A program made the position numbers and the translations under genes. Of a DNA stretch of 62,528 bases, positions 1 to 62,528 are shown piece by piece. The notes below the pieces were generated by a model. That model had not been told where the DNA came from and did no database searches. It worked only from the letters and a program-made list of their open reading frames with translations. Every line of letters begins with the position of its first letter. Positions within the stretch are counted from its first letter, which is position 1. Origin of the DNA: Fidelibacterota bacterium (lineage in GTDB: Bacteria; Fidelibacterota; Marinisomatia; SCGC-AAA003-L08; D37C17); assembly GCA_002719095.1 (NCBI GenBank), contig PBGO01000024.1:1-62528 (forward strand), written 5' to 3'.

Positions 1-498
1 ATAAATATTTTCATTATTTAAAGTATCTTGAAGATCTCTATTGGTGTTATTGAGCTTAATGAAAACTTTTTGAATTGTCATTAAATCATTTGAGTTATTT
101 GAATATTGGTCCAGAAAGTTAATATGCTCTGATGAAACAAGAAGTTTGTTTGAATCATGCTGTTTCTGGAATTGAAACAATTTGCTACTTAAAGATATAA
201 TTTCCGATTTAGTAGATTTTTTATCATTTACCAAATAGATAGATTTCTTCTTAAAGTATCTTCTTGAAATTGATAAATTTTCACCTTCAAATTGAAATTG
301 ACCTAAGATTTCAAGCTTTTTTTCTTTATTCCGCAAGAAGTTTATACTTAAGTAACCTCCAAAAAGTATATCAATGGCATTAAGTATTAGTGATTTCCCT
401 GAACCAGTTTCTCCAGTGATAACATTAAGACCATCTGTAAATGTAGCCTCGAGTGAATCAATTATAGCAAAATTTTCAATTTTTATTTTTTTTATCAT
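1..498 (-). CDS. recN: DNA repair protein RecN, N-terminal part (gene runs off the left edge of the window)
   Basis: Not in the ORF track because no stop lies in the window. Reverse-complement reading from ATG 498-496 gives MIKKIKIENFAIIDSLEATFTDGLNVITGETGSGKSLILNAIDILFGG, the RecN/SMC-type N-terminal Walker A block. The frame stays open to position 1. Confidence 0.8.
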   Translation of the reverse strand, partial: MIKKIKIENFAIIDSLEATFTDGLNVITGETGSGKSLILNAIDILFGGYLSINFLRNKEKKLEILGQFQFEGENLSISRRYFKKKSIYLVNDKKSTKSEIISLSSKLFQFQKQHDSNKLLVSSEHINFLDQYSNNSNDLMTIQKVFIKLNNTNRDLQDTLNNENIY

Positions 499-844
499 AA
501 TAATTAGTTGCTAATATTGAAATAAATATGCCTGTGTACAAACCTATAAGATTAAATAAGAAATCTAAATGGTCCACAGTCCTTCCAGAAATGTGCTGTA
601 CAAAATATTCATCTAAATAAGCAATTGAAAGGACTAATATATAAAATATTTTAAATATATTACTCTTTTTATTTACTGCCAACACTAGCAAATATCCCAA
701 TATAAGGTATTCAAAAAAGTGAAATATCTTATCAATTCCAAATTGATGAATTTTTCCAATGAAGCCATGACCAGGAATAGATGATATACTAAATATTAAA
801 ATTATATAAAGGAATAAAACGATATTTTTATAAACAGAGTTCAT
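476..844 (-). CDS. VanZ-like membrane protein
   Basis: 122 aa with about 4 hydrophobic segments. The GIDKIFHFFEYLILGYLL motif resembles the VanZ-family core. Confidence 0.55.
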   Translation of the reverse strand: MNSVYKNIVLFLYIILIFSISSIPGHGFIGKIHQFGIDKIFHFFEYLILGYLLVLAVNKKSNIFKIFYILVLSIAYLDEYFVQHISGRTVDHLDFLFNLIGLYTGIFISILATNYYDKKNKN

Positions 845-2327
845 TTAGCGCAATTGGTATTGTTTTAATCAAATCGCTTGGAGACATTGAATACTTTGAT
901 TTCTTTCTTGAGAATATTTGACTACAAAATCCATGAACATAGGTTGCTATCATTGTTGAATTATCAACGCCATATCCTCTAGAAAGGAAACCTAATATCA
1001 TTCCTGCAAGAACATCACCTGAACCAGCTGATGCAAGTGAACTTTGACCATTATTTATAAATGATATATCACCTTTCGAAGATATAATGATATTTACTGG
1101 TCCTTTAATTAGCAACACCCTCGAATCAAGAATGGGTATTATTGATTTACAAAACTCAATAATATCATCTTTTTTAAAATTTGGAAATATCTTTTTTAAT
1201 TCACCCTCATGAGGTGTCATAATACATTTTTTAGGTAAATCGTCTATTGACATACTCCTGTACAATGGTTCAAATCCAGAAGCATCTAATACACATTCAG
1301 AATTCTCTGATTTAATACAAGCAAGTAAATTTTGGATTAGTTTTGAGGTTGTCTCTAGTTTTCCTAATCCAGGGCCAATTAATACTGGTGATTTTTTTTT
1401 AACAAATCCTAATTTCAAAATCTCTTTTAAATCGCTTTCAATTAAATAGTTACCTTTACCAACATAGTTATTTACGGCTCCATCGTTAGAAGAAATTATA
1501 TTACTTATATTTTGTGGCATAAAAGTCTTAAGATATCCCGCTCCAGTTACAAGTGCAGATTTAATTGACAAAGCAGCAGCGCCTGGATAAGTTTTGGAAC
1601 CAACTATAGAATTGCATGGTTGATCGTATTTATTCCTTAGTGAATTATCTTGCTTTACAATCTTTTTTATGTCCGAGTGTTCAATCAACTTGGTGCTAAA
1701 ATTATCTGTATCTGGAAGTCCAATATCAAGAATTTTTGTTCTTGAAAAATTTTTTTTTCCAAAATTAATTATATCTGAATATTTGTAATTTCCCATTGAT
1801 AAGATGAATTTTGGTTCAACAAAAGTATCGGAAATATTTTTTCCAGAATCGCAATGAATTCCAGACGGAATATCTAAAGAAATAACATTTTTATTTTTAA
1901 TTAAATTAATAATTTTTTTATACTTTCCGATTACAACTTTATTTAGACCAATACCAAAAATACCATCAATGTACCAATCATAAGATTTAAAAATATTAAT
2001 TTCAGTTGTAAGCAAAGTTTCTTCAAAAGAAATATTATATTGATTCATCACTTTTTTTGATTTAGCATAATCGAAAATATATAAATCTACCTCAACACCA
2101 TATTCTTTCATATAATGGTACATAATAATAGCATCTGCTCCATTATTACCTTTACCAGCAAGAACCAGTGTTTTTTTATTAAAAGGGTTATTAATTTTTT
2201 CTAAAAAAAATTGTGCAGATAGCTTACCTGCATTATCCATTAATTTTTCATATGAAATAAATTTACTTTGAATAGCAAATTCATCAAGTTTCTTTGCTTC
2301 ATATTTTGATAGTACATTAAAGCTCAT
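828..2327 (-). CDS. nnr: Bifunctional NAD(P)H-hydrate repair enzyme (epimerase / ADP-dependent dehydratase)
   Basis: The N-terminal YjeF_N motif GKGNNGADA and the C-terminal carbohydrate-kinase-type motif AGSGDVLAGMI occur in one 499-aa ORF. Confidence 0.85.
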   Translation of the reverse strand: MSFNVLSKYEAKKLDEFAIQSKFISYEKLMDNAGKLSAQFFLEKINNPFNKKTLVLAGKGNNGADAIIMYHYMKEYGVEVDLYIFDYAKSKKVMNQYNISFEETLLTTEINIFKSYDWYIDGIFGIGLNKVVIGKYKKIINLIKNKNVISLDIPSGIHCDSGKNISDTFVEPKFILSMGNYKYSDIINFGKKNFSRTKILDIGLPDTDNFSTKLIEHSDIKKIVKQDNSLRNKYDQPCNSIVGSKTYPGAAALSIKSALVTGAGYLKTFMPQNISNIISSNDGAVNNYVGKGNYLIESDLKEILKLGFVKKKSPVLIGPGLGKLETTSKLIQNLLACIKSENSECVLDASGFEPLYRSMSIDDLPKKCIMTPHEGELKKIFPNFKKDDIIEFCKSIIPILDSRVLLIKGPVNIIISSKGDISFINNGQSSLASAGSGDVLAGMILGFLSRGYGVDNSTMIATYVHGFCSQIFSRKKSKYSMSPSDLIKTIPIALNELCL

Positions 2328-2689
2328 TATATATCAATTAAAGCAATTGCAGTAGCATGTTTAGTTGTATGAGAAATTGATAAAGATATATACTTATATT
2401 CATTTGTATTTAATTTCATTATTCGGACATATGGCTCGCCATTTTTTTTATTTAGAATTTCAATATCTTTTGGAAAAATATTACTACCAATCATAGCTGA
2501 ACAAAGAGCTTTCTTTACTGCTTCCTTGGAAGAAAATTTACCAGATAAATGAATAATTTTATTTTTTTTGTTGATTACATTTTTAATTTCTGCATCAGAA
2601 AAAATTTTTTTAAGAAAATGATTATCGAATTTTATAAAAATTTTTTTAATTCTGTCAATTTCGACTATATCATTGCCAACAAAAATCAT
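2327..2689 (-). CDS. acpS: Holo-[acyl-carrier-protein] synthase
   Basis: 120 aa. It has the GNDIVEIDRI N-terminus and the SISHTTKHATA C-terminal motif typical of AcpS. Its stop overlaps the nnr start by 1 nt. Confidence 0.85.
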   Translation of the reverse strand: MIFVGNDIVEIDRIKKIFIKFDNHFLKKIFSDAEIKNVINKKNKIIHLSGKFSSKEAVKKALCSAMIGSNIFPKDIEILNKKNGEPYVRIMKLNTNEYKYISLSISHTTKHATAIALIDI

Positions 2690-3372
2690 TTTTGATTTAC
2701 AGTTTTAACGTAGTCAACAATCTCACTTATATCATTAAGAATAATATCCGCATCAACTTTCTTAAGCTTATTTGATGAATTACCATATTTAGCAAAAGCA
2801 GTTTTCATACCAACGCGTTGAGCGCCGTAAATATCTTTCTCAGGCCAATCACCAACCATAATGCTTTCATGGGGTTTAATTTTAAAATGATTTAGTATCA
2901 TTTCAAATGGTATTTTAGATGGTTTTTTATATCCTGAATCATCAAAGGTTATAACACTATCAAAAATATCATGAAAATTAACAGAATACAACCTTGTCCA
3001 AGCTTCTCTTTTTGGAGCATCAGTTATAAGTCCAAGCTTTAAACCAAGTTTAGAAATATCAATTAGTGTTTTATTAGAATTTGGATAAGCAATTAAAGCT
3101 TCTTCTTTTGCTCTTCTGTATGATACTATTCCCGCAGCAAGTATTTTGTAGTCAATCTTATTACATTCACTTTTAATAAATTGATTTAGAACTTCCTGAT
3201 ATTCATATCCTTGTTGGTCATAAATATTGTATATTTTTTTTTTTGCTTCTTCAAAAGGTAATTTTAAACCTGATTCAATCATACCTGTAACTGCAGCTTT
3301 CACAGCTTGATTTTTCATATGCATGAAATCTATCAAAGTATTATCTAAATCAAAAATTACAGCTTTTATCAT
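2686..3372 (-). CDS. HAD-superfamily hydrolase (subfamily IA-like phosphatase)
   Basis: Motif I is IFDLDNTLIDF. The later motifs K(KP) and GDWPEKDIYGAQRVGMKT are also present. Confidence 0.7.
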   Translation of the reverse strand: MIKAVIFDLDNTLIDFMHMKNQAVKAAVTGMIESGLKLPFEEAKKKIYNIYDQQGYEYQEVLNQFIKSECNKIDYKILAAGIVSYRRAKEEALIAYPNSNKTLIDISKLGLKLGLITDAPKREAWTRLYSVNFHDIFDSVITFDDSGYKKPSKIPFEMILNHFKIKPHESIMVGDWPEKDIYGAQRVGMKTAFAKYGNSSNKLKKVDADIILNDISEIVDYVKTVNQK

Positions 3373-3382
3373 AAGACTATGA

Positions 3383-4705
3383 TTAATTAAGTTCTTTTTT
3401 AATTAAATCAATTTCGTACTGAGCAATTTTTCTCCATTTACTCGATTTCTTTGCATTTTTAAAAGCTTCCATAGCAGCAATTCTATTACCAAGACCTTTT
3501 TCTGCAACGCCAAGTTCATAATACGCATCTGGATAACTTCTCTTAACTTTTATACAATCTTTAGCATACTTTTTTGCTAGATCAAATTTTAATAAGTTAT
3601 TATATACAGATGATAATCTTGCCATAACTTTATAATTTCTCCGATCATATGTTATAGCTTGCTCATAATAATATAAGGCTTTTGTGTATTCTTTAGAATT
3701 ACCGCTATCGGCAATATTTTGAAAGATTACTCCAATAGTCTCGTATGCTTTGGCATAATCTTTTTTTAAATCTATTGCTTTTTCTAGATACTCCAAGGAT
3801 TTTTCAATATTATTTTCACTAAAATAAATTTGACCAACAGCTAAATATGCTTTTTCATAATCTTGATTAACATCAATAGCTTTGAGATAATTTTGGAGAG
3901 CCAGTTCTCTCTTGTCTAATCTTTTCTGAACGTCACCAATAAGTTTGAATGCTTCGAAATGAGTGTCATCTAAACTTAATAGTTGATTTAATATTTTTTC
4001 AGATTCAGAATATTCTTTTAGAAAAAATAAGGCTTTTGAAATTTTGAATTGTAACGCAATTTTCTTTTGAAAATCTATCTCGGTTTCATTACTACTCAAA
4101 TTATTAAATGCAAACATATACTGATTTTTTGCACTACTAAAATCTCTCATAGAGTAATATTCATCTCCATCTGAAATGAACTTACCGATTATAAAATTCA
4201 TAGATAATCTGTATTTTTCTCTGAAAGGATTAATTTGAACTGCTTTCTTAAATGAAGAGAGTGCACTTTCATAGTTTTCTTCTTGCTGATGCAACTTGCC
4301 TATACTATAATCTACTAATCCACAATTTGCGAAGTTTAATGCTTTCAAATCATCAACTGCACCCAAATAGTCTCCTCCCTCTTGGTATTTCTTTAAAGCT
4401 ATCTCAATATCTTTACGCATTCTTACAATTCTATCCCATTCATCTCTATAAGATTTAATATCTTCTAAAGATATTGCTTTTTTAAGGTATTTGATAGACT
4501 TGTCAAAATCATCTATTTTTAAAGCTATTTCAGATGCGGACTTATAAAAAGTATGATCAAGGTTTATACTTTTTTTAATGGCATCATCAGCCAAGTCAAT
4601 AACTTTAAGATAATCTCCATTACTTTTTAGAATGAATAGGCTATCCGAGTAATTATTAGTAAAGATATATCCAATTAACAAAAAAATTATAATTTTCATA
4701 TACAT
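3383..4705 (-). CDS. Tetratricopeptide-repeat protein with N-terminal signal/anchor
   Basis: The sequence has repeated 34-aa A/Y/L periodicity (for example AYLAVGQIYFSENNIEKSLEYLEKAIDLKKDYAKAYETIG). The track start at 4744 runs into tRNA-Leu. ATG at 4705 or 4699 (MYMKIIIFLLIGY) is the plausible start. Confidence 0.6.
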   Translation of the reverse strand: MYMKIIIFLLIGYIFTNNYSDSLFILKSNGDYLKVIDLADDAIKKSINLDHTFYKSASEIALKIDDFDKSIKYLKKAISLEDIKSYRDEWDRIVRMRKDIEIALKKYQEGGDYLGAVDDLKALNFANCGLVDYSIGKLHQQEENYESALSSFKKAVQINPFREKYRLSMNFIIGKFISDGDEYYSMRDFSSAKNQYMFAFNNLSSNETEIDFQKKIALQFKISKALFFLKEYSESEKILNQLLSLDDTHFEAFKLIGDVQKRLDKRELALQNYLKAIDVNQDYEKAYLAVGQIYFSENNIEKSLEYLEKAIDLKKDYAKAYETIGVIFQNIADSGNSKEYTKALYYYEQAITYDRRNYKVMARLSSVYNNLLKFDLAKKYAKDCIKVKRSYPDAYYELGVAEKGLGNRIAAMEAFKNAKKSSKWRKIAQYEIDLIKKELN

Positions 4706-4717
4706 AACTCCGTTTTG

Positions 4718-4801
4718 TGCTGAAGGCGGGACTTGAACCCGCACGAGATTTCTCTCACTGCCCCCTCAAGACAGCGTGTCTACCAGTTCCACCACTTCAG
4801 C
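4718..4801 (-). tRNA. tRNA-Leu (anticodon GAG)
   Basis: Reverse complement: GCTGAAG TG GTGG..AGACAC.. CTGTC-TTGAGGG-GGCAG, long variable arm, GCGGG-TTCAAGT-CCCGC, CTTCAGC-A. It folds as an 84-nt class II cloverleaf. Confidence 0.9.
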
Positions 4802-4806
4802 AGTTA

Positions 4807-5031
4807 TTAGTTCAAATATGATAAAACAATAGCTATGGTCATATAAAGAAATGCCAAGCCAACTGTTATACGTACTAAGAGTTTATCTGCTTCGGCAGAA
4901 CCGAGAGCAGAGTTAAGAGCAGTATTACCTGCCATTCCAGCTCCCATTCCTGATTTACTACTTTGAATTAAAATTATACCGACTAACATAATGCATATCA
5001 GTATGAAAACTACTAGAAAAAAATAAAACAT
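4807..5031 (-). CDS. secG: Preprotein translocase subunit SecG
   Basis: 74 aa with two TM segments. The LIQSSKSGMGAGMAG motif is characteristic of SecG, and the gene sits next to tpiA as in many bacteria. Confidence 0.85.
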   Translation of the reverse strand: MFYFFLVVFILICIMLVGIILIQSSKSGMGAGMAGNTALNSALGSAEADKLLVRITVGLAFLYMTIAIVLSYLN

Positions 5032-5035
5032 ATTG

Positions 5036-5782
5036 TTATCCTTTATTTGTTTTAATTAAATCCCAAAAATCATCAGGATTTAAAGAAGCACCTCCAATTA
5101 AAAAACCATCTAAACTGCTAATATTAATAATACATGATAAATTACTCATATTAACACTTCCTCCATACAAAATATAAAATTGATCATTATTATAACCTAA
5201 CTTATTCATTTGAAATTTAATTTCAGTATTTACATCTGATATATCATCATTATTTGCTGCTTTTCCAGTTCCAATAGCCCATACAGGCTCATATGCAATC
5301 AAAATTCTTTTAAAGGTTTTAATATTTTTTAAGCCTTTTTGTATTTGTTTTTTTATAACATTTTGTGTCTCTTTATTTTCTTTTTCAATTAAAGTTTCTC
5401 CAACGCACAAGATAGGATTTATATCATTCGAAATAAGTTCTTTAATTTTATGATTTATCTGTTCATCAGTTTCATTGAAAAGTAATCGCCTCTCTGAATG
5501 ACCAACTATACAATATCTAGCCCCTGCATGATGTATCATTCTTGCTGATATTTCTCCGGTGTTATTGAGATTTGTAAAATGACTAATATTTTGAGAACCA
5601 ACCATAATACTGTTTAAATTATTTTTTTTAAGATATTTTACAAAATCAATAATATCTATAAAAGATGGACAAAAAATTACTTTTTTATCTTTATCATCTC
5701 TATACAAAGTGACAAATCTTTTAACAAAGTTTTTAAAATCACCACTTGCATTGTTCATTTTCCAATTTGCTACAAATATCAA
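5036..5782 (-). CDS. tpiA: Triosephosphate isomerase
   Basis: Motifs ANWKMN, IVGHSERR and AYEPVWAIGTG are present. A TTG start follows the pgk stop directly. Confidence 0.9.
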   Translation of the reverse strand: MIFVANWKMNNASGDFKNFVKRFVTLYRDDKDKKVIFCPSFIDIIDFVKYLKKNNLNSIMVGSQNISHFTNLNNTGEISARMIHHAGARYCIVGHSERRLLFNETDEQINHKIKELISNDINPILCVGETLIEKENKETQNVIKKQIQKGLKNIKTFKRILIAYEPVWAIGTGKAANNDDISDVNTEIKFQMNKLGYNNDQFYILYGGSVNMSNLSCIINISSLDGFLIGGASLNPDDFWDLIKTNKG

Positions 5783-6970
5783 CTACACATCCTCCATTGA
5801 TTTAATCGCCGGTAAAACTTCACCAGAAAGTAAACTAAGACAGGAACCACCTCCTGTTGAAACATGAGTAAATTCATTAAATTCCTCTCTTTCAAGTAAA
5901 GAGCTGGTATCCCCTCCGCCAAGTATGCTGATTAAACCATTTTTTGTATACTTTTTTAACAATTCCATTATCTTAAATGTTCCTTTAGAAAATTCTTTTT
6001 TTTCTACTATACCCATTGGCCCGTTCCAAATCACACAGCTGGCATCTTTAATAATACTATTAAACTCTATCAATGTTTGAGGACCGATATCTGCAGCTAT
6101 ATCAAAGTCATTAATTTCATATACTTTTCTAGTTACTTCCTCAGGTTTGAAAACACTCTTTGAACAAATCAAATCACAAGGCAAAACTATTTTTTTATTT
6201 TTCGATAGTATACTTTTTGCAATCTCTGTTGACTTCGATTCTATAAGAGATTTGCCTACTTTGAGTCCCTTTGCCAACAAAAAATTATTAGCCATCGCTC
6301 CTCCAATCAAAATTTTATCCGCTATAGACTCAAATCTATCAATAATTTTGATTTTATCAGATATTTTAGAACCGCCAAGAATTAAAATAATCTTTTTTTG
6401 TTGACTGAAAAAATTTGATGATAAATATTTGAGTTCTTTTGCAAATAAAAACCCAAAATACTTATTATCAAAAAATTTTGAAACACCAACGTTTGATGCG
6501 TGTTTCCTGTGAGCTGTGCCAAAAGCATCATTAATAAAGATATCTGCATGTCTAGATAATTGTTTACTAAAGAGTAAATCACATTGTTTTTCTTCTTCAT
6601 GAAATCTTAAATTTTCTAAAACATGGACTTCTCCCGAATTCATGTTATTTGAAACATTTAGCGCCTCACTTGAAATACAATCATTACTAAAAAATACTTT
6701 GGTATTTAATCGTGATTTTAAATATAAATAAACTTTATAAAGTGATAAAGCACTCTCTTTAGCTTTTGGCCTTCCCATGTGCGAAGCTAATACAATTTTT
6801 GCTCCATGATTAATACAAAAATTTATTGTCTCAAGCGATGAATCTAATCTAAAAGTATTTATGATTTCACCATTTTTCATTGGGACATTGAAATCTGCTC
6901 TTATTAAAACGGTTTTATTTTTAACGTTTACATTCAAAAGATCATTCATGTTCTTTAACCTGGAGGCCAA
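5783..6970 (-). CDS. pgk: Phosphoglycerate kinase
   Basis: Motifs RADFNVP, SHMGRPK and STGGGSCLSLLSG are present. The start may instead be the second Met at 6949. Confidence 0.9.
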   Translation of the reverse strand: MASRLKNMNDLLNVNVKNKTVLIRADFNVPMKNGEIINTFRLDSSLETINFCINHGAKIVLASHMGRPKAKESALSLYKVYLYLKSRLNTKVFFSNDCISSEALNVSNNMNSGEVHVLENLRFHEEEKQCDLLFSKQLSRHADIFINDAFGTAHRKHASNVGVSKFFDNKYFGFLFAKELKYLSSNFFSQQKKIILILGGSKISDKIKIIDRFESIADKILIGGAMANNFLLAKGLKVGKSLIESKSTEIAKSILSKNKKIVLPCDLICSKSVFKPEEVTRKVYEINDFDIAADIGPQTLIEFNSIIKDASCVIWNGPMGIVEKKEFSKGTFKIMELLKKYTKNGLISILGGGDTSSLLEREEFNEFTHVSTGGGSCLSLLSGEVLPAIKSMEDV

Positions 6971-7296
6971 TTAAGTTTCTTGCCTGCAATCATATGCATA
7001 TGTAGATGATAGACTGTCTGTCCGCCATTTTCATTACAATTAATTACTAATCTATATCCATCTTTTGCAATTTTCTTTTTTTTAGCGATATCTCTTGCGA
7101 CAATAAACATTTTACCAATTAAATTAGAATCGTTTTCTGAGATTTCATTTATAGATCTTATCTTTTTTTTAGGAATAATTAGAAAATGAATCGGAGCGCA
7201 GGGATTTACATCCTCAAAAGCCAAAATATGGTCATCCTCAAAAATAATATTTGAATTTAACTCTTTATTGATAATTTTTGTAAAAATCGTATCCAA
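6955..7296 (-). CDS. HIT-family (histidine triad) nucleotide hydrolase
   Basis: 113 aa with the C-terminal HLHMHMI histidine triad. Confidence 0.8.
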   Translation of the reverse strand: MDTIFTKIINKELNSNIIFEDDHILAFEDVNPCAPIHFLIIPKKKIRSINEISENDSNLIGKMFIVARDIAKKKKIAKDGYRLVINCNENGGQTVYHLHMHMIAGKKLNWPPG

Positions 7297-7309
7297 TTGT
7301 ATTAATTGA

Positions 7310-7486
7310 TTATTTTTCTAACTCTTCAAAATCTGCATCTTGAACAAATTCAGTATCAATATTAATTTTCTTATTTCGAATATTTTTATTTTTGATATCT
7401 TTTTTTCTAAAAGCAAATTTAATAGTTTGTAATAGTTTTATTAAAATAATTAATAACGCGAAAAAGATAGTTAGTTTAACTAACAC
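7310..7486 (-). CDS. Small membrane protein (58 aa, below the ORF-track cutoff)
   Basis: Hand translation from GTG 7486 gives VLVKLTIFFALLIILIKLLQTIKFAFRKKDIKNKNIRNKKINIDTEFVQDADFEELEK-stop. The layout is one TM, a basic linker and an acidic D/E-F-E-E tail, which resembles small DUF4834-type proteins of Bacteroidota as I recall them. It fills an otherwise empty 195-nt gap. Confidence 0.3.
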   Translation of the reverse strand: MLVKLTIFFALLIILIKLLQTIKFAFRKKDIKNKNIRNKKINIDTEFVQDADFEELEK

Positions 7487-7491
7487 TTTAA

Positions 7492-8136
7492 TTAACCTAT
7501 ACTATGTTGAGGATTAAAAAACTTTGTTCCAGAGAACGGAGTTTTAACAACTTCTAGAATTTGATTCAAATCATTTTGATTGTCAACAAAATCAATATTA
7601 TTTGTATTAATAACTAATAAATTTCCCTTATCATACCTTAAAAAAAACTGATTATAAACATCATTAAGTTGAGAAAGGTATTCCCAGTCAATGTCTCGCT
7701 CATAAGACCTTCCTCTTTTACTTATATTATCCATTAATCTATCGACATCTGATTGTAAAAAAATTACTAAATCAGGATATGTTACATTTTTTTCAAATAT
7801 CGTAGCAAGCTTTTGATATAAAATCATCTCATTATCATCTAAACTTGTTTGAGCGAACAACTTATCTTTAGCAAACATATAATCCGAAACAATTTTATCA
7901 GAAAACAAATTAACTTGCTGAAGTTGAATCTGTTGGTAATACCTTGAAATTAAAAAGTTAATTTGTGTTTGAAATGCCCATCTTTTAGGATCTTTATAAA
8001 ATTCTGTGAGAAAAGGATTGTCTTCAAATTCTTCTAAAACTAATCTCCCTTGTATATGATTTGCAAGTATTCGAGCTAGACTAGTTTTCCCTACCCCAAT
8101 TGTGCCCTCAACAGCTATATGATATATCTTTTTCAT
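7492..8136 (-). CDS. Deoxynucleoside kinase
   Basis: P-loop VEGTIGVGKTSLARIL is followed by the dNK-family blocks (EEFEDNPFL, FQTQINFLISRY, RGRSYE). Confidence 0.75.
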   Translation of the reverse strand: MKKIYHIAVEGTIGVGKTSLARILANHIQGRLVLEEFEDNPFLTEFYKDPKRWAFQTQINFLISRYYQQIQLQQVNLFSDKIVSDYMFAKDKLFAQTSLDDNEMILYQKLATIFEKNVTYPDLVIFLQSDVDRLMDNISKRGRSYERDIDWEYLSQLNDVYNQFFLRYDKGNLLVINTNNIDFVDNQNDLNQILEVVKTPFSGTKFFNPQHSIG

Positions 8137-8641
8137 TTATATTGTATTTACACTTTCTAATTTTATCACATTTTTTTCTTAAATCTGTTATTAAATCTTT
8201 AATTTTTTTTCCACTTCCGGGCATACTGATGTTACCTTTAAGCTCAAAAATTGGTACTAGAACGAATTTTCTATCAAAAATACCTAAATGAGGTATTCTT
8301 AAAGCCTCGCTTTCTATTGATTCTTCTCCATACAGCAATATATCAATATCAATTTTTCTGGGTTGATTTCTTTTAGAATTCTTAGTTCTTCCAAGTTCAA
8401 ACTCCAAAGATTGTGTAACTTTAAGTAATGTATGTGGTTCAATAGTTGTTTCAATTTCAACAACACAATTAATGAAATTTTTCTGATCAAGATTATACAT
8501 TGGTGAAGTCTCATAAAGTGAAGATGATCCAATCAAATAAATGTTATCAGTATTTTTTATTAACTTAATACAGCTCATAATTCGTTCTTTTCTGGGGGAT
8601 ATATTTGAACCTAAAGATAATAATACTTTTTTACTTTTCAT
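8108..8641 (-). CDS. folK: 2-amino-4-hydroxy-6-hydroxymethyldihydropteridine pyrophosphokinase
   Basis: Motifs LGSNI, YETSPM, RKIDIDILLYG and RIPH are present, and the gene is adjacent to folB. Confidence 0.8.
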   Translation of the reverse strand: MKSKKVLLSLGSNISPRKERIMSCIKLIKNTDNIYLIGSSSLYETSPMYNLDQKNFINCVVEIETTIEPHTLLKVTQSLEFELGRTKNSKRNQPRKIDIDILLYGEESIESEALRIPHLGIFDRKFVLVPIFELKGNISMPGSGKKIKDLITDLRKKCDKIRKCKYNINEKDISYSC

Positions 8642-9026
8642 TTGAATTGTGCTCTACTTCTACATAAGGGACATTCATACCTATTGGATTAAATTTTCTA
8701 ATTCTAATACAAATATTGTCTAATATTAAATTACCATTAATGTTTTTTTTCTCATAATAACTATTAATACTATAAGCAGTTTTTATTGCTAATTCCTCTA
8801 AAAGATTATAGTTATTTAGATTAAATTCTTTCCTCACAATATCTACAATTTCAGCGTAATCAATAGTTGTCTTTAAATTGTCACTGCCTCTTAGTGACTT
8901 GTGTCTTGACAAAAGAATTTTAATGGATATATCAAATTCTTGACCCTTAGATTTTTCTTGTTGATAGCATCCATGATATCCATAAATTTTGATATTAGGT
9001 ATTCTTATTGTTAATCTATCGCTCAT
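8631..9026 (-). CDS. folB: Dihydroneopterin aldolase
   Basis: 131 aa. The block IYGYHGCYQQEKSKGQEFDISI is typical of FolB, and the gene overlaps folK. Confidence 0.75.
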   Translation of the reverse strand: MSDRLTIRIPNIKIYGYHGCYQQEKSKGQEFDISIKILLSRHKSLRGSDNLKTTIDYAEIVDIVRKEFNLNNYNLLEELAIKTAYSINSYYEKKNINGNLILDNICIRIRKFNPIGMNVPYVEVEHNSNEK

Positions 9027-9625
9027 AATTTTTGCATTTCAACAAATACTTCGTTTCCAATCCTTGGCTTAATAGAATCAGGATTAGGATTAAAATTTAT
9101 AATTTTGAATTTTTCTTCAAACATTGGCAGTACTGTATCAATATTGACATGAAAAGGCGGGCCAGAAGATTCTCTAGTTGGTTTTTTAGTTGGAAAAAAA
9201 AGAGCTAAGCAAACAGCTTTTTTGTACAGAATACTACTAACAACATCAATATAATTTTTTCTTTTATTTTTTGGTATAGCACAAAAACATGTATACTCTA
9301 TAACAATATCAAAAAAATTATTATACTTCAAGCTTAAATTGAATATATTCTCTTTTACAGGAAATAAATTATTTATATGATTTTCTTTTTTCAGTTTATA
9401 AAGATAATCAATAGGACTAGATGCAAAATCAACAGCAAAAACTTTATGCCCTTTTTCTGATAAGTAGATGGCATCTTTTGAATAGCCACACCCAAGAATA
9501 CAAATTTTTTTATTTATTGAATGGTTTATTGACTTTATAATTTCAGGTGTTGTAGTTCCTGTATCCCAAGGAGTATCATCCAATTCATACTTATCTTGCC
9601 AGAAATCTGGTTCTGAAATTTTCAT
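9023..9625 (-). CDS. SAM-dependent methyltransferase, thiopurine/halide-thiol methyltransferase (TPMT) family
   Basis: Motifs FWQDKY..TPWD, SAM motif I ILGCGYSKDAIYLSEKGHKVFAVDFAS, and GPPF are present. Confidence 0.65.
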   Translation of the reverse strand: MKISEPDFWQDKYELDDTPWDTGTTTPEIIKSINHSINKKICILGCGYSKDAIYLSEKGHKVFAVDFASSPIDYLYKLKKENHINNLFPVKENIFNLSLKYNNFFDIVIEYTCFCAIPKNKRKNYIDVVSSILYKKAVCLALFFPTKKPTRESSGPPFHVNIDTVLPMFEEKFKIINFNPNPDSIKPRIGNEVFVEMQKL

Positions 9626-9825
9626 TAGGGATTAATTCTAAATATATTAGAGGCAGACGGACCTTTTTGAGTTTGAACCACATCAAATTTCACTGAATCT
9701 CCTAAGCTTATTTTTTGACCAGCTCTTAGATTGGCAACATTAAAAAAATAATCATCACCTTCTAATGTTTCAATAAATCCCCACCCATTATTAATATCGT
9801 AGTGTTTTACTTTTCCAAGTAACAT
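9625..9825 (-). CDS. Cold-shock domain protein
   Basis: 66 aa. GKVKHYDINNGWGFIE is an RNP1-like cold-shock motif. Confidence 0.8.
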   Translation of the reverse strand: MLLGKVKHYDINNGWGFIETLEGDDYFFNVANLRAGQKISLGDSVKFDVVQTQKGPSASNIFRINP

Positions 9826-10175
9826 TACTTTGTATTTTTAAATCCTATTTTTGAGGCATCTAGCAATCCTGGAAAATCAAAACCTTCTCTATCAGGGAAA
9901 TGCATTATTGTCTTAATATTACCCCAAGTTGCGAGGAATACTCCATCGATGAGCTCTTCTTTTCTTTGACTCTCAGGCAGTGGCTTCCCTTTTTTGTCAA
10001 GAGTCTTGACTTTTAAAATCCCAGGGTGCTTCAACCAAATCCCTATGTGGTCGTGACCCATTACTTTGTAGTAGCCTTCAATATCATTAATTCCTAACGG
10101 GGAAAGTTTTTCATTGAAAATAACAAATACAATGTCATTTACAATAAATTCCATTGTGTAATACTTTGAAGACAT
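9825..10175 (-). CDS. Hypothetical protein
   Basis: The ORF is tightly packed with its neighbours (1-nt overlap with csp). I recognise no motif. Confidence 0.4.
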   Translation of the reverse strand: MSSKYYTMEFIVNDIVFVIFNEKLSPLGINDIEGYYKVMGHDHIGIWLKHPGILKVKTLDKKGKPLPESQRKEELIDGVFLATWGNIKTIMHFPDREGFDFPGLLDASKIGFKNTK

Positions 10176-10182
10176 AAATGAT

Positions 10183-10719
10183 TTAATTATTTTTTTCTTT
10201 AATTTCTTTCAGTTCTTCTTCTGTATAGAGTGAGCGCTCTTTTACTCTTTCATCGAAAGCAACAAGCTCAGATATTTGAGTCCCAATAGATTTTAAATCA
10301 TTCTTGATTTGTCTAAGATCTCTATTAGTTTTTCTTTTGTATGCATCAAACAAATCAGAAACTCTTGTTATCTCTTCTTCCAATACCTTATCTTTTTGCG
10401 TAAGCCTGTCATCCATACGCTCCATTGAAAATTTTACTTGTTCAATGACGAGGTCTAAAGAATCAATTTTCTTATTATAGATATCAATATGATTTATTAA
10501 CTCTGCTTTGAGAGAATCAAGTTTGAAACCTTGGTATATCCATTTATTATCTTGTTTCTCAGTAATTTCACTAATTTTGTTTTGAGCCATCACAATCTGG
10601 TTTTGAGATTCAGTACTATCAGTAAGATTTTTTTTACTTTCTGGAATTACCATAAAAAAAAGAATACCAAGCGCTAAAAATATAAGTCCTACACAACCTG
10701 CTAAAATTCTTAATAACAT
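10183..10719 (-). CDS. Hypothetical membrane-anchored coiled-coil protein
   Basis: N-terminal TM (ILAGCVGLIFLALGILFFMVI) followed by a charged heptad-like sequence. Confidence 0.4.
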   Translation of the reverse strand: MLLRILAGCVGLIFLALGILFFMVIPESKKNLTDSTESQNQIVMAQNKISEITEKQDNKWIYQGFKLDSLKAELINHIDIYNKKIDSLDLVIEQVKFSMERMDDRLTQKDKVLEEEITRVSDLFDAYKRKTNRDLRQIKNDLKSIGTQISELVAFDERVKERSLYTEEELKEIKEKNN

Positions 10720-11034
10720 CTATTTTTGGTCTCCTTCAAGTTCTGCTAGCTTAATCTCCCAATCGGAAATTAATTGGCTAGATTTTGACTCTTTGGTTAC
10801 AGTCTTACCTTTTTTCATAAGACCGATTACAGATTGTTTTTTTTGTTCATGTTCTTTGAGTGAAGAAAAAAGTTCGTTAATTTCTTCATCAAAGTCAGTA
10901 ATAGTATTATTTAGTCTCCTAAATAACTCATCAAGAAGCAAATCACCATATTGTGAGCCAATATTACTCACAAGACTGTTTACCTTATCAGATAAGTAGT
11001 CAGAATCATTAATATCTGTTTTTTTGTTCTGCAT
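10720..11034 (-). CDS. Hypothetical acidic coiled-coil protein
   Basis: 104 aa. Its stop abuts the start of the next ORF. I recognise no motif. Confidence 0.4.
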   Translation of the reverse strand: MQNKKTDINDSDYLSDKVNSLVSNIGSQYGDLLLDELFRRLNNTITDFDEEINELFSSLKEHEQKKQSVIGLMKKGKTVTKESKSSQLISDWEIKLAELEGDQK

Positions 11035-11096
11035 ATTAAATTAATAAATCAGGAATAAATTTTAATAAAAATTAATACATAATAAAAGATAAAAAA

Positions 11097-11570
11097 TCAC
11101 TCTTTGTCTAAAATATTAATATTTTCAGAAGAAATATCATCTGAATTATTTTTCTCCTCATTGAACTTTGGATCAAAAAAATCAAAAACACCATCAGATA
11201 AGAAGTTAAATACTATTGAAATGAAAATAAAAGAAATAGCTGATAGATAATAACCCAATCCAATGAAAATTGAAGAACAAAGAAAAACACTAAATTTAAA
11301 ATTAAATTTATTTGAACTTTCTTTTTCGACAAAGAATAAAAAAGCAAAAGCTAAAGGAATTGCAAAAGTCATTATATCAGAACTATTTTCAGAAGAGTAT
11401 TGATCAATAATAGCAATGAAAGCAACAACTGACAAAGATGAAGAGGTGTAAGATTTTAAGGTTAAATGATTGTCTTTTTTTCTTAAAAAATAACCTAAAA
11501 GCAATGATACAATACCCATAAATGCAAGTTTGAAAATAAATGTCAAATAGAAACCTATGTTAGCAATCAT
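11097..11570 (-). CDS. Hypothetical polytopic membrane protein
   Basis: Four or five hydrophobic segments and an acidic tail. It shows only a weak MgtC/SapB-like pattern, not enough to call. Confidence 0.4.
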   Translation of the reverse strand: MIANIGFYLTFIFKLAFMGIVSLLLGYFLRKKDNHLTLKSYTSSSLSVVAFIAIIDQYSSENSSDIMTFAIPLAFAFLFFVEKESSNKFNFKFSVFLCSSIFIGLGYYLSAISFIFISIVFNFLSDGVFDFFDPKFNEEKNNSDDISSENINILDKE

Positions 11571-11581
11571 TAATTCCTCAG

Positions 11582-13345
11582 TTATAAATGTTTTTGAAAC
11601 TTAAATGTCGGCCAATTAAATATAGTAATTACAGGCTGTCCTAGCAAATTATAATCTGGAACAAAACCCCATGTCCTCGAATCAGCACTGTTATTATGAT
11701 TATCTCCAACCATAAAATAGTAATCATGACTTAGTTCAAAAGTTGATTTTATTTCTATTTTTTTACCATTAATTAGTATTTTATCTAAAATTTGATCTTT
11801 AATAAGTTTATCGACAACAGAATTCTGAAAGTAATCAGAACAGCTTTTTAAAGAATAAAAGTCATATGCTATATTATTAATTTTTTGTTTAAAATCAGAA
11901 TTAGTAAAATAACTTTCAATAACAATATCTAAACCAACAAATCGCGAAATATAATTTTTTGGTGCAATATTCTCAAATCTAGCGTTCTGTTCAATTCCAG
12001 CGATACTTATAAAGAAATTGTCCATAAACTCAAAATTCAATTTTTGTATATCATAATTGTCTTTAATTTGTTTAAGTGCCTTGAATTCATTTAATATATT
12101 TATTTTTGCAGAATTCATACTTTCTGGTTGAAAAAAATCTTTCTGATTGGGTTTCCCTAAATAAACTGAATTATTTAACTGAATCTTTTTTAAAACTTCA
12201 AAAAATGATGTGATTGGAATTCTATGATCTTCTAGCTCATTATTAATTTTTTGGTTTACCACATCTGAAACATTCTGTCTATTATTGGTATCCCTGGAAG
12301 TGAAAATAATAAAAATAATTGAGATTAAAATACAAAATACTGCTTGAGATATTTTTTTTTGCTTAGTGTATTTATTATTTGTACTGAACAGAACGGTGAC
12401 GGTATAAAATAAAATTAATAAAAATACTATTAATCCCGTTGAACTACTTGTTATTCCAGTAAAAAAATCTTTAATAGTTATAGATGTATTAACCATGCTT
12501 TGGTAGTCATATTTGTGAAAAGTATATCTAATGTCCGGTTCAGTCTTGAAAAAAATGGGACCTGACTGGCTTGAATTTGATAAATCTAAATCAATTTCTA
12601 TATCTTCGATTTCGATTTTGTTACCATCCAACAAAAGAAGCATCAGTGAAGAATAGAAATCTAAATCATTATCTTTTAAATCTAGTGTCATTCCCTTGTA
12701 AGGAACTTGCAATTTCAAATTATCAATATTGATAATCTCATTTACATCTAAATTTTTAGATTTTACTGGTTTGTAATATGTAAAGGGATTATTAAGACCT
12801 ATGGATGAAATTATATTTAGTATTGACTTTTCAGTACTATTGGGATGTTTGTTTTTTTCTTTGGTAAATCTCGACATTGGGGGAAATGTCAAATCATCTC
12901 TGTATTCAAGTTCATCTTCATTGTCTCCAACAAATATTAAACCATCGCGCATTTCTACGAATTGCTTAGGAAGACCAATGCACCTTTTAACATACTTAAC
13001 GTAATCATCATTAGGGAATTCAAAAATTACAATGTCACCATTTCTAATTTCTTTAAATTTAGGCAATCTCAAGTATGGAATGTAAGAGCCTAATCTTGTA
13101 AAAGGTATACCTAGCCAATTTGGTGTCCTTAAGCCATAAATGAATTTATTTCCAATAATTACGTCATTTATTTCGATTGTATCCATCATTGAACCAGTAG
13201 GGACAACGTACACTTCCAAAATAGTTGTCTTTATAAAAAAAGCAGCAAATATTAAAACAAGAAAGTTTCTGACAGATTCGGGAATTTTTTTAAGAATATT
13301 TTTGCTAATATCCAATTGCACTTCCGTTTCTGCGAGAATCAGCAA
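11582..13345 (-). CDS. lepB: Signal peptidase I with a very large internal insertion
   Basis: Catalytic boxes are PTGSMMDT (Ser), GDIVIFEFP, VKRCIGLP (Lys) and, about 420 aa later, GDNHNNSADSRTWGFVP. The N-terminal TM is LVLIFAAFFI. The start could be slightly downstream, because the ORF overlaps the ggt stop by 41 nt. Confidence 0.75.
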   Translation of the reverse strand: MLILAETEVQLDISKNILKKIPESVRNFLVLIFAAFFIKTTILEVYVVPTGSMMDTIEINDVIIGNKFIYGLRTPNWLGIPFTRLGSYIPYLRLPKFKEIRNGDIVIFEFPNDDYVKYVKRCIGLPKQFVEMRDGLIFVGDNEDELEYRDDLTFPPMSRFTKEKNKHPNSTEKSILNIISSIGLNNPFTYYKPVKSKNLDVNEIINIDNLKLQVPYKGMTLDLKDNDLDFYSSLMLLLLDGNKIEIEDIEIDLDLSNSSQSGPIFFKTEPDIRYTFHKYDYQSMVNTSITIKDFFTGITSSSTGLIVFLLILFYTVTVLFSTNNKYTKQKKISQAVFCILISIIFIIFTSRDTNNRQNVSDVVNQKINNELEDHRIPITSFFEVLKKIQLNNSVYLGKPNQKDFFQPESMNSAKINILNEFKALKQIKDNYDIQKLNFEFMDNFFISIAGIEQNARFENIAPKNYISRFVGLDIVIESYFTNSDFKQKINNIAYDFYSLKSCSDYFQNSVVDKLIKDQILDKILINGKKIEIKSTFELSHDYYFMVGDNHNNSADSRTWGFVPDYNLLGQPVITIFNWPTFKFQKHL

Positions 13346-14999
13346 CTCCCAAATATACTTTACTCTTCTTGTCGTACATTATACAATTTGCTTCTCCTAT
13401 AGTTCTTTTTTCAGCAATAATGTGTCCCATTTTATTTAACTCGTTAATTAAATTTGAATTAAATGAATTACTTTCAATAAAAATATTATTAGGTATCCAC
13501 TGGTGGTGCGTTCTTGGAGCTTCTATAGCATCTTTAAGTGGCATATTAAAATCTATTACATTAGAAATTATTTGGGCAACTGTTGTAATTATTGTAGAAC
13601 CACCTGGAGAACCAACAATTAAAAACACATCTCCATCTACATCTTCTATAATAGTTGGTGTCATTGAACTCAACATTCTTTTATTAGGCTCTATTGAATT
13701 AGCCCAACTTCCTATTAAACCATATTTATTTGGATAGCCAGGTTTGGATGAAAAATCATCCATTTCGTTGTTAAGCAGAAAACCACTTCCATCAACTGTA
13801 ATACCGGAACCATACCAACCATTTATTGTTGTGGTTACGCTAACTGAATTTCCCCATTTATCAATCACTGAGTAATGCGTTGTTTCTTCTTTCTCATTGA
13901 CATCTATGGAGATGGGATTGATTTCGTTTGAATCATTAGCTGAGCAACAGTCAATTTTATCGAACTGTTTTCGAGCATATTCGTCTGATATCATTCTTTT
14001 TAGGGGAATTTTAATAAAATCCATATCACCTAATGCTTCTGCTCTATCAGCGTATGCTATTTTTTCAATTTCAGACATATAATGAATATGTTGAGAACTA
14101 TGATATTCAATAGAATCCATATCTAAGTTTTCTAATTGATTCATTATTTCTGCTAAAACAATTCCACCTGATGAGGAAGGAGGCATTGTAATAATCTTAT
14201 GTTTTCTATATAAGAATTCAACTGGCTTACGCTCAACTGGGGAATAATTTTTTAAATCCGATTCAGATATTAAACCCCCAGTTCTATCCATACATCTAAT
14301 TATATTTTTAGCAGTTTCGCCAGTATAAAATTCTTCATATCCCCTATTTGCAATTCTGCTTAAAGTAGATGCTAAATCTTTTTGAATAAATATTTCATCC
14401 AATGTAAATCCGTCTTCTTTATAAAATATTTTTTTTGTTTCAACATCGTTGGCTAAATATTCTCTATAGTATTCGTTGTTTAAAAGAGAAAAGTTTAAAT
14501 AATCAATTTTATGTCCAAATTTAGCTAAATCTATAGATGATTTTAAAAGTGACGGCCATCTAAGCTTACCATATTTAGCATGTGCGTATCCAAAACCAGC
14601 AACTGTGCCGGGAACTCCGCTAGCATAAGCCGTGCTCCAACTCATACCTGGTATAACATCACCATTTTCATCTAAAAACATATTTTTTGTGGATAATCCA
14701 GGGGCGGTTTCTCTGAAGTCTATACTTGTTGAGGTTCCATCTGAAAACCTAATAACCATAAATCCCCCGCCTCCAATATTACCTGCCCCAGGATGAGTTA
14801 CAGCTAAAGTGAAGCCAACTGCAATTGCAGCATCAATCGCGTTACCACCATTATTCAAAATATCAACACCAGCTTGAGTTGCTAAATTATTTGAACTAAC
14901 AACCATTCCGTTTAAACCTACTGCATCAGGGAAACGACATATTATCGTACTAATTTGCAAGAAAAATAAAATGATAATTTTAAAGAATACACTTTTCAT
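13305..14999 (-). CDS. ggt: Gamma-glutamyltranspeptidase
   Basis: Signal peptide, GGGGFMVI, the autoprocessing site TTHYSVIDKWGN and GSPGGSTII are all present. Confidence 0.9.
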   Translation of the reverse strand: MKSVFFKIIILFFLQISTIICRFPDAVGLNGMVVSSNNLATQAGVDILNNGGNAIDAAIAVGFTLAVTHPGAGNIGGGGFMVIRFSDGTSTSIDFRETAPGLSTKNMFLDENGDVIPGMSWSTAYASGVPGTVAGFGYAHAKYGKLRWPSLLKSSIDLAKFGHKIDYLNFSLLNNEYYREYLANDVETKKIFYKEDGFTLDEIFIQKDLASTLSRIANRGYEEFYTGETAKNIIRCMDRTGGLISESDLKNYSPVERKPVEFLYRKHKIITMPPSSSGGIVLAEIMNQLENLDMDSIEYHSSQHIHYMSEIEKIAYADRAEALGDMDFIKIPLKRMISDEYARKQFDKIDCCSANDSNEINPISIDVNEKEETTHYSVIDKWGNSVSVTTTINGWYGSGITVDGSGFLLNNEMDDFSSKPGYPNKYGLIGSWANSIEPNKRMLSSMTPTIIEDVDGDVFLIVGSPGGSTIITTVAQIISNVIDFNMPLKDAIEAPRTHHQWIPNNIFIESNSFNSNLINELNKMGHIIAEKRTIGEANCIMYDKKSKVYLGVADSRRNGSAIGY

Positions 15000-15869
15000 C
15001 GTATTAAAATAGATTTTCTAATTGAATTTTGACTACTTGTATCATCTGAATAAATTACGTTTAACCTCACTTTCATAACAGAATCTTTTTCTTTATTTTT
15101 TTTTATAAAAGATTGCAATAAAGAAGAAGAATGTTTTTTCTTTACTGAAATTGTGAGATTATCTATACCTTTATCAAAATATCTGATGAAGGATAAATCA
15201 TTTTTGAAAGAAAATTCAACAATGTCAATCCCTTTTTTTATCAGATCAATGGCAAACTTTGTAATTATTTGCGATTCAAATTTAGAGAGTTTTTCTTGAC
15301 TATATCTCACTACCGGTTTGAAACTTTTTCTATGAATTGATGTAGCACCATAAATTTCCAGAAACTCTAAATGTCTCTTTGTACCGTAACCCTTATTTGA
15401 GGTTAATTCAAAAAAAGGATATATTTTACTGTAACTTTCGATGATTTTATCCCTGGTGACTTTTGCTATTATTGAAGCCGCTGAAATTTCAGCTATTTTT
15501 TCATCTCCTTTTACAATCGTTCTTTGCATTATATCAGTATTTAATGGCTGATTTCCATCTATCAACAATTTAGTTGGTTTTTTTTTTTAGACTATTAATT
15601 GCTATTAGCATTGATTTCTTGGTTGCATTCAAAATATTAATTTTATCTATTTCATCCTCGTTTACAATTCCTATTCCATAATCAATATTGGATTGAATTA
15701 ATTTGTTAAATATTTTAAATCTCTTAATTGGCGAAATTTTTTTTGAATCTTTTAATTCTGATACGTCTAGATCATCATTAAATACGACACAACATGAAAC
15801 TACAGGTCCAAACAATGGACCTCTTCCTGATTCATCCACTCCAGCTGTTATTTCTTTTTTTAATATCAT
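14996..15869 (-). pseudogene. rnhB: Ribonuclease HII, interrupted by a frameshift in an A11 tract; carries a roughly 100-aa C-terminal extension
   Basis: The upstream ORF (15570-15869) has GVDESGRGPLFGPVV. The downstream ORF (14996-15568) has LIDGN, ASIIAKVTRD and GYGTKRHLE. Removing one A from the run at 15578-15588 gives the continuous sequence SLKKKPTKLLIDGNQ. Confidence 0.75.
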
Positions 15870-15911
15870 AACTTTCTTTAATATAAATAAAAAAGATAAT
15901 AAATTAAACAG

Positions 15912-15988
15912 ATGTTAGGGGTGCTTAAATGCTGAGATTATACCCTATTAATTAACCTGAACTAGATAATGCTAGCGGAGGAAAACAT
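15912..15988 (+). promoter_or_regulatory. TPP (thiamine pyrophosphate) riboswitch, THI-box
   Basis: AGGGGTGCttaaatGCTGAGAttatACCCtattaattAACCTGAactaGATAATGCtAGCGGAGG matches the conserved THI-box blocks GGGGUGC, CUGAGA, ACCC and AACCUGAUCUGGAUAAUGCCAGCG. A putative P1 helix pairs ATGTT (15912-16) with AACAT (15984-88). It overlaps the first two bases of the start codon and follows the GGAGG Shine-Dalgarno sequence. Confidence 0.85.
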
Positions 15989-18401
15989 GAAAAATAATCC
16001 AATTTTTTTAATCCTATTGAGTTCTTTAGCTTTTACACAAACTTTTCAACTAGTTGATGAAAGTAACTACCCTATTACATATGCTCAAATATATAATACA
16101 AATCTTGGAATAGGATCAATTTCAGATGCTGATGGATATTTTACCATATCCTACGAAAAGTGCATCGAACTAAATATTGACTATATTGGATTTCAAAAAA
16201 AAATAATCAATACTTGTAGAGCATCAGATATTATAAGATTAATTAAATCACCACTCCCATCAAGAGAAATATCTGTTATCGGCGATTTAGGTAACTCAAA
16301 GCTCAAAAACCTCATATCAGATGTTCAATTATTTTCCAAAAATGATATTGTAAATTCAAATAAAGAAGATTTATCAGATGTCTTAAAATCATCAACAAAC
16401 CTTGCGTATTCTTCATTACATTCAAGAGTAAAATACTTTCAAATTAGAGGTATTGGCGAAATAGAACAGTTTGTCGGTCAAGCAGGTCCAAATTATTATG
16501 TAGGGACTATGATAGATGAAGTGAACCTAAGTGGTATAGGTATGCCAATTTTCTTACATGATGTTGAGCAAGTTGAAATATTTAAAGGCCCTCAATCTTT
16601 TACTGTTGGACAAAACGCTATGGCAGGATTAATAAGAGTTAATACCATTGATCCAAAAGCATTTTTTGAAAGTAAATTCAGTATAGATGTTGGTAATTAT
16701 GGTAAAAATAACTTGACTTTTATGCTCAATCAGCCATTAAATGCTAATACTGCTTTACGAGTTTCAGTTGCTAAAAATAAAGACGATGGGTTCATCTTTA
16801 ATAACTATTATGGTAAGTACTTGAATGGAAAGAATGAATTAATTTCTAATTTTAAAGTTAAATACAATAAAGCTCTTAGTTCAGGAAATTTATTCTCTTT
16901 CTCAGCAATGAGCATGCATTCAGACCTAGATAATGGTAATGATAAATGGAGTCATTCTAATTTTAATGAACTTGATGTAACAAATTTTGAAACCGATACA
17001 GATTTCATCGGGCGTGATACTTTTTTGGGTAAATCAAACATTATAAAAGGAACATTTGTTGATAATAAAAATTTCCAAAAGATTAATCTTATTTTTACTA
17101 AATCAAAATATGACTTAAACTACGATTATGATGGGGATTGGTCAAATGAAAGTCATTGGAATGATTTGTATACAAATCCATTGAGCGAAAGTTATAGTGA
17201 AAATGCTTATTCATATTGGGCATTCCCAACATTCGAATCAAGATCAAGGCATGATAACAGCATGGAATTTAAATTGTCTAAATCATTTAAAAAGCATAAC
17301 CTCATTTTTGGTATTTTCAAAAAAGAAATTACTGAACGTGATATTGGGACTGGATTTATCTTTGATTTAGGTGTTGGTTACGTTGATAATTACAAAACGA
17401 GATATTCAACTGATTATAATTCCTTTTACATACAACACACTTTATCATTAGATGATGAAAAATCACTAACACTCAATTTTAGAAATGATGATTATAATAA
17501 TGAGTTTGATTACAACTATACCTACTATGATAATAATTCATATTTAACAAGTGAATACAAAACCGATGGTCAGGTTTATAAATATTCAAATTCTATACAA
17601 AGTTTTAGAATCGGTACAAATATAGATAATTTTTATTTTTCGGTCAGCAAAGGTCATAAAGCTGGAGGAATGAATTTAAGTCCATCTTCTCTAGTCACTG
17701 CTAATAATGATACAGTAACAGTTCTTAATAATATTGATCGAAAATATGATCCTGAGACAAATATAAATTATGATATTGGTTATTCATTAAATTTTAATAA
17801 TCTAAATCTAAATCTTACTTTATTTTACATGGATAGAAAAAATGTTCAGGTAAAACTTCAAGATCAAATTGGAGATTGTCCAACATGTTACTTATTCATA
17901 ACAAAAAATATAACAGAAGCTATTAATACTGGTATTGATTTAGAATCAAGCTACAGACTTAATTCTAATTTTTTAATGTTTTTAAACTTAGGCTTGTTAG
18001 AAACTGAAAGAGCAAATTATTCGCATACAAACTATGCTGGAACAACGAATTATTATCTTAAAAGAGAGCTCTCTAATGCTCCAAAATGGAGTTTAGCAAC
18101 TGGTTTTGAATACAGTTTAAATGATTTATTTTTTTTGAGATATGATATATCTTCAAAAGATTCATACTATTACTACGATGATTTAAATGATAAGTCTTCA
18201 GTTACAACAACTCACAATATCAATTCTAGGTACATTATAGATGAAAATATTAATCTGACAATCTGGGTTAAAAATCTAACAAATAAAGTTTATCCTGCTC
18301 ATATATATAATTTTTCTCATGGTCCAGGACTTGAAGCACAGCAATGGAAATCTCCAACATTACCCATGACCTACGGTTTAAAAATAGATTATAAATTTTG
18401 A
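15987..18401 (+). CDS. TonB-dependent outer-membrane receptor (with N-terminal carboxypeptidase-regulatory-like domain)
   Basis: The signal peptide is MKNNPIFLILLSSLAFTQ. A plug-like region and about 22 amphipathic strands follow, and the C-terminus is TYGLKIDYKF (terminal Phe). I place the start at ATG 15987, 5 nt after GGAGG. The track ATG at 15969 lies inside the riboswitch. Confidence 0.8.
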   Translation: MKNNPIFLILLSSLAFTQTFQLVDESNYPITYAQIYNTNLGIGSISDADGYFTISYEKCIELNIDYIGFQKKIINTCRASDIIRLIKSPLPSREISVIGDLGNSKLKNLISDVQLFSKNDIVNSNKEDLSDVLKSSTNLAYSSLHSRVKYFQIRGIGEIEQFVGQAGPNYYVGTMIDEVNLSGIGMPIFLHDVEQVEIFKGPQSFTVGQNAMAGLIRVNTIDPKAFFESKFSIDVGNYGKNNLTFMLNQPLNANTALRVSVAKNKDDGFIFNNYYGKYLNGKNELISNFKVKYNKALSSGNLFSFSAMSMHSDLDNGNDKWSHSNFNELDVTNFETDTDFIGRDTFLGKSNIIKGTFVDNKNFQKINLIFTKSKYDLNYDYDGDWSNESHWNDLYTNPLSESYSENAYSYWAFPTFESRSRHDNSMEFKLSKSFKKHNLIFGIFKKEITERDIGTGFIFDLGVGYVDNYKTRYSTDYNSFYIQHTLSLDDEKSLTLNFRNDDYNNEFDYNYTYYDNNSYLTSEYKTDGQVYKYSNSIQSFRIGTNIDNFYFSVSKGHKAGGMNLSPSSLVTANNDTVTVLNNIDRKYDPETNINYDIGYSLNFNNLNLNLTLFYMDRKNVQVKLQDQIGDCPTCYLFITKNITEAINTGIDLESSYRLNSNFLMFLNLGLLETERANYSHTNYAGTTNYYLKRELSNAPKWSLATGFEYSLNDLFFLRYDISSKDSYYYYDDLNDKSSVTTTHNINSRYIIDENINLTIWVKNLTNKVYPAHIYNFSHGPGLEAQQWKSPTLPMTYGLKIDYKF

Positions 18402-18402
18402 T

Positions 18403-19722
18403 TTGTTTTACATAATAGCAATTTACTTTTTGATTATTATTTTTGTTGGACTATCAACTAGGTACAGCAAAAATAATATAGATTTTATCTATGCAGGAAG
18501 AAAACTAACCGCTCTTCCACTAATGCTAACTTTAGTTACAACATGGTATGGCGCTATATCAAGTGTTGGTCAAGAAATATCATATAATGGAATTTCTACA
18601 TGGCTCTATTTTAGCTTAACCTACTATATAGCTGCATTCATTTATTCTGAATTCATATCAGATCGAATCATTGATAAAAATATTAGTTCCATAACAATTG
18701 GTATACTTAATCATATGGGAAAGAAAGCAGCGATAGTTTCTATTCCAGTTGTTCTTCTTTACACATCACCGGCGCCATACCTTATCATGTTGGCAAACAT
18801 TATTAATAATGTGATTTTTGAATCTAATCATTATTCACTTTCTTTATTTTTGGGATTATTACTAAGTGTAATTTATTGTTTTAAAGGTGGATTTAAATCT
18901 ATTGTTAATACTGATAAGTATCAATTTTTATTTATGTTTGCAGGATTTGTAACACTGACTGTATATATAATATTTTTCTATGATTATGGTTTCAAAAGAT
19001 TAGCAGAAACCTATTACTCCAATACAGAACTTTTTAACATACCTGGCAAACAAGGCTATATGTATATACTTGCTTGGGGCTTTATAGCAATTTTAACGTT
19101 TATTGATCCAAATTTTCATCAGCGTACGTTTTCATCAAAAAATAAAGTAGAAATAAAAAAAGCTATTCGTATGTCGATTTTATGTTGGTTCATTTTCGAT
19201 ATGATAATTCTATTTTGTGGTCTTTATACTATAGGAACAAACTCAACTACTCCATATATTTCACTTGCAATAGACATCTATAGCGGCTATCCATTGTTGT
19301 ATGGTTTATTTATAGTTTCAATATTATCTATCATAATGTCAACAATCGATAGTTTAACATTTGTATCAGCATTGATAATTGGCAAAGATCTTAAATCTAT
19401 TTTTAATAAGAAGTTTAATCAAAAAGATATTAAATGGGGTATAGTATTTACAATCCTAATATCACTAATCATAATTCAATTTTTTGAAAATAATAGAATT
19501 ATTGAAATATGGTTTGTATTTGGAAGTTATATGGTTAGCGCGTTGCTTGTACCTTTTTTTTGTATAATTTCTGGAATAAAAGTTAAACATCCATTATTTC
19601 TAATTCTAGCTCCACTTTTAGTAACGTTATATTTTGATATTATAAAGATTGATTGGATTATTTCAATGTATCCAGGATTAGTTTTGAGTTTTATTTTGAT
19701 GATATTTTTGAAAAAAAATTAA
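18403..19722 (+). CDS. Sodium:solute symporter (SSS) family transporter, possibly ThiV-like (thiamine/HMP precursor uptake)
   Basis: About 12 TM segments. The N-terminal block YAGRKLTALPLMLTLVTTWYGAISSVGQ is typical of SSS carriers. The TTG start lies 1 nt after the receptor stop, so the gene is co-transcribed behind the TPP riboswitch. Confidence 0.65.
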   Translation: MFYIIAIYFLIIIFVGLSTRYSKNNIDFIYAGRKLTALPLMLTLVTTWYGAISSVGQEISYNGISTWLYFSLTYYIAAFIYSEFISDRIIDKNISSITIGILNHMGKKAAIVSIPVVLLYTSPAPYLIMLANIINNVIFESNHYSLSLFLGLLLSVIYCFKGGFKSIVNTDKYQFLFMFAGFVTLTVYIIFFYDYGFKRLAETYYSNTELFNIPGKQGYMYILAWGFIAILTFIDPNFHQRTFSSKNKVEIKKAIRMSILCWFIFDMIILFCGLYTIGTNSTTPYISLAIDIYSGYPLLYGLFIVSILSIIMSTIDSLTFVSALIIGKDLKSIFNKKFNQKDIKWGIVFTILISLIIIQFFENNRIIEIWFVFGSYMVSALLVPFFCIISGIKVKHPLFLILAPLLVTLYFDIIKIDWIISMYPGLVLSFILMIFLKKN

Positions 19723-20606
19723 GTATTATTTAATTTTGCAGAACTCACTGTATTATAAAGCAACATTGCTATAGTCATTGGTCCTACTCCTCCTGGGACG
19801 GGTGTCAGATGCGACGCAATATTAATAACAGATTCAAAATCTACATCTCCAACTATTTTGTAACTTTTCTTTGCGCTATTTTCGACAATACGATTTATGC
19901 CCACATCAATAATAACTGAACCTTTTTTTATCATATTACCTTTTAAAAAATTTGGGATGCCAATAGCACAAACAACTATATCAGCATTCAGTGTGTGGTG
20001 TCTTAAATTATTTGTCCTTGAGTGACACATAGTCACTGTAGCGTTACCTGTTTCAAACTTTTGAGAAAGTAGCGCGAACATTGGCTTTCCTACGATGTTA
20101 CTTCTTCCAATTACAACACAATTCTTGCCTGAAGTATTGATTTTGTAATAATCAAGAATTTTTATTATTCCATGAGGCGTACAAGGAATGAATTGCGGGT
20201 TACCAGAAAATAATTTTCCTACGTTGTATGGATGAAATCCATCAACATCTTTTTTTGGAGTTATGGTCTCTAAAATTATAGAATCGTCGAAGCTTTTTGG
20301 CAGAGGTAGCTGAACTAATATACCGTGAATTGAATCGTCGTTATTTAGTTGTTTTATACAGCTTATTATTTCACTTTGATTAGAATCTGATGAGAAATTA
20401 AAAGTTTCGCTTTCACATCCATTTTTAACAAAAAATTTTGATTTGTTCTTAATATATATTTTTGATGCAGGATTATCTCCAACTAAAATCGCAGCAAGTT
20501 TCGGAATAATGTTTTTATTTTTTAGATCCTTTATTGAAGAACTTAATTTTTGCGTTATATCGGAAGAAACTATTTTTCCTAAAAGGAGATTACTTTTTTG
20601 ATTCAT
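19719..20606 (-). CDS. folD: Bifunctional methylenetetrahydrofolate dehydrogenase/cyclohydrolase
   Basis: Motifs VGDNPASKIYIKNK, TPHGIIKIL, GRSNIVGKPMFALL and PVPGGVGPMTIAMLL are present. I chose the start at the second Met (MNQKSN). Confidence 0.85.
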   Translation of the reverse strand: MNQKSNLLLGKIVSSDITQKLSSSIKDLKNKNIIPKLAAILVGDNPASKIYIKNKSKFFVKNGCESETFNFSSDSNQSEIISCIKQLNNDDSIHGILVQLPLPKSFDDSIILETITPKKDVDGFHPYNVGKLFSGNPQFIPCTPHGIIKILDYYKINTSGKNCVVIGRSNIVGKPMFALLSQKFETGNATVTMCHSRTNNLRHHTLNADIVVCAIGIPNFLKGNMIKKGSVIIDVGINRIVENSAKKSYKIVGDVDFESVINIASHLTPVPGGVGPMTIAMLLYNTVSSAKLNNT

Positions 20607-20916
20607 TTCTGTTTTCAAAAGAAAGGATTTGTTGGTCAACATATTCCTTTAACGAAATTGTTTTTGATTTAATTTTATTAACAAGTTCATCGGTCTTGTT
20701 GTTTCTTGATTGGAATAAATCATCAGCGATGTTTATGCATGTCAATATGGCAATTTTAAGATGTTGGGTTTTTGAATCAAATCCAGAACCCTTTAGCTCT
20801 TCAATTTTACTTTCAACATAATTTTCCAACTCTTTTATATACTCATTATCTGCAGAGGTTTTAATTGTATATGTTTGCCCTAAAATCTGAATATTAATAT
20901 CTTTTTTTTGACTCAT
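20590..20916 (-). CDS. zapA: Cell division protein ZapA
   Basis: 108 aa. INIQILGQTYTIKTSADNEYIKELENYV is a ZapA-like N-terminal block followed by a coiled coil. Its position after pheT is common. Confidence 0.65.
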   Translation of the reverse strand: MSQKKDINIQILGQTYTIKTSADNEYIKELENYVESKIEELKGSGFDSKTQHLKIAILTCINIADDLFQSRNNKTDELVNKIKSKTISLKEYVDQQILSFENRNESKK

Positions 20917-20917
20917 T

Positions 20918-23314
20918 TTATCTTTGTTTAATTTTATAATCTTTTTTTAGTTTTTTTAAAATTTTATTTATGTAAAGATCAACATCGTGATCTTTAAGAG
21001 TATTATCATGAGACTGAAATACCATCTTGTAAGCATAACTATTGAAATGCTCGTCAATAGATTTGTCTTTATAAACATCAAATAAATATACTCTATTTAA
21101 AAATTTACCACCAGCTTTCTTAATAGTTTGCATAATATCTTCAGAGCTATATTGCGTTGAAACTAGAATAGAAATATCTCTTTCAACAGTTGGATAAATA
21201 GATGGTTCTTCATATTTATTATCACTCAACAGAATCTCATTTAATTTATTTAATGACATTTCAGCATAAACTAAGTTTTTATCTAACCGATAGTCAGCTA
21301 ATATATTGGGATGGATAATTCCTATGTAACCAATTGATTTATTTCTTGATATGATAGATAAACAAATTTCAAAACCTTTTTTATTTATTTCTTTCAATTG
21401 ATAATTTGAAATGTTTAGTTGGTCTAATACAGAATTCATATCGCCTTTGGCATTAAAAAAGTCTTTTTTATCTTTATCTTTCCAGCTTATGAATCTATTT
21501 TCTGGCCAAGCCATTCCTATACACATATCTTCAATTGGAGGACTTTTATCAAAAGATTGATAAGTAGCACCTATTTCAAATAATTTAAAATTATTATTTT
21601 TTCTACTTTGATTGAATGAGACAGCTTTTATTAACCCTATTGCTATCGAATTTCTAACATATTTCATATTTTTATTTAGAGGATTTGAGACAGAGACTCC
21701 ATCTTCAATTGCAAAATATTTATGTTCTTTGTCTGATATTAAACTATTTGAATAATGTTCAATGAATCCTTTCGATGAAACATTAAGCTTGAGATTATCG
21801 CTTAAATCTAGACTCTTTTTTATTGAACTAAAATTTACAGAAAAAGCTTTACTTGATTCAATGTTATCAAAACCATAAACTCGAGCAATTTCTTCGTATA
21901 TATCAACATCTCGCATTACATCATGGCTTCTGTATGAAGGTATATAGCAAACATATTCATTATCGTTATAATCGTTTTTGATACCAACTTTATTCAAAAT
22001 ATTACTAACTTGTTTACTACTAAGATTAGTTCCAAGAAAATCATTACACGCTTCTAATTCAAAAGTTACTTTTTTGCTAATATCATGAGCTTCACCTTTA
22101 AAGATAGAGCCTTTTAATGCTTCTCCTCCACAATATTTAATAATCAATCCAGTAAGTATTTCAAGGGCATCATTCACCATTTCTGGGTCAACTGATCTTT
22201 CATATCTCCTAGAAGCATCTGTTGATAAATCGATAGATTTAGCACTTTTTCTTATTATAATTGGGTTAAAAAGCGCGCTTTCAATAAATACAGATTTAGT
22301 TGTGGATTTAATTTCAGTATTTTTACCTCCCATAACGCCAGCTATTGCAATTGGATTTTGTCCGTCCTTTATCAGAAGATTTTTTTGGGAAATTTTTCTA
22401 TTTGTTGAGTCAAGAGTTTCGATTTTGTTATTATTTTTAGAAAAACCAACGTTAATTTCATTAGTTTTTATTTTATCAAAATCAAAAGTGTGCATTGGTT
22501 GGCCAATAGAAAGCATTACATAATTAGTTAAATCAACCACAATATTTACAGGCTTCATATTATGTAATTTTAATTTAGTCTTCAGCCATTGTGGAGATTC
22601 TTTAATTTGGATGTCTTTAATAATTTTTCCAACATAAAAGGGACATGCATCAAAATCTTCAATTTTTATTGAAATTTTCTCTTCTATTTTTTCACTACTT
22701 TGAGGATATTCGTAAGATAATAAATCTATTATTTTCTTTCTTAAAGCTGAATGATCTTGAGATTCTAATATCGCAATTTCTCTTGCTATACCTAAATATG
22801 AAAGGCAATCTCCTCTGTTGGGTGTTAAATCAAAGTCAATAAGAGTATCATAGCTTAAATTTAAAGCAGTATCTAATTTTTCTCCAATTTTGAGATAATC
22901 ATCCAATATCATTATTCCGTTGTCATTTTCTCCAATTTCTAGTTCTTTTTCAGAACAAATCATACCATGAGAAAGTTCTCCTCTTATCTTAGATTTCTTA
23001 ATTTTGAGCTTCCCATTTAGTAGATTAGCTCCAATAACGGCAACAGGAACAAGTATTCCTGTTTTAACATTTGGAGCACCACATACAATATTGATTTTCT
23101 GCTGCATTCCTACATCGACATTGCAAATTGAAAGATGGTCCGAGTTAGCAAGCTTTTTGACATTATTAATTTTACCAACAAATACACCTTCAAAAGATGG
23201 TCCTCTATTTTCATCAGAGCATTCTAAGCCGAGATATGTGAGCTTTTTTACTAATTCACTTTTACTAAGATTAATATCAATAATTTCTTTTAACCAATTC
23301 AATGAAGTTATCAT
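20918..23314 (-). CDS. pheT: Phenylalanine--tRNA ligase beta subunit
   Basis: 798 aa with an N-terminal tRNA-binding domain, B3/4 and B5 blocks and a C-terminal anticodon-binding-like domain. It overlaps pheS by 4 nt. Confidence 0.9.
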   Translation of the reverse strand: MITSLNWLKEIIDINLSKSELVKKLTYLGLECSDENRGPSFEGVFVGKINNVKKLANSDHLSICNVDVGMQQKINIVCGAPNVKTGILVPVAVIGANLLNGKLKIKKSKIRGELSHGMICSEKELEIGENDNGIMILDDYLKIGEKLDTALNLSYDTLIDFDLTPNRGDCLSYLGIAREIAILESQDHSALRKKIIDLLSYEYPQSSEKIEEKISIKIEDFDACPFYVGKIIKDIQIKESPQWLKTKLKLHNMKPVNIVVDLTNYVMLSIGQPMHTFDFDKIKTNEINVGFSKNNNKIETLDSTNRKISQKNLLIKDGQNPIAIAGVMGGKNTEIKSTTKSVFIESALFNPIIIRKSAKSIDLSTDASRRYERSVDPEMVNDALEILTGLIIKYCGGEALKGSIFKGEAHDISKKVTFELEACNDFLGTNLSSKQVSNILNKVGIKNDYNDNEYVCYIPSYRSHDVMRDVDIYEEIARVYGFDNIESSKAFSVNFSSIKKSLDLSDNLKLNVSSKGFIEHYSNSLISDKEHKYFAIEDGVSVSNPLNKNMKYVRNSIAIGLIKAVSFNQSRKNNNFKLFEIGATYQSFDKSPPIEDMCIGMAWPENRFISWKDKDKKDFFNAKGDMNSVLDQLNISNYQLKEINKKGFEICLSIISRNKSIGYIGIIHPNILADYRLDKNLVYAEMSLNKLNEILLSDNKYEEPSIYPTVERDISILVSTQYSSEDIMQTIKKAGGKFLNRVYLFDVYKDKSIDEHFNSYAYKMVFQSHDNTLKDHDVDLYINKILKKLKKDYKIKQR

Positions 23315-24336
23315 ATTTTAAATTGCTCCAAAAACTTTACATTACCATCATAAAATTTTCTTATATCGCTAATACCATACTTTATCATCGCAATTCTTTC
23401 GATACCCATACCAAAAGCGTATCCTCTCCATTTACTCGAATCAAATTTTACAGATTCAAAGACATTTGGATCGACCATACCGCAACCAAGAATTTCAAGC
23501 CAACCTGTTCCTTTGGTTACTTTGTAATCAGATTCAGTTTTAAGCCCCCAATATATATCCATTTCAGCACTTGGTTCAGTAAAAGGAAAAAAACTAGGCC
23601 TAAATCTTACTCTAACGTCTTGTCCGAACATCATTTTAGCAAAATAATCCAACGTTGACTTTAAATCAGCAAAGCTTACATTCTTATCAACATATAAACC
23701 TTCTATCTGATGAAATAAACAATAACTTTTAACACTTATATCCTCATTCCTATAAACTCTTCCTGGAGATATTATTCTTAAGGGTGGTTTATTTTTTTCC
23801 ATATGATGTATTTGTGTCGATGATGTATGGGTTCTAAGCAATAATTCGGAGTTGATATAAAATGTATCTTGCATATCTCTGGCAGGGTGGTCTTTAGGAA
23901 TATTCAACGCTTCAAAATTATAAAAATCTGTATCTATTTCAGGTCCTTTTACAGTAGAAAAGCCAATTCGGTTAAAAATCTCTTTTATTTCGTTAGTAAC
24001 AATGGTTAGCGGATGCAATCTACCCTTTGTAAAAGGACTTCCAGGGAGAGAAAAATCAATATTGTCACTATATTTCTTTTTAGACTTAGAATCAAGATTA
24101 TTAAGAACCTCTATTTCTTTCGAAATAAATTGCTTCAAACTATTAATTCTTTCACCGAACCCTTTTCTATCTTGTGCTGGAACGTCAGATATTTTTTTAA
24201 AAAGGGTAGAGATTTTCCCTTTCCTTCCAAGATACTGATTTTTTAATGCTACAAAATCACCAGCTCTCTGGGCTTTTACCTTATCTTGAACAAATGAATC
24301 TTTAATGTCGTCAATTTGAGAAAGTAAACTTGACAC
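23311..24336 (-). CDS. pheS: Phenylalanine--tRNA ligase alpha subunit
   Basis: Class II motifs are present: HPARDMQDTFY, FRPSFFPFTEPSAE and GFAFGMGIERIAM. Confidence 0.9.
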   Translation of the reverse strand: MSSLLSQIDDIKDSFVQDKVKAQRAGDFVALKNQYLGRKGKISTLFKKISDVPAQDRKGFGERINSLKQFISKEIEVLNNLDSKSKKKYSDNIDFSLPGSPFTKGRLHPLTIVTNEIKEIFNRIGFSTVKGPEIDTDFYNFEALNIPKDHPARDMQDTFYINSELLLRTHTSSTQIHHMEKNKPPLRIISPGRVYRNEDISVKSYCLFHQIEGLYVDKNVSFADLKSTLDYFAKMMFGQDVRVRFRPSFFPFTEPSAEMDIYWGLKTESDYKVTKGTGWLEILGCGMVDPNVFESVKFDSSKWRGYAFGMGIERIAMIKYGISDIRKFYDGNVKFLEQFKI

Positions 24337-24346
24337 AGCTTTATGG

Positions 24347-24691
24347 TTATGAGACAGATTTTATAAGTTCAGATAGCCTATCCGGTTCGTGGACTGCCAT
24401 ATCAGCAAGAACTTTTCTATCAATATCAATTTCATTGGATTTTAATAAATGAATGAACTTAGAATATGATAATCCATGTTGACGTACTGCAGCATTTATT
24501 CTAATAATCCATAATTTTCTAAACTCTCTTTTCTTATTCCTTCTATCTCTGTATGCATATTGTAGAGCTTTCTGAACAGCATCTTTGGCTGTTCTGTAGT
24601 TAGATTTTCTTGTTCCAAAATAACCTTTTGCTTGTTTTAGTAACTTTTTATGCTTGCGCTTTCTTGGAACTGAACTATTTGATCTAGGCAT
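24347..24691 (-). CDS. rplT: 50S ribosomal protein L20
   Basis: The sequence begins [26 protein letters not shown] and contains [18 protein letters not shown]. Confidence 0.95.
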
Positions 24692-24703
24692 GATTTCTCC
24701 TTG

Positions 24704-24898
24704 TTATTTTTGAATCATTTTTTTTGTTCTGCTAGTCATAGCATCGCTAAGACCAGTATCTTTACGGAGGCGTCTGTTCCGTTTGCTTGTTTTTCTAATT
24801 TTAAAGTGATTAGAACCAGCTCGATTATGAACGACCTTACCTGAACCTGTAACTTTAAACCGTTTAGACGCACTTTTTTTTGTTTTTACTTTTGGCAT
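24704..24898 (-). CDS. rpmI: 50S ribosomal protein L35
   Basis: The sequence begins [21 protein letters not shown]. It is 64 aa and lies between infC and rplT. Confidence 0.9.
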
Positions 24899-24909
24899 TA
24901 TATCTCCAA

Positions 24910-25422
24910 TTAATTAGGGCTTAATATTAAGAACATTTTTCGACCTTCCAAACTAGGTTTTTTATCAATTATCGAAATTTCGCTAAAAGATTGGGCAACC
25001 TGCTCGAGAATTTCGACAGCGGAATCTTTTCTAGTAATCTCTCTTCCTCTAAACATTATAGAAAATTTGATTTTATTTCCCTCCTGAAGAAATTTCTTTG
25101 CTTTGTTAAGTTTTGTTATTAAATCGTGTTCACCTGTATTCAGCCTTAATCTGATTTCTTTAACATGAATAATATGCTGATTTTTTTTATTTTTCTTTAA
25201 TTTTTTTTGTTTTTGATACAAATATTTTCCGAAATCTAAAATTTTACAAATTGGATGATCTTCAGTGACAGCAATCTGAACCAGGTCTAAATTATTTTGT
25301 TGAGCTATTGCCATCGCTGCGTTTTTATCCATTATACCACGCTTGTTACCTTCGTGATCAATTAGTAATACCTTATCAGCTCTAATTGAATTATTTATTA
25401 GTGTTTTTTCTTTTTTACCTAT
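24910..25422 (-). CDS. infC: Translation initiation factor IF-3 (non-AUG start)
   Basis: The track ORF starts at an internal Met. The same frame stays open upstream and reads [34 protein letters not shown], the conserved IF-3 N-domain. The only plausible initiator is ATA at 25422-25420, which overlaps the thrS TAG stop. Confidence 0.75.
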
Positions 25423-27374
25423 TTTAAATCCCTCCTTTTTTTTGAATTTATTTCTTCGACTAGTGTATTTAAATATTTTTTAAAATCAATCTCACCTAAG
25501 TTTCCTTCAAACCTTCTCCTTACAGAAACTGTTTTATTTTTTTGCTCGTTCTCACCGACAATTAGCATAACTGGTATTTTTTCAAGCTCTCCTTTTCTTA
25601 TTTTTGCGCCCATTTTTTCATTTCTCGTATCAATCTTAAATCTACACCCGTTTTGCTCCAGTTTTTGGCTAATTTGATTTGCATACAAATTAAACTTATC
25701 TGAAATAGGTATTATTAAAACTTGAATCGGTGCTATCCAAAGGGGAAAATCACCAGCAAAATGTTCGATTAAAAAGCCAATAAATCTTTCGTGAGTTCCA
25801 AGTGGAGCTCTATGTATACACAACGGTGTTTGATTTTGATCATAACTATCTTTATAATTAAGTCCAAACTTTTGAGGAATTGCAAAATCTACTTGATTTG
25901 TAGCTAGAGTGAATTCACGCCCTATTGCACTCCATACTTGAACATCTATTTTTGGCCCATAAAAAGCAGCCTCTCCTTTTATCTCTACAAAATTCAAATT
26001 CCCATCAATGAGCGCTTCTTTAACCAATTTTTCTGTTTTAATCCATAAATCTGGTTCATCAACATACTTTTTACCTAACTTTTTTGGATCGTGCAAACTT
26101 AATCGCATTTCATATTTTTCTATGCCAAAGATTTCGAAGTATTTTAAATACATTTTACAAACTGACAAAAATTCATCCTTAAATTGTTCCTCTGAACAAT
26201 ATATATGAGCATCATTCATTTGCATGCTTCTAACTCGCATCAGACCAAACAACTGTCCTGATTTTTCGTACCTATAACATGTACCATATTCTGTAAGCTT
26301 AAGCGGTAAGTCTTTATATGTTCTTGGATGAGAAGAATAAATCTTGTGATGATGAGGACAATTCATAGGCTTTAAATAATATTTCTTACCATCGACATCC
26401 ATAGCAGGAAACATACTATCCTCATAATGAGATAAATGACCTGACTTCTCATATAAATCACTTTTGGTAATATGTGGAGTTCTAACTCTTTGATAGCCTA
26501 ATTTTTCCTCGGTCTCCTTTGCTAGATTTTCTAACTCATCGATTATTACAGTACCATTTGGCAACCATAGTGGAAGCCCTGCCCCTACTTCATCATCGAA
26601 AGAAAAAATTTGCATCTGTTTCCCTATTTTACGATGATCCCTTTTTTCTGCTTCCTCAAGCATATTTAGATAATTTTTCAACTCTTTATCGGTTCTCCAT
26701 GCAGTGCCGTAAATACGTGTAAGCATTTCATTTTTTTCATTTCCTCGCCAGTATGCTCCAGCAATTTTTAATAACTTGAAAGATTTTCCAATATGACCTG
26801 TCGTCGGCATGTGGGGCCCTCTACAAAGGTCAAGCCACTCTCCTTGGCTATATACAGTTATTAGTTCACCATCTGGTATGTCAGCAATAATTTCTTTTTT
26901 ATAATCTTGTCCTATTTTTTCAAAATATTCGATAGCATCTGAACGTTTCCAAACTTCTCTAAGGAAAGGGTGACTATTATCAATAATCTCTGACATTTTT
27001 GTTTCAACTTTTTTCAAATCCTGTTCATTAAATGGAACTTTAAATGAAAAATCATAATAAAACCCATCCTCGATTGCAGGACCAATTGTTACTTGAGTAC
27101 CTGGATAAAGTTCCTGAACAGCTTCAGCCATAACATGAGCACAATCATGACGAATAACCTCTAAAGCCCGATTGTCATCTTTCTTTAATATTTTGATTTC
27201 TGAATCAGTTTTTATTGGGAAGGCTAAATCTCGTAAAGCACCGTCTAATTCAATTAATATAGCTTGTTTGGCTAGTCTCTCTGAAATAGAATTAGCAATT
27301 TCATAACCAGAAGTTTCGGAATCGTATTGCTTCACTGATCCATCTGGGAATGTGATATTTATTTTATTTTGCAT
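25419..27374 (-). CDS. thrS: Threonine--tRNA ligase
   Basis: 651 aa with a TGS domain, the editing-domain HDCAH motif, class II motifs and a C-terminal anticodon-binding domain. Confidence 0.95.
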   Translation of the reverse strand: MQNKINITFPDGSVKQYDSETSGYEIANSISERLAKQAILIELDGALRDLAFPIKTDSEIKILKKDDNRALEVIRHDCAHVMAEAVQELYPGTQVTIGPAIEDGFYYDFSFKVPFNEQDLKKVETKMSEIIDNSHPFLREVWKRSDAIEYFEKIGQDYKKEIIADIPDGELITVYSQGEWLDLCRGPHMPTTGHIGKSFKLLKIAGAYWRGNEKNEMLTRIYGTAWRTDKELKNYLNMLEEAEKRDHRKIGKQMQIFSFDDEVGAGLPLWLPNGTVIIDELENLAKETEEKLGYQRVRTPHITKSDLYEKSGHLSHYEDSMFPAMDVDGKKYYLKPMNCPHHHKIYSSHPRTYKDLPLKLTEYGTCYRYEKSGQLFGLMRVRSMQMNDAHIYCSEEQFKDEFLSVCKMYLKYFEIFGIEKYEMRLSLHDPKKLGKKYVDEPDLWIKTEKLVKEALIDGNLNFVEIKGEAAFYGPKIDVQVWSAIGREFTLATNQVDFAIPQKFGLNYKDSYDQNQTPLCIHRAPLGTHERFIGFLIEHFAGDFPLWIAPIQVLIIPISDKFNLYANQISQKLEQNGCRFKIDTRNEKMGAKIRKGELEKIPVMLIVGENEQKNKTVSVRRRFEGNLGEIDFKKYLNTLVEEINSKKRRDLK

Positions 27375-27383
27375 ATTTAGTTG

Positions 27384-27457
27384 TGGTCAGTACTGGATTC
27401 GAACCAGTGACCTCCACGATGTCAACGTGGCACTCTAACCAACTGAGCTAACCGACC
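27384..27457 (-). tRNA. tRNA-Val (anticodon GAC)
   Basis: Reverse complement: GGTCGGT TAGCTCAGTTGGTTAGAGT GCCACG-TTGACAT-CGTGG AGGTC ACTGG-TTCGAAT-CCAGT ACTGACC-A. It is 74 nt, and CCA is not encoded. Confidence 0.9.
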
Positions 27458-27505
27458 AAAATCATAAAGCTTCAAATTTATTATAATAATTTCAAAATAC
27501 AATGT

Positions 27506-29329
27506 TTAAAAACCTAATATTGAATAATATTTATCATATTCACTCAAAATATTCACAGCTTCCTTGTACTCAGAGTCAACATTTAATGCAGCTCCAATTC
27601 GTGCTCTTTCATTAACAATTATTCTTGAAAATTCTCTTTCTAAACCGTTCTTAATCCAAACTATATTTTCACTGTCTTTGAATTGTTTTTTCTTTTGCTT
27701 TTCAAAATATTTATTCATGCCCTTTACATACCATGAAAGTAGAAAATTATTATTTCTTGCAATATTAAAACCTGATTCATTAATTCCCAGATTATCTTTC
27801 ATTTTTGCTAAATCTCTTTCTCCAGGCAATTCGTAATCAAGTTCAGAATCCAGATTTTCGCAATATTTCTCAAATTCATTTAATATCTTTTTGTTAATTT
27901 TGAAATCTACGTTTGTAATGTTATTAACATTTATATATTGAGATGAAAATCTAAGGAAGAGTCCTTCCCTCCATAATGCTCTTATAAATGAAGGCTGGAT
28001 ATTAGGCTTTGTTTTTACATCGGGAGTTATTCCTCCCCCTCCATTTACTGGTCTTTTCATATTTAAGGTAGAAAATGTTGCATTATTTAAATTTGATTTC
28101 TTATTTCTACTATAATCCTCTTTTTGTATTAGTCTTCCAGATGGAATATAGTATTTAGCATTGGTAACCTTGAGAGATATTGTGTCATTTAATGTTCTTA
28201 CTTGCTGAACCAACCCTTTACCAAATGTAGTTCTCCCAATCACTATTCCACGATCTAAATCTTGAATTACTCCTGAAATAATCTCACTGGCAGAGGCAGA
28301 GCTATTATTAACTAGAACGGCTATAGGTATGTCTTCAGATAGTACTGGATCACTTGTAGATTTATATTTTCTAAGAATTTTTCCATCTCTCCCTTTAGTG
28401 TATAGCAATGGCTGACCTTTTCTGATAAGAGTATTAAGAATTTGAATTGCTTCACTTAGTAAGCCGCCAGAATTACCTCTAAGATCAATAATTAGCCCTT
28501 TTAACTGCCCATTTTTGTCATAAATTCCATTTTTGTTGCTATCATCATATTTCTCACCTGAATCCCATTCACCATTTTTATTTTTATCAGCATATCTCTC
28601 ACCAAAATCCCATTCACCATTTTTATTTTCATCAATATATTTCTCTTCCAAATCTCTAAAACCATTTCCATTATTATCATAAAAATTTTCGGCGTCAATT
28701 TCACTTAAGGCTTTAGAAAAATCTTCGAAAGTGTTTCTGGAAAATCTTGTTATCCTTATGTAACCAATTGAATTTTCGTCAATTTTCCAAAAAGGAACAT
28801 CTTTAACTGCGATGTTTGATCTTTTTAATTCAAATGTAAGGTATTTTTTTAATCCAGGTCGTCTAACTTTTAATTTTACAATTGAACCTAGCTCTCCTCT
28901 TATGATTTCAGAAGCTTGCCTAGTCGAAAAACCAATTGCTTGAATTGTATCAATTTTAATTATTTGATCGCCGGATATTATACCTTCGGAATAAGCTGGA
29001 CTATCTTCCATCGGTGAGAGAACAGTTAGTGTATCTCTTAGAGAACCTATTCTAATACCCACGCCACCATACTTGCCTTTAGTTAGCATATCTAATCGAT
29101 CTTTACTACTTCCTATAACAATTTTGGTATATGGATCAAGGTCATCAAGCATTCCTTTTAGTGATGATATAATTAAATCTGACTGATTTGTGGTGTCAAC
29201 ATAATCATTTTCCACGTATCTTAGTGTTTTATCAATTAATTTTTTGTATTCTAAAATTTCGTTTTTTTCTGATAAGACCATGCTTATTGAAAAAATAATA
29301 CAAATAAAATATTTAAACTTTAATATCAT
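27506..29329 (-). CDS. ctp: Carboxy-terminal processing (S41, tail-specific) peptidase with inserted Ca-loop-like repeats
   Basis: The ORF has a signal anchor, a PDZ block (GGVGIRIG, GDQIIKID) and the catalytic blocks IIDLRGNSGGLL, NNSSASASEIISGV and GRTTFGKGLVQ. The start is set at the second Met (MILKFKYF). Confidence 0.8.
   Translation of the reverse strand: MILKFKYFICIIFSISMVLSEKNEILEYKKLIDKTLRYVENDYVDTTNQSDLIISSLKGMLDDLDPYTKIVIGSSKDRLDMLTKGKYGGVGIRIGSLRDTLTVLSPMEDSPAYSEGIISGDQIIKIDTIQAIGFSTRQASEIIRGELGSIVKLKVRRPGLKKYLTFELKRSNIAVKDVPFWKIDENSIGYIRITRFSRNTFEDFSKALSEIDAENFYDNNGNGFRDLEEKYIDENKNGEWDFGERYADKNKNGEWDSGEKYDDSNKNGIYDKNGQLKGLIIDLRGNSGGLLSEAIQILNTLIRKGQPLLYTKGRDGKILRKYKSTSDPVLSEDIPIAVLVNNSSASASEIISGVIQDLDRGIVIGRTTFGKGLVQQVRTLNDTISLKVTNAKYYIPSGRLIQKEDYSRNKKSNLNNATFSTLNMKRPVNGGGGITPDVKTKPNIQPSFIRALWREGLFLRFSSQYINVNNITNVDFKINKKILNEFEKYCENLDSELDYELPGERDLAKMKDNLGINESGFNIARNNNFLLSWYVKGMNKYFEKQKKKQFKDSENIVWIKNGLEREFSRIIVNERARIGAALNVDSEYKEAVNILSEYDKYYSILGF
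28505..28685 (-). repeat. Four tandem DxNxNGxWDxGE-type coding repeats inside ctp
   Basis: The segment reads YDNNGNGFRDLEEKYID ENKNGEWDFGERYAD KNKNGEWDSGEKYDD SNKNGIYDKNG. The period is about 14-15 aa, and the nucleotide-level repeat aaaaatggtgaatgggat occurs twice. Confidence 0.8.
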
Positions 29330-29945
29330 AAATCTCCTTGAATTTAGACCAAATAAATTTGGATAATTCATCTAAACCATTTAAGGCGTCAATTTCAATT
29401 ATTCTTCTTGGATTTTCTTTTGCAATAATTTTGAAACCCTCACGAACTTTATTTAGGTATTTTTCACCTTTCTGTTCAATTCTGTCAGATTTATTTCCAG
29501 ATCTTCTAACTAAAGATTCCTCAACGGATATATCAAGAAAAAAAGTTTTGTAAGGCTCTAAACCAAAAGTTGCAAAATTTGAAAGTATTTTTAGATGTTT
29601 GATATCAAGACCAAATCCATATCCCTGGTAAGCAATAGTACTATCATTAAATCTATCAAAAATAACATATTCACCTTTATCTAATTTATTTTTTAATTTT
29701 TCAGTTATCAACTGATTTCTTGAAGCTAGAAATAACAATGTTTCTGCTTCACTACTGAGATTATAATTAGTTTTATCTAAAAGAAATCTTCTAATTTTTT
29801 CTGAGATAATTGTTCCGCCTGGCTCTCTAAAAACAGATACTTTTTCACCAATTTTAATTAATTTTTCGCATAGAAGATTAATCTGAGTAGTCTTTCCTGA
29901 GCCATCAATACCTTCAAATGAAATAAATTTTTTATTAGAATTCAT
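29313..29945 (-). CDS. tmk: Thymidylate kinase
   Basis: The P-loop ISFEGIDGSGKTTQ and DRF(N)DSTIAYQG are present. The start is set at MNSNKKF, overlapping the rsmI stop by 11 nt. Confidence 0.85.
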   Translation of the reverse strand: MNSNKKFISFEGIDGSGKTTQINLLCEKLIKIGEKVSVFREPGGTIISEKIRRFLLDKTNYNLSSEAETLLFLASRNQLITEKLKNKLDKGEYVIFDRFNDSTIAYQGYGFGLDIKHLKILSNFATFGLEPYKTFFLDISVEESLVRRSGNKSDRIEQKGEKYLNKVREGFKIIAKENPRRIIEIDALNGLDELSKFIWSKFKEIYDIKV

Positions 29946-30618
29946 AATCTTTTTTTGCAATGATAATAATATACTCACCACGTATTCTATTTACTTTTTC
30001 AAATTTTGAAATAATTTCATTTAATTTTCCTGTAAATACGTTTTCATTAATCTTAGTTATTTCTTTACAAACAGAAACAACCCTATTGCCAAGAATAAGT
30101 TCTAAATCTTTTAATGACTTTAACATTCTGTGGGGTGATTCAAGAAATATTATTGTTGAATCACTTTCCTTAAAGCTCTCGATTTTTTTCTTTCTACCTT
30201 TTTTCTTCGGTAAAAATCCCTCAAAAATAAATCTATCAGAAGGCAACCCAGATATACTTAGTGCAGCAATTGGAGAGCATGCACCAGGAACAGAAAAAAC
30301 ATTAAGACCGTTCTTTATGATTTTATTCACAAGCAGGTATCCTGGATCGCTTATGCAAGGAGTTCCAGCATCAGATACAAGAGCTATACTTTTCCCTTCA
30401 TTGATATTATTTACTATTTGATCAACTTTACTATTCTCATTAAATATATTAAAGCTAATCATAGAATTTGATATTTCATATTTCTTAAGTAGATTTCCCG
30501 TTATTCTAGTATCTTCTGCTACAATCAAATCTACTTTTGATAAGATTTCGACTGCTCTAAATGATAAGTCCTTAAGGTTCCCAATTGGTGTTGACACAAC
30601 AAATAAATTTCCAGACAT
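29935..30618 (-). CDS. rsmI: 16S rRNA (cytidine1402-2'-O)-methyltransferase
   Basis: LFVVSTPIGNLKDLSFRAVEIL, EDTR and VSDAGTPCISDPG form the tetrapyrrole-methylase fold blocks of RsmI. Confidence 0.85.
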   Translation of the reverse strand: MSGNLFVVSTPIGNLKDLSFRAVEILSKVDLIVAEDTRITGNLLKKYEISNSMISFNIFNENSKVDQIVNNINEGKSIALVSDAGTPCISDPGYLLVNKIIKNGLNVFSVPGACSPIAALSISGLPSDRFIFEGFLPKKKGRKKKIESFKESDSTIIFLESPHRMLKSLKDLELILGNRVVSVCKEITKINENVFTGKLNEIISKFEKVNRIRGEYIIIIAKKDYEF

Positions 30619-31976
30619 TAATTAAGAATTTCCTTAATTGATTTTTCTAAAAAATCAAAAGCTGTATCAATTTCATAGACATTGACCGTTAAATGTGGTC
30701 TAAATCGAATAGTGTAATCACCAGAAGATAAAATAAGAAGCTTATTCTTCATAGCTTGCGATATAAGTCTATCTCTCTCAGTTGATGATGGTAAATCAAA
30801 CGCGCAAAACAAGCCGCTACCTCTTCCGTTAGAAATATATCCTGGAAAAATATTTTCAAGATTGTTGATTTTTTTTAATAGATAATTGCCCATTTTCTCT
30901 GCATTTTCAATTAGCGACTCACGCTCAATTGTATCAAGAATTATTTTAAATCTAACCATATCGACTAAGCTTCCACCAAAGGTAGAATTTATTCTACTTG
31001 ATTCTGAAAATACATTATTATCAACTTCCTTAATCCGTTCCCCTGCTAAAATTCCACATACTTGAGTTTTCTTACCAAAGGATATAATGTCAGGAAAAGG
31101 AGCATTTTCAACTGGAGGATTACATTGGCAAAGTTTTGGTGTGAAATGCTGGTGTGCCCACATTTTTCCTGTTATCCCAATACCTGTTTGTACTTCATCA
31201 TAAATTAATAGGAATTCGTTCTCATCAGCTAATTTTCTTAATTTTTGGAAAAATCTGCATCTAAAATGATTATCTCCACCCTCTCCTTGAATTGGCTCAA
31301 TTATTAAGCCTGCAATTTGATTTTTGTTTTTTGCTATAGATTCTTTTATCTCAGATACTGCCAATTCTTCCTTAATCTTAACTCTTTCAATAACTTCATC
31401 AGTTTGAGGAAAAGACAAATATGGATTTTCAATTCTTGGCCAGTCAAATTTAGGAAAATACATAGTTTTTCTTGGATCTGATGTATTAGTTAAAGATAAA
31501 GTGTAACCCGTTCTACCATGAAAAGCTTGCTTAAAATGGATAATCTTCATGTCCTCATTAACTGGTATTCCTTTTTCAATATTCTTCCTAATTTTCCAGT
31601 CAAAAGCAACTTTTAAAGCATTTTCAACTGCTAAAGATCCTCCTTCAATGAAAAAAGTGTTTTTAAGGTACTTTGGTATTGCGATTCTATCAAATGTATC
31701 CATAAAATCAGCATATTGCGTACTATAAATATCGGAAAGAGTAGGTTTAAATAAAGATACTTCCATTAGTTTATCTTTTTGCTCTAAAATTGCAGGATGA
31801 TTATAACCAATCGCTCCTGATGCATACATTGAAAACATATCCAGGTATTCTGAACCGTCTCGTTCATCAACCAACCATGAATCATGTGATTTATTTAAAT
31901 CTATAACGGGTTCGAATCCATCAGCTAAAATATTTTTTGCTAATATTTTTCTTACTTCATTTGCTTTTACTGACAT
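30618..31976 (-). CDS. lat: L-lysine 6-transaminase (class III aminotransferase)
   Basis: There are long collinear matches to my memory of actinobacterial LAT: DLNKSHDSWLVDERDGSEYLDMF, FFIEGGSLAVENALKVAFDWK, FHGRTGYTLSLTNT, FPKFDWPRI, EPIQGEGGDNHF and IYDEVQTG. Confidence 0.8.
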   Translation of the reverse strand: MSVKANEVRKILAKNILADGFEPVIDLNKSHDSWLVDERDGSEYLDMFSMYASGAIGYNHPAILEQKDKLMEVSLFKPTLSDIYSTQYADFMDTFDRIAIPKYLKNTFFIEGGSLAVENALKVAFDWKIRKNIEKGIPVNEDMKIIHFKQAFHGRTGYTLSLTNTSDPRKTMYFPKFDWPRIENPYLSFPQTDEVIERVKIKEELAVSEIKESIAKNKNQIAGLIIEPIQGEGGDNHFRCRFFQKLRKLADENEFLLIYDEVQTGIGITGKMWAHQHFTPKLCQCNPPVENAPFPDIISFGKKTQVCGILAGERIKEVDNNVFSESSRINSTFGGSLVDMVRFKIILDTIERESLIENAEKMGNYLLKKINNLENIFPGYISNGRGSGLFCAFDLPSSTERDRLISQAMKNKLLILSSGDYTIRFRPHLTVNVYEIDTAFDFLEKSIKEILN

Positions 31977-31979
31977 AAT

Positions 31980-33497
31980 TTACTCCAAGTTAAATTTTAT
32001 ACCCTGTGCAAGTGGAAGATCTTTGCTCCAATTAATCGTGTTAGTTTGACGTCTCATATATGCTTTCCATGAATCAGATCCCGATTCTCTTCCTCCTCCA
32101 GTATCTTTCTCGCCTCCAAAAGCACCTCCAATTTCAGCTCCTGATGTGCCAATGTTTACATTTGCAATACCACAATCACTTCCGGCACTGGAAAGAAATT
32201 TTTCTGAATTTATTATATTATCTGTAAAAATTGATGATGATAAGCCTTGCTTAACATCATTATGTTTTTTGATGGCATCTTCTAAACTATCGTATTCAAT
32301 TACGTACAAAATTGGAGCAAATGTCTCATCCTGTACGATACTAAACTCGTTTTTTGCCTTGATTATTGTAGGTTCAACAAAACATCCTGTTTGATCTAGC
32401 ACGTTGCCACCATAAAGCACTTGACCTCCTTGCTTTACTGCTTTTGAAATTGCGATTTTATATGAATCTATAGCATCTTGGTCAATAACCGGACCCATTA
32501 AGGTATCTTTTTGGAGAGGATCTCCGATTTTAACTTGCTTGTAAGCGGAAACTAATTTGCTAGTTATAAGCTCAAACTGACTATTATGAATGAATACTCT
32601 TCTAGTTGATGTACACCTTTGGCCCGCTGTTCCAACAGCTCCAAAAACAATAGCTGGAATAACCAAATCTAAATTACTCTCTTTATCAACAATAATTGCA
32701 TTGTTTCCTCCAAGCTCAAGGATTGTCTTACCAAGTCTAGAGGCAACTTTCCTTGAAACAATTTTTCCCATTTTTGTTGATCCAGTAGCAGAAATCAAAG
32801 GGATTCTTTCATCATTAACAAGCTGTTCGCCAATTTCATTATCTTCGCCTATTACCAAGTTAAAAATACCTTCATAATTATTTATTTTTAGAACTTCGTT
32901 ACATATATTTTGAACAGCAATCGAACAAAGAGGAGTTTTGAGGGACGGTTTCCATATAACTACATCTCCACAAACTGCTGCAATAAAAGCATTCCATGCC
33001 CATACTGCCATTGGAAAATTAAATGCTGTTATCACTCCAACATTGCCCAAAGGATGCCATTGCTCATACATTCTGTGAAATGGTCTTTCAGAATGCATCG
33101 TGAGGCCGTAAAGTTGTCTTGATAATCCTACGGCAAAATCAGCCAGATCTATCATTTCTTGAACCTCTCCATCACCCTCTGATTTTATTTTTCCCATTTC
33201 TAAAGCAATCAAACTTCCAAGAACGTCCTTATTTTCTCTAAGTTTCAAAGATATTTGATATATTAAATCTCCTCTTTTAGGAGCTGGAATCATTCGCCAT
33301 TTTTCAAACGCTTTACTGGAAGATGATATAATTTTTTCATAAATAGATTTATCGGCTAATTGAATTTTTGATATCTCATTGCCTGAAGAAGGATTAATAG
33401 AAGAAATAACTTTGTTATTTTTGCAATCAAGCCATTCTCCCCCGCCAATACAGGCTCCACTGTTAATACTATTAATCTTTAAAGAATCAAGATTCAT
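31980..33497 (-). CDS. Alpha-aminoadipic semialdehyde / piperideine-6-carboxylate dehydrogenase (ALDH7 family)
   Basis: [53 protein letters not shown] closely follows the antiquitin/ALDH7 signature region. ELGGNNA and a catalytic Cys (GQRCTS) are also present. Confidence 0.85.
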
Positions 33498-33508
33498 CGA
33501 TCCCCCCC

Positions 33509-34381
33509 TTATATTTTATCACTAATATTATTTTTATTTCTTTTAAATGTAAAATAACCTATCAATACTAAAATTACTACTATCATAGCACCGAAAGTTC
33601 CATAATAATAATCTTGAGTACTATATTTTATCAAATCATCAAACCTACCTATCAACAAAGAGATTCTTCCCATAACAGTAAACCCAAAAGAAGCACCGAA
33701 CGAAATCATGAGAAAATAAATACCTACTTTACTCACCTTACCTAAAGCCCCTTCATGCTTTTTCGAGAAGAAAAAATATACCAATGCACTAATAGTTCCA
33801 ACAATTAAAATTGTACTATTTAAAAAAGCAGAAAAACTTTCTAAAGACATGTCATTCTGAACACCTATAACTTGAGCTAATATATCTGAATTCAAATAAC
33901 TGAAAGCTCTCAAACCTGCAAATACGCCTACAATGTAAGCAATTGAATATCTTGCTAACCATGACAGGGAAGGTATTAACCTAAATAACATAAGCATTCC
34001 AAGTATGAGGGGGATTATGTAGCTAAAATATATTTTAGGTTCTGAAGGAGAAACATCTATTCCACCTGGAGATATCAAAGAAGGCTCTAAATAGCCAAAT
34101 AAAGTAGTGACATTAAAACCTAAATTATAAATTCCATACCATATATCAACTATAATGCTTGAATCACTTGAATCTGGCAACTTTGGCCATAGTTTGCCGA
34201 TTAAACTCGGTCTCAAAAATTGCCAATAAGCAAGAACTACTCCATAACCCGCCGAAACGCCAGCAAATAAATGTTCTGCAGCCTTATATAGTGGATTATC
34301 ATTGAATAAAAAACTAAGTATTGATAAAGTCAAAAAAGCTGATATCCATGCTGTGAGTATATCTGAACCAATCATTGTCAT
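33509..34381 (-). CDS. Unknown polytopic membrane protein (cluster member 7)
   Basis: 290 aa with about 7 hydrophobic segments. It overlaps the upstream gene by 4 nt. I recognise no family motif. Confidence 0.55.
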
Positions 34382-35217
34382 TTACTACCGTCCCTGGCAT
34401 TAAGGAATATGTACGTTATATTTCCTATAATTATTAGGATTACAATTAATATGTGTGCAAAGGATTGTGGTGTCATATTTTTTGAAGCAGGACCATAAAC
34501 TCCATTAAGACTTTCATAACTCGCAGCTCCTGATAACCCAGCTAATATTCCTTGAAGCTGACCACTATTTACATATGGTAAAAGCTCAGTTACTTGAACT
34601 GCTGTTACACCAGTTGTAACTTTAATTTTTTTCCCATCACACTGTGTTGCACTCTGGTCTCCAGCAAATTGAACCCATTCTTTCGATCCAGGACTTCCGG
34701 CTGAAAAAGATACAATGAAGTCATAATCACATAAATTTTTAACTTTATTTTTTGCTTCAGGAAAAATCTTTGGAATATCTGAAAGCATACCTTTGATAAC
34801 TGCTTCTCCACCAGGTGCGTATCCAAGCTCAAAAATATTCTCATTTAAATTTATACCCAAGTCTTGCAATTCTGAATCGGACTTGATTTTATTAATTGTT
34901 TGAGTCATCATACCCATACCTGTTGGAAAAAGAGCTGATAAATGTACTTCGTTTCCTGATAACAAAACTTGTTTCATTATAGCAAATGACATTGGTCCCA
35001 ATTCAGGTTCGGTACTTGGTCCATAATCAAATGAAAGGAGTATTTTTTTATCTTTTTCATTAAATGTTTTTTCAATAGCTTTGTGAGCTGTTGCTGCATA
35101 TTCATCTGGTTCAATTGGTAATTGAATTTCTAAAAGCATAGGTGAAATGACTGCAACTGCTAAAAGCAAGTAGATTATTCGACTATCAATATTATTTAAA
35201 ATTTTTAATATATTCAT
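34378..35217 (-). CDS. Unknown bitopic protein: N-terminal TM, roughly 220-aa soluble domain, C-terminal TM (cluster member 6)
   Basis: The TM segments are IIYLLLAVAVISPML and HILIVILIIIGNITYIFL. The middle domain is hydrophilic. Confidence 0.55.
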   Translation of the reverse strand: MNILKILNNIDSRIIYLLLAVAVISPMLLEIQLPIEPDEYAATAHKAIEKTFNEKDKKILLSFDYGPSTEPELGPMSFAIMKQVLLSGNEVHLSALFPTGMGMMTQTINKIKSDSELQDLGINLNENIFELGYAPGGEAVIKGMLSDIPKIFPEAKNKVKNLCDYDFIVSFSAGSPGSKEWVQFAGDQSATQCDGKKIKVTTGVTAVQVTELLPYVNSGQLQGILAGLSGAASYESLNGVYGPASKNMTPQSFAHILIVILIIIGNITYIFLNARDGSK

Positions 35218-36021
35218 TTAATCGCCTAAAAATGATTTATCTTTTCCAAAAATTATTCTCAATGATGTTGCTACTATACCAAGGGCAACACCAATCATAA
35301 TAGCTTTCTTTCCCGCTACTGTTGGATAAGCAATTATCCACAAGGATATAGACTTTGAGCTCAATTCAGGGCTCCAAAAAAACATAGAAAAGCCTGAAAT
35401 AATTATTGTAATAATAAAAGATTTAATCAAAATATCTTTTGAAGTAAAAATGGGAGATAAGAACGCAAAAATTAGTGAAATTATAATGAAAACAAACATC
35501 CACGAGGGAATATATGATCCTACTGGAACTGCTCCAATCATGACTAATACACCAGCTGTTAGCAAAAGAGATGCTTCAAAGTTTCTAATCCTAAAAGCCC
35601 TGTAAGAAGCAGATGCAACAAAAAAAGCTAATAATGCAAACATTGTAGCGTCTAATGGTTTAAATAATGAATCAAACATCCAAGTGAAAAGTGAATTTGG
35701 ATCCTGTATGTGCTCTCCCCAGTTCTTTTGATTACCATTACCTCTGTACAAAAATCCAGAGAAAATCATTAGACCAAACCCTACAAGAAGTATCATACTG
35801 TATCCATAATCTGATTTTTTATAAACTAATTTGGTAAAATGCATTTTCAATAAATTAAAAGCACCTAAAAATATTGCAAATGCGGCTATAATATCGAACC
35901 ATAATAGTGAATCTTGTTCAACCCAATCTCCAACTGATTCAATTTTTATAAAATGTGCTATTAGTGTCAGTAACCCTATACTAACCATTATAATTACGGG
36001 AAGTTGACGTTTAAAAAACAT
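35218..36021 (-). CDS. Unknown polytopic membrane protein (cluster member 5)
   Basis: 267 aa with about 7-8 hydrophobic segments. It shares a loose ..YRAF/LRAF.. segment with member 7, so the two may be distant paralogues (weak). Confidence 0.55.
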   Translation of the reverse strand: MFFKRQLPVIIMVSIGLLTLIAHFIKIESVGDWVEQDSLLWFDIIAAFAIFLGAFNLLKMHFTKLVYKKSDYGYSMILLVGFGLMIFSGFLYRGNGNQKNWGEHIQDPNSLFTWMFDSLFKPLDATMFALLAFFVASASYRAFRIRNFEASLLLTAGVLVMIGAVPVGSYIPSWMFVFIIISLIFAFLSPIFTSKDILIKSFIITIIISGFSMFFWSPELSSKSISLWIIAYPTVAGKKAIMIGVALGIVATSLRIIFGKDKSFLGD

Positions 36022-36868
36022 ATATGCCCCAATAAGATAAAACTTTAAGTATCGAAAGTAATATTATAGAGATAATTATAATAAATTTGACTAAATCTTG
36101 TCCACGTACACTCCCCAGTAAGTCTTTCCTACCTGAAAGAATTGCACTGGCTGTTAAAAATTCTTCACCGATTAGCGTGTAGTCGCAGGCAGTTACAAAA
36201 AAAGGTATCTGGGATGAGGAACCTGTACCTGCTATTTGAATTGCACCAATTCTGTTTCCAGTTTCAGCTAATAATAGAGATTCTGCATAAAACTTACCTT
36301 GATAGATACATGCGGCGGGTTTCTCTCTTATCATTATTCCATTTATTCCAGCAGCATATGCAAATTGATCCTCTGCTAAATAATGCACCATGTCATTGTG
36401 ATAAAGATCTGGCCTACCCACTTGTAAATATGATTCCTTACAGATTTCTCGCGCTGCTTCCATCACGATTGATTTTGAAACGGGTACATTAAGATCTGTT
36501 TCATATTCGGCAGTAATTTTTGCTACATGCCCAAGAATATTAATACCCGCAATTGTTTCAACTTCATTCAAATCAAGTATTCCAGGAACAAACAATACTG
36601 GCTTTCCCATTTCTGTAGCTCTGCCAACAGCTTCTTCCATAGCTTTGATTCCGGCAATTTCCCTAATGAAAATCTCATTTCCAGACTCGGCCCAAAAGAC
36701 AGAAGTCATAAGTATATTTGAAACAACTATTAACAAAAAAAACATCGGCATATTATCTGATTTAAAAATCATATTTATCCAGTATATATCCAATATAAAA
36801 AACAAAGATATCAAAATACTTAAGGCAAAAGTTATCTGAACTTTTGAATTTCTAATCAGTTCAGTCAT
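36011..36868 (-). CDS. Unknown membrane protein: two N-terminal TMs, roughly 190-aa soluble domain, C-terminal TM (cluster member 4)
   Basis: The soluble core is REIAGIKAMEEAVGRATEMGKPVLFVPGILD...IQIAGTGSSSQIPFFVTACDYTLIGEEF. The start is set at MTELIRN, an 8-nt overlap with member 3. Confidence 0.55.
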   Translation of the reverse strand: MTELIRNSKVQITFALSILISLFFILDIYWINMIFKSDNMPMFFLLIVVSNILMTSVFWAESGNEIFIREIAGIKAMEEAVGRATEMGKPVLFVPGILDLNEVETIAGINILGHVAKITAEYETDLNVPVSKSIVMEAAREICKESYLQVGRPDLYHNDMVHYLAEDQFAYAAGINGIMIREKPAACIYQGKFYAESLLLAETGNRIGAIQIAGTGSSSQIPFFVTACDYTLIGEEFLTASAILSGRKDLLGSVRGQDLVKFIIIISIILLSILKVLSYWGIYVF

Positions 36869-37118
36869 TTTCAGAGCTCTCAATTTTAGTAATGAAATTT
36901 TCAACGTTATTTCGATCGGATAATAATTTTGATATCTGATAATATTTTTTCGAATTTAGAAAAATAGTAGCAAGTGGGCCCGCAACAATCATTGCCTGAC
37001 TAAAAGTAAAAGAAAGATATTTAAACATTTCAAGAAAAAAAACAGCTGGGACAGACATTCCTTTATCTTTAATTGTTTTTGCATAAGAATTCATAATATC
37101 AATATTATCGTTTTTCAT
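36861..37118 (-). CDS. Unknown small 2-TM protein (cluster member 3)
   Basis: 85 aa with hydrophobic VPAVFFLEMFKYLSFTFSQAMIVAGPLATIFL. Its start abuts the member 2 stop. Confidence 0.5.
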   Translation of the reverse strand: MKNDNIDIMNSYAKTIKDKGMSVPAVFFLEMFKYLSFTFSQAMIVAGPLATIFLNSKKYYQISKLLSDRNNVENFITKIESSEND

Positions 37119-38216
37119 CTAGTCTAATATTATCTCTAGATTAGCCCTTGGAACAAGCTTTCTTTCATTATTATCGAACTCTACTTCAGCAATTCTTGCT
37201 TTAGTTTCAGATTCTATCATAACCGGTTCAGATGGCAATTTCATAACTATACCTATTTTTCCAAAATAAGGTTCTCTAATGACTCTAACATTTGAGCCTT
37301 CCTTGATCACTAAGTCATTCTCATCAAAAGACTTAATGAAGTCTTTTTTATTTGGTGACGGTATTATTACTTCAGGGCGAATTACTCCTGCCCTAATTTG
37401 CGTAGCCCCATTTATTGATACTTTTGATTTATTATATTTTTTTAACAACTCAAAGGTTTTGGAAGACATCTCTACATCACCAAAACCTTCTGTAATTACT
37501 AATGTTGTCGAAATATTCTCAGTGCCCGTAATTGCAACCCCTAACCTATATCCCAAAATATCGCTCAATGATTTATAATCAAAACCACCAGCAACGACAC
37601 CTAACGCTCCTTTTCTTGATAATGAGTCGTACTTTTTTTTATTTATAGAACCTCTTATCACAACTATCTTTCCTTCAAAATCTTCAGATACTTGATCGTC
37701 CAAGAAAAGTAATTCACCCTTTTTTTCACCGCCGACTCCTATGATTCCTTGGACGAGACATCCTTCTGACCTGACAACTACACCTTCATTATTAATAATT
37801 TCTTTGATTTCTCCATCAATATAAGCATCAATCTCAATTGGAATATCAGGTTCAGATATCATAATTTGACCTGTTGTTGTTGAAATATTTGATATTTTAC
37901 CCTCAATAGGGCTTTTTACCTGTGTCTTAAAAAATCCAAATAGACCTTTATTTTCAGCTATCACTTCATCTTTTTTTACATGCTGATTAATTTTAACAAT
38001 TAAGTAATCTTTTAATGACGAAGCATCTATATTGAGTTGACTTGCAATATTAATCATATGAATGTTTCCAGGTAATTTAGTTGATGCAACAATAGTATCA
38101 TTATTTACAAAATCGCCTTTATTGCAATTAATATCTCCTTTTAATGGAAGTTTGCGTTCCCTTTCGATTTCTGTGTTATTTAAGATTTTTAATCCAGGTG
38201 TGTATGATTTAGCCAT
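37119..38216 (-). CDS. Unknown soluble protein with barrel-sandwich-hybrid-like segments and a C-terminal KOW-like motif (cluster member 2)
   Basis: Two segments have the lipoyl/biotinyl-like pattern GDxVxxxxxIA...P-G-x-I (GDFVNNDTIVASTKLPGNIHMI; VKKDEVIAENKG..VKSPIEGKISNI) but lack a Lys attachment motif. The C-terminus KEGSNVRVIREPYFGKIGIVMKL...AEVEF resembles a KOW motif. Confidence 0.55.
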   Translation of the reverse strand: MAKSYTPGLKILNNTEIERERKLPLKGDINCNKGDFVNNDTIVASTKLPGNIHMINIASQLNIDASSLKDYLIVKINQHVKKDEVIAENKGLFGFFKTQVKSPIEGKISNISTTTGQIMISEPDIPIEIDAYIDGEIKEIINNEGVVVRSEGCLVQGIIGVGGEKKGELLFLDDQVSEDFEGKIVVIRGSINKKKYDSLSRKGALGVVAGGFDYKSLSDILGYRLGVAITGTENISTTLVITEGFGDVEMSSKTFELLKKYNKSKVSINGATQIRAGVIRPEVIIPSPNKKDFIKSFDENDLVIKEGSNVRVIREPYFGKIGIVMKLPSEPVMIESETKARIAEVEFDNNERKLVPRANLEIILD

Positions 38217-38217
38217 T

Positions 38218-40059
38218 TTATAGATTTATCTTTTTTGTTATGTTATTAGATTTAGAATCAAAATTTAGAACTTTTACTTCATCGTACCATTCTTTGAGCT
38301 TTTCTTTATTTGGAATAATAAGTTGATTGTTAGATTGTCTGAGTCTACCGTCAAAAAGAATTCCAACCTCTCCTCCAAAAATATCAGTATGAATTTTTTG
38401 CCCATAACCATTTCCTAAATCAACATCATTTTTTGGAGTTAATGTAATCTTTACCGCTTCGTATTTAACTGGTATCAGCTTAAGCTCATTAGACTTAATT
38501 AAACCAGAGTATTTTTTATTTTCATAATTAAACTCATACTCAAATAGATTAAAATTACCTGATTTACGTTTTGATATTGGATTGACAGAAGAACCTAGCC
38601 TAACCAAACAATCCCGTTCAAACACTTCTAATGCTGCATTAGTATGAATACTTGACAAGACACCTAATTGAGGCATCATAAAAATAGAATCAACAGCTAT
38701 TTGAGTTATACCAAGTGGCTTAAAGGAATCAACCATCATTAGAAAAGATTGACTTCTTCGCGGCGCGTGAGATAAAACACCTCCAGAACCAACAATTAAG
38801 TCAAGTTCAAACATATCTACAAGAGTTTTACCGGAAGCACTTTGTCTAAAAGCATCAGATATTGTTCTTTCTTGTTGCACCCCTTTCAAAGAAACAGCAA
38901 ACTGCTTATGTTGATAAAATGATAGACTCAGTGCTTCTCGAGCCAAAGATTGCTCAATGATTAGTTCTTCCATACTCTGTGGAATTGTTGTGGGCCTAAT
39001 CATTTTATTTGCAACACGATTTGTTAAATCTATATCATCAATTTCAAAAGGAAGCCATCTAGCAATAGAATCATATCCCGACTCTGCTAAAACATTGCAT
39101 ATAGAATAACTCATTCCAAGATTTGCGCTAACTGTTCTGTTAAAAATCCCTTTAAAAACAGAAAAAACATCTGTAGTAGCTCCTCCAATATCGACCCCTA
39201 CTACCGAAATTTTATTTTCCGTTGCAATCTGCTTAATTATCTCTCCTACAGCTCCAGGTGTTGGCATAATTGGAGCATCTGTCCAACTCATTAATTTTTC
39301 ATAGCCAGGCGCTTGAGCCATTACATGCTCCATGAATAAGTCATGTATTTTATCTCTGCTGGGCTGCAAATTTTCTTTTTCAAGCGTAGGACGTATATTA
39401 TCGACAATTTGAAGATCGGTATTTTTTTCTAATTTATCTTTGATTTCATTTCTAGCATTTTTATTCCCTGCATATATAATTGGAATTTTAAATTCTAACC
39501 CAAGTCTTGGCTTGGGGTTTGCTGACTCTAATACCTCTGCAAGCTTGACAACATGAGAAATTGTACCTCCATCAATTCCTCCAGATAACAAAATCATATC
39601 TGGACGTAGATCACGTATTCTTTTAACTTTTTCATGGAATAATCGTCTGTCATTTGAAGCTAATACATCCATTACAATTGAACCTGCACCAAGTGCTGCC
39701 CTTTGAGCGCTCTCAGCAGTCATCGATTTAACAACTCCAGCAACCATCATTTGAAGCCCACCTCCAGCTGAACTTGTAGATATATAAATATCAATTCCTA
39801 AATCATCTTCTAATGATGGGGTAATAATTTTATTTTTATCTAAAATTTTTATCCCTGATAACTCTTCAAGCTCAATAATTGAGTTGATTACCCCTTTAGT
39901 GACATCCTCAAAAGGTTCTTCAACAGTTGTTGGCGCTTCACCTCTGTGGGTAAGTTGAAAAATACCATCAATCTTTTGAATTAAAATAGCTTTTGTGGTT
40001 GTTGAACCACAGTCAGTAGCTAAAATAGATTTAATATTTTTTATATCTTTTACTTTCAT
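38218..40059 (-). CDS. GlmL/MutL-like actin-fold (ASKHA) ATPase with roughly 130-aa C-terminal extension (cluster member 1)
   Basis: The phosphate-1 motif is ILATDCGSTTTKAILI. SSAGGGLQMMVAG, PDMILLSGGIDGG, IIYAGNK and the phosphate-2 motif VVGVDIGGATTDVFSV follow. This order matches the glutamate-mutase component-L family as I recall it. Confidence 0.7.
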   Translation of the reverse strand: MKVKDIKNIKSILATDCGSTTTKAILIQKIDGIFQLTHRGEAPTTVEEPFEDVTKGVINSIIELEELSGIKILDKNKIITPSLEDDLGIDIYISTSSAGGGLQMMVAGVVKSMTAESAQRAALGAGSIVMDVLASNDRRLFHEKVKRIRDLRPDMILLSGGIDGGTISHVVKLAEVLESANPKPRLGLEFKIPIIYAGNKNARNEIKDKLEKNTDLQIVDNIRPTLEKENLQPSRDKIHDLFMEHVMAQAPGYEKLMSWTDAPIMPTPGAVGEIIKQIATENKISVVGVDIGGATTDVFSVFKGIFNRTVSANLGMSYSICNVLAESGYDSIARWLPFEIDDIDLTNRVANKMIRPTTIPQSMEELIIEQSLAREALSLSFYQHKQFAVSLKGVQQERTISDAFRQSASGKTLVDMFELDLIVGSGGVLSHAPRRSQSFLMMVDSFKPLGITQIAVDSIFMMPQLGVLSSIHTNAALEVFERDCLVRLGSSVNPISKRKSGNFNLFEYEFNYENKKYSGLIKSNELKLIPVKYEAVKITLTPKNDVDLGNGYGQKIHTDIFGGEVGILFDGRLRQSNNQLIIPNKEKLKEWYDEVKVLNFDSKSNNITKKINL

Positions 40060-40883
40060 ACAATGTATCTTAATAATAAATACAAATACAAAACAGGCGA
40101 CGCAAAGCTTAAAGAATCAAATCTATCTAATAAACCTCCGTGACCTTGCAAAATGTTGCTCGTATCTTTAATATTTCTTTCTCGTTTAAATGAAGATTCA
40201 AGCAAATCTCCTATCTGACCCAAAACCCCAAAAATCAGGCCAAATACAATATAATCTAAAATATTAAAATTTGAGATAGGAATAAAAGTGTAAAATATCA
40301 AAACTATGAACATACTACCAATAGTTCCTGACATTGCGCCAAACCAGGTTTTATTTGGACTCAAAGAAGGACTTAATTTTTTTCTACCATATTTTTTACC
40401 AAAGAAAAAAGCAAAAGTATCGCATGTCCATATTGAAATAAACATCATATATGTGATATTTAGCCCTATATCTAAATTTCGAACAAGAACTAAGCTACCA
40501 ATACAAACACCAATAAAAACTACACCAAAAATGGAATTTGATAATGTTTTTAGTGGTTTCTTGGTTACGCAAATTGTTGACATTAATGAGCCTATCAACA
40601 AATGGATAACTATAACTATAGCAACGAAAGATGTGGACTTAAAATTATATAATGTTAAAAATAAACCACATATGCTCACGAAATTTAAGTTTTTGATGTG
40701 TTTATATTGTGTTTCGGTTAAACTATTCCACTCAACCGTTGATAAAATCATGATTATAAATACTAGAATTGAAAAAACAGGGATTGTGATAATCGAATCA
40801 TCGCCCAAAAAAATACAAGTCAAAAGAAAAGGAATACCTATTAAATTGACGATTGTTCTTGAACTATTTGACTTATTTTTCAT
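40056..40883 (-). CDS. cdsA: Phosphatidate cytidylyltransferase
   Basis: Polytopic membrane protein with the C-terminal signature SFKRERNIKDTSNILQGHGGLLDRFDS. Confidence 0.85.
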   Translation of the reverse strand: MKNKSNSSRTIVNLIGIPFLLTCIFLGDDSIITIPVFSILVFIIMILSTVEWNSLTETQYKHIKNLNFVSICGLFLTLYNFKSTSFVAIVIVIHLLIGSLMSTICVTKKPLKTLSNSIFGVVFIGVCIGSLVLVRNLDIGLNITYMMFISIWTCDTFAFFFGKKYGRKKLSPSLSPNKTWFGAMSGTIGSMFIVLIFYTFIPISNFNILDYIVFGLIFGVLGQIGDLLESSFKRERNIKDTSNILQGHGGLLDRFDSLSFASPVLYLYLLLRYIV

Positions 40884-41345
40884 TTATTTTAAGTGATGCA
40901 TGTATTTATTATCTCCCCATTCAATAACCTTAATTTCAACATTTGCTGTACCTTGATTAATGAAATCTAATTTTTTAGCAGCCCCATAAGAGCAATCCAA
41001 AATACGGTTGCCTACATACGGCCCCCTATCATTAATTCTTAAAATTAATGATTTACCGTTGTCTAAATTAGTTACTCTTGCAACAGTATTAAAAGGAATC
41101 TCTTTGTGAGCAGCTGTGACTCCGTACATATCGAATACCTCACCATTCGCAGTAAGCTTTCCGTGAAAATTTGGACCATAATAAGATGCTACTCCCCTAA
41201 AAATAGTTTTACTTTTATTGAATCCACTACTTTTTTTGATAGCTTTCTGATTTTCATTTGGTACGTTAGTTGAATTGTACCTTGGAGATGGAGCGCAAGA
41301 TGAGTATATAAAAAGAAAGATAATTAAAATAAAATTACGCATCAA
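40884..41345 (-). CDS. rlpA: RlpA-like lytic transglycosylase (double-psi beta-barrel) lipoprotein
   Basis: A signal peptide with Cys (IYSSCA) is followed by GVASYYGPNFHGKLTANGEVFD and ILRINDRGPY. Confidence 0.75.
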   Translation of the reverse strand: MMRNFILIIFLFIYSSCAPSPRYNSTNVPNENQKAIKKSSGFNKSKTIFRGVASYYGPNFHGKLTANGEVFDMYGVTAAHKEIPFNTVARVTNLDNGKSLILRINDRGPYVGNRILDCSYGAAKKLDFINQGTANVEIKVIEWGDNKYMHHLK

Positions 41346-42246
41346 AAAAAACTCCTTTTAGTTGCTCAATACATGACAGGTTATTTTTCATTAAAAAAGA
41401 TTTCAAGTTATCGTATAAATTTGTTGTAAGTGAGGGATCTCTATAATTTAAAGTTCCAATTTGAATCATTTGAGATCCCACTCTCATAAATTCAATTATA
41501 TCCTTATAATTCATTATTCCACCCATACCGATTATAGGTATTTTAATATTTTGATAAATTTTGTGAACTTTTGCTAAAGCCATTGGCTTGATTGCCGGAC
41601 CAGAAATGCCACCAAACTTTGTACTGAGAATCATTTTACCTGTTTTGTAGTCAACACCCAAGCCTACAAAAGTATTCACAGCACTTATTGCATCAGCTCC
41701 AGCGCTTTCTGCAGCAAGAGCAATATTTTCAATACTAGTTACATTTGGAGTTAATTTTACTATGATTAATTTTTCAGTTTGTGATCTAATTTTTCCTATT
41801 AATTCTTCAACCATGGAACTACTGACACCAAACTCAATGCCACCCTTTTTTGTATTGGGACACGAAATATTTAATTCATAACCTATATGACCACTACTTG
41901 TTTTTTCAATTTCATTTATTACTTTGAGGTATTCTTCGAATGTTGATCCTGCTATACTTATAATTATATTTGTATTAATTGAATTAAGTTTTGGTAGTTT
42001 AAACTTACAAAAATTACTTACACCAATATTTGCTAATCCTATTGAATTAATCATTCCATAATTAACTTCGTGAATTCTGGGACTAGGGTTACCCTTTCTT
42101 GGTTCATAGGTAATTGATTTAGTCACTATCGCTCCTACTTTTTTATAATCGATTAAATTACTGACTTCATCACCATAACCAACAGTACCACTGGCTAAAA
42201 TTATAGGAGAATTAAAACTTATTTGTTTTAAGTTTGTTTTAAGCAT
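41335..42246 (-). CDS. pyrD: Dihydroorotate dehydrogenase, class 1
   Basis: Motifs ASGTVGYG, ELNISCPN (catalytic Cys), GGISGPAIKPMAL and IIGMGGI are present. Confidence 0.85.
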   Translation of the reverse strand: MLKTNLKQISFNSPIILASGTVGYGDEVSNLIDYKKVGAIVTKSITYEPRKGNPSPRIHEVNYGMINSIGLANIGVSNFCKFKLPKLNSINTNIIISIAGSTFEEYLKVINEIEKTSSGHIGYELNISCPNTKKGGIEFGVSSSMVEELIGKIRSQTEKLIIVKLTPNVTSIENIALAAESAGADAISAVNTFVGLGVDYKTGKMILSTKFGGISGPAIKPMALAKVHKIYQNIKIPIIGMGGIMNYKDIIEFMRVGSQMIQIGTLNYRDPSLTTNLYDNLKSFLMKNNLSCIEQLKGVFFDA

Positions 42247-42253
42247 TAAGAGA

Positions 42254-42469
42254 CTACCTATTTAAACTATCCATTTTTTCACACCAAATCAAATAGTTCC
42301 AAATATCATTAAATGTTCTGAAAGGATGCTTTATAGCATACCTCCATCCGCCAGGGTAAGCTGTTTCTAATCGCCAAAATAGATATTCTGAAGACCATGA
42401 CCTCATTTTCCATAAAATTTTTATCATTTTCACTATTTTATTGATACTCATTTCATTCTCTGTTTTCAA
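42254..42469 (-). CDS. Hypothetical small Trp-rich protein
   Basis: 71 aa. It overlaps the upstream TPR gene by 17 nt. I recognise no motif. Confidence 0.35.
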   Translation of the reverse strand: MKTENEMSINKIVKMIKILWKMRSWSSEYLFWRLETAYPGGWRYAIKHPFRTFNDIWNYLIWCEKMDSLNR

Positions 42470-44567
42470 AATGATTATTTAACTCGTCTAATAACGTATT
42501 TTTTCTAACTAATTCATCAAGATTAATTTTTTTTAGAGGATTGTCAAAAAAAACCATATTTGTATCAACAAATTCAAAATTAATATTTTCGTAATTGTAC
42601 TTGCTTGTGTAATTATTTAATACCCACTTAGATTGATTAATATACAATGAAGAGTCGTAATCTTCTATTAGGTATTTAAATTTTTGAATACCAGCATCTT
42701 TGTTGTCAAAGTCAAAAAAATCTATTTCTGCCATATGATAAACCACTGAGTCACTATTTAAATTTTTATTTTCTAATAAATTATTATAATCATTCAGTTT
42801 CTTAATTAAATGCGATATTGCTGGATATATTTGCTCAGTTCTTCTTACTTCAATGGATTGAATTAAAGTTTTAGCAGAATCATAATTATTTTCCGCAATC
42901 ATTTTAAATGTGCTGTTAAGAAGAATTTTTTGACTATTCAATCTTTTGAGATCGATAATATTATTTTTAATATCTATTAATCTGTTATTTATAAATTCTA
43001 TAGATGGATGATTTGGAATTGAATCTTGAATCTTTAAATATATTGGTATTGCTTCATTTAAATCATAATTATAAAAATCACTTATGTATGCATAATTAAA
43101 TAATGAAATAGAATCGGCATATTCTAAATACATATCTTTATAAAATTTCAATTTCGAATCATTTGTTTTGAGATTAAAAACCTCGTTTCTTATAGTAGTT
43201 AAACTATCTATATTTTGCTGTAAAGAGTTTGAGGTCTCCAATTTGAAACCATCATTGTGGTAAGATAAAATATTATTAATTTGTTTTTTATACTTAGTAT
43301 CTGGGAACTTTAAAAGTAGATGCTCGTATCTAAAAAGCGCAGAGTCTATTTGATTAAAATCAAAATAAAAAATTTGTCCCATACTGAATAACAAAGAGTC
43401 TAGTTTTATTTCTGCTGGTTGGGGAATTGACATGTTCATTTCATTTTTTAAAGGTAAATCGTCAATAGTATTTTTTTGATAAAAAAAGTAATCCTCTTGC
43501 AAGCCTTCAAATTTGTCAATTTTTTCTTTTAAAAATCTTGCTTTCTTGGCATATTTTGACCTACTTCTTTCATCGATAGATTTGTCAATATATGTTTTTG
43601 CAAGCTCTAGATTATAATCTTCAAACAGAGATATTGTGGATAGTATATAATATGCTTCGGATGTTTCGTTTTTTTTTGAAAAATTGTCACATAAATCGTT
43701 AAGTACTTCAATAGCAAGATTAAGTCTATTGCTATCTTTGTACGCTCTAGCCTTGTAGATCAAAAGTTTAGGCTTAATCGATGAGTAATTGGGGTCCTCT
43801 ATTATATTATCAATATCTTGAATCACATCGTCAAATAGCTCCAATTTAATTTTGGATTCTATCCAATCAATTTTCAAATCTTTAATTTTGTTTAAGTCAT
43901 CTAAATTTTCGATTAAAAATTCTATGAATTTTATCTCCGATTCCGTATCCTCATTCTGTTCTGCTAATTTAATTAGTTTTCTTAGTGCAAAATTTTTCCT
44001 GGATTCTTTTGTGGTTGTTGTTGATGCAGATTGATAAAAATCATACGATTCTTGAAAACTTTCTTTATTTTCCATGATTTCAGCTTTAATTAAAAAATAT
44101 GTATACAAACTTTCCTTATCTAATTCAGATTCTTTAATCCTGTTTATATAGAAAAAAACTTTATCGTTATTTTTTAATCTCAAAAAGGAAAATGCAATAA
44201 ATAAATTTGCTTTAATGGAAATTTTAGAATCTGTTGATAAAATAGCTTTTTCTAAATTTTTGATTGATAATTCATACTGTTTTTGATAAAATAATGAAAT
44301 ACCTATTAATAAATGTGCCTTATCTATGTAATTACTATCAGGATATTTTTGAATTACAATTTTGGAATTTTCAATTGTTTTGTCAAGAAGAATTTGTGCT
44401 TCTGAAGGTATCTTAGAATCATCTAAAACTTGTGAATTTTCTATTATTTTTTGAGCAGATTCGAAAGACTTTTCAGCATTATAAAATGTGTTAAAATAGG
44501 CACATCTAAAGATTAGAACGAAAGCAAGTAAACTGAAAGATATTTTATTCAAAAATTTACTTTCCAT
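42453..44567 (-). CDS. Large TPR-like lipoprotein/anchored protein
   Basis: The ORF has an N-terminal hydrophobic segment ending in Cys (LIFRCAYFNTFYNAEKSF) and a BamD/YbgF-like block (IQKYPDSNYIDKAHLLIGISLFY). The architecture loosely recalls PorW/SprE-type T9SS lipoproteins, but I cannot confirm that. Confidence 0.5.
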   Translation of the reverse strand: MESKFLNKISFSLLAFVLIFRCAYFNTFYNAEKSFESAQKIIENSQVLDDSKIPSEAQILLDKTIENSKIVIQKYPDSNYIDKAHLLIGISLFYQKQYELSIKNLEKAILSTDSKISIKANLFIAFSFLRLKNNDKVFFYINRIKESELDKESLYTYFLIKAEIMENKESFQESYDFYQSASTTTTKESRKNFALRKLIKLAEQNEDTESEIKFIEFLIENLDDLNKIKDLKIDWIESKIKLELFDDVIQDIDNIIEDPNYSSIKPKLLIYKARAYKDSNRLNLAIEVLNDLCDNFSKKNETSEAYYILSTISLFEDYNLELAKTYIDKSIDERSRSKYAKKARFLKEKIDKFEGLQEDYFFYQKNTIDDLPLKNEMNMSIPQPAEIKLDSLLFSMGQIFYFDFNQIDSALFRYEHLLLKFPDTKYKKQINNILSYHNDGFKLETSNSLQQNIDSLTTIRNEVFNLKTNDSKLKFYKDMYLEYADSISLFNYAYISDFYNYDLNEAIPIYLKIQDSIPNHPSIEFINNRLIDIKNNIIDLKRLNSQKILLNSTFKMIAENNYDSAKTLIQSIEVRRTEQIYPAISHLIKKLNDYNNLLENKNLNSDSVVYHMAEIDFFDFDNKDAGIQKFKYLIEDYDSSLYINQSKWVLNNYTSKYNYENINFEFVDTNMVFFDNPLKKINLDELVRKNTLLDELNNHFENRE

Positions 44568-44589
44568 AATGCAATAACTGATTCATTTG

Positions 44590-44676
44590 TACCGAGGGCC
44601 GGAATCGAACCGGCACGAACATGTAATGTTCGAGGGATTTTAAGTCCCTTGTGTCTACCAGTTTCACCACCTCGGC
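44590..44676 (-). tRNA. tRNA-Leu (anticodon TAA)
   Basis: Reverse complement: GCCGAGG TG GTGAAACTGGTAGACAC AAGGGA-CTTAAAA-TCCCT, long variable arm, GCCGG-TTCGATT-CCGGC CCTCGGT-A. 87 nt. Confidence 0.9.
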
Positions 44677-44684
44677 AGATCGCG

Positions 44685-44756
44685 AGGCGTCGACCAGATT
44701 CGAACTGGTGAATGATGGTTTTGCAAACCACTGCCTTACCACTTGGCTACGACGCC
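44685..44756 (-). tRNA. tRNA-Cys (anticodon GCA)
   Basis: Reverse complement: GGCGTCG TAGCCAAGTGGTAAGGC AGTGGT-TTGCAAA-ACCAT .. CCAGTTCGAATCTGG CGACGCC-T. The discriminator is U, as expected for Cys. Confidence 0.9.
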
Positions 44757-44761
44757 ACTCG

Positions 44762-44834
44762 AGCGAAAGAAGGGATTCGAACCCTCGACCCTCACGTTGG
44801 CAACGTGATGCTCTACCAGCTGAGCTACTTTCGC
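44762..44834 (-). tRNA. tRNA-Gly (anticodon GCC)
   Basis: Reverse complement: GCGAAAG TAGCTCAGCTGGTAGAGC A TCACG-TTGCCAA-CGTGA GGGTC GAGGG-TTCGAAT-CCCTT CTTTCGC-T. 73 nt. Confidence 0.9.
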
Positions 44835-44896
44835 ATTATTCTCTTTAAAGAGCTATAAATATTAAATAAGAGATAGCTTAATTCCAAAACCTTTTA

Positions 44897-45985
44897 TTAA
44901 TGGTTATGCCATCTGTGAGGGTCCTCCATTGGACCTCCCAAATTTCTTGTCTTAATCTTGCCTTCATCAACTATTTTCAAAACATAAGGATTATCTTGAA
45001 TCGATTTATCCAACGTAATCTGTTTGACTTGTATTGTATTCTTAGCTTGATTAATTATGTTATTATACTTTTGAATGTTATCATTATAACTATTAATTAA
45101 GGATACATCAGCATCAGAAGACATGTTTTGAATTCTCTTTTTTTCAAGATTAATTAATTTATTGTAATAAGGCAAATCAACTATTGGATCAACCTTGTTA
45201 GTACTTTTAAAATCAAATTGATAAAGTACCTTACCTCTATCTCCTGTCGAATATATTGGAAAAACACTATTTCCTCCATCTCTAGATTTCCTCCTAGTAT
45301 TAGATCGCACTACAAAGTCAACTTCTAAATCAGATTTACTAATTTTTTTATAATCTTGATCTGATGAACTGAATAACAAAATTATAAAATCAGTTTTAGA
45401 CTTTAAATCAATAATGCTATTTTTAATAGATTCAAAAGGGTCTAACACGTATATATCATCAGATACAAATGTTGATGAGGCGCCAATGATACCAATTTTA
45501 AAGTTTTCTTTTTCAACTATTTTGTAGGGTTTAAAAATTAGATTAGACTTGGAATCAGCAATATTGCAAGATATGAAATCAAAATTTGATTCTTGTTGTA
45601 ATTTTTTAGCGAACTCTAAACCAGCTGAAAAATCTTTAGGACCTGGAGAGAAAGCATCGCATGATATATAGTTAAATGATTTGACAATAGTCATTGCATT
45701 TTCTTTAGCAACATCCATACTCACTCCTGGATCAATTTTTTCTAACTTAAAGAAAAGATTTCCAGCATCGAGAACTAGTGTTTTGTAGCCAGATTCCATT
45801 GAGTTCTTTACAACAGTACATTTGCGAGCAAGACCGCCCGCAGGTTTCTTTTTTCAGCCACATGGCTCAGTTTCGCCTTTTACGTCTCCAGAAATATAAA
45901 ATCTAATATGAGTTATATCTCCCTCACCGTTGGAAAATGAGAAACTAGAAATGACAAAAAGACAAATTAAAAAATAATTAAACAT
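44897..45985 (-). CDS. Candidate secreted selenoprotein (Cys-Gly-Sec motif) with a 5'-nucleotidase/metallophosphoesterase-like body; one in-frame TGA at 45856-45854
   Basis: ATG 45985 follows AAGGAG by 5 nt and overlaps the upstream gene's stop by 8 nt. Translation gives MFNYFLICLFVISSFSFSNGEGDITHIRFYISGDVKGETEPCG-TGA-KKKPAGGLARKCTVVKNS-MESGYKTLVLDAGNLFF, in frame with the 300-aa track ORF 44897-45799. GGLAR and LVLDAGN recall UshA-type blocks. Confidence 0.55.
45823..45842 (-). promoter_or_regulatory. SECIS-like hairpin downstream of the in-frame TGA
   Basis: The minus strand reads UGA-AAAAAGAAACC-UGCGGGC-GGUCUU-GCUCGCA. The stem has 7 bp (5 GC, 1 AU, 1 GU) and the loop has 6 nt. The loop GGUC begins exactly 18 nt after the UGA. 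Confidence 0.5.
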
Positions 45986-46445
45986 TACTTCTCCTTGCAA
46001 AAACATATCTAAATTTAATGAGCAAACAGGCAAAAATTAAAACAAAATCAATTAAGATTGCATCAGTAATTGTTGTATCCAATGAGCTACAACCGCAAGA
46101 TATGTCTAGGCCCCGAAAAAATGCCAGTGAAAGCATTATTATAAAAAATACTAATAATAAAATTATCAAATTATTAGCTTCATCCATTAGAAATCCACTT
46201 ACTAAACAAAAGCCTAATAGAAATTCTAACCAAGGCAGTATTAAAGCTAGAGATGTATCAAGGAATGAGAGTCCAAAATATGATGAAAATTGATAAGCTT
46301 CAATCATTCTTGCAAATGAATATGGATCGATTATTTTATCAACAGAAGCATATATAAAATATCCTCCTATGATAAATCGCAAATATGCTATAAGTGTCAG
46401 TCTATCAAATTCAAAGCTATCTTTCAAAATCTTAATTAATTGCAT
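45978..46445 (-). CDS. MauE/DoxX-family membrane protein
   Basis: LIAYLRFIIGGYFIYASVDKIIDPYSFA and LPWLEFLLGFCLVSG form the typical MauE/DoxX pattern, with 4 TMs and a CGC near the C-terminus. The start is set at MQLIKILK, a 14-nt overlap with the rhodanese stop. Confidence 0.65.
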   Translation of the reverse strand: MQLIKILKDSFEFDRLTLIAYLRFIIGGYFIYASVDKIIDPYSFARMIEAYQFSSYFGLSFLDTSLALILPWLEFLLGFCLVSGFLMDEANNLIILLLVFFIIMLSLAFFRGLDISCGCSSLDTTITDAILIDFVLIFACLLIKFRYVFARRSNV

Positions 46446-47052
46446 TATTCCTCCAATCTTCCCAACCACCTTTATATATCGATACATTTTGATAATCAAA
46501 ATAATCAAACATATAATTTGCAAGATTTTCACTTTTATCACAATTCTTGGAGCCGCAATAAATAACAAAAACACCATCTCTGGGCATGTCATTTAAAATC
46601 TTTACACTTTCAAACTCGCTTTCATACATCAATTCAATCTCTTTTATTTTATCTAAATCATCTTTGTCATCAAAATAACCCTCACTCTCAATAGTTTCGA
46701 TATTACTTAGAGGTATATTTATTGCATTCTGTATCATCATCAATCTGTCATCTATTTTTTCATCATAAATTTCTGATGCTGATCTTGCATCGATGATATT
46801 AACACAATCTAAATTAATTAGAGCTTCAAGTTCTATGAAATTTATATTTTTTTTAATTGTTTTTACCATTTCACAATCCTTGAAATCTACATTAGCAATA
46901 TCAAGCTCAATCTTGAAATTATCTAAGTCAGGCAGATTTTTAAATAATAAAAAGTCATCAGATTTATGAAATGGATAAGATAACAATCCCAGCAAAACTG
47001 ATAGTGCCACTATCAATATGTATTTATTTAGTTTTTCTTTTAATGTTTGCAT
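46432..47052 (-). CDS. Rhodanese-domain protein with N-terminal signal/anchor
   Basis: The C-terminal rhodanese block is VNIIDARSASEIY...VFVIYCGSKNCDKSENLANYM...YKGGWEDW. The ATG at 47052 (MQTLKEKLNKYILIVALSVLLGLL) is preferred over the track's TTG at 47121. Confidence 0.65.
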   Translation of the reverse strand: MQTLKEKLNKYILIVALSVLLGLLSYPFHKSDDFLLFKNLPDLDNFKIELDIANVDFKDCEMVKTIKKNINFIELEALINLDCVNIIDARSASEIYDEKIDDRLMMIQNAINIPLSNIETIESEGYFDDKDDLDKIKEIELMYESEFESVKILNDMPRDGVFVIYCGSKNCDKSENLANYMFDYFDYQNVSIYKGGWEDWRNNAIN

Positions 47053-47154
47053 ACCATATAAAATAATAATTAATAATAAACTTTTTGTTCCTTTTTTTTC
47101 TTTTATCAAATAATAAATCAAAATAAATTAATCCTTTATTCGGCAATAATTTAT

Positions 47155-47230
47155 GGGGATATAGCTCAGTTGGGAGAGCGCGTGAATGGCATTCACGAGG
47201 TCAGCGGTTCGATCCCGCTTATCTCCACCA
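47155..47230 (+). tRNA. tRNA-Ala (anticodon GGC)
   Basis: GGGGATA TAGCTCAGTTGGGAGAGC G CGTGA-ATGGCAT-TCACG AGGTC AGCGG-TTCGATC-CCGCT TATCTCC-A-CCA. The G3:U70 identity pair is present and CCA is encoded. Confidence 0.9.
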
Positions 47231-47256
47231 TAATTTTTACTATAAGGAGATTAATT

Positions 47257-49983
47257 TTGGGAACACTAGGATCACTAAGGAATAATTCGAAGCCAATAAT
47301 TTGGTTTGTAATAATTGCATTTGTAGTTGGTTTAGCTGGAGCTGGATTATTTAGCTACATTTCTTCACAAAAACTTAACTTGTTTGGGATGTCGAGCCCA
47401 AACATTTATTCTATGACGGTCAATGGTATTCCTATTAACCATTCTGATAGAACCATTGGCGGAAATCAGAATGCTTTAGATTATATTGGTACTTTCTATG
47501 GCCCTAAATCATCTTTTGGAATGCCAATAGGAACTTCCAAGATATCTAACAATTTGGATATCGCTTCAAGTGACTCTGAGTATCATGATATAGATATCTA
47601 TAATAGGCACATGCAAACACAAAATGAACTAATATCTCGGGTTGTAACAGAACAAATCTATGATAATGCATTTCAAAATAATGTTTCAGATATGGATATT
47701 TTAATATTTTTAAAATCTGAAATTGATAATTCAAATTTCAGAACAAATGTGGGAGTAAGGTCGCCAATCATAAAAATTAACCAATATTTAAATAGTACTT
47801 ATTTTATTGGATTTGAAGAAAATTTTGAGGATGAGCCAGACGGTTTATGGAATACAAACGAAAGATTTGTTGATTTGAATAACAACAGAACCTGGGATAT
47901 TGGTGAAGAATTTACTGACTCAAGTGGAAATGGTGTTTGGGATATGGACGAGTATTTCGAAGATAAAGGCAATGGTGCTTGGGATGACGCTGACTTATTT
48001 GAGGATAAAGGAAATGGTTTGTGGGATATTGGTGAGGATCTTATTGACAAAAATGATAATAATATTTGGGATCCGGGTGAAGAATTTACTGATTTACCAG
48101 ATGGTGTCTGGACAGAAGGTGAGAAATTAACTCTTGATAGAAATAACAATGGAAAATGGGATGATGCCGAAACCTTTACTGATACTAACAACAATGGCTT
48201 GTGGGATGATGGAGAAAGTTTTGTTGATAAAGGTGATGGTATTTGGGATAATGGTCTTGAAGGATGGTTAAATCATTGTATTAAAGAGAAAAAGATTGAC
48301 TACAACCTAATCTTTAATAAGAATATTGCAAGCATTGTTAGAAATTATATTAATACAGTCGCTGTATATCATATAAAAAATAAAAAATTTGATTTAGCTT
48401 TTGAGGAAATTAATTATGAATCTCAATCTGATAAAAAAAATTCTTACCTCCAAAAAAAATCAAATGCAGTAATTAGCTACATATCTTATGACTTAAATAA
48501 AATCAATGTCTCTGAAGTAAGCTCAAGGATAGATGAAAATGCATTGAAAGAAAAAATTCCAGAATATGAAAATTTGCGTATTGGTTATTTTTCAACCAGC
48601 TTTTTATTAGCTGCACTAACACTTTTTATTATTTTTTCATACAAAAACAGACTAAAAAAATCGCTACTGTCATTGGGTTTATTTTTTACTTTTCTTCTTC
48701 TTTTGATTTTTATATTCAAATTAAGAAGTGATTTAAATCAAGGTAATGAAGAGTATGTAAATATCTCATATATACATTTATCACTTGATAATATTGAAGG
48801 AGAAAAACTGTCAGACTTAGGAAATGGAATTTGGGATCCAGGCGAAAAATTTACTGATACTAACGAAAATGGAATTTGGGATGAAGAGCCTCTTGAGCTG
48901 GATTTGAATGGAAATGGTCTTTTTGATAACGGTGACAAATATCAAGATTTAAATGAAAATGGTCAATATGACAGAGAGGATTTTATCGATCTAGGTAATG
49001 GGGTATGGAATTCTGGAGAAGATTTTGTGGATACAAATGAAAATGGTATGTGGGACAGTAAGGAAACATTAGCTGGAATTATGCTTGACGATTTGCTAAA
49101 CGAAATCGAAGAAACAAGTTTTAGTTCAGCTTTTGATAATTCTGATCTAACCAAAGAACAAAATATTTTTCTTTCAAAGAATTTCAATCAGGATAATATT
49201 TCAAATCTCGATATTGATCTTGAACAAAAATACGAGTTTGTAGATAATTCAATTCAACTTGTGACTGACAAAGAAGCAAAGATATTTGGATCAAGTTTAT
49301 TTGACGTGCTTAATGAAGCATTTGATGTGAAAGAAGGGAATACATTTATTATAAACCAAAATAATTCTTCAGATGGTTCTATATCAGGCTATATAATAGG
49401 TTTTGTTTCATCTAGAGGAAATCTTTACCAACAGACTGAGCTTGACAAATTAAAGTCCAAAGAAAGAAAGGTTGCAATCAAATCAATATTAATGGAAAAG
49501 AACATATTAGAAAAAGAGCTGTTTAAGCAAGAAATGAATAATATTATTTCAGGCGATTTAACGAGTGAAGATATTAAACAAAATTATCAAGAACTTGATG
49601 TTGTGTTTGAACACGAAGTATTACCCCCAGAAGATTCTACTCTTAGAGGATATGCGTCAGTCATGGGTGTTGGAGAGACATCTGACTTAATAATTGGAGA
49701 TGATAAGGCATTCGTAATATATCTATCTCAAAAATCTACAAACGATGGAGCTTTTGGAATGGATGATTTCACATATTCTCAACCAGGATATGAAAAATTT
49801 TCAAATTTCTTTGCAGATAATATTGATAACGCAGATATTCTTGATTGGAAAGATGAATCTTATTACAGGCCTATGACGAATGATCCAAATCAAAATAATG
49901 TAATAAATGATATTTATTTTAATCTAAATAATTTTAAATCAACTGTTCAATCGCTTTATATGGGTGATTTTGATATCAAATAA
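47257..49983 (+). CDS. PpiD/SurA-N-like periplasmic chaperone homologue, greatly expanded by repeat arrays and an internal TM hairpin
   Basis: The TTG start at 47257 lies 7 nt after AAGGAG. The track start at 47170 lies inside tRNA-Ala. LGSLRNNSKPIIWFVIIAFVVGLAGAG followed by TVNGIPINHSD resembles the PpiD N-terminus. Confidence 0.6.
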   Translation: MGTLGSLRNNSKPIIWFVIIAFVVGLAGAGLFSYISSQKLNLFGMSSPNIYSMTVNGIPINHSDRTIGGNQNALDYIGTFYGPKSSFGMPIGTSKISNNLDIASSDSEYHDIDIYNRHMQTQNELISRVVTEQIYDNAFQNNVSDMDILIFLKSEIDNSNFRTNVGVRSPIIKINQYLNSTYFIGFEENFEDEPDGLWNTNERFVDLNNNRTWDIGEEFTDSSGNGVWDMDEYFEDKGNGAWDDADLFEDKGNGLWDIGEDLIDKNDNNIWDPGEEFTDLPDGVWTEGEKLTLDRNNNGKWDDAETFTDTNNNGLWDDGESFVDKGDGIWDNGLEGWLNHCIKEKKIDYNLIFNKNIASIVRNYINTVAVYHIKNKKFDLAFEEINYESQSDKKNSYLQKKSNAVISYISYDLNKINVSEVSSRIDENALKEKIPEYENLRIGYFSTSFLLAALTLFIIFSYKNRLKKSLLSLGLFFTFLLLLIFIFKLRSDLNQGNEEYVNISYIHLSLDNIEGEKLSDLGNGIWDPGEKFTDTNENGIWDEEPLELDLNGNGLFDNGDKYQDLNENGQYDREDFIDLGNGVWNSGEDFVDTNENGMWDSKETLAGIMLDDLLNEIEETSFSSAFDNSDLTKEQNIFLSKNFNQDNISNLDIDLEQKYEFVDNSIQLVTDKEAKIFGSSLFDVLNEAFDVKEGNTFIINQNNSSDGSISGYIIGFVSSRGNLYQQTELDKLKSKERKVAIKSILMEKNILEKELFKQEMNNIISGDLTSEDIKQNYQELDVVFEHEVLPPEDSTLRGYASVMGVGETSDLIIGDDKAFVIYLSQKSTNDGAFGMDDFTYSQPGYEKFSNFFADNIDNADILDWKDESYYRPMTNDPNQNNVINDIYFNLNNFKSTVQSLYMGDFDIK
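47821..48270 (+). repeat. About ten tandem DxNxNGxWDxGExFxD coding repeats (array 1)
   Basis: The array reads EPDGLWNTNERFVD LNNNRTWDIGEEFTD SSGNGVWDMDEYFED KGNGAWDDADLFED KGNGLWDIGEDLID KNDNNIWDPGEEFTD LPDGVWTEGEKLTLD RNNNGKWDDAETFTD TNNNGLWDDGESFVD KGDGIWDNG. Confidence 0.85.
48815..49065 (+). repeat. About six tandem repeats of the same motif (array 2)
   Basis: The array reads LGNGIWDPGEKFTD TNENGIWDEEPLELD LNGNGLFDNGDKYQD LNENGQYDREDFID LGNGVWNSGEDFVD TNENGMWDSKE. Confidence 0.85.
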
Positions 49984-50047
49984 AGTAATATCAAAATACA
50001 ACTGATATAATTTTTTAAAATTTATAATTTATATAGAATTTAATTAT

Positions 50048-50485
50048 ATGAAATCAGATGATTTAAATAAATATTTGGTTGCTCAATCAAATTTTTACGA
50101 AACAGCCATTCAAGAAATTAAAAATTCTAAAAAAATCAGTCATTGGATGTGGTATATTTTTCCTCAAATTCAAGGACTAGGAAATAGTGAAGTTTCTAAA
50201 AAATACTCGATAAAAAGTATAAAACAAGGACGAGATTATCTAGAACACAAGATTCTTTATCCTAGACTCATAAAAGCAACCACATACGTATATCAAATCG
50301 AAGACAGAACAGCTTTAGAAATATTTGGACATACTGATAATTTAAAATTCAAGTCGTCTATGTCGCTCTTTTCAATTTTATCTACTAATGATACTTTATT
50401 TGAAAAAGTACTAAATAAATACTACAATGGTGTTTTGTGTAAAAAAACGCAATTGTGGTTCAAGAATCAAAAAAATTATAATTAA
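50048..50485 (+). CDS. DUF1810-family protein
   Basis: 145 aa. SHWMWYIFPQIQGLGNS is the hallmark block I associate with DUF1810. Confidence 0.6.
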   Translation: MKSDDLNKYLVAQSNFYETAIQEIKNSKKISHWMWYIFPQIQGLGNSEVSKKYSIKSIKQGRDYLEHKILYPRLIKATTYVYQIEDRTALEIFGHTDNLKFKSSMSLFSILSTNDTLFEKVLNKYYNGVLCKKTQLWFKNQKNYN

Positions 50486-50508
50486 GGTATTATACTATAA
50501 ATGAATTT

Positions 50509-50545
50509 AAAAAAAAAGCACCTCTAATGAGGTGCTTTTTAGTTT
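50509..50545. terminator. Bidirectional rho-independent terminator between convergent genes
   Basis: A9 - AGCACCTC - TAAT - GAGGTGCT - T-rich tail (TTTTAGTTT). The stem is a perfect 8 bp, flanked by an A-run on one side and a T-run on the other. It lies between the DUF1810 stop (50485) and the groEL stop (50564). Confidence 0.75.
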
Positions 50546-50563
50546 GAACAGTGATAATAGGGT

Positions 50564-52237
<1,674 letters not shown>

Positions 52238-52241
52238 TTAT

Positions 52242-52520
52242 TTATAATGTTGCTAAAATATCGCTTTCACGCATGATTAGTAATTCTCCTCCATCAATCT
52301 CTGAACCAGAATATTTACCATACAATACTTTATCACCTTTTTTTACTGTCATTTTTACAATTTGCCCTGAGTCAGATACCTTTCCAGGTCCTGCAGCAAC
52401 AACTTCACCAATTTGTGGTTTTTCTTTAGCCGTATCTGGCAATATAATGCCTGATGCTGTTTTTTCCTCTGCTGCTTGAGGCTTAACTACGACTCTATCT
52501 GAAAGTGGATTTAATTTCAT
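52242..52520 (-). CDS. groES: Co-chaperonin GroES
   Basis: 92 aa. The N-terminus is [14 protein letters not shown] and the mobile loop is [22 protein letters not shown] Shine-Dalgarno sequence lies upstream. Confidence 0.95.
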
Positions 52521-52601
52521 TTTGTATCTCCATTTGATTAATATAACAAAGTAAATTATTCAAACACTATGCCATAATATTTTTATGACAAATCGTCATA
52601 A

Positions 52602-53039
52602 CTATTTACCAGTACTCCCAAATCCTCCATCTCCTCTAGATGACTTAGTAAGCTGATTTTTTATCTTGAATGTAATTTGTGAACAATCATGAGCGACTAA
52701 TTGAAATAATCTATCACCTTTTTTAATTGAAAAATTAAAATCTTTTATATTGTCACAACATGCCATTATTTCACCTCTGTAGCCACCGTCAATTAAACCA
52801 ATCGAGTTTGACATTCTCAAAGGAGTTTTACTTATACTTGAACGTGGCATCAAATAGTACGCCTTACTATCTGCAGGTTCACATGCAATGCCCAATTTTA
52901 TTATCTTGGTTTCACCTGCTAAAAAAGTAACATCATCAAGAATGTATAAATCTAGTCCAGCATCACCTTGATGAAAATGTTTATGATTTTGATAGTAATT
53001 AATAGCTTTTTCATTTAAAATTTTAATATATATTTTCAT
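52602..53039 (-). CDS. dut: dUTP diphosphatase
   Basis: Motifs GDAGLDLY, PRSSISK, GLIDGGYRGEI, DRLFQLV and RGDGGFGSTGK are present. Confidence 0.9.
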   Translation of the reverse strand: MKIYIKILNEKAINYYQNHKHFHQGDAGLDLYILDDVTFLAGETKIIKLGIACEPADSKAYYLMPRSSISKTPLRMSNSIGLIDGGYRGEIMACCDNIKDFNFSIKKGDRLFQLVAHDCSQITFKIKNQLTKSSRGDGGFGSTGK

Positions 53040-54978
53040 TTTGTTTTATTGGTTCTATCCAATCTCCATTTTCTTTAATTAAATCAATAAGCGCTTTGTC
53101 TGCTGTTTCCATTGGGACATCTCTTTGAATTACGTCCTGTTTTTTGTATAAAGAAATTTTTCCTATACCTGTACCAACATAACCATAATCTGCATCTGCC
53201 ATTTCACCTGGACCATTTACAATACATCCCATAATACCAATTTTAAGACCTTTTAAATGTTCGGTTTTAGATCTTATTCTAGCTGTCACTTCTTGCAAAT
53301 CAAACAAAGTTCTTCCACACGAAGGGCAGGAAATATATTCGGTTTTGGTGATTCTTGTTCGACTAGCCTGAAGAATACCAAATGATGTTTTATTGATTGA
53401 GGAAAGATTAGCTTTAAGCTTGTTTGAAAGAAATATACCGTCTCCAAGCCCATCAATTAGTACACCACCAATATCAATTGTGCTATTTATCTGCAATTTA
53501 GAATCTGATATATTATGATATGAATTTGAAATGAGCACAGGTACCTCACATCCTGCATTAATCAAATTAATAAAAAACTTTCTAAAATCTTTCATTGTAT
53601 TTTTTTTACTACTTTTAGCAACTAAAACAACAGAAGATTGACTCTTTAATTTTTGAATGATTTCTTCACAAAATTCATCACATTCAAGTTCAACAAACAT
53701 AAGTATAGTATTACAATTATAATTCTTTAGAAAGTCTTCTTTTTTCATTAAGGGATAGAAATTTTTACGCTTTTCTTTAACCCAAACAGAGTAATCTTGT
53801 ATCACTCCCAGAGTTCCAGGCAAATCGAAATCAAGATTATTTTTGCCTAAGAATAAATAGTCGCATGCGAAATCACTTATTCCCCACTTATCATCTTTTT
53901 TAAAATATTTATAACCTAATTCTCCTAATGTTTTACGGTTGATATTTTTACGATTACTTAAATCGTTCACAACTCTTGGAACATTATTGCCTCCTATATT
54001 TAAAATTTCTCTACTTTTTCTAATATTATATTCAAAAGGATTTATATCATATTTAATACTTTCAAAGGATACTTTGCTTTTATCTAAATTTTTATATTTA
54101 TTAACAATCGTTTTTGCTACAGGAATTTCATATTCAGGCTCTTCAGTTAAAGAAACTCTGATAGTATCCCCAAGTCCATCTTCAAGTAGAGTCCCAATAC
54201 CTAGTGCTGATTTAATTCTACCATCTTCTCCCTCACCAGCTTCAGTAACACCTAAATGAAGAGGATAAAACATATTTTCTTTATTCATACTATTTACTAA
54301 AAGTCTGTAAGCCTGAATCATCACTATCGGATTACTTGCTTTCATCGATAAAACAATATTATGAAAGTTTTCGTCAGCACAAATTCTTAGGAATTCCATT
54401 GCAGATTCCACCATTCCTCTTGGGGTATCCCCATAGCGACTCAATATACGATCTGACAATGAACCATGATTTGTTCCAATTCTCATGGCAGTTCCATACT
54501 CTTTGCAAACTTTTAATAAAGGAAGAAAACGATTCCTGATTCGTGAAATTTCATTTTCGTATTCGGAATCTGTATAATTTATGTGATCAAACTTTTTTCT
54601 ATCAGCATAGTTTCCAGGATTTATCCTTACTTTCTCAACTATTCTGGCTGCTATTTGTGCAGCGTTTGGAGTAAAATGAATGTCAGCAATTAGAGGAGTT
54701 TTATAACCTTTTTTTCTTAATTCTTTTCTTATATTTGCTAAATTTTCTGCTTCTTTTCTGCCTGGAGCTGTTATTCTAACATATTCACAGCCAGCATTAA
54801 TCATTCTAACGGATTGCTCAACAGTACTTTTGGTATCCATTGTATTAGTTGTCGTCATAGATTGAACTCTAATTGGATAATTGCTACCAATGAATACGCC
54901 ACCAACATTTACTTCACAAGTTTTTCTTCTTGAGTAAGCTAAAATAGAATCACAATATTTGTTAGATAATTTTTCCAC
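53023..54978 (-). CDS. ispG: 4-hydroxy-3-methylbut-2-en-1-yl diphosphate synthase, long form with inserted domain
   Basis: The TIM-barrel blocks are VQSMTTT, RITAPG, IADIHF, RINPGN and GTNHGSL. A roughly 270-aa insert follows, then the 4Fe-4S domain (CPSCGRT, GCIVNGPGE). Confidence 0.9.
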   Translation of the reverse strand: MEKLSNKYCDSILAYSRRKTCEVNVGGVFIGSNYPIRVQSMTTTNTMDTKSTVEQSVRMINAGCEYVRITAPGRKEAENLANIRKELRKKGYKTPLIADIHFTPNAAQIAARIVEKVRINPGNYADRKKFDHINYTDSEYENEISRIRNRFLPLLKVCKEYGTAMRIGTNHGSLSDRILSRYGDTPRGMVESAMEFLRICADENFHNIVLSMKASNPIVMIQAYRLLVNSMNKENMFYPLHLGVTEAGEGEDGRIKSALGIGTLLEDGLGDTIRVSLTEEPEYEIPVAKTIVNKYKNLDKSKVSFESIKYDINPFEYNIRKSREILNIGGNNVPRVVNDLSNRKNINRKTLGELGYKYFKKDDKWGISDFACDYLFLGKNNLDFDLPGTLGVIQDYSVWVKEKRKNFYPLMKKEDFLKNYNCNTILMFVELECDEFCEEIIQKLKSQSSVVLVAKSSKKNTMKDFRKFFINLINAGCEVPVLISNSYHNISDSKLQINSTIDIGGVLIDGLGDGIFLSNKLKANLSSINKTSFGILQASRTRITKTEYISCPSCGRTLFDLQEVTARIRSKTEHLKGLKIGIMGCIVNGPGEMADADYGYVGTGIGKISLYKKQDVIQRDVPMETADKALIDLIKENGDWIEPIKQNENIY

Positions 54979-55023
54979 GAAAATATACTATAATTTAATA
55001 CTGTTTATTTGTAATATAAAATA

Positions 55024-56814
55024 ATGACTATTAGAACTTTCATTTTAGGTATTATCCTTTCGATTATTTTGGGATCTGCTAATGCATATTTAGGTCTTTT
55101 TGCAGGAATGACTATTTCTGCTTCAATACCTGCTGCAGTTTTATCAATGGGAATTTTGTCATTGTTTAAGAATTCCTCAATTAAAGAAAATAATCTAGTG
55201 CAAACTTCAGCATCAGCAGGTGAGTCTCTTGCAGCTGGAATAATATTTACAATTCCTGCTTTAATTTTAATTGGTAGAGAAGATGGCTACATAGGTTGGG
55301 ATAATTTTAATTATTCTAAAATATTGTTATTTTCAATGATAGGCGGAATTATGGGTATTTTTTTTACAATACCATTAAGAAATGCATTAATAAGAAATGC
55401 TAAACTTAGCTTTCCTGAAGGACAAGCTACAGCTAAAGTACTTCAGGTAGGAGAAGATTTGAGGCAAGAATATTCAAAGGCATCTTTCTCAAACTTTAAA
55501 AGTATGATTTATTCCTCAGTTATTGGCGCTCTTTTCAAATTATTTCAATCAGGATTTCATATCTTACCTGAAGTGTTTTCGAAAGCTAGTCATTTTTTTA
55601 ACTCAACATTGGCATTTGGTTTATCATTATCACCTGCACTGGTTTCAGTTGGTTTCATTGTTGGGAAACGGATTTCTTTAATGATTTTTTCAGGAGGAGC
55701 TCTTGCATGGTTTTTAATTTTACCAATTCTATCTATTTTATCGGAAAAAAGAATTGATGATCCAATGAATTTTTCATACACAATTTGGAATTCGCAAATT
55801 CGATATATTGGTGTTGGCGCAATGCTTGTTGGAGGTATTTGGTCATTAATTTCAGTTGCAAGTTATCTATTGAAAGAATTATCAAATCGCAATTCAAAAT
55901 CAAATTTTGACAGTAAGGATGATTTGTCATATAGATTTGTAATAGTAACTATGTCAATAATATATATTTTGTTAGTATATCTTTTTTACCAAGAAGTTGG
56001 CTCACTACTGTTTTCTACTGGAATTTCAACAATAATTATAATAATGGCATTTCTTTTTTGTTCAGTTGCTGCTTACATGGCGGGTATAGTTGGTTCTTCA
56101 AATAATCCCATATCTGGTGTTACTATTGCCACAATAATGTTTGCAAGCTCAATCATACTCTTATTAAAAGGCTCCATAGATTCTGGTCCAATAATATCGA
56201 TTTTAATCGGTTCGGTCATTTGTTGCGCTGCTGCAATTGGTGGTGATAATATGCAAGATCTTAAAACAGGTGAAATCATTAATGCATCTCCTTGGAAACA
56301 ACAGATTATGCAATTAGTTGGCGCTATATCCGCAGCTGTAGTAATGGGTTTTGTAATAATAATTTTGCATGATGCTTATGGTATTGGTACAGGCTTAAAA
56401 GCACCACAAGCAAATTTAATGAAAATGGTTTCAGTTGGTATTTTCTCCAAAAATCTTCCGTGGAATATGGTTTTGACCGGCTCATTTATTGCGATTCTGA
56501 TTATCATTTACAATTTAATTTTCAAATCACAAATTCAAGTATTAGCAGTTGCAGTGGGAATATATCTCCCATTAGAACTTTCAACACCTATTTTGATTGG
56601 GGGATTAATTGCCTCATCGATTAAAGATACTGATAAAGGAATTTTAATTAGCTCCGGAATTATTACAGGTGAGGCACTAATGGGTATTTTTATTGCATTA
56701 CCAATTTTTTTATCGGGAAATAAGAATTGGTGGCCTCAATATATGCCTTTAGAAATAGGAGGTATAATAATTTTTATTCTTTTTCTATTTTGGTTTTGGA
56801 ACAGATCGAGATAA
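55024..56814 (+). CDS. OPT-family oligopeptide transporter
   Basis: 596 aa with about 15 TMs. The N-terminal block GSANAYLGLFAGMTISASIPAAV and the DNMQDLKTG block are typical of bacterial OPT proteins. Confidence 0.75.
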   Translation: MTIRTFILGIILSIILGSANAYLGLFAGMTISASIPAAVLSMGILSLFKNSSIKENNLVQTSASAGESLAAGIIFTIPALILIGREDGYIGWDNFNYSKILLFSMIGGIMGIFFTIPLRNALIRNAKLSFPEGQATAKVLQVGEDLRQEYSKASFSNFKSMIYSSVIGALFKLFQSGFHILPEVFSKASHFFNSTLAFGLSLSPALVSVGFIVGKRISLMIFSGGALAWFLILPILSILSEKRIDDPMNFSYTIWNSQIRYIGVGAMLVGGIWSLISVASYLLKELSNRNSKSNFDSKDDLSYRFVIVTMSIIYILLVYLFYQEVGSLLFSTGISTIIIIMAFLFCSVAAYMAGIVGSSNNPISGVTIATIMFASSIILLLKGSIDSGPIISILIGSVICCAAAIGGDNMQDLKTGEIINASPWKQQIMQLVGAISAAVVMGFVIIILHDAYGIGTGLKAPQANLMKMVSVGIFSKNLPWNMVLTGSFIAILIIIYNLIFKSQIQVLAVAVGIYLPLELSTPILIGGLIASSIKDTDKGILISSGIITGEALMGIFIALPIFLSGNKNWWPQYMPLEIGGIIIFILFLFWFWNRSR

Positions 56815-57546
56815 TAACAATAATTTATTTTTAAGCTTATTAAAATTAAAAATTTTCACTCTTTCAATTGATAAATAGACGGAAGAATTTATATTATTTT
56901 TTGATTTTTTGAAGTCTTCGAATTCGTATCCTAGTATAATGTTAAAATCTTTTTTAATCTGAAAAAAAAGTTCCAAGGAAATCTCTATCCTTGATAAATC
57001 ATCTAATTTGATATCTGTTATTTGTATATAATCTTCAATTTCTAATTTTATCTCATAAGAATCAAAATCTTGATCCCAATAAACGCCTGTTTTGAAGTAT
57101 GAGGTTTTAGAAGAATCATTTAGATAATCACTAACATCATATGCTATTCCAATCTCAGTGTTTAAATGTGCATTTTTATTTTTCTTTAGGAAATAACCAA
57201 ACCCTTGATTACCGTGATATCTTACATTAACTCCAATTTTGGTATTTTGGTCGATTGCAATTGTTGTGTAATTATACATATTTTTTAAATCTAAAAATTT
57301 TCTACTATTTTTGTATCTAATCTTCTGATAAGTATTGTTTTCAATTAGATGAATGTATATTCTTAAGTCTCTAAAAGTATAATCAGTAGTTCTTTTTAGT
57401 CTTAAGTATCCACCAAAGCCATAGTTATGTTCTTCATTAACAATGAAAGTTCCTCTGTGGTACCTTTTCCATTCTGGATCTGATTCAATATTGTGGGAAC
57501 ATAAAATTGAAAGAAAAAAAAATAAAAAATATATATTGAACCTCAT
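56785..57546 (-). CDS. Putative outer-membrane beta-barrel protein (DUF481-like pattern)
   Basis: A signal peptide is followed by alternating-hydrophobicity strands rich in Y/G/D. Its 3' end overlaps the convergent OPT gene by 30 nt. Confidence 0.45.
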   Translation of the reverse strand: MRFNIYFLFFFLSILCSHNIESDPEWKRYHRGTFIVNEEHNYGFGGYLRLKRTTDYTFRDLRIYIHLIENNTYQKIRYKNSRKFLDLKNMYNYTTIAIDQNTKIGVNVRYHGNQGFGYFLKKNKNAHLNTEIGIAYDVSDYLNDSSKTSYFKTGVYWDQDFDSYEIKLEIEDYIQITDIKLDDLSRIEISLELFFQIKKDFNIILGYEFEDFKKSKNNINSSVYLSIERVKIFNFNKLKNKLLLLSRSVPKPK

Positions 57547-59822
57547 TTTATGATTGCCAACTTTGCGACGTTCGTTTTACTGTGTTCATTTTTTACAACA
57601 ATGAAATAAATTCCTGTATCGAAATTAGATAAATCAGTAAATGTAACTTTACTTTCGTTGTATGGGATTTGATTTTTTTTTAATACTCTGCCATCAATTG
57701 TCATAACAACTACCTCAGTTCCGTACGATATGTTGTCAATCTCTAATAAAGAATGTTCATTTAATATAAATGGGTTTGGAGAGATCCTAATTCTTTCACT
57801 AATTGGATTATTTGAAAAAGGAACATCAAAAACTGAAAGTCCTTTTTCAGATGATAAAAAAACTCTCCCATTTTCATAGTCAAATGCCACATCTGTTAGA
57901 TTATCTGTTTTTAAATCACTGTTTTGAGCTGTAATTCCATCTTGAGATGGCCAAAAACTTAAATCATTTTTTATAACTCTAAGACCACTGTGATTTGTTA
58001 TAATCCAAACGTTATTGCTAGGATCTACGCGAATTTTGTCTCCTTTTTGAAAAGGTATATTTGTAAAAAAATCGATTGGATAAACTGGGTCAATTCTGTT
58101 ACCTGTTATGCTATATCCTTGAACACCATTACTTGTAAGCATCCATAAAATATCCTTGTTCTCAAATTTACCAAAATCTAAAGACCAAACATTTACATTC
58201 CTGTCATCTCCAGGAAGAGAATCAAGATTTTCGATATTAATCCAATTACCATCTAGCGTAACTAGTTTTATTCCACCGCTTGAGTAAAGATTGCCGTCAA
58301 TGGTTGATTCATTTCTAAATCCAATCCAAATTCTTCCCCATTGATCAAAAGAAATCTCTTGTGGCAAATAAGAAATATTGTCTTGAGCAGTAATTGAGTT
58401 CCAAGTAAAATCTGAAGTGTTAAAATATTTTAATATTTTTCTTTCAGTTTCAGAGTAGGGGTTTACAATCCATATGTTATTGTAGTCATCTTTCAAAACT
58501 TGGTTTATAGTTAAATAGCCGTTTGATAAGTCATTATAATAAATACCATCTAGCCCTTCGAGCTGATCAGAACTAATAATATCAATTAAGTCTTTTGCAA
58601 CCGGATCAATTAAAATTAAACCCCCCTTATTATCTTCATCAGGCAATATCCCACTATTTGGGATGAATAGGGTGTTATTATGAGCAACAAGACCTGAAGA
58701 AATCTTACTGCCTGGTACGTAATCAAGTTGAGTGGCATTAAAATTATTACAATCTGTGTTCACAATATAAAAAGATGAATCAAAGTTGTTTGAAAGAAAA
58801 TTTTCAAATATTGAACCATCATAGCTAAAAGCTCCTTTTCTTGAAACTCCGTATAAAATACCATCATTGAAAGTCAATGATTCAATATTCGAACTCAAAA
58901 GCGTATTTGGTGAACATTTTTGAATATTTGTATTTAAAATCCATAATCCTTGATCAATATGTGATAAATAAATTATATCTTCTTTAACAAGGATAGATGA
59001 AGCTTTTGAAAGCGATAATTCATATTCTGAAGAAAATTGATGATTTTGATTTATTTTTAATATCCCGCTACCATGAAGTATATACAATTCAAAATCGTTA
59101 TAGTTAAATGAGTCTATGAAATCTATTGCAGGAACTTGTATGTCAGGATTAGCATTGAAGGCATAATTCTCATCCATAATTCTAATACCATCATCACATA
59201 TTGCAAATAATTGACCATTAAATACAATAACATCTAACAAAGATGTACTGTCAAAATATTTTGTCCAACTTGAATTATTTTTAAGATTTTGATCTAAATT
59301 TCCAACATATAATCCATTATTTGACTGAATATAAATTTTATTTTGAAATACAATCGACTTTGAAAAAGTTGTTCCAAAAGAAGCGAAACCGTCATAGTAA
59401 TCTTGATAAGTTAGCTGATCATTAGAGTAGCTTATTTCAATGACGCCATGAACTTCGTTTTTTTCATATAGCATAAAGACTGAATTATTATAAAAATTGA
59501 TGTGGTAAGCAGAATCTAATATTAAATGATTTAAAACTAAATTATCAGAATGATTTCTGAGAGTTCCATTTTCACAAAGAATCCAAAAATCATCGTTGAT
59601 TATTTCAAAGTCACTTATGTTGCAATCAATATTATCAATATTAGGAATATTAAATTTTCTTAAAATAGTATTAAACTCTGTCAAAACACCATTGTTTTGA
59701 GCATAAATATTATCTTGATTAAAAATTATTTTTTCAAAACCAAGATTAGAATGTATGTTCTGCCAATTTGTAGGTGAACTAGCTATTTTTAAACATAATA
59801 GAAATATCAATGCAATTGACAA
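57543..59822 (-). CDS. Secreted beta-propeller protein with T9SS (Por) C-terminal sorting domain
   Basis: The signal peptide is followed by repeated propeller-like blades (NNIWIVNPY, GRIWIGF, NNVWIITNHSGL). The last roughly 80 aa (ISPNPFILNE..IDGRVL..GIYFIVVKNE..KLAIIK) fit the T9SS C-terminal sorting domain pattern. Confidence 0.7.
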   Translation of the reverse strand: MSIALIFLLCLKIASSPTNWQNIHSNLGFEKIIFNQDNIYAQNNGVLTEFNTILRKFNIPNIDNIDCNISDFEIINDDFWILCENGTLRNHSDNLVLNHLILDSAYHINFYNNSVFMLYEKNEVHGVIEISYSNDQLTYQDYYDGFASFGTTFSKSIVFQNKIYIQSNNGLYVGNLDQNLKNNSSWTKYFDSTSLLDVIVFNGQLFAICDDGIRIMDENYAFNANPDIQVPAIDFIDSFNYNDFELYILHGSGILKINQNHQFSSEYELSLSKASSILVKEDIIYLSHIDQGLWILNTNIQKCSPNTLLSSNIESLTFNDGILYGVSRKGAFSYDGSIFENFLSNNFDSSFYIVNTDCNNFNATQLDYVPGSKISSGLVAHNNTLFIPNSGILPDEDNKGGLILIDPVAKDLIDIISSDQLEGLDGIYYNDLSNGYLTINQVLKDDYNNIWIVNPYSETERKILKYFNTSDFTWNSITAQDNISYLPQEISFDQWGRIWIGFRNESTIDGNLYSSGGIKLVTLDGNWINIENLDSLPGDDRNVNVWSLDFGKFENKDILWMLTSNGVQGYSITGNRIDPVYPIDFFTNIPFQKGDKIRVDPSNNVWIITNHSGLRVIKNDLSFWPSQDGITAQNSDLKTDNLTDVAFDYENGRVFLSSEKGLSVFDVPFSNNPISERIRISPNPFILNEHSLLEIDNISYGTEVVVMTIDGRVLKKNQIPYNESKVTFTDLSNFDTGIYFIVVKNEHSKTNVAKLAIIK

Positions 59823-59824
59823 TA

Positions 59825-60280
59825 CTAACCTTTAATTTTGTTATAAATACGCAAAACTCCCAAAGCAGCTTCCATTGCTTCTCTTCCTTTATTAGAATTA
59901 TTTTTCTTTGAGCGTTCAAGAGCTTGTTTCATGTCATCAGTTGTAAGTATACCAAAACCAATAGGAATATCATAGTTTAAAATCATTTTCATTAAGGCTC
60001 TTGATGTTTCGGTAGCGATATAATCATAATGCTTTGTTTGTCCCTTAATGATGCATCCCAAAGCTACTATTAAATCAGCTTTATTTTTTTTTAATATTTG
60101 AGATACTACTCCAGGTATTTCAAAAGCACCTGAAACTTTAAATATATCTATATTATTTTTTGATCCACCAGAATTAATAAAACACTCAATAGCTGAATCC
60201 AACAGAGAATCTGTAATAATTGGATTAAATTCACTAACAACAATACTTAATCTGGTATCTTGAATATTAATCATTACCAA
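59825..60280 (-). CDS. ribH: 6,7-dimethyl-8-ribityllumazine synthase
   Basis: The sequence contains VSGAFEIPGV, GCIIKGQTKHYDYI and IGFGILT. Confidence 0.9.
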   Translation of the reverse strand: MVMINIQDTRLSIVVSEFNPIITDSLLDSAIECFINSGGSKNNIDIFKVSGAFEIPGVVSQILKKNKADLIVALGCIIKGQTKHYDYIATETSRALMKMILNYDIPIGFGILTTDDMKQALERSKKNNSNKGREAMEAALGVLRIYNKIKG

Positions 60281-61487
60281 GCTCTGATAAGAAGTGACCT
60301 AACTTATCTCTTTTAGTTTTTAGATATTTTTCATTTGCTGAATTTGATTTTATTTCAATTGATTCTCGACCAGTGATTAACAAATCATAACCCTCTAAAC
60401 CGATGATTTTTTTTGGATTATTTGTAAGCAGCTTCATTTTCTTTACACCACACTCTTTTAAGATCTGGGCTCCTATTCCATACTCGCGTAAATCAGAAGA
60501 GAAACCTAATTTATGGTTTGCCTCAACAGTATCTAGTCCTTGATCTTGTAATTGATAAGCTAAAATTTTATTTTTAAGACCTATCCCTCTTCCTTCCTGT
60601 CTTAGATAAACAAGAACACCGGAATCACATTTAGAAATTTTTTCTAATGCACTCACTAGTTGTGGGCCACAGTCACATCTTAATGATGCAAGTAAATCAC
60701 CAGTAAGGCATTGAGAATGGACTCTTACCAAAGGTTCTTTTTCTGAATTTACTTCACCTTTGATAAGAGCAATATGATGATCTCCATGTATTTTATCTTC
60801 GAAAAGCTTCATTTTAAATTCACCAAATTTTGTTGGCAAAGGAATGTCAACAATCTCCTCAACTAACTTTTCTTTTTTTCTTCTATACTCAATTAAATCA
60901 GCAATGGATATAATTAATAAGTCATGAATCTTAGCAATTTCCTTCAACTTATCCATACGAGCCATCGTACCGTCTTCATCGACAATTTCCACTAAAAGAG
61001 CCATAGGATTATGCCCTGCAAGCCTACATAAGTCAGTACACGCTTCTGTATGCCCAGCTCTTTGAAGAACTCCACCATCCTTAGCTATTAGAGGAAACAT
61101 ATGTCCTGGACGCACTAAATCAGATGGTAAGGAATTATCATCGAGCAGCACTTGTAAAGTTTGCCATCTGTCTTTAGCTGAAATTCCAGTTGTGATTTTA
61201 TCCTTAGCATCAACACTGACTGTAAAGTTGGTTCTCATGCTCTCTGTATTATTTTCAACCATAGGTGCTAATTCTAGTGATTTAGCTTTTTGTGAAGTTA
61301 AGGAAGTACAGATTAAGCCTCTCCCATATTTCATCATAAAATTTATATCTTCTGGCGTTGCTTTTTCTCCAGATATGATAAAGTCTCCCTCATTTTCTCT
61401 GTTTTCATCATCAACAACTATAAGCATTGATCCTTTCTTGAAATCGTTTATTGCTTTTTCAATCAAATTTATTTTGTTCTTATCCAA
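60267..61487 (-). CDS. ribBA: Bifunctional 3,4-dihydroxy-2-butanone-4-phosphate synthase / GTP cyclohydrolase II
   Basis: DDENRENEGD and HTEA mark the DHBP synthase half. VRVHSQCLTGD, CDCG and EGRGIGL mark the GCH II half. Confidence 0.9.
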   Translation of the reverse strand: MDKNKINLIEKAINDFKKGSMLIVVDDENRENEGDFIISGEKATPEDINFMMKYGRGLICTSLTSQKAKSLELAPMVENNTESMRTNFTVSVDAKDKITTGISAKDRWQTLQVLLDDNSLPSDLVRPGHMFPLIAKDGGVLQRAGHTEACTDLCRLAGHNPMALLVEIVDEDGTMARMDKLKEIAKIHDLLIISIADLIEYRRKKEKLVEEIVDIPLPTKFGEFKMKLFEDKIHGDHHIALIKGEVNSEKEPLVRVHSQCLTGDLLASLRCDCGPQLVSALEKISKCDSGVLVYLRQEGRGIGLKNKILAYQLQDQGLDTVEANHKLGFSSDLREYGIGAQILKECGVKKMKLLTNNPKKIIGLEGYDLLITGRESIEIKSNSANEKYLKTKRDKLGHFLSELGND

Positions 61488-61494
61488 TATTTTC

Positions 61495-62088
61495 TCATTT
61501 TTGTTTAATTAACATTTTTTCAACATATTTAGCAATTATATCTGTCTCAATATTAACAATATCATTAGTTGAAATTAAACCAAAAGTCGTATGCGATAAA
61601 GTATGAGGAATAATCCAAATATCAATAATATTTTCTTCTATTCTAGCAATCGTTAAAGATACTCCATTAATAGCAATTGAACCCTTATGAATACAATATT
61701 TTAACAAATCATCAGATATTTTAATTTTTACTATGAAATTTTCTTCTTCTTTGATGATTTTTACAACTAATCCAGTTCCCTCAATATGGCCTTGAACTAT
61801 ATGTCCATCAAATCTTGAACTTGCACTCATAGCTTTTTCTAAATTGACATTATCCCCCACGCTAAGATATTTTAAATTAGTTTTATTTATAGTTTCTAGA
61901 ACAACATCAGCGTTAAATATTTTATTATCTACTGAAGTTACTGTTAAGCAAACTCCATTGATAGAAATACTATCACCAACGGAAGTTCCATCTAAAAAAC
62001 TACCAGCAGTAACTGCTAACTTGATAGATTTATCGCATTTTTTAACACTATCTATTTTACCAATACCTTGAACTATTCCTGTGAACAT
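61495..62088 (-). CDS. ribE: Riboflavin synthase
   Basis: MFTGIVQGIG is present, and the Lum-binding repeats are duplicated (GDSISINGVCLTV and GSIAINGVSLTI). Confidence 0.9.
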   Translation of the reverse strand: MFTGIVQGIGKIDSVKKCDKSIKLAVTAGSFLDGTSVGDSISINGVCLTVTSVDNKIFNADVVLETINKTNLKYLSVGDNVNLEKAMSASSRFDGHIVQGHIEGTGLVVKIIKEEENFIVKIKISDDLLKYCIHKGSIAINGVSLTIARIEENIIDIWIIPHTLSHTTFGLISTNDIVNIETDIIAKYVEKMLIKQK

Positions 62089-62528
62089 AATATTTCCTTT
62101 TCGTAAACTTGTAATTCATCAGAACCAAGCATAATTGAATTCTTTAGCTTCCAATTATTATTTATTACTATTGGATTACGTAAAGTTGCATCTTTTATTT
62201 CGTTTTCCGAAGTGTAAATATAAAGTTCATCAATAATATTTAGACAATCCAATGAGCTTATAATTTTTGGACCACTTTCAACTAAGACAGAAGTAATTCC
62301 TTCATTTGCAACTTTTGCAAAAATTTCGTTGAAATCAAGCAAACCATTTACCTCTTTAACTGGTATGAATTTAGTATTTTTAACGCTATTTTTTTTAAAT
62401 TTTTCGTTAGAACAAAAAACTAAATTATTTACCTCATCATCAACATAAATTTTCAAGTCAAGAGGTAATGTTCGATTAGTGTCAATAACTATTCTTTTGG
62501 GATTAACACCTACAACTTCTCTAACTGT
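62073..62528 (-). CDS. ribD: Riboflavin biosynthesis protein RibD, C-terminal reductase domain (5' part lies beyond the window)
   Basis: The frame stays open to the window edge (TVREVVGVNPKRIVIDTNRTLPLDLKIYVDDE...). The sequence has the typical RibD_C pattern and precedes ribE-ribBA-ribH. Confidence 0.75.
   Translation of the reverse strand, partial: TVREVVGVNPKRIVIDTNRTLPLDLKIYVDDEVNNLVFCSNEKFKKNSVKNTKFIPVKEVNGLLDFNEIFAKVANEGITSVLVESGPKIISSLDCLNIIDELYIYTSENEIKDATLRNPIVINNNWKLKNSIMLGSDELQVYEKEILCSQE

Follow-up and report, generated by a model that had tools for sequence, protein, structure and literature searches.

A two-module gene cluster conserved across bacterial phyla and probably encoding an undescribed ATP-powered envelope machine

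The locus and its genomic setting

The analysed window comprises 62,528 nucleotides of contig PBGO01000024.1 from a Fidelibacterota bacterium. Within it, seven minus-strand ORFs, here termed g1 to g7, span positions 33509-40059 (Table 1). An initial annotation, made from the DNA alone, had proposed these ORFs and their junctions, and all were confirmed at the coordinates it gave. The products are identical to GenBank entries MBJ48595-MBJ48589, assigned to a Candidatus Marinimicrobia MAG.

Table 1. Coordinates and product lengths of the seven ORFs
Gene	Position	Strand	Product
g1	38218-40059	-	613 aa
g2	37119-38216	-	365 aa
g3	36861-37118	-	85 aa
g4	36011-36868	-	285 aa from ATG; alternative TTG at 36904 gives 297 aa
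g5	35218-36021	-	267 aa
g6	34378-35217	-	279 aa
g7	33509-34381	-	290 aa

The junctions comprise a 1-nt gap (g1/g2), 0 nt (g2/g3, g5/g6), and overlaps of 8 nt (g3/g4), 11 nt (g4/g5) and 4 nt (g6/g7); on the flanks, g1 and the cdsA stop share 4 nt, while g7 and an aldehyde dehydrogenase gene lie 11 nt apart. The overlaps and gaps from which a translationally coupled cluster had been proposed are real but not specific to it: 33 of the 54 same-strand junctions in the window measure 1 nt or less (median 0), so that tightness does not distinguish the seven genes, and the flanking pyrD/rlpA/cdsA and lat/methylase/tmk junctions are likewise tight or overlapping. The genome, which retains the cluster, is streamlined and has a GC content of ~30%; the cluster itself lies within a long array of co-directional housekeeping genes.

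Family assignment and predicted architecture of the products

Pfam MutL (PF13941) matches g1 end to end (E 1e-125, profile positions 1-450 of 450), with Hydantoinase_A as a secondary match (E 5.5e-5), and g1 bears the motifs DCGSTTTKA and DIGGATTDV. This agrees with its earlier description as a 613-aa orphan ATPase of the GlmL/MutL type, as no mutase subunits adjoin g1 in the window or in the 80 loci described below. The GenBank name 'methylaspartate mutase' is an over-transfer, given that mutase subunits are never adjacent. With GlmL/MutL, accessory proteins of B12-dependent glutamate/methylaspartate mutase, and with the ornithine-pathway protein Or-4, g1 has the ASKHA phosphate and adenosine motifs in common. 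However, its scores against these best NCBIfam matches reach about half of the equivalog cutoffs (GlmL, 234 bits vs. 475; Or-4, 227 vs. 600), so that g1 is not a GlmL equivalog, and it differs further in carrying an extra C-terminal domain of ~130 aa and in being always followed by g2 and usually adjacent to DUF6754 membrane modules. All 16 orthologues compared retain the phosphate-1, phosphate-2 and adenosine motifs unchanged, and identity to orthologues outside Marinimicrobia is 56-64%. No PDB relative of g1 was found by sequence, even by profile search at E ≤ 10; its phosphate-2 region weakly matches a ParM-type partition protein in PHROG. Judging by its motifs, we propose that this MutL-family protein of the actin-fold (ASKHA) class is active as an ATPase and serves as the energising subunit.

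For g2, an AlphaFold2 model (pLDDT 85.9) and Foldseek domain matches bear out the description as a barrel-sandwich and KOW protein: barrel-sandwich hybrid domains make up the N-terminal part, an alpha/beta domain of PA-like type the centre, and a KOW/SH3-like barrel the C-terminus. Foldseek returned matches at the domain level only (query TM-score ≤0.18), to domain II of T. maritima NusG, the ZNRF3 PA domain and KOW/Tudor domains. The best of these, NusG (domain II and KOW; E 4.8e-6), resembles g2 in its beta-barrel/sandwich modules and terminal KOW barrel; however, the query TM-score is 0.15, g2 has no NGN domain, and its context is an operon of membrane proteins, not transcription. One JGI record misnames a g2 homologue NusG. 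An RnfC_N barrel-sandwich match remains below threshold (E 1.8e-4, 21.9 vs. 25.6 bits), and the N-terminus M-x-x-S-Y-T-P-G-L is invariant. We propose g2 as a soluble adaptor between g1 and the membrane proteins. The small g3 had been credited with two TMs, which hydropathy does not support: no segment passes the normal TM threshold, and the 16-orthologue alignment contains a single conserved, moderately hydrophobic stretch of ~30 residues (VPAxFFLExxKxLSFxxSQxMxxxGP), in addition to an acidic C-terminal helix. No Pfam or NCBIfam family matches g3, which belongs to the ATPase module described below.

The only family match among g4-g7 is that of g4 to the uncharacterised Pfam family DUF6754 (E 7e-109). 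As initially described, its soluble domain, of ~200 aa and alpha/beta type, is clamped between TMs, with two hydrophobic segments on the N-terminal (10-28, 42-60) and one on the C-terminal side (259-277); it is predicted to be cytoplasmic. Helix and strand alternate in its secondary structure, and many acidic and basic residues as well as one Cys are invariant; the AlphaFold model of g4 is poor (pLDDT 60.7). Pairwise identity of the DUF6754 domain in 109 copies, paralogues included, is at least 49% with a median of 65%, and identity of g4 across phyla is 51-63%, making it the most conserved membrane subunit. The family comprises 2225 clusters at 50% identity, most with N-terminal extensions, in which fn3 domains or PQQ-type (PQQ/BamB-like) propellers occur. 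A docking or transducing role is proposed for g4.

The initial count of 7-8 TMs for both g5 and g7 holds for the former (~8 hydrophobic segments in this lineage around a core of 6 TMs); the latter has ~5-7 segments by hydropathy and a core of ~6 TMs. The g5 alignment (26 orthologues) contains the invariant motif PLSATMFALLAFFVASASYRAFR, and in one g5 paralogue the loop between TM3 and TM4 houses an FG-GAP propeller as an insertion. The motifs DNPxYKxxEH, YFFFSxEHxG and FGASFGxTVMxR are invariant in 26 aligned g7 orthologues; g7 and g5 are not paralogues. In g6, a ~220-aa domain predicted to be periplasmic lies between an N- and a C-terminal TM, in accord with the clamped arrangement described before; in 25 aligned orthologues, the C-terminal TM carries invariant Q, H and N, and each TM has basic residues on the side towards the protein terminus. 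No relationship of g6 to g4 was detectable. Pfam searches yielded no match for g5 (26 members) or g6 (25 members) and no consistent one for g7, and PDB searches no match for any of the three. The cytoplasmic location of the DUF6754 domain and the periplasmic location of the g6 domain are deduced from the positive-inside rule and the positions of propeller insertions. The predicted cytoplasmic parts are extremely conserved, as opposed to the variable periplasmic parts with their fn3, PQQ/BamB-like and FG-GAP domains; such a pairing of a conserved cytoplasmic domain with variable domains outside would fit a receptor equally well.

None of g2, g3, g5, g6 and g7 reached Pfam or NCBIfam thresholds, and sequence searches of the PDB returned no relative for any of the seven proteins. 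The view that members two to seven belong to no characterised family therefore stands, the uncharacterised DUF6754 being the sole match; profile searches assigned the set to no characterised complex, and no paper on the system was found in the literature.

Conservation and module organization across phyla

Relatives were gathered by a DUF6754 scan, which returned at least 592 species, and 80 loci were retained for analysis. They cover at least nine phyla (Marinimicrobia, Zixibacteria, Eisenbacteria, Planctomycetota, Ignavibacteria, Acidobacteriota, Rifleibacteriota, Coatesbacteria, Gemmatimonadota). All of g4-g5-g6-g7 are present in 69 of the 80 loci and all seven genes in 28, and for 75 of 107 g4 copies on the plus strand, g5-g6-g7 come next in this sequence; contig ends or miscalled ORFs explain the majority of the exceptions. 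The cluster consists of two modules, an ATPase module g3-g1-g2 (small hydrophobic protein, MutL-family ATPase, barrel-sandwich/PA-like/KOW protein) and a membrane module g4-g7. The former is single-copy, while 21 loci contain tandem repeats of the latter, and as many as three complete sets were recovered. Within the ATPase module, g2 always follows g1, and g3 lies downstream of g2 in Marinimicrobia but upstream of g1 in the other phyla. The module as a whole is found before, after or divergent from g4-g7, yet still adjoining, and this persistence of proximity through rearrangement argues for functional coupling. In 14 of 36 loci covered in full, g1-g2 are absent within 8 kb of g4-g7; the modules can thus occur unlinked and might function separately, a point against a single machine. 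The idea of one seven-gene unit therefore holds in that the genes stay associated, but they form two modules, the second often multiplied and sometimes unlinked.

It is this cross-phylum synteny, not the tightness of junctions, that defines the seven genes as a unit. Tight junctions throughout the genome and the co-directional housekeeping array would suit the explanation that adjacency reflects a compact, tightly packed genome; however, the same neighbours, in conserved within-module order, occur in large high-GC genomes of unrelated phyla. Chance adjacency, which we regard as extremely improbable, was rejected on these grounds: the seven genes form a genuine functional unit, kept together in many phyla with their module order rearranged.

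Adjacency to cdsA and lat/ALDH7, from which a role in lysine uptake or in lipid or envelope biology had been considered, is confined to loci L001-L029, most of which bear the label Marinimicrobia or Fidelibacterota, and does not occur in any other phylum; being lineage-confined, it offers no general functional clue. Opp genes for peptide uptake and peptidases show a weaker, lineage-limited link, and lysine-catabolic genes and an Orn/DAP decarboxylase are further lineage-limited neighbours. For peptides or amino acids as substrate there is a weak hint, likewise limited by lineage. No other gene families were found to recur near the cluster across phyla.

Proposed mechanism and alternative explanations

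We tentatively favour, with low-to-moderate confidence, a single conserved two-module machine spanning the envelope, in which a shared ATPase motor would drive interchangeable trans-envelope membrane modules. The composition agrees with the earlier impression that this is not a metabolic operon but a membrane machine. For physical assembly, subunit docking, direction of work and substrate, we infer the following scheme. The single-copy module g3-g1-g2 would be cytoplasmic, with g1 as ATPase and g2 as multi-barrel adaptor, and g4-g7 would form an inner-membrane complex. The latter would present an invariant cytoplasmic face (the DUF6754 domain and conserved g5 and g7 loops) and a periplasmic face that varies by lineage or paralogue (the g6 domain, g4 N-terminal extensions and g5 loop insertions). 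ATP hydrolysis by g1 would be passed via g2/g3 to the DUF6754 domain, where it would make the membrane module cycle between conformations and so move or manipulate a substrate in the periplasm or envelope. The output could be transport or mechanotransmission, similar to ABC, ECF or FtsEX systems but with an actin-fold motor.

The invariant motifs of g1 support its competence as an ATPase, and the single copy of g1-g3 next to membrane modules multiplied in 21 loci supports a shared motor. Retention of the cluster in a streamlined genome also speaks for the proposed machine. ECF/ABC systems and mechanotransmitters of the FtsEX/LolCDE type likewise combine one common ATPase in the cytoplasm with membrane parts that are interchangeable or face the periplasm, and a conserved cytoplasmic coupling surface with variable periplasmic parts. 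The likeness is one of logic only: the seven genes encode no P-loop/ABC ATPase, and the membrane subunits match no ABC, ECF or MacB-type family. Counting against transport, g4-g7 resemble no transporter family in Pfam or the PDB, and we are not aware of any primary transporter that is powered by an ASKHA ATPase; counting against a motor, MutL relatives are annotated as putative chaperones for B12 mutases. The inventory also superficially resembles Rnf/Nqr (RnfC/NqrA), with a peripheral protein bearing the sub-threshold RnfC_N-like segment, two ~6-TM proteins and a TM-anchored protein with a periplasmic domain, but has no Fe-S, flavin or NADH motifs, no RnfA/D/E/G matches and no conserved Cys in g5 or g7.

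Four further explanations were weighed. The Hydantoinase_A match of g1 would allow a membrane-anchored enzyme complex, in which g1 activates a small substrate with ATP, as its hydantoinase-A, oxoprolinase and acetone-carboxylase relatives do, the DUF6754 domain serves as catalytic partner, and g5-g7 deliver or remove substrate or product (a lipid, envelope precursor or amino-acid derivative) at the membrane. DUF6754 shows the degree of conservation of a catalytic core, including its charged residues and Cys, and cdsA, the lysine-catabolic genes, the decarboxylase and the peptidases would fit as lineage-limited neighbours. We nevertheless consider an enzyme unlikely, as phyla have no neighbour in common, a HyuB-like partner is missing, no cofactor or active-site motif was recognised, and tandem membrane modules with propeller/FN3 variation in the periplasm are unusual for a housekeeping enzyme. 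Quite unlikely is a chaperone or reactivase, where g1, with g2, would reset the DUF6754 domain or load a cofactor on it, as proposed for GlmL, EutA and diol-dehydratase reactivases. The MutL membership of g1, with GlmL and Or-4 as nearest named families, is consistent with this, as are the alternating helices and strands of DUF6754 and the PA-like domain of g2, PA domains presumably sharing the swivelling beta/beta/alpha fold of the reactivase swivelling domain (SCOP). Against it, neither a B12 enzyme, a B12-binding DxHxxG motif nor a cobalamin riboswitch was found in the window or the 8 loci tested, g1 scores below the GlmL equivalog cutoffs, the reactivase role of GlmL is itself putative, by annotation, and g5-g7 and the periplasmic domains would be left unexplained.

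A slimmer chance still is given to transmembrane signalling, with g6, the g4 N-termini and the g5 inserts sensing the periplasm or envelope and DUF6754 regulating an ATPase or kinase output of g1. Bacterial sensors commonly have propeller and FN3 ectodomains, a variable outside and invariant inside are typical of receptors, and paralogous modules share a single cytoplasmic module. However, the conserved surroundings include neither a known output or transmitter domain nor a DNA-binding protein or response regulator, the invariant polar residues within the membrane parts of two polytopic subunits point to a conduit or motor instead, and receptors are rarely so conserved across phyla. Very unlikely, finally, is an actin-like cytoskeleton in which g1 polymerises and, anchored to the membrane by g2-g7, organises the envelope or cell shape: the actin fold, the weak ParM-type match and a cross-phylum identity comparable to that of MreB speak for it, but the MutL family groups with hydantoinases, not filament formers, and neither multiplied membrane modules nor periplasmic propellers are explained.

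In the favoured reading of a shared motor, one ATPase module would serve from one to at least three paralogous membrane modules. As no characterised system was matched, the seven genes probably form an undescribed ATP-powered envelope machine.

Conservation and arrangement of the seven genes

The seven genes, numbered g1 to g7 from the cdsA side, almost certainly constitute a genuine conserved system. An ORF listing recovered exactly the seven consecutive minus-strand reading frames of the initial annotation, at 33509-40059; g1 and g2 are separated by 1 nt, g2/g3 and g5/g6 abut at 0 nt, and g3/g4, g4/g5 and g6/g7 overlap by 8, 11 and 4 nt. As had been described, the start of g1 overlaps the stop of cdsA (CTP_transf_1) by 4 nt, and 11 nt separate the end of g7 from the gene for an aldehyde dehydrogenase, with that for a class-III aminotransferase next in line. 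The tight junctions do not distinguish the cluster, as 33 of the 54 same-strand junctions in the window measure 1 nt or less (median 0). The co-directional array is unbroken from pyrD through tmk, with pyrD, rlpA and cdsA flanking the cluster at the g1 end and Aldedh, Aminotran_3, TP_methylase and tmk lying beyond g7; the GC content of the window is about 30%. All seven products match GenBank entries MBJ48595-MBJ48589 of a Candidatus Marinimicrobia (SAR406) MAG exactly; g1 is labelled there as 'methylaspartate mutase' (MBJ48595.1), and at least five of the other six as 'hypothetical protein'.

For synteny analysis, one genome per GTDB species was scanned with an alignment of DUF6754, the family of g4. 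At least 592 species matched, of which the best 80 loci were kept, a non-random sample comprising those most similar to the query. Taxa are named as in the MAG records (title and taxonomy look-up). In tblastn searches with the window proteins, the membrane module g4-g7 was complete in 69 of these 80 loci and all seven genes were present in 28; where at least 16 kb of sequence was available (36 loci), g1 and g2 lay within 8 kb of g4 in 22. The loci stem from Marinimicrobia/Fidelibacterota, Zixibacteria, Eisenbacteria, Gemmatimonadota, Planctomycetota (Phycisphaerae, Singulisphaera), Ignavibacteria, Acidobacteriota, Rifleibacteriota and Coatesbacteria, with a few carrier MAGs labelled Lentisphaeria, Deltaproteobacteria or Puniceispirillum. 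When the ORFs of the 80 loci were clustered all against all, no families other than the seven recurred across phyla. Behind g4, the order g5-g6-g7 was found for 75 of 107 plus-strand g4 copies; most of the remaining copies are cut short by contig ends or, in high-GC genomes, by antisense ORF calls. Identities to the window proteins are listed below; among 109 copies of the DUF6754 domain, paralogues included, pairwise identity has a minimum of 49% and a median of 65%.

In the loci compared, g2 always follows g1, and the ATPase module g3-g1-g2 lies upstream, downstream or divergent relative to the membrane module. As the proximity of the two modules survives this rearrangement across phyla, it is good evidence of functional coupling, and the explanation that the adjacency only reflects a compact genome is ruled out. 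The proposed co-occurrence with cdsA or lat/ALDH did not prove general: only loci L001-L029, for the most part with Marinimicrobia or Fidelibacterota labels, have cdsA, rlpA, pyrD, ALDH and lat as neighbours. Multiple copies of the membrane module are present in 21 of the 80 loci, mainly in Zixibacteria and Ignavibacteria, with up to three complete tandem sets per locus; g1, g2 and g3 are single-copy throughout the loci compared.

Several further ORFs were noted at these loci. The tandem arrays in Zixibacteria and Ignavibacteria are closed by a very basic protein (ORF cluster c22) with a conserved EARREYQRRYY...YNLTHKKK sequence and no family match. In a MAG labelled Singulisphaera sp. GP187 (L080), an ORF between g2 and g4 matches Porin_O_P (E 5e-8). 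Elsewhere in the window, the start called for an 810-aa ORF is overlapped by a TPP riboswitch (58.4 bits, above gathering score); the true start probably lies further downstream. Three of the six tRNA genes are tightly clustered directly upstream of a 704-aa ORF with no Pfam match and abundant repeat-like helical sequence.

Features of the window and of related loci, with identities to the window proteins in non-Marinimicrobia-like loci
Feature	Location	Strand	Length (aa)	Cross-phylum identity	Remark
g1	38218-40059	minus	613	56-64%	MutL-family ATPase
g2	37119-38216	minus	365	38-48%	Barrel-sandwich/PA-like/KOW protein
g3	36861-37118	minus	85	23-40%	Small hydrophobic protein
g4	36011-36868	minus	285	51-63%	DUF6754 protein
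g5	35218-36021	minus	267	27-45%	Polytopic
g6	34378-35217	minus	279	27-38%	Domain between two TMs
g7	33509-34381	minus	290	34-51%	Polytopic
TPP riboswitch	15907-16000	plus			Rfam match
810-aa ORF	15969-18401	plus	810		Start overlapped by riboswitch
704-aa ORF	42453-44567		704		No Pfam match
tRNA genes (six)	44590-44834; 27384-27457; 47155-47227; 4718-4801	minus; minus; plus; minus			
Inserts/extensions of g5 and g4 paralogues	L061:12488-14266; P0310, P0313, P0322, P0405				Large, predicted extracytoplasmic; FG-GAP, fn3, PQQ/BamB-like
Opp/Dpp-nested cluster	L081:2771-14756; also L082, L083, L002, L003				
c15	L025:6607-7110, L038:3791-4300, L074:3402-4127 and six other loci		~150-170		Possible eighth component
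c22	L061:16157-16474, L063:15182-15496, L046, L049, L071		~105		Closes tandem arrays
ORF between g2 and g4	L080:6076-7527		483		Porin_O_P match

The ATPase module

The assignment of g1 to the MutL family of the ASKHA (actin-fold ATPase) superfamily is based on a match over the full length of Pfam MutL (PF13941; E 1e-125; 420.5 bits, threshold 27; all 450 profile positions covered) and on intact phosphate-1, phosphate-2 and adenosine motifs; DCGSTTTK, DIGGATTD and GSGGVLSHAP are invariant in an alignment of 16 orthologues from several phyla. The phosphate-1 Asp is D16. An extra C-terminal domain comprises about 130 residues. The description as an orphan GlmL-like ATPase holds for the family and for the missing mutase neighbours, but g1 is not GlmL proper, the accessory protein of glutamate mutase: it stays below the cutoffs of NCBIfam NF040745 (GlmL; 234.2 bits, cutoff 475), NF040744 (ornithine-pathway Or-4; 227.2 bits, cutoff 600) and TIGR01319 (170.9 bits, cutoff 204), differs in length, and is adjoined in the window by neither glmS/mutS nor glmE/mutE. 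Across the 80 loci, no recurrent neighbours besides g2-g7 were found. Since no mutase subunits are encoded nearby, the GenBank name of g1 seems to have been wrongly carried over from GlmL, and SAR406 metabolic reconstructions could be misled by it.

For g2, the barrel-sandwich/KOW description is borne out by a sub-threshold RnfC_N barrel-sandwich segment (21.9 bits against 25.6 in Pfam) and, as judged from an AlphaFold2 model of good confidence (pLDDT 85.9), by Foldseek matches to KOW/Tudor barrels in the PDB; further domain-level matches of the model were to T. maritima NusG domain II and to PA domains (ZNRF3). Query TM-scores did not exceed 0.18, so that g2 has no global structural relative in the PDB. 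TIGR01945 also stayed below its cutoff (15.8 bits, cutoff 246). Identification of g2 as NusG, RnfC or NqrA was rejected; one JGI record gives the name 'NusG' to a g2 homologue. A role as biotin or lipoyl carrier was likewise rejected, the barrel-sandwich motif being, on reading of the sequence, of RnfC_N type without a carrier-lysine hairpin.

Instead of the two clear TMs first ascribed to it, g3 has a single conserved stretch, about 30 residues long and moderately hydrophobic, and it matched no family in Pfam or NCBIfam. Its place is behind g2 in Marinimicrobia and ahead of g1 elsewhere. In non-Marinimicrobia phyla, g3 is often directly preceded by a possible eighth component (ORF cluster c15), a two-TM protein whose small C-terminal domain has a faint bPH-like match; c15 is absent from the locus of the window.

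The membrane module

Searches of Pfam and NCBIfam with all seven proteins returned only MutL and DUF6754 above threshold, in line with the earlier statement that members 2-7 could be matched to no characterised family. The DUF6754 match (PF20539) of g4 has an E-value of 7e-109 and 363.4 bits (threshold 27) over profile positions 5-248 of 257; the family is a catalogue entry with no described function. No consistent Pfam match was obtained for g5, g6 or g7 among 25-26 orthologues each, sequence and profile searches of the PDB gave nothing significant for any of g1-g7, and hhalign detected paralogy neither between g5 and g7 nor between g4 and g6.

The topologies agree with those proposed at the outset: in g4, a soluble domain of about 200 residues lies between two N-terminal TMs and one C-terminal TM, in g6 a single TM at either end encloses a domain of about 220 residues, and g5 and g7 are polytopic. 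A His within a TM of g6 (H255) is invariant. The AlphaFold2 model of g4, obtained from a shallow alignment, is unreliable in the soluble domain (pLDDT 60.7). Three candidate features were discarded: an Fe-S cluster in g4, where a single Cys is conserved family-wide, a Walker A motif in GRATEMGKP, which has the wrong spacing, and the B12 motif DxHxxG, which is not present in g4.

When 1.84 billion representatives were scanned in full with HMMER, DUF6754 was found in 2225 clusters at 50% identity with E<=1e-3 and in 924 with E<=1e-30. In most of them DUF6754 is C-terminal, behind an N-terminal extension of 100-720 residues; of ten long examples tested, six contain recognisable domains in the extension, either fibronectin-III repeats or PQQ/BamB-type beta-propellers. 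In Ignavibacteria, the g4 extension has a signal-peptide-like start and is followed by one TM, and a g5 paralogue carries an FG-GAP propeller within its TM3-TM4 loop. Based on these positions and on where basic residues lie, the DUF6754 domain is predicted to be cytoplasmic, as is the RAFRxR loop conserved in g5, and a periplasmic location is predicted for the domain of g6, the extensions of g4 and the insert of g5. As the paralogues of g5 and g4 elsewhere bear such large inserts and extensions, the Marinimicrobia version, with its 285-aa g4, is the minimal, stripped-down form.

Possible modes of action and significance

In family searches, g1-g7 fell outside the ABC, ECF, Rnf/Nqr, defence and phage categories. 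No ABC_tran or permease-family match was found in any of the seven proteins and no Rnf/Nqr family match in g4-g7, the sole likeness to Rnf/Nqr being the RnfC_N segment of g2; PADLOC anti-phage defence models gave no match, and PHROG phage models nothing beyond a weak actin-fold match to a partition protein at g1 residues 270-321. A literature search covering part of the journals found no paper on DUF6754, PF13941 or the cluster. On present evidence, the system is without a described counterpart.

Four features make up the overall pattern: the cytoplasmic face is invariant; the ATPase motifs of g1, as read from the alignments, are invariant and intact, and are accompanied by a putative adaptor; the periplasmic face is variable and built from protein- or glycan-binding scaffolds; and there is one ATPase module to between one and at least three membrane modules. 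As this pattern matches the shared-motor logic of ECF transporters or FtsEX/LolCDE-type mechanotransmitters, in which one motor is likewise shared by interchangeable membrane modules, we tentatively favour, by analogy, an ATP-driven trans-envelope transporter or mechanotransducer. In such a machine, the DUF6754 domain of g4 would be the point of action of g1 with g2 and g3, and the working part in membrane and periplasm would consist of g5/g7 together with g6; we infer its assembly, coupling, direction and substrate. Other readings of the same proteins can be envisaged. By analogy with the hydantoinase-A relatives of g1, the complex might be a membrane-anchored ATP-dependent enzyme. The MutL membership of g1 could also point to a GlmL-like chaperone or reactivase acting on g4, but neither a B12 enzyme nor, in Rfam searches, a riboswitch was found near the cluster in the window and eight further loci, and g4 has no B12 motif. 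A receptor complex would suit the binding scaffolds of the periplasmic face, but no signalling output domain supports it. The complex might finally be an actin-like cytoskeletal anchor; with the filament-forming bacterial actins MreB, ParM, FtsA and MamK, g1 shares only fold-level motifs.

With regard to the substrate of the favoured transporter or mechanotransducer, the Opp, peptidase and lat/ALDH neighbours loosely and weakly suggest peptide or amino-acid use. In several Marinimicrobia, the cluster is nested in an Opp/Dpp-type ABC operon in the order SBP_bac_5, two BPD_transp_1 permeases, g1-g7, ABC_tran/oligo_HPY ATPase, and an orphan Opp-type ATPase still adjoins g7 where the adjacent permease genes are absent (L012, L024). 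In an unrelated lineage (L042), genes for an SBP and two Opp-type ATPases lie just upstream of g4, and only there and in some Marinimicrobia does an Opp-type ATPase occur near the cluster. Genes for an M28 peptidase, an S33-like hydrolase and an Orn/DAP decarboxylase border the Eisenbacteria-like loci. Each of these associations is limited to one lineage, with unrelated neighbours in other phyla, and no cross-phylum functional theme emerged from the neighbours (lineage-specific Opp genes, M28 peptidase, Orn/DAP decarboxylase, sugar transferase, metK, G6PD).

In its most specific form, which we regard as rather unlikely, the proposal would make this the first primary-active trans-envelope machine powered by an actin-fold ATPase, not by a P-loop, P-type or rotary one, with a g1-g2-g3 motor plugging into interchangeable g4-g7 modules and with periplasmic FN3 or propeller domains setting the substrate or partner; it would occur widely in FCB, PVC, Acidobacteriota and candidate phyla and, via SAR406, be abundant in the ocean. 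If true, the coupling of an actin-fold ATPase to membrane work would be a new energising principle, and DUF6754 and four families below any Pfam threshold would gain a function. It would also correct a common misannotation, since 'methylaspartate mutase' implies glutamate fermentation in metabolic reconstructions, and the layout of one motor and many modules offers a clear experimental handle. Should the inference hold, a highly conserved multi-subunit membrane system would so far have gone unnoticed in hundreds of species spread over many little-studied phyla and in a lineage that ranks among the most abundant of the deep ocean.

Follow-up and report, generated by a model that had tools for sequence, protein, structure and literature searches.

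An in-frame TGA as the selenocysteine codon of a haem-less UshA-like protein in Fidelibacterota

Described UshA-like selenoproteins and the window protein

Selenoproteins resembling UshA were described from the GOS marine metagenome as the 'COG0737 UshA-like' CxU family (Zhang & Gladyshev 2008; PMC2398784) and were listed again in PMC9312934 and PMC13188914. In the supplement of the first paper, the block '#COG0737_UshA' writes these sequences with U; one listed GOS read opens with MKKNILIYIF and runs on through GETDPCGUKKKPMGGLARKSTII, and clade-B reads (...HGQLDPCGUKKNPMGGLSRRYVKI...) are included as well (PMC2398784). The 2008 paper gave no taxonomy, SECIS analysis, operon context or function for the family (PMC2398784), and the published lists assign it no function (PMC2398784, PMC9312934, PMC13188914).

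We analyzed a 62,528-nt stretch of DNA from a Fidelibacterota bacterium (contig PBGO01000024.1; hereafter the window), in which a first-pass annotation had called a Cys-Gly-Sec selenoprotein. That call was correct: the in-frame TGA is a real Sec codon of the UshA-like selenoprotein family, which is published with its CxU motif (PMC2398784) and modelled in NCBIfam as NF041198 'UshA_like_PCGU'. Nothing is overturned by this result, since the selenoprotein itself was already known. The window protein is homologous to the listed GOS reads and carries their CxU motif (PCGU-KKKPxGGLARK). Its homologue P0049, which apart from U/W equals the MKKNILIYIF read, is 39% identical to it over the full length. 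No GTDB species representative shares more than 45% identity with the window protein; a Tara contig matches it at 96%.

By far the top family model for the window protein was NF041198 ('UshA_like_PCGU, UshA-like (seleno)protein', E = 1.6e-53). The P-C-G-U/C motif expected after motif I is present as EPCG-TGA, the score of 182.1 bits falls short of the 275-bit cut-off, and the match covers profile positions 2-274 of 519. Four other Marinimicrobia members scored 194-240 bits. Proteins that pass the model (334-567 bits) have lengths of 445-542 aa and four CxxCH motifs at the C-terminal end. P0217, P0227, P0221 and P0233 pass it with four CxxCH each; the profile match reaches position 518 of 519 in three of four tested passers, and P0217 also matches a cytochrome c-554 model. 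No CxxCH motif was found in any of the 120 best family members. The model misses the Marinimicrobia form because the cytochrome domain is absent there. Scores were also below the cut-offs of NF049981 UshA_like_Sel_2 (CxxU; 29.5 vs 140 bits) and the SoxB thiosulfohydrolase model TIGR04486 (33.8 vs 550 bits).

Gene model and conservation of the TGA column

The reading of 44897-45985 on the minus strand as one gene encoding a Cys-Gly-Sec selenoprotein is strongly supported (Table 1). The first-pass annotation had placed the start upstream of Met 45799, and its observations were borne out on the sequence. The ATG at 45985-45983 follows AAGGAG (45996-45991) with a 5-nt spacer, overlaps by 8 nt the MauE/DoxX gene that ends at 45978, and opens a hydrophobic, signal-peptide-like N-terminus (MFNYFLICLFVISSFSFS). 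From this ATG a single 362-codon frame is open to the TAA at 44897, and its sole internal stop is the TGA at 45856-45854, in the context ETEPCG-TGA-KKKPAGGLARK. The 178 nt upstream of Met 45799 that had been called unexplained (45800-45977) are otherwise unassigned.

Table 1 Features of the selenoprotein locus in the window.
Feature	Position	Strand	Basis and details
Read-through CDS, UshA-like selenoprotein	44897..45985	-	Translation; 362 codons + TAA; Sec = codon 44
Shine-Dalgarno AAGGAG	45991..45996	-	Read from sequence; 5-nt spacer to ATG 45985-45983
Signal peptide (putative), N-terminal, MFNYFLICLFVISSFSFS	45932..45985	-	Hydrophobic stretch; signal peptide/lipobox in homologues; lone helix 2-18 in the model
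Pro-Cys-Gly-Sec codons CCA TGT GGC TGA	45854..45865	-	Sec codon 45856-45854
SECIS-like hairpin	45823..45842	-	Stem UGCGGGC/GCUCGCA, +15..+21 / +28..+34; loop GGUCUU 45835-45830
300-aa ORF of the mechanical ORF list	44897..45799	-	C-terminal fragment of the actual gene
His-rich C-terminal tail DPHRWHNH	44900..44923	-	HxGHxH at the C-terminus of many family members
MauE/DoxX-family membrane protein, 155 aa	45978..46445	-	CGC motif (ISCGCSS); Pfam MauE 1.1e-17
Membrane-anchored rhodanese, 206 aa	46432..47052	-	Active-site region IYCGSKNC; Pfam Rhodanese 5.3e-12
tRNA-Gly(gcc), tRNA-Cys(gca), tRNA-Leu(taa)	44589..44834	-	Directly downstream; syntenic locus markers across the phylum

If the TGA were a genuine stop, a 43-codon ORF would precede an independent 300-aa cytoplasmic protein starting at Met 45799. 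This matches the mechanical ORF list and the way in which the JGI and NCBI gene callers treat homologues, and we nevertheless consider it very improbable. Met 45799 has no SD-like motif in front of it and its position is not conserved: full-length homologues span 349-425 aa, and none of the homologue starts, which the first-pass annotation had proposed to compare, is equivalent to it. KKKPxGGLARK, encoded by the 18 codons that separate the TGA from this Met, is conserved more strongly than any other stretch of the protein. The upstream piece is in frame and conserved in 83 loci, and the Cys-containing homologues are continuous proteins.

The comparison of the TGA column across homologues, also suggested in the first-pass annotation, gave TGA in 83/83 fetched loci of 26-96% identity, as in a selenoprotein; the named loci among them all belong to Marinimicrobia/Fidelibacterota. 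The preceding PCG is invariant across the fetched loci except for one ECG. Distant homologues carry Cys at the same column (EPCG[C]; P0137, P0150, P0183, P0185, P0217, P0227, P0234, P0261 and others). The DNA likewise has a Cys codon there, as the locus translates to the query itself, so that Sec and Cys are paired at this column. The reading that the gene is a pseudogene, or that the TGA reflects a sequencing or assembly error or a nonsense polymorphism at strain level, has nothing in its favour except the presence of a stop codon, and its probability is close to nil. All 83 independent assemblies, drawn from across the phylum, share this TGA and keep the frame intact to either side of it, and this phylum-wide conservation excludes the assembly error or nonsense polymorphism that the first-pass annotation had named as possible refutations.

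Alternatively, the organism could translate TGA as Trp or Gly (genetic code 4 or 25) rather than as Sec; many homologues in databases have W here, and the genome has only 30% G+C. Such a reassignment appears highly unlikely. The W corresponds to TGA in the DNA and is the gene callers' code-4 rendering of it, and the distant homologues carry Cys, not Trp or Gly. Of the 41 window ORFs that reach 200 codons, 10 end in TGA, the TonB-dependent receptor gene among them, in agreement with the earlier description of TGA as an ordinary stop, and Trp is encoded by TGG 114 times in the long ORFs; TGA also terminates the same UshA-like gene in many homologues. A scan of TAA/TAG-bounded frames with internal TGA across the window yielded no other plausible in-frame TGA, and a sense codon would make a dedicated conserved hairpin unnecessary. 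The remaining in-frame-TGA candidates of that scan were rejected, each being antisense to a real gene, overlapping a tRNA or lying upstream of a complete Pfam match.

The SECIS-like hairpin and selenocysteine decoding

The 7-bp stem and GGUCUU loop claimed 18 nt after the TGA were confirmed at 45842-45823. Counting the U of the UGA as +1, GGUCU lies at +22..+26 and the hairpin begins 11 nt past the UGA; in the MFE fold, G22 also pairs with U27, which makes 8 bp and a 4-nt loop at -11.7 kcal/mol. The hairpin has G/U in the apical loop at a SelB-compatible spacing, the features of a bSECISearch-type stem-loop. Taken singly it is not statistically unusual: TGA-N18-GGTCT occurs once against 1.3 occurrences expected by chance, and the fold z-score is only about -1.8. 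The significance of the hairpin therefore comes wholly from comparative data. Rfam gave no SECIS family, either at gathering thresholds over the whole window or in E-value mode over 45760-45900. The only Rfam matches in the window were tRNAs and a TPP riboswitch.

Across homologues, GGCGGUCU is invariant in all aligned sequences, free Gly third positions included. The Gly codons within the hairpin are frozen as GGC (78/78) and GGT (78/78), while a control invariant Gly of the same genes is encoded by GGA in 34, GGT in 24, GGG in 10 and GGC in 8. Stem pair 16-33 covaries with zero mispairs (CG28/UA19/AU2/GC1), as does pair 18-31 (GC44/UA5). None of 500 shuffles reached the observed covariation score in either clade, and about 94-95% of cells are paired in the true register, compared with at most 57% in slid registers.

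The likeness to the E. coli fdhF SECIS, noted in the first-pass annotation, proved accurate, as fdhF has GGUCU at the same positions, +22..+26. E. coli genomes contain the fdhF sequence UGACACGGCCCAUCGGUUGCAGGUCUGCACC under the name fdhF, at 100% identity in the matches listed and at 99% or more in 5413 records. G23 and U24 of this element are the positions contacted by SelB. By analogy with the established bacterial mechanism, SelB with Sec-tRNA(Sec) would bind the window hairpin as the ribosome arrives at the UGA, and selenocysteine would be inserted, so that the product would read ...EPCGUKKKPAGGLARK....

We searched for the decoding machinery at the locus and in the lineage. Pfam on 33 window ORFs revealed no selA, selB or selD in the 62.5 kb, and no tRNA-Sec was found in the window. 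The flanks of 50 related loci likewise held no selA, selB or tRNA-Sec, and tblastn with an E. coli SelD query gave no match in the window or the fetched loci. In Marinimicrobia MAGs, SelD itself has an in-frame TGA (SHGSG-TGA-ACK), followed by a hairpin that likewise puts G22, G23 and U24 in the loop. This selD gene adjoins a suf operon, and selA and selB are absent beside it. SAR406 single-cell genomes with SelD were listed by Peng et al. 2016; our literature search found Marinimicrobia/SAR406 tied to Sec only as 'orphan SelD'. The TGA-containing SelD is lineage-level evidence for Sec use. Sec decoding in this particular genome is therefore inferred: neither the window nor the flanks of the 50 loci contain selA, selB or tRNA-Sec.

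These features bear on public annotation. The family is systematically mis-called in public protein sets, either split into a 41-43-aa stub and a truncated protein or given a code-4 Trp at the Sec position, and the same gene-calling artefacts hit SelD of the Marinimicrobia phylum. Every orthologue seen has Sec and none has a Cys version, which implies that these bacteria of an abundant ocean phylum have a constant need for selenium.

Fold, gene neighbours and proposed function

Pfam gave no match to the read-through protein. The AF2 model (pLDDT 87) showed the fold of the N-terminal metallophosphatase domain of 5'-nucleotidases: Foldseek matched it to UshA, CD73 and YfkN (E about 1e-17 to 3e-18, TM about 0.6-0.66). 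PDB profile matches are confined to this N-domain and end near residue 230, and the C-terminal substrate-binding domain of 5'-nucleotidases was not found. In the alignment, the C-G-U triplet falls in a flexible loop that directly follows motif I, where the active site used to be; this loop was modelled at pLDDT <50 with Trp in place of Sec.

The structural matches raise the question of whether the selenoprotein is a metal-dependent hydrolase, a phosphoesterase or a SoxB-like thiosulfohydrolase, in which Cys and Sec would serve as metal ligands or a regulatory switch and not as a catalytic redox pair. The fold and best structural matches are those of 5'-nucleotidases, weak SoxB matches (1e-8 to 1e-20) were obtained, and the His-rich C-terminal tail suggests metal handling. 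We regard this reading as unlikely, though deserving some weight. Alignment to 3ivd shows DVK for DxH, GN for GD and GPKDF for GNHEF, so that 3/4 motif I-III ligands examined are replaced in the window protein, and the catalytic His of GNHE is Lys throughout clade A. The metal-ligand positions differ by clade: most members keep NVH and GD, that is, the motif I His and the motif II Asp, and clade B has GHYE, and judging from these residues some family members may still bind metal. What stays invariant in the family is nevertheless PCGU and GGLARK rather than the metal ligands. The window protein also has no C-terminal nucleotide-binding domain, and the tetrahaem cytochrome fused to relatives points to electron transfer.

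The gene neighbourhood of the selenoprotein holds the rhodanese and MauE/DoxX genes. The likely true start of the MauE/DoxX gene is ATG 46445, and the 3' end of the rhodanese gene overlaps this start by 14 nt. Rhodanese and MauE/DoxX genes were linked to the selenoprotein gene in 61/79 tested loci, in two different gene orders. MauE, DoxX and rhodanese were not mentioned together in the literature that we searched.

The best joint explanation, which we hold with high confidence, is that the locus is one gene for a secreted UshA-like selenoprotein of about 41 kDa, in which UGA is decoded as Sec via the hairpin and for which a periplasmic redox role is most likely. The C-x-U pair, which the first-pass annotation had suggested to be a redox-active centre, is a plausible one. 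The most likely role of the protein is that of a periplasmic enzyme of sulfur or thiol chemistry with selenenylsulfide redox activity. In such an enzyme the Cys42/Sec44 pair would cycle between a selenenylsulfide and the thiol/selenol. A sulfur or thiol substrate would probably be handed over by the co-transcribed membrane-anchored rhodanese, and redox equivalents could pass via the co-transcribed MauE/DoxX membrane protein with its own CGC motif. In the longer NF041198 relatives, the fused C-terminal tetrahaem cytochrome c presumably does the electron-transfer job.

It is also conceivable, and we offer this tentatively, that the haem-less form of about 360-420 aa is a distinct, Sec-only Marinimicrobia/Fidelibacterota subfamily that, together with the rhodanese and MauE/DoxX, would constitute an undescribed Se-dependent periplasmic sulfur/thiol redox module. 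In such a module the metal site would have been lost and the Cys-Gly-Sec centre gained, with the membrane partner replacing the tetrahaem cytochrome. The conserved rhodanese-MauE/DoxX linkage offers a concrete, testable handle on the function of this family, described in 2008.

Compared with the E. coli fdhF SECIS, the window hairpin likewise sits immediately 3' of the UGA within the coding sequence and places G23/U24 at equal distance, but its stem is a simple helix of 6-8 bp without the bulged U and the lower helix. With UshA, 5'-nucleotidase, CD73 and SoxB the window protein shares the N-terminal fold and the GGxARxAT-type helix after motif I. In contrast to UshA, CD73 and SoxB, it has degenerate dimetal motifs and a CGU insertion in the active-site loop, and a helical region and His-rich tail replace the C-terminal substrate-binding domain. 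True NF041198 members have in common with it PCGU and the N-terminal UshA-like domain, whereas the C-terminal tetrahaem cytochrome is theirs alone. The GOS COG0737 UshA-like family has the same CxU motif, marine origin and signal peptide, and the window protein represents a diverged subclade of it.

The read-through frame and its in-frame TGA

The first-pass annotation had read this locus as a candidate selenoprotein gene starting at ATG 45985, and the ATG, the AAGGAG, the overlap with the stop codon of MauE/DoxX, the next gene upstream, and the single in-frame TGA were all present in the sequence (see table). The read-through translation is MFNYFLICLFVISSFSFS...ISGDVKGETEPCG-TGA-KKKPAGGLARKCTVVKNS-M(45799)ESGY..., Met 45799 being the start of the 300-aa ORF in the mechanical ORF list. 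Our analysis indicates that the observation is real and the selenoprotein interpretation right.

Features of the locus and of the wider window
Feature	Coordinates	Strand	Remark
Shine-Dalgarno AAGGAG	45996-45991	(-)	5-nt spacer to start ATG
Start ATG	45985-45983	(-)	read from sequence
Selenoprotein read-through frame	ATG 45985 to TAA 44897	(-)	362 codons; sole interruption TGA 45856-45854
MauE/DoxX gene	45978-46445	(-)	8-nt overlap with selenoprotein gene
Rhodanese gene	46432-47052	(-)	14-nt overlap with MauE/DoxX gene
tRNA-Gly(gcc)-tRNA-Cys(gca)-tRNA-Leu(taa) cluster	44589-44834	(-)	one flank of three-gene module
tRNA-Ala(ggc), divergent	47155-47230	(+)	other flank of three-gene module
937-aa ORF	47170-49983	(+)	no Pfam match
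TPP riboswitch	15907-16000	(+)	58 bits, over gathering threshold
TonB-dependent receptor and sodium:solute symporter	15969-19722	(+)	preceded by TPP riboswitch
Three consecutive ORFs	33509-36904	(-)	290, 279, 267 aa; no Pfam match; downstream of DUF6754 protein

In a protein search, every full-length member among 120 close homologues read 'PCGW', and the others began with M/LGGLARK right after this column. The W of the database homologues is TGA in the DNA, and the Trp evidently arose where gene callers applied code 4 to short AT-rich contigs. The same Trp for TGA occurs in public metagenome sets for both the UshA-like family and Marinimicrobia SelD (P0001-P0120 and P0268-P0387; codons at L003 256-258 and L088 7989-7991), and other gene callers cut both proteins short, beginning just past the TGA. 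Scanning the GTDB species genomes turned up 80 loci with 26-45% identity, all named ones being Marinimicrobia, Neomarinimicrobiota or Fidelibacterota; three metagenomic loci brought the set to 83. TGA stood at the column in 83/83 loci with (P/E)CG directly before it, which excludes assembly error, pseudogene or polymorphism. The read-through ORFs were 349-425 aa long, with one exception truncated at 267 aa, and carried a signal peptide or lipobox at the N-terminus. The first-pass annotation had proposed examining this column for Cys or TGA; among 1.8 billion representatives, a profile search recovered distant relatives (20-30% identity) with Cys there (EPCG[C]), verified in DNA for three of them, and the family therefore forms a classical Sec/Cys pair.

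Reassignment of TGA to a sense codon was excluded, because TGA is an ordinary stop elsewhere in the window, as had been claimed (10 of the 41 ORFs with 200 codons or more), and terminates the same selenoprotein gene in many homologues. The long window ORFs contain 114 TGG codons, and a scan of the window found no other credible in-frame TGA.

The SECIS-like hairpin and the Sec machinery

The stem UGCGGGC/GCUCGCA with the loop GGUCUU, likened to fdhF in the first-pass annotation, was found 3' of the TGA; the MFE fold adds one G-U pair to the stem (-11.7 kcal/mol). As a single sequence, neither the hairpin nor the motif stands out: chance alone would give 1.3 occurrences of TGA-N18-GGTCT in the window, and the z-score of the hairpin is about -1.8. 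No Rfam family matched the hairpin, so it was judged from comparative data and its likeness to fdhF. E. coli fdhF has GGUCU at +22..+26 counted from the U of UGA, the same positions as the window gene, whose hairpin differs in having no bulged U. The fdhF stretch compared, starting at the UGA, was 100% identical to entries annotated as fdhF in E. coli genomes, and 5413 records matched it at 99% identity or more.

Nucleotides +19..+26 (GGCGGUCU) were invariant in all aligned sequences. The two Gly codons inside the hairpin were GGC in 78/78 and GGT in 78/78, whereas an equally invariant control Gly of the same genes was encoded by GGA (34), GGT (24), GGG (10) and GGC (8), the Gly immediately 5' of the TGA used all four codons, and GGC makes up only 12% of the Gly codons in the window; this indicates RNA-level constraint on the hairpin. 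In clade A (the GGLARK form, including the window protein), stem pair 16-33 was CG 28, UA 19, AU 2 and GC 1 with no mispairs, and pair 18-31 was GC 44 and UA 5. In clade B (the GGLSRR/K form; L052-L080), the 3' arm is displaced by one nucleotide, giving a 5-nt loop GGUCU versus 6 nt in the window clade with the GGUCU position fixed, and pair 18-30 was GC 12, AU 6, CG 2 and UG 1. In both clades 0/500 shuffles attained the observed covariation score, and sliding the register lowered pairing from about 94-95% to at most 57%. The proposed SECIS is supported by covariation, frozen synonymous sites and fdhF-like spacing.

No sel genes or tRNA-Sec were found in the window or in the flanks of 50 loci. 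At the level of the lineage, one of the Sec-SelD reads in the GOS supplement served as query, and all NCBI-named matches were 'SelD [Candidatus (Neo)marinimicrobia/ota bacterium]'. Among the best 120 matches, 42 had W at the Sec column, 78 started after it and none had Cys. The selD DNA of MAG GCA_030749285.1 reads ...LSHGSG-TGA-ACKIGP..., and the hairpin 3' of this TGA carries G22 G23 U24 in its loop; thus the lineage has SelD, and with it a second UGA-Sec gene. Peng et al. 2016 also list single-cell genomes of SAR406 that have SelD. At three Marinimicrobia selD loci (SHGSG-U-ACK; L088 7989-8987, L089 and L090 10001-10948), an Rrf2 regulator and a suf Fe-S assembly operon lie directly downstream, with no selA or selB nearby.

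Fold, haem-bearing relatives and gene neighbourhood

The AlphaFold model of P0001, a database protein 96% identical to the window protein (pLDDT 87, pTM 0.84), matched E. coli UshA, CD73, YfkN and related 5'-nucleotidases (E about 1e-17 to 3e-18, TM 0.6-0.66), and sequence-profile matches to these enzymes covered the N-terminal metallophosphatase domain only. In contrast to 5'-nucleotidases, helices and a His-rich tail replace the nucleotide-binding C-domain. The metal-ligand motifs are degenerate: the window protein has DVK for DxH, where most relatives have NVH, and GN for GD, and GNHEF is GPKDF (the window protein) or GSKDF. Some clades retain more metal ligands than the window protein, and in those the protein may still be a metal-dependent hydrolase. 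The invariant residues P41 C42 G43 U44 ... G50 G51 L52 A53 R54 K55 sit in a loop after motif I that is flexible in the model.

Pfam gave no match to the read-through protein; the best NCBIfam match was NF041198 'UshA_like_PCGU, UshA-like (seleno)protein' (E=1.6e-53), named for the same PCGU motif. The window protein scored 182 bits, short of the 275-bit cut-off, covering profile positions 2-274 of 519, and four further Marinimicrobia members scored 194-240 bits. Proteins above the cut-off (334-567 bits, 445-542 aa) carry four CxxCH motifs forming a C-terminal tetrahaem cytochrome c, P0217 matching the cytochrome c-554 model and Pfam family, whereas haem-less short forms, Sec or Cys alike, all fell below it, and CxxCH was found in 0/120 of the closest family members. 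By the curated definition, the window gene is therefore not an NF041198 member but a sister form that lacks the haems. The tetrahaem domain, at which the family name does not hint, also occurs in P0227, P0221, P0233 and about 20 more representatives (L087 1080-2708), and the giant relatives P0181 and P0267 (about 1200 aa) have two UshA-like domains and four haems.

The order rhodanese-MauE-selenoprotein occurred at 45 clade-A loci and selenoprotein-rhodanese-MauE at 16 clade-B loci; linkage kept despite rearranged gene order argues for a shared function of the three genes. The tRNA-Ala / tRNA-Gly-Cys-Leu framing extends through a large part of the phylum, recurring in dozens of Marinimicrobia genomes (L001, L004-L050) with protein identities as low as about 35%. 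A Cys-Gly-Cys motif in the MauE/DoxX protein (GLDISCGCSS) mirrors the downstream Cys-Gly-Sec. We infer a redox mechanism in which Sec would be inserted at the UGA in a SelB-dependent manner, a Cys42-Sec44 selenenylsulfide would be the redox centre, the rhodanese would deliver sulfur or a thiol substrate, and electrons would be exchanged through MauE/DoxX, a protein with a CGC motif of its own, which would take the part played by the fused cytochrome in relatives.

The wider neighbourhood is housekeeping (GroEL, IspG, PheRS, ThrRS, PGK). The 937-aa ORF has Asp/Gly/Trp-rich NGxWDxGExFxD-type repeats resembling calcium-binding repeats; its TTG start falls within tRNA-Ala, so the real start lies further downstream, and the L001 gene at this position is SurA_N-like. 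The region 15907-19722 is likely a thiamine or thiamine-precursor uptake operon, and the three ORFs at 33509-36904 may be the 'cluster' named in the first-pass annotation.

Relation to the known UshA-like selenoprotein family

Zhang & Gladyshev (2008, PMC2398784) described a 'COG0737, UshA-like' selenoprotein, which carries a CxU motif, from 76 Sec sequences in 20 GOS samples, and two reviews list it again. The supplementary sequence file of that paper holds the same family under '#COG0737_UshA', including both sub-clades (...NGETDPCGUKKKPMGGLARKSTII... and ...HGQLDPCGUKKNPMGGLSRRYVKI...) and one read equal to P0049 except for U/W; the selenoprotein was therefore already published. The window gene is a member of this family, which has been on record since 2008 and appears in later catalogues. 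To it our analysis makes modest additions: its assignment to Marinimicrobia/Fidelibacterota with Sec at every locus seen, a SECIS backed by covariation, its division into haem-bearing and haem-less forms, a three-gene module kept across loci, and its systematic mis-annotation, in which the protein is cut short or Trp stands in for Sec.
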